Shown: positions 1 through 9,672, numbered from the stretch's first letter. The stretch: DNA of 9,672 bases from an uncultured Gemmatimonadota bacterium (GCA_964584035.1 CAZOYL010000101.1:1-9672); one strand, 5' to 3'. Numbers and translations: made by a program. The notes: generated by a model not told the origin, from the letters alone.

Positions 1-1
1 C

Positions 2-592
2 GAGCACCTGTTCGTCGGTGTCTCCGCCGCCTACTGGATGGTGGTGGGCGTGTGGGGAACAATGGTTCCCAACATGCTGGCCAAGATCCATCCCCCGCTG
101 GTGAAAACGGTTCTCCCGGCCCTGGCCAACGCGGAACCCGAATATCACTACATCATCCCATGTATCTTCGGGATCCTCCTGCTGACCCGATTGATCAATC
201 CCATCGCCTGGCTGAGCCGCTGGTCCCTGGCCTTCATCATCGGCTACACGGCCGGGGTGCGCTTCAGCCGGTATCTTCAGTCCGACTTCGTCGGGCAGAT
301 CAAGAGCACCATGATTTCCGCCGTCGTTCTCGGAGACAACGGATTTTCTATCGGGATGACCTTCTCCCACATCGTGCTCATTGTAGGGCTGGTCTGCGGC
401 CTGGCCTACTTCTTTTTCTCCAAGGAGCACAAGGGCGCGCTCGGAGCCGCCTCCCGGGTGGGCATCTACATCCTGATGGTCACCTTCGGAGCCTCCTTCG
501 GTTATACCGTCATGGCCCGTATTTCGCTCCTCATCGGCCGGATGTCGTTTCTCGGCGAGTGGCTCGGCCTCATTTTCGGGTGGTTCTCCTGA
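2..592 (+). CDS. Multi-pass membrane protein of unknown function, 5'-truncated by the window edge
   Basis: The frame is open from base 2 (EHLFVGVSAAYWMVVGVW...), so it extends upstream of the ATG at 38. It has several hydrophobic helices and GC-rich third positions, a C-terminal FGASFGYTVMARISLLIGR segment, and stop TGA at 590-592. Confidence 0.85.
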   Translation, partial: EHLFVGVSAAYWMVVGVWGTMVPNMLAKIHPPLVKTVLPALANAEPEYHYIIPCIFGILLLTRLINPIAWLSRWSLAFIIGYTAGVRFSRYLQSDFVGQIKSTMISAVVLGDNGFSIGMTFSHIVLIVGLVCGLAYFFFSKEHKGALGAASRVGIYILMVTFGASFGYTVMARISLLIGRMSFLGEWLGLIFGWFS

Positions 593-620
593 GAGATTTA
601 CGTTCCCGGTGAATTTTCCC

Positions 621-650
621 TTGACACCCGGCTTACGTATTGATTACATT
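621..650 (+). promoter_or_regulatory. Putative sigma70 promoter for DUF3098 and the tRNA pair
   Basis: TTGACA at 621-626, 18-nt spacer, TACATT at 645-650, in an AT-rich intergenic gap. Confidence 0.55.
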
Positions 651-686
651 GAGTCTTTGGAGAGTTTTTAACGGCGGAGTGCTCTT

Positions 687-956
687 ATGGGATCACGGAA
701 GAACGCAGCCAAACCCATACGGAAAAATGCCCCCAGGCCGAAGGCCAACACCTTCGCTTTTACCAGGAAGAATTATCTCACCCTTCTGGCCGGTCTGGTG
801 GTTATCATCCTGGGATTCATCACCCTGAGAATGGGATCCATCACGCTGGCACCATTGCTTCTGGTCCTTGGTTACTGTGTCATCATTCCCATCGGCATTT
901 TGCTACGCCCCAAAACACCGAAACAGGAACAGCGGCAACCCTCTGCTGATCGCTGA
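687..956 (+). CDS. DUF3098-family small two-TM membrane protein (89 aa)
   Basis: FAFTRKNY..LLAGLVVIILGF and ITLAPLLLVLGY..IIPIGIL match the DUF3098 pattern as I recall it. GGAG lies upstream of the ATG. Confidence 0.8.
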   Translation: MGSRKNAAKPIRKNAPRPKANTFAFTRKNYLTLLAGLVVIILGFITLRMGSITLAPLLLVLGYCVIIPIGILLRPKTPKQEQRQPSADR

Positions 957-1001
957 GGAAATCGATCTCGCTTCAGTGTTTTTGACGGCGGAAGCGATCG
1001 G

Positions 1002-1076
1002 GGGCGATTAGCTCAGCTGGTCGAGAGCGCTTGCCTTACAAGCAAGAGGTCACTAGTTCGAATCCAGTATCGCCCA
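1002..1076 (+). tRNA. tRNA-Val (anticodon TAC), CCA not encoded
   Basis: Acceptor stem GGGCGAT/ATCGCCC plus discriminator A. Anticodon arm CTTGC-CT TAC AA-GCAAG (TAC at 1037-1039). T-loop TTCGAAT. Confidence 0.96.
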
Positions 1077-1094
1077 TTGAGATAGTCTGTATTC

Positions 1095-1173
1095 GGGGTC
1101 GTAGTGCAGTCTGGTTTAACACGCTGGCCTGTCAAGCCAGAGATCGCCGGTTCAAATCCGGTCGGCCCCGCCA
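1095..1173 (+). tRNA. tRNA-Asp (anticodon GTC), CCA encoded
   Basis: Acceptor stem GGGGTCG/CGGCCCC, then G and CCA. Anticodon arm CTGGC-CT GTC AA-GCCAG (GTC at 1131-1133). T-arm GCCGG-TTCAAAT-CCGGT. Confidence 0.97.
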
Positions 1174-1178
1174 GTTAC

Positions 1179-1211
1179 GAGGGCCCGGGGGATCCCCGGG
1201 CCCTTCGCTTT
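1179..1211 (+). terminator. Probable intrinsic terminator after the tRNA pair
   Basis: Perfect 10-bp stem GGGCCCGGGG-GAT-CCCCGGGCCC (1181-1203) followed by TTCGCTTT, an imperfect U tract. Confidence 0.7.
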
Positions 1212-1241
1212 GCGGCCCGATGCGCGCGGCGCATTTACATC

Positions 1242-1270
1242 TTGACAATCTCCTACAAATTTGGTATGAT
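1242..1270 (+). promoter_or_regulatory. Strong sigma70-type promoter of the candidate selenoprotein gene
   Basis: TTGACA at 1242-1247, 17-nt spacer, extended -10 TG-G-TATGAT (TATGAT at 1265-1270). Confidence 0.8.
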
Positions 1271-1322
1271 TATAGGGTGGGCTCGCTGAAGTCCGATGAT
1301 GACACTCACGACAGGAGAAAAA

Positions 1323-2687
1323 ATGATACCGGCACGCCAGAAACTCTTTTTAGCGATGATCCCGTTGATCGCCCTGCTAACAGCCTCTCCCGCCGCGGCC
1401 ATACACCTTCAGGATGCCTATGCCGAGGCCGGACCGGGAGAAGGGTACGACAAACTGGTGATCCTCGATCCGGGTGAGATATACACCGGCTATATGGTCG
1501 TGGATGGCAACACCAGCTGCGGCCTGCGCGGCAACGGAGCTTTGATCGTGCTGGACAGCGGCGCCCAGATCTGGGCCGGGAGCAGCTCCCGGCTGGACGT
1601 GGAAGGATGCATCATCACCGGGGGCAGCTACGGACTGAGCTTTGACTATACCAACAGCAGCGTGGTATCAAACTGTACCCTGACGGGCAACGGGGTGGGG
1701 GTGCGCACCTGGGTGGCCGATGTGATCGTCACCAACTGCATCATCGTCGACAACGATGAATACGGCATCTCCTGCCGGGAAGGCGCCGAGCCGACCGTCA
1801 TGTATAACGACGTCTGGGGCAATGGCGTGCTCAATTACGCTTCCTTCTGCCCCACCTGAGGCGGGGCCACGTGGGAGAGTTTCTCCCCCAACCCCGGCAC
1901 CGGCGAGATCAGTGACGATCCCCGGTTCTACGACCTTGAGTCCGGCAACTATAACCTGTCGACCGGCTCCCAGTGTATCGACAGAGGAGATCCCGACAGC
2001 CGGATCGATCCCGACGGCTCCCGCCTGGACATGGGCGCCCTGCCGACCTACAAGACGCCGCCCGAGGTCATCCTCATCCGACCTCAGCCCGCTCAACAGG
2101 ATGTTCCCCGACAGACGGCCATTCAGGCCACCTTCAATATGCCCATGGATCCCGGCACCTTCACCAGCGACCATGTGATCGTCTCCGGGCAGGGAGGAGA
2201 CCGCGGCGGAACGATCGACTATGATCCGTTGACTCATACGGTATCGTTCAGCCCGGATGAGCCCTTCCAGAGCGGAGAGACGGTATCGGTACAATTGACC
2301 AGCAGTCTCTCTTCGCTGTGGGATCAGACCCTGGCAGCCGACTACGGCTGGACATTCCAGATCAACACCAGCAGCGATGTGGTCGTAACCGATCCGATCG
2401 GCCTTCCCGACCGTTTCGCCCTGCAGCAGAACTATCCCAATCCCTTCAACGCCTGGACAACCATTCGATTCAGCTTCGAGACCTCCGGCCCGGTCACCCT
2501 GGGGGTGTACAACATGCTCGGACAGCTGGTGGAAACGCTGTATCGGGGGGAACTGCCGGCCGGTCAACACCAGATATCCTGGAACGGTACCGATCGGTCC
2601 GGCCGGCCTCTGGCCAGCGGCGTGTACTTCTGCCGCCTGGAGGCCGACAGCCGCAGCGAGATCAGGAGGATGGTGCTGTTGAAGTAG
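1323..2687 (+). CDS. Secreted protein, 454 aa with readthrough: signal peptide, right-handed parallel beta-helix, CxxU, Ig-like (Big_5-like) domain, FlgD-Ig/T9SS-type-A-like CTD. In-frame TGA 1857-1859 probably encodes selenocysteine (U179).
   Basis: ORFs 1296-1859 and 2031-2687 share a frame and the 57 codons between them have no stop. SD AGGAG at 1313-1317 supports ATG 1323. Signal peptide ends ...ASPAAA. Beta-helix repeats include NCTLTGN, NCIIVDN and YNDVWGN. After the TGA come DPRF, SQCIDRGDP and DGSRLDMGA. The C-terminus has LQQNYPNPFN and ASGVYFCRL..RRMVLLK, then TAG. Confidence 0.85.
1862..1896 (+). promoter_or_regulatory. Putative bacterial SECIS element directly 3' of the in-frame UGA
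   Basis: Lower stem CGGGG(1862-1866)/CCCCG(1892-1896), an internal loop, and upper stem GGGAGA(1873-1878)/TCTCCC(1882-1887). The apical loop is GUU, starting 19 nt after the UGA. Confidence 0.7.
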
Positions 2688-2722
2688 GGGCAGGGAAAAG
2701 TTTGGAGCTGTATTCATCTTTT

Positions 2723-2750
2723 GGGGAGATCTTCGGATCTCCCCTTTTTT
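2723..2750 (+). terminator. Rho-independent terminator
   Basis: GGGGAGATC-TTCG-GATCTCCCC (9-bp stem, cUUCGg tetraloop) followed by TTTTTT. Confidence 0.93.
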
Positions 2751-2775
2751 ATTAAAAAGCCCTCCCGGTCACGAC

Positions 2776-2850
2776 CGGGCCGTGGCCAGCGGCGTGTACT
2801 TCTGCCGCCTGGAGGCGGGAGGAATGATCGAGGTGCAAAAGATGGTGCTG
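2776..2850 (+). pseudogene. Relic of the 3' end of a CTD-encoding gene (RAVASGVYFCRLEAGGMIEVQKMVL)
   Basis: 2783-2816 is identical over 34 nt to 2611-2644. GATGGTGCTG recurs at the same 172-nt offset (2669-2678 vs 2841-2850). No upstream part of a gene is present. Confidence 0.75.
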
Positions 2851-2868
2851 GAGCGGATACGAATCCAC

Positions 2869-2897
2869 TTGACATAAGGTCCTCTATGGTGTAAAAT
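2869..2897 (+). promoter_or_regulatory. Sigma70-type promoter for the DUF4416 gene
   Basis: TTGACA at 2869-2874, 17-nt spacer, TAAAAT at 2892-2897. Confidence 0.75.
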
Positions 2898-2943
2898 TCA
2901 AAATAACCCCGGACAGAGGTTCTCATACCCTGAGGTTCCCCCC

Positions 2944-3477
2944 ATGGGCCGGATGCGCACCCCCGAACCTGTCAAGCTGATCTGCGGATTCATCTTCGCG
3001 GACCAGGACGTCCTCCGGCAGGCCGTCGAACGGCTGCAGGTGCGGCTGGGCTCCATCGACGTCCACAGCGAGATTTTCCCCTTCACCCACACCAGCTATT
3101 ACCGACAGGAGATGGGCGTCGATCTGGGCCGCCTGTTTGTCGCTTTCGAGCGCCTGATCCGCTGTGAGCAACTGCCCGAGATTAAGATCCTGTCCAACGG
3201 CCTGGAGGAGAACCTGGCCGTCAGTTCAGCCGGCCGTCTGAAGCGCCGCATCAACATCGACCCCGGCTACCTGGAGGCCTCCAAGCTGGTGCTGGCCAGC
3301 ACCAAGAATTTCTCCCACCGCATCTACCTGGGGCGGGGCATCTACGGCGAGGTCACCCTGCAGTTTCGGGCCGACCGCTTTCATCCCCTGCCCTGGACCT
3401 ATCCGGATTACCAGGATCCCCATGTCTTTGATTTTCTGAAACGGACTCGCCGAACGTATATGAACCAGATTCGTTAG
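2944..3477 (+). CDS. DUF4416-family protein (177 aa)
   Basis: Motifs F.HTSYY.QEMG, IK..SN.LE, RRINIDPGYL...KLVLASTKNFSHRIYLGRGIYGEVTL and LPWTYPDY. GAGG lies upstream of the ATG. Confidence 0.9.
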   Translation: MGRMRTPEPVKLICGFIFADQDVLRQAVERLQVRLGSIDVHSEIFPFTHTSYYRQEMGVDLGRLFVAFERLIRCEQLPEIKILSNGLEENLAVSSAGRLKRRINIDPGYLEASKLVLASTKNFSHRIYLGRGIYGEVTLQFRADRFHPLPWTYPDYQDPHVFDFLKRTRRTYMNQIR

Positions 3478-3537
3478 ATTCGGCATCCTGCCAGGCGGCT
3501 TAAACGACCGACACCATGCACGATGCACAATAATTCC

Positions 3538-3567
3538 TTGACTTTACACACCGTCCTCATGTATTTT
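3538..3567 (+). promoter_or_regulatory. Possible sigma70 promoter for the radical SAM gene
   Basis: TTGACT at 3538-3543, 18-nt spacer, TATTTT at 3562-3567. This would give a very short leader. Confidence 0.4.
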
Positions 3568-3583
3568 CAGGTGGAGACCGGCC

Positions 3584-4795
3584 ATGGGGCGGACGATACA
3601 GTGGCGGACGGGATCGGGCCTGACGGCGCATGACATCATCGAGGCCCCCACCCCGCATATCCTCATCGATTCCCGCAAAGAGCTTCACGGATGGTGGAAG
3701 GGAAAAAGGGAGTGTACCGCGGAGCGCCTGCTGATCAATCCCTACAATGGATGCGCCGTTCATTGTTTCTGCTGCTATGCCAGGGCCCTGCCGGGCTATT
3801 TTCAGCTATTCCGCCGCCGGGGCGTGGCCACCGTCTGCCGGGATTTCGACCAGGTGGTCGCCCGCCAGCTGGATGGCCTCTCGGTGGCCAGTTGCGGATA
3901 TCTGTCGCCGGTGACCGATCCATTCCAGCTCCTGGAGTTTCGGTACCGGCTGTCTGAAAAGATCATCGGGCAGTTCGTGGAACGCAACATCCCGGTGGAG
4001 TTCGTCACCAAGTGCCGCGTTCCGCCCGGGATCATCGATCTGATCAGACAGCAGCCTCACTCCTTCGGACAGATTTCCATCCTGACGCCCCGGGAGGACC
4101 TGCGCCGCCGGCTGATGGCCGGGGGGGCCGCCACCGAGGAGCTCTTTGGCAACCTGAAGGCTCTGGCCGACGCCAACATCCATGCCGTCTGCCGCATCGA
4201 TCCGATCGTGCCTCTGGTAACCGACGATCTCGACGACCTTCGGCGCCTGATCGCTCGGGCAGCGGACTCCGGCGCCAGGCACATCGTGGCCAGCGTCATG
4301 GATGTGCCCCGTGGCATCGCCGGCGAAATCTTCACGCACCTCGACACGATCCGGCCGGGATGTTCCGCCCGGGTCAGGCGACTCTATGGCGAAGTGATCG
4401 ACGGAGCCCGGCATGCCGACCTGGAATACCGTCTGCGGATCTTCTCCGCGCTTCGGGAGGAATGCGACCGGGCCGGGGTCACCTTTGCTCTATGCAGGGA
4501 ATACCGCCTGGGAAAGAGCGGCCGGCCGGTGGGTCTCAACCGGCGGTTGGCCAGCAGCAGAAACTGCGAGGGCATCGACATCCCCGTGTATATCCGTCAG
4601 GGAAATCAATTTGAACCGGCGGCGGAGTGTACCGGAGCCTGTCTCAACTGCCGGGAACCGATCTGCGGCATCACCGACCTGGCCTTGGGCCGTCCGGGGG
4701 TGACCCGGCGGGACTTCACCCTTCGAGACTACCGCCGCTGGAGCCGCCAGCTGAAGGAAGCCAGGTCACCGCAAAACATCCCGGAATTTCAATGA
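3584..4795 (+). CDS. Radical SAM protein, spore-photoproduct-lyase (SPL)-like family (403 aa)
   Basis: INPYNGCAVHCFCCYA (CX3CX2C at 3752-3775), SPVTDPFQ, VTK and CRIDPIVP..TD motifs typical of SPL-like radical SAM proteins. SD GGAG at 3573-3576. Confidence 0.88.
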   Translation: MGRTIQWRTGSGLTAHDIIEAPTPHILIDSRKELHGWWKGKRECTAERLLINPYNGCAVHCFCCYARALPGYFQLFRRRGVATVCRDFDQVVARQLDGLSVASCGYLSPVTDPFQLLEFRYRLSEKIIGQFVERNIPVEFVTKCRVPPGIIDLIRQQPHSFGQISILTPREDLRRRLMAGGAATEELFGNLKALADANIHAVCRIDPIVPLVTDDLDDLRRLIARAADSGARHIVASVMDVPRGIAGEIFTHLDTIRPGCSARVRRLYGEVIDGARHADLEYRLRIFSALREECDRAGVTFALCREYRLGKSGRPVGLNRRLASSRNCEGIDIPVYIRQGNQFEPAAECTGACLNCREPICGITDLALGRPGVTRRDFTLRDYRRWSRQLKEARSPQNIPEFQ

Positions 4796-4888
4796 GGCCT
4801 GGGCTAATGGTTCGGCACTCCTGGAAAGAAACATGAACATTTTCTTCGGATGGAGCCTTTCACCGAGATATGGGAGGGGGCAATCGGA

Positions 4889-5080
4889 ATGGAAAATCAG
4901 TATCCACAATGCCACAAGTGCTCAGCCGGCGTAATGATACCGCTTTCGGACTATGGCCGGGATGGGGCTCCGATACGATACAAGGCCTGGGTGTGCACCA
5001 ATCCGGATTGCGGTTTCAACATCAGAATCGACAATGGAGAGATCAGTTACGGCAAGACCGTGGGACAGTCCTATAAATAG
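4889..5080 (+). CDS. Small zinc-ribbon-like protein (63 aa), CxxC...CxxxxC
   Basis: MENQYPQCHKCSAGVMIPLSDYG...YKAWVCTNPDCGFNIRI. GGGAGGGGG at 4872-4880 favours ATG 4889 over ATG 4850. Confidence 0.8.
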   Translation: MENQYPQCHKCSAGVMIPLSDYGRDGAPIRYKAWVCTNPDCGFNIRIDNGEISYGKTVGQSYK

Positions 5081-5190
5081 GGCTGTGATCCAGCAGCTGT
5101 GTTCCGGGATCGGAGAGGAGGGCTCCATCCGCAGAAAGGTCCGCTCTCTTTTCCATACTCGGAGACCATTTAACGGGAGACTGGCGGCTC

Positions 5191-6117
5191 ATGGGCATGA
5201 GGGTCATCGATAACCTGGCGATCAAGATCGGCGCCATCCTGATCGCCCTGTTCCTGTGGTTTCATGCCGTCACGGAGCAGGAATATGAGGTCAAGCGGGA
5301 GGTGCCCATTCAGATCATCGGAACGCCCGGAGATCTGATCCTGGCCGAGCCGATCCCCGATGAAGCCATTATTCGCCTGCGCAGCAAGGGAAAGCAGCTC
5401 ATCGTTCCCTACTTCAGTCCGATCCGTGTGCTGGTGCCGGCGGCCGGAGCAGAGAAGGGCCCTCTGACGGTGTCCTTGACCGGCGAGAACGTGGATGTCA
5501 CCCACGGGAACGGCGCTGCCCTGACCGACATCGTCTCGCCTCGCCGGGTCGAGCTGACCTTCGATACCCTGGTTCGAAAGAAGGTCCCGATCCAGTCCAG
5601 GATTACCCTGGAGCCGCTGGAGGGATACGTCCGGGTGGGCTCGATTACCTTCACTCCCGACAGCATCCTGGTTCTGGGACCGGACCGGTACGTCAGCTCG
5701 ATCGCCTCGGTGCTGACCGACTCGGTCAGTTATTCGGGAGTGAAAAAATCCGTTGTCGATCAGGTTCACCTGGTCGATCCCGAGGGATTTAACGTCACCT
5801 ACGTCCCTCATCAGATCGAGGCCCAAAGCCAGATCCAGCGTTTGGTGCAGCGAACGGTCGAGGGTATTCCGGTGACGCTGACCAACATACCCAGGGGCCT
5901 GTCCGCCCGCCTGGAACCGGGCACCCTTTCGGTGACCGTTTCCGGCGGAGAGCAATATCTCAATGCGCTGTCCCGGGATTCCTTCTCGGCCTTCGCCGAT
6001 TACGGCCGGGCCCGCCAGAGGGCCGACGCACGGATCAACGCCCGCATCAATCTGCCCCCCGAGGTGGAGCTGATCAGCGCCAGCCCCCAGACTTTCAAAG
6101 TGGTCACCGGAAGTTAA
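5191..6117 (+). CDS. CdaR/YbbR-family protein (single N-terminal TM, YbbR repeats)
   Basis: N-terminal DNLAIKIGAILIALFLWFHA anchor. Repeated beta-rich units such as KKVPI...LEGYV.....FTPDSILVLGP and PVTLTN.P.GL.ARLEP.TLSVTVSG. GGGAGA at 5175-5180. Confidence 0.85.
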   Translation: MGMRVIDNLAIKIGAILIALFLWFHAVTEQEYEVKREVPIQIIGTPGDLILAEPIPDEAIIRLRSKGKQLIVPYFSPIRVLVPAAGAEKGPLTVSLTGENVDVTHGNGAALTDIVSPRRVELTFDTLVRKKVPIQSRITLEPLEGYVRVGSITFTPDSILVLGPDRYVSSIASVLTDSVSYSGVKKSVVDQVHLVDPEGFNVTYVPHQIEAQSQIQRLVQRTVEGIPVTLTNIPRGLSARLEPGTLSVTVSGGEQYLNALSRDSFSAFADYGRARQRADARINARINLPPEVELISASPQTFKVVTGS

Positions 6118-6158
6118 GAACTCCCGGTCCGCGTTCCCCGAAGACACCTGCCGATATC

Positions 6159-7175
6159 ATGACGATCCTGGGCATCGAAACCTCCTGCGATGAAACGGCC
6201 GCTGCCGTTGTCACCGCTGAACGGAATATCCTCTCCAACGTCGTCCTATCCCAAACGGTCCATTACGAATATGGCGGTGTGGTGCCGGAGCTGGCCTCAC
6301 GCGCTCACATCAAGACCCTGATCCCGATCATCCGTGAATCGCTCTCCCGGGCCGCGGTGGATCTTTCCGATCTCAACGCGGTCGCCGTGACCTTCGGTCC
6401 CGGCCTGGTGGGCTCGCTCCTGGTGGGCCTGTCGGTGGCCAAGGCCCTGGCTTATGCCCGGAACATACCCCTCATCGGGGTCAACCATATCGAGGGACAT
6501 CTGTTCGCCAACTTCCTGGAAAACAAAAACTTAAAACCTCCCATGGTCCATCTGATCGTCTCCGGGGGGCACACCCGGCTGATTTATCAAGCGGAGCCGG
6601 GCCGTTATCGGCTCCTCGGCCAAACCCTGGATGACGCCGCCGGCGAGTCCTTCGATAAGGTGGCCAAGATGCTCAACATAGGCTATCCAGGTGGCCCCCG
6701 GATCGACCGCCTGTCGGAGGAGGGAGATGAACGGTACGTCGCTTTCCCCCGGGCCTATATGGGCAAAAACAGCCTGGATTTCAGCTTCAGCGGACTCAAG
6801 ACGGCCGTGCTGAACTACCTGCAGCCGCTGCCCGCGGAGCGGATCCGGGAACATTTAGCCGACATCGCCGCCAGCTTTCAGGCCGCGGTCGTGGAAGTGC
6901 TCGTGGAAAAAAGTTTCCGAGCTGCCAGGAAGAACCGAGTCGAGGTCCTCGCGGTGGCCGGCGGAGTGGCCTGCAATCGCCGGCTGCGCCGGGAATTGCT
7001 GCGTCGAGCCGAGCGTGAGGGGGTGGCCGTCCACTTCCCCAGTCCATTGCTGTGCACCGACAACGCCGCCATGATCGCCGCCGCCGGCGGCTATCATCTG
7101 GAACAGGGCGAGCGATCCCCCCTGGATCTCAACGCCGTGGCCAACCTCGATATGCAGCCCGCTCCGGTCGTCTGA
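6159..7175 (+). CDS. tsaD: tRNA N6-adenosine threonylcarbamoyltransferase TsaD
   Basis: ILGIETSCDETAAAVV, GGVVPELASRAH, GPGLVGSL, HIEGH, VSGGHT, DDAAGESFDKVAK, DFSFSGLKTAV, GGVACN and CTDNAAMI. Confidence 0.98.
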   Translation: MTILGIETSCDETAAAVVTAERNILSNVVLSQTVHYEYGGVVPELASRAHIKTLIPIIRESLSRAAVDLSDLNAVAVTFGPGLVGSLLVGLSVAKALAYARNIPLIGVNHIEGHLFANFLENKNLKPPMVHLIVSGGHTRLIYQAEPGRYRLLGQTLDDAAGESFDKVAKMLNIGYPGGPRIDRLSEEGDERYVAFPRAYMGKNSLDFSFSGLKTAVLNYLQPLPAERIREHLADIAASFQAAVVEVLVEKSFRAARKNRVEVLAVAGGVACNRRLRRELLRRAEREGVAVHFPSPLLCTDNAAMIAAAGGYHLEQGERSPLDLNAVANLDMQPAPVV

Positions 7176-7215
7176 TCGAGGGCCTCAGGATGATCCCAAG
7201 GGCGGTATTATTCTA

Positions 7216-7244
7216 TTGACAAGGATGAATTTTTATATTACTCT
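7216..7244 (+). promoter_or_regulatory. Sigma70-type promoter for the carbohydrate-binding protein / ABC operon
   Basis: TTGACA at 7216-7221, 17-nt spacer, TACTCT at 7239-7244, in an AT-rich context. Confidence 0.6.
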
Positions 7245-7334
7245 ACTCTGTTATTGTTTCTGCAAATTCTGATGCGCCCAAAAGGGCGGCTTAAAATCCG
7301 TGACGACCTTTCTACCCAAAGGAGGGATGTCGAG

Positions 7335-9338
7335 GTGAAAACGATCCTTTTTTCACTGGCTCTGACGATCCTTGTGGCTCTGACGTGGTCCTCTCTGGTC
7401 GGCGCCGAGGGATTCGGTACGCCCGCCATGGACGGTATCCCCGATGGGGTCTATGGAACGCCCGAAGCTTCTGATCCAGCCGGGGACGGCGCCGGTAATG
7501 CCAACATGGATCTTCTCGAACTGTACGTGTGCAACGATGCTTCCTACTGGTATTTCTGTTTCACCATCAACGATGACATCAATGCCACGAACTGGGGTAA
7601 GTATTTGCTCCATATAGATATAGACGGTGTCAGCGGCTCCGGATCAACTGCCCCATCCTGGGCTCGATCGGTCACCTTCACCGACCCGCATCTGCCGGAA
7701 TACGGCCTCAACAGCTGGGTGGATAATCCGCCCTATGACCCCAGCCACACTCAGTTTTTTCATTACAATGGCAGCTGGTCCCAGTCCGGACAGGCGGATG
7801 CCGCCGTCCTCAACGCCGGCACGCCCTCCGGAATCGAGTGGAAGATCGAGAAGACCCGCATCGGCGATCCCGACTCGCTGTGGTGCGAGGTATTCAGCAC
7901 CGGCGGGGGCGACAGCGATAACGCACGAGACACCGCCAACGACCCGGCCGACGACTGGAACGGCACCGCGGGCGACTGGTCCACTCCGGCCACTCTGGCC
8001 CTGTCCACCCTGGTTCACTCCGTCAGCGGATCGGACGTCACCGCTCCGCAGGCGGTCAGCGCCGTGGCCACCGATTATACTCAGGTGAAGGTGATCTTCA
8101 ACGAGGCCATGAACGAGGCCTCGGCCACCAACGCCTCGAACTATACCATCCCCGGCCTCTCGGTGACGGCCGTCGACAAACTGGCCGCCGACAGCTACAG
8201 TCTGACCACCGACGCTCAGACCTACGGGACCCAATATACGGTGACGGTCGCCGCGGCGGTACAGGATCTGGCCGGCAATCCCATGGACCCGGCTCACGAT
8301 GAGGTCACCTTCTCCGGCTTCGGCGTGGCCCAGGTGACCTTCCTGGTGGACGACACCGGGGACATCAACTACGCGGCCGGCTTCAAGTTCAAGGGCAGCT
8401 GGGACACCAATCCGTATCACGCCTACGATCCCGGCTGGGGCCTGGGCCAGCTCTACGACTTGTACGACGACGGCACCCACGGCGACGCCGCGGCCGGAGA
8501 CCACATCTGGACCGCGATCCTGGACCTGGTGCCGGACGGCGGAACCAACAGCTGGCAGTGGGGCGTCACCCAGCCCTCCGGCGACTGGATCGACGGCAAC
8601 TGGACCTTCTCGGTGACCGACACCACCGACTTCGAGCTGACCTATGAAACCCCGGCGATGACCGAACAGGATGTGGCCGTGGTCTTCTCGGTGGATATGA
8701 GCGGTGAAACGGTGGCCATGCCCCTGATCATCTGCGGCAATACCGCTCCGTTGACCTGGACCTGGTCGCCGGACAATCCGGACACGCTCAACGATGAAGG
8801 ACTCAACGGAGACGCGGCGGCCGGCGACGACATCTGGAGCCTGACCATCACCTTTCCCACCGGGACACAGAAACGGGTGGAATACAAGTACGGCAACGGC
8901 GGGGCGGACAACGACCTGGGTTACGGCGTCAACCGCATCTTCTTCATCGACGACGTCAGCTATTCGGTCGGCAATCCCCAGGTCCTGCCGACCGACACCT
9001 TCGGGGTCCTCACCGGCGTGGAGGAATGGGACCGGACGGACGGCGCCCTGCCGGCAGGATTCTCGCTGCTGCCCAACTACCCCAACCCATTCAATCCGGA
9101 GACCGTCATCGCCTATCGCATCGGCCTGGACCGGACGGCCCCGGTGAGCTTGAAAGTATATAACCTACTGGGACAGCAGGTCCGCACCCTGTCCGAGGGC
9201 ATTCAGGCGGCCGGCGAATACCGGCTGGTCTGGGATGGCCGCGATGATGCCGGCCGGGATCTGTCCAGCGGGATCTATTTTGCGCGGCTGCAGGTGGGCG
9301 CGGCCGGGCAGTCCAGAAAACTGGTGCTGGTGAAATAA
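7335..9338 (+). CDS. Secreted multi-module protein (667 aa): DOMON/glucodextranase-like domain, Ig-like domain, two CBM20-like modules with 'choice-of-anchor X'-type Asp-rich loops, FlgD-Ig/T9SS-type-A-like CTD
   Basis: GTG at 7335 follows SD GGAGG (7321-7325) and gives signal peptide MKTILFSLALTILVALTWSSLVGA. Motifs: DPAGD...DLLELYV.ND..YWYF; DVTAPQ...FNEAM...VQDLAGN; LYDDGTHGDAAAGDHIW and LNDEGLNGDAAAGDDIW; VEYKY; NYPNPFNP...SSGIYFARL..RKLVLVK. Confidence 0.85.
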   Translation: MKTILFSLALTILVALTWSSLVGAEGFGTPAMDGIPDGVYGTPEASDPAGDGAGNANMDLLELYVCNDASYWYFCFTINDDINATNWGKYLLHIDIDGVSGSGSTAPSWARSVTFTDPHLPEYGLNSWVDNPPYDPSHTQFFHYNGSWSQSGQADAAVLNAGTPSGIEWKIEKTRIGDPDSLWCEVFSTGGGDSDNARDTANDPADDWNGTAGDWSTPATLALSTLVHSVSGSDVTAPQAVSAVATDYTQVKVIFNEAMNEASATNASNYTIPGLSVTAVDKLAADSYSLTTDAQTYGTQYTVTVAAAVQDLAGNPMDPAHDEVTFSGFGVAQVTFLVDDTGDINYAAGFKFKGSWDTNPYHAYDPGWGLGQLYDLYDDGTHGDAAAGDHIWTAILDLVPDGGTNSWQWGVTQPSGDWIDGNWTFSVTDTTDFELTYETPAMTEQDVAVVFSVDMSGETVAMPLIICGNTAPLTWTWSPDNPDTLNDEGLNGDAAAGDDIWSLTITFPTGTQKRVEYKYGNGGADNDLGYGVNRIFFIDDVSYSVGNPQVLPTDTFGVLTGVEEWDRTDGALPAGFSLLPNYPNPFNPETVIAYRIGLDRTAPVSLKVYNLLGQQVRTLSEGIQAAGEYRLVWDGRDDAGRDLSSGIYFARLQVGAAGQSRKLVLVK

Positions 9339-9366
9339 AGTTCCGGGATTCAGGATCTCAGGAACT
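9339..9366 (+). other. Intercistronic stem-loop without a U tract
   Basis: AGTTCC-GGGAT / loop TCAGG / ATCTC-A-GGAACT: 11 bp with one G-U pair and one bulge, starting right after the TAA stop. Confidence 0.5.
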
Positions 9367-9394
9367 GAGGGGCTCGGATGAGAGACGGGGAATC

Positions 9395-9672
9395 ATGACC
9401 ATCAAACTCCGGGAAAACCTGGTCGCGTACTGCTTTCTGGCTCCCTTTCTGGCCGTCTTCCTGGCCTTCCTGTTCTATCCCATCTTCTACTCGCTCTATC
9501 TCAGCTTTCACCGAGTGACCGACCTGTACGATGTGTTCGGCGCCATGAAGTTCGTCGGGCTGGACAACTTCGGCCAGCTGATCCACGACGGTCAGTTCTG
9601 GTGGTCCCTGCTGATGACCCTGTACTACGCCTCGCTGATCATCCCCCTGGGCATCATCACCTCCCTGTTCCT
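9395..9672 (+). CDS. Carbohydrate ABC transporter permease (MalF/UgpA-like), 3'-truncated; absent from the ORF track
   Basis: My translation: MTIKLRENLVAYCFLAPFLAVFLAFLFYPIFYSLYLSF...KFVGLDNFGQLIHDGQFWWSLLMTLYY. The FLAP, YP..YS.YLSF and FVGLDNF motifs are typical of CUT1 permeases. GGGGA lies upstream of the ATG. Confidence 0.92.
   Translation, partial: MTIKLRENLVAYCFLAPFLAVFLAFLFYPIFYSLYLSFHRVTDLYDVFGAMKFVGLDNFGQLIHDGQFWWSLLMTLYYASLIIPLGIITSLF

Follow-up and report, generated by a model that had tools for sequence, protein, structure and literature searches.

A candidate selenoprotein with a beta-helix, an Ig-like domain and a type IX sorting tail, encoded across an in-frame TGA in an uncultured Gemmatimonadota bacterium

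Positions 1323-2687 of the DNA studied here very probably encode one selenoprotein of 454 residues, in which a UGA codon would be decoded as selenocysteine (Sec) at residue 179. The window, by which we mean the whole stretch of 9,672 nucleotides that was analysed, comes from an uncultured Gemmatimonadota bacterium (GCA_964584035.1, CAZOYL010000101.1:1-9672). The original prediction, made from this sequence, had proposed an exported 454-residue selenoprotein with C176 and U179, and that reading is supported in silico by the evidence laid out below. The protein belongs to a kind of system already known, the bacterial selenoproteins, and forms a new family there.

The codons TGC CCC ACC TGA lie at positions 1848-1859 in the context F-C-P-T-TGA-G-G, and a mechanical list of open reading frames splits the unit around them into 1296..1859 and 2031..2687. 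As first described, 57 codons without a stop separate the TGA (from 1860) from the ATG at 2031; when TGA is translated as U, positions 1323-2687 form one open frame of 454 residues that holds this single internal TGA (1857-1859) and ends in TAG at 2685. The Met at 2031 becomes residue 237, the M of the motif DMGA, which is conserved in at least 90% of 24 aligned homologues; its near invariance within that motif marks it as an internal residue, as had been proposed. The claim that one promoter, one Shine-Dalgarno sequence and one terminator bracket the whole unit agrees with a consensus scan, which adds one weak promoter-like match overlapping the start and found no promoter- or terminator-like sites inside the unit between 1328 and 2722 (Table 1). 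The start region is common to the orthologues (...GGEK-M or GG(K/R/S)-M). A change of genetic code in which TGA is sense throughout is ruled out, since the genes ending at 592, 956, 4795 and 7175 stop with TGA, as had been pointed out; those ending at 2687, 3477, 6117 and 9338 stop with TAG or TAA.

Table 1 Features of the candidate selenoprotein gene and its surroundings, with positions counted from the first nucleotide of the window
Feature	Position	Strand	Basis or remark
Promoter-like TTGACA-17-TATGAT with TG extension	1242..1270	+	Consensus scan, 11/12; pattern match only
Weaker promoter-like match overlapping the start	1299-1327		Consensus scan
Shine-Dalgarno-like AGGAG, 5 nt 5' of the ATG at 1323	1313..1317	+	Read from sequence
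Candidate selenoprotein gene, 454 codons + TAG	1323..2687	+	Would be annotated as two parts, 1323-1859 and 2031-2687
Putative signal peptide, residues 1-26, ...SPAAA then IHLQ	1323..1400	+	Sequence, low pLDDT at residues 1-24; predicted cleavage site
Short right-handed parallel beta-helix, residues 27-200	1401..1922	+	Pfam, model, VIA
Cys176 codon of C-x-x-U	1848..1850	+	TGC in 11/11 aligned orthologues
TGA, probably read as selenocysteine U179	1857..1859	+	TGA in 15/15 gene copies; Sec machinery present
SECIS-like element: lower stem and upper hairpin GGGAGA-GUU-UCUCCC (1873-1887)	1860..1898	+	Folding, comparison, bSECIS criteria
Closing segment DP.F...S.C.D.G...DMGA, residues 199-239, holds Met237	1917..2039	+	Alignment of 24 sequences
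Big_5 bacterial Ig-like domain, residues 244-346	2052..2360	+	Pfam PF13205, 56.1 bits
T9SS type A C-terminal sorting domain, residues 371-454	2433..2684	+	TIGR04183, 38.2 bits (cut-off 23)
Terminator-like hairpin (2723-2744) and T run	2723..2754	+	Consensus scan
Relic, last 24 codons of a deleted second tandem copy (ASGVYFCRLEAGGMIEVQKMVLER)	2785..2856	+	Comparison with the second-copy ends in L031, L032 and L036

The original prediction expected homologues to carry TGA or Cys at position 179, and TGA occupies the same alignment column in all 15 gene copies that are readable as DNA, which indicates a pattern beyond chance. These copies are the window, 11 metagenome loci (L026-L036), locus L007 in genome G003, and the second tandem copies of L031 and L032; they comprise 14 different sequences, about 51-100% identical to the window. 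The motif appears as FCPT-U, YCPG-U, FCPG-U, FCDG-U, FCSG-U or FCFG-U, with C and U fixed and the two residues between C and the TGA variable (PT, PG, DG, SG or FG). A DNA-level search of genome G000 and 60 related genomes recovered one full orthologue, that of G003, which belongs to the same family and another genus; it is 57% identical, has one internal TGA and reads ...NYALFCPG-U-GATWDAFSP. Genome G002 has an N-terminal piece that breaks off where the contig ends. The metagenome scan gave 29 loci, among which L026-L036 match query residues 1-241, 5-241, 6-241 or 21-241 at 53-100% identity, and a scan of genome contigs again yielded the G003 contig as its sole addition. In the 18 weaker metagenome loci, and in the 12 of 27 other genome loci that were examined, the matched stretch is free of stops and the loop at this site is variable.

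Sequencing error and a strain-specific nonsense mutation had been named as ways in which the prediction could fail, and neither accounts for the TGA. Contigs from three of the four public sequencing runs span positions 1857-1859, where they show no alternative letter; the fourth (X4) has no cover at 1801-1953, which includes the site. The run search returned no RNA sequencing runs containing the stretch. The more general explanation by a pseudogene, a nonsense mutation or an assembly error has the stop itself in its favour and nothing further. It is refuted by the TGA shared among 15 copies from many assemblies and by a reading frame that is kept downstream, where dN/dS stays well below 1 at dS above 1, and we regard its probability as negligible.

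Selection was estimated by the Nei-Gojobori method for 11 pairs among 11 aligned sequences, a set that omits L026 (almost the sequence of the window), L034 (identical to L033) and the two second copies. With dS ranging from 0.15 to more than 1, dN/dS was 0.16-0.52 upstream of the TGA and 0.14-0.42 in the whole downstream part. Within the 57 codons that directly follow the TGA, 10 pairs had values of 0.12-0.36, and the one remaining pair had a dS too large for the calculation. Conservation on both sides of the site, another expectation of the original prediction, is therefore seen (dN/dS 0.12-0.52 overall) and extends to the 57 codons, which would count as non-coding if two genes were annotated; the low ratios on either side indicate that the region is neither a pseudogene nor a non-coding spacer.

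The same 57 codons bear on the possibility that two genes are present, a secreted beta-helix protein ending at 1859 and a separate protein starting at 2031 or at some other start. Public database entries correspond to exactly such halves. Among the N-terminal ones, P0126 (179 aa, 75% identical) ends ...NYAAFCPT and P0190 (204 aa, 51%) ends ...NYATLCSG, in keeping with the earlier suggestion that database proteins would be truncated at ...CPx; the C-terminal ones, P0003, P0002 and P0125, begin after the site, P0003 (278 aa) with MWESFSPSP three residues past it. All of these entries carry the label 'hypothetical protein' or no name. Nevertheless, a separation into two genes appears highly improbable: the intervening 57 codons are under purifying selection, they complete a motif block that is uninterrupted in all stop-free homologues, and no conserved start follows the TGA (ACG TGG in the window versus TTG TGG in L033). 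The scan found no internal promoter-like site, and the second half would be a protein with a T9SS domain and no signal peptide of its own, an arrangement that would be sensible only in the fused protein.

In two protein searches we found neither a full-length close relative without the stop nor a Cys form among the close orthologues. The best full-length protein matches were P0004 (39-43% identical) and P0185 (39%), and their residues at the Sec site depend on the alignment. The Sec column of alignment A5 contains Cys in P0185 and Asp in P0004, whose own Cys residues are at +1 and +3; in 12 distant homologues it contains Gly, within a loop that is shorter by four residues. Alignment A1 instead sets the P0185 Cys one column away and gives P0004 Cys at -1 and +1. 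The classical pairing of Sec with Cys is, on these alignments, apparently present in part. Cys aligned with position 179, the other form of homologue named beforehand as support, is seen in P0185 in A5 but not in A1, and in no close orthologue found.

The loci are syntenic, with the order conserved unnamed gene, DUF3098, selenoprotein gene, DUF4416 and radical SAM. L031 and L032 each carry a further copy in tandem, with about 54% identity to the window, reading FCSG-U-GGGSWESF and FCFG-U-GGGSWESF, respectively. The neighbouring genes (tRNAs, DUF4416, radical SAM, YbbR and TsaD) gave no hints to function. One reading of its role, given further below, holds that the gene diversifies more quickly than those around it and undergoes tandem duplication and loss, as surface proteins do when under pressure.

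The genome, which is 91.7% complete, contains selA, selB, selC and selD, the four genes whose presence had been named as a check. The selA product scores 463.5 bits and selB adjoins it on the same contig, while tRNA-Sec lies immediately upstream of selD on contig C38. The selD gene itself contains a single in-frame TGA, at the site known to be occupied by Sec or Cys (AAAG-U-AAK), and G001-G003, of the same family, also have selA and a selD with TGA. A genome search for Sec forms of MvhD/FlpD and of molybdopterin enzymes met no stops in the matched parts, and a rough genome-wide scan for other genes with an in-frame TGA returned mainly antisense frames; 12 of the 15 candidates examined belonged to no family and looked non-coding.

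Directly behind the UGA lies a SECIS-like element whose upper hairpin begins 13 nt after the codon and has a stem of 6 bp, a loop GUU and a spacing of 19. The core has an energy of -7.6 to -8.4 kcal/mol, and the extended element (1857-1900) has an MFE of -20.5 kcal/mol. In the bSECIS model, as described in section 5 of a 2026 review (PMC13188914), the apical loop has 3-9 nt, the upper stem 4-16 bp, the distance from UGA to loop is 16-37 nt and the MFE is at most -7.5; the same text puts a G at the first or second position of the loop, the next base being G or U in most cases. The hairpin falls within these published limits for loop, stem, loop G, spacing and MFE. A hairpin with a stem of 6, loop GUU and spacing 19 recurs in 12 of the 13 loci scanned, and the second copies of L031 and L032 both have the same 15 hairpin letters at the same distance. 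In L007 one of the six pairs is broken; this locus is without the common hairpin, and its only other candidate lies at a spacing of 34.

RNAalifold predicts exactly these six pairs, with one double change from G-C to A-U in L033 and L035. The G-U of the loop comes from AGT, the Ser codon used least in the genome's long ORFs (5.5%) and yet the one found in all 10 orthologues with Ser at this position; among 73 invariant columns with residues of at least four-fold degeneracy, nine keep a single codon, and all nine are common codons. Synonymous variation around the hairpin is 0.53 bits against a gene mean of 0.82 bits, although the hairpin is not the lowest window in the sliding entropy. Shuffled sequences fold as well as the 60 nt that follow the UGA (z 0.13), and a search of the whole window against Rfam (E up to 10) found no SECIS family, its matches being two tRNAs and chance hits. 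We regard the RNA evidence for a SECIS as modest; decoding by SelB at this hairpin is, taken as a whole, well supported in silico.

In the process we propose, a ribosome would reach the UGA at 1857-1859, where the stem-loop just behind the codon would recruit SelB with Sec-tRNA(Sec); selenocysteine would be inserted as residue 179, and translation would continue to the TAG at 2685. A Sec-type signal peptide would then direct the protein to the periplasm, from which the type IX system would carry it to the cell surface or the medium. Selenium insertion, the signal cleavage site and the surface location are steps that we infer.

The UGA might instead be recoded without selenium, through near-cognate or programmed read-through with Trp, Cys, Arg or Gly, or might mainly terminate translation and yield a periplasmic beta-helix protein of 178 residues. 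A conserved in-frame TGA followed by selection downstream would also fit read-through of this kind. Decoding of Sec is usually inefficient, and some truncated product is to be expected in any case. Against a selenium-free route stand the complete Sec machinery and a selD that itself uses U, a hairpin that conforms to the bSECIS model and has the right spacing, the invariant C at -3, and the use of TGA as an ordinary stop nearby; we consider it very unlikely. With the UGA decoded as Sec, the domains on its two sides belong to one polypeptide.

The N-terminus of this polypeptide, MIPARQKLFLAMIPLIALLTASPAAA, resembles a signal peptide as read from the sequence. The segment that follows matches Pfam Beta_helix (PF13229, 47 bits, cut-off 25.9) at residues 78-168, NosD (36.6 bits) over the repeat part and NCBIfam TIGR03804 (25.8 bits, cut-off 19.45). 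An identity as NosD was rejected, as the NosD match is partial (profile positions 36-126 of 212) and nos genes are absent alongside. In the closing segment P200, S216, C218, D236, G238 and A239 are invariant among the 24 aligned sequences and M237 is nearly so. The C-terminal tail is also matched by Pfam at residues 371-451 (PF18962 Por_Secre_tail, 28.6 bits, cut-off 27; FlgD_ig, 43.6 bits), the genome encodes the sortase PorU (708 bits, cut-off 420), and dozens of its other proteins share the T9SS tail. The protein has the features of T9SS type A cargo, namely the sorting domain, a signal peptide read from the sequence, and PorU standing for the machinery; export through Sec and T9SS is proposed because of the signal peptide and the sorting domain.

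A model of the N-terminal domain (residues 27-245, 219 residues, from 30 aligned sequences), in which Sec was represented as Cys, has a pLDDT of 93.1 and a pTM of 0.91, with a pLDDT of 79 in the loop block. In it C176 is the final residue of the last long strand (170-176), and a turn made of residues 177-182 (P-T-U-G-G-A) leads into another strand. The original prediction had set the CxxU loop at the end of the beta-helix; the predicted model places U179 in this turn, shortly before the closing segment. With VIA-align, 50 beta-helix entries, among them alginate and pectate lyases, tailspikes, AlgG and NosD, scored Z values of 10.2-14.8 and none was prominent; the fold is therefore generic and carries little information on function. 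Foldseek matches to the N-terminal domain were weak (best E 9.4e-4), the full model matched Ig-like and sorting domains only, with PorU first, and the sequence of the domain found no match below E 0.07 among PDB chains. A CxxU oxidoreductase of thioredoxin fold was considered and rejected, there being no Pfam or NCBIfam match and the model being all-beta around residue 179; that the protein is a beta-helix rather than a thioredoxin fold had been stated at the outset, and Pfam, the model and VIA concur.

Among proteins that lack Sec, the closest in architecture are T9SS beta-helix proteins from MAGs of TA06, Zixibacteria and Cloacimonadota (P0004 with MBI4725698.1, P0006 and P0009; 30-43% identity), which share the beta-helix repeats, the motifs YNDVWGN, P.PGTGE and DP.F...SPCID.GDP...DMGA, and the T9SS tail. 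Unlike the window protein they have no in-frame stop, most are without Big_5, and the loop is either four residues shorter with Gly at the Sec column or has one or two Cys nearby. Pectate-lyase-fold proteins were the VIA matches (Z 14.8 for the PL6 alginate lyase 7dmk, 13.2 for Pel9A 1ru4, 12.0 for NosD 7o0y and 11.7 for AlgG 4nk8), and the likeness to polysaccharide lyases of PL1, PL6 and PL9 is at the level of the fold only; the Z values make up a flat list of many unrelated beta-helix proteins, at identities of 9-20%.

Among selenoproteins, those with a CxxU redox motif (SelW-like PF10262, AhpD-like, GrdA) have the same C-x-x-U spacing; they are thioredoxin-like or AhpD-like, whereas the window protein combines a beta-helix, an Ig-like domain and a T9SS tail, and its motif, according to the model, would not lie at the start of a helix. 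The TonB-dependent receptor of FCYXU type (NF049945) is likewise a predicted bacterial selenoprotein outside the cytoplasm and also has F-C-x-x-U in a beta-rich scaffold that is not a thioredoxin fold. It is, however, an outer-membrane beta-barrel with Cys homologues according to the paper that describes it, while the window protein is a beta-helix without a close Cys form, and an NCBIfam search (E up to 1) gave no match between NF049945 and the window protein.

The earlier remark that the protein is not recognisable among described selenoprotein families agrees with both sources that we compared. Table 1 of PMC13188914 contains no beta-helix, Ig-like or T9SS-sorted protein among 119 families and subfamilies, and NCBIfam gave no selenoprotein family among 11 matches at E up to 1. 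The texts of that review and of the deep-Sep and BSepDB papers, when searched, gave nothing relevant on a helix, T9SS, secretion or NosD selenoprotein, and a literature search combining selenoproteins with beta-helix, T9SS or pectate lyase returned no relevant paper. We regard the family as undescribed within the literature and databases searched.

What the motif does is less certain than how it is encoded. PMC13188914 gives a selenylsulfide redox pair as the usual reading of CxxU. Our guess, to which we would give a little less than an even chance, is that C-x-x-U forms an exposed selenolate/thiolate pair which cycles reversibly through a selenylsulfide and acts in redox chemistry on extracellular sulfur, selenium or thiol compounds.

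The next most likely alternative for the same selenoprotein is that C-P-x-U-G would be a knuckle at the cell surface, its selenolate and thiolate serving as two ligands of a soft metal or metalloid (Cu(I), Hg(II), As(III) or Zn) and not as a selenylsulfide pair. The sequence C-P-x-C-G is the consensus of rubredoxin and zinc-ribbon knuckles, which the motif resembles. Residues 172-194 give a faint match to Pfam Zn_Ribbon_Prim (E 0.12, below the cut-off), the close orthologues are without a Cys form, and in the model the motif appears to sit in a strand-turn-strand, as against the helix N-terminus of thioredoxin folds. The PMC13188914 table also includes metal-linked CxxU or UxxC selenoproteins, for example a metal-binding protein and the putative mercuric transport protein. 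Against this reading, there is a single knuckle with no second conserved Cys/His pair shown nearby, in some copies D, S or F takes the place of the P in C-P, and metal-handling genes are absent alongside. We hold a metal knuckle to be possible, if somewhat improbable.

Under either chemistry, the selenoprotein reading has consequences for how such proteins are catalogued. Every public entry that we saw is split, which renders the protein invisible to surveys of selenoproteomes. It would add to the catalogue of 119 prokaryotic selenoprotein families a fold (beta-helix with Ig-like domain and T9SS tail) and a T9SS location that are absent from it, and its hairpins add natural SECIS variants from a little-studied lineage. 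The protein offers a target for metaproteomics of salt-marsh sediment, and its N-terminal part a small, well-folding domain (219 residues, pLDDT 93) for biochemistry.

The fixation of Sec without close Cys counterparts is an unusual pattern that points to a real need for selenium. A bolder reading, which we consider rather unlikely, is that this is the first selenoprotein known as T9SS cargo, a surface selenolate displayed by uncultured sediment bacteria on a beta-helix of the kind found in carbohydrate enzymes, with Sec fixed for extracellular chemistry that lies beyond the reach of sulfur. If that were true, the protein might serve, for example, in the capture of soft metals such as Hg or Cu from sulfide-rich pore water or in the handling of polysulfide or selenium species.

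Two loci of G000, the genome to which the window belongs, carry genes of the selenocysteine (Sec) machinery, and an MvhD/FlpD-like domain lies within a 599-codon frame approximately 2 kb from selA. A rough scan of G000 for further genes with an in-frame TGA yielded three candidates that look plausible, on contigs C16, C244 and C110; in the first of these we found a hairpin with a stem of 8, a GUG loop and a spacing of 18. The window itself encodes a second T9SS-sorted protein, the tail of which shares 42-52% identity with the tails of the selenoprotein copies.

Features of the window, of its genome (G000, contigs C) and of metagenome loci with selenoprotein gene orthologues (L)
Feature	Location	Strand	Details
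tRNA-Val(tac) and tRNA-Asp(gtc)	window 1002-1173	+	immediately upstream of selenoprotein promoter
T9SS-tail relic	window 2785-2856	+	frame reads ASGVYFCRLEAGGMIEVQKMVLER; 3' of terminator
Second T9SS-sorted protein	window 7254-9338	+	Big_5 domain, TTG start, 694 aa
tRNA-Sec and selD	C38:16996-18107		tRNA-Sec immediately upstream of Sec-containing selD
selB and selA	C140:112-5480		genes adjoin
Candidate in-frame TGA gene	C16:18775-19602		...IPT-U-PLCC; weak GRDB match, E 3.8e-4
Candidate in-frame TGA gene	C244:1606-2157		secreted protein, ...TTS-U-GPC
Candidate in-frame TGA gene	C110:4156-5019		secreted protein, ...RCE-U close to end
Second tandem selenoprotein gene copy	L031:4720-6177		own TGA at 5347
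Second tandem selenoprotein gene copy	L032:1927-3189		own TGA at 2359

The second tandem copies in L031 and L032 are approximately 54% identical to the selenoprotein gene of the window, and both contain the same SECIS-like hairpin; the L032 copy appears to be frameshifted close to its 5' end, as its signal peptide is encoded just upstream of 1927 in a different frame. The relic in the window comprises the 24 final codons of a T9SS tail resembling the one encoded by the tandem duplicates of L031, L032 and L036, and it therefore seems that a second copy has been lost from the window's genome. One contig of the public sequencing run X3 diverges from the window at 2644 and continues with letters matching the relic, which hints at a recombinant form within the population.

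We also compared the window with the syntenic loci L027-L036 and L007, the latter an orthologue locus from another genus. The genes flanking the selenoprotein gene share 65-96% identity with those of the window (88-94% for an unnamed gene, 65-91% for DUF3098, 73-92% for DUF4416 and 80-87% for the radical SAM gene), while the selenoprotein halves share just 50-89%; at L036, identity is 87-96% for the neighbouring genes and only 53-58% for the selenoprotein gene. Judged by these identities, the selenoprotein gene changes faster than its genomic neighbourhood.
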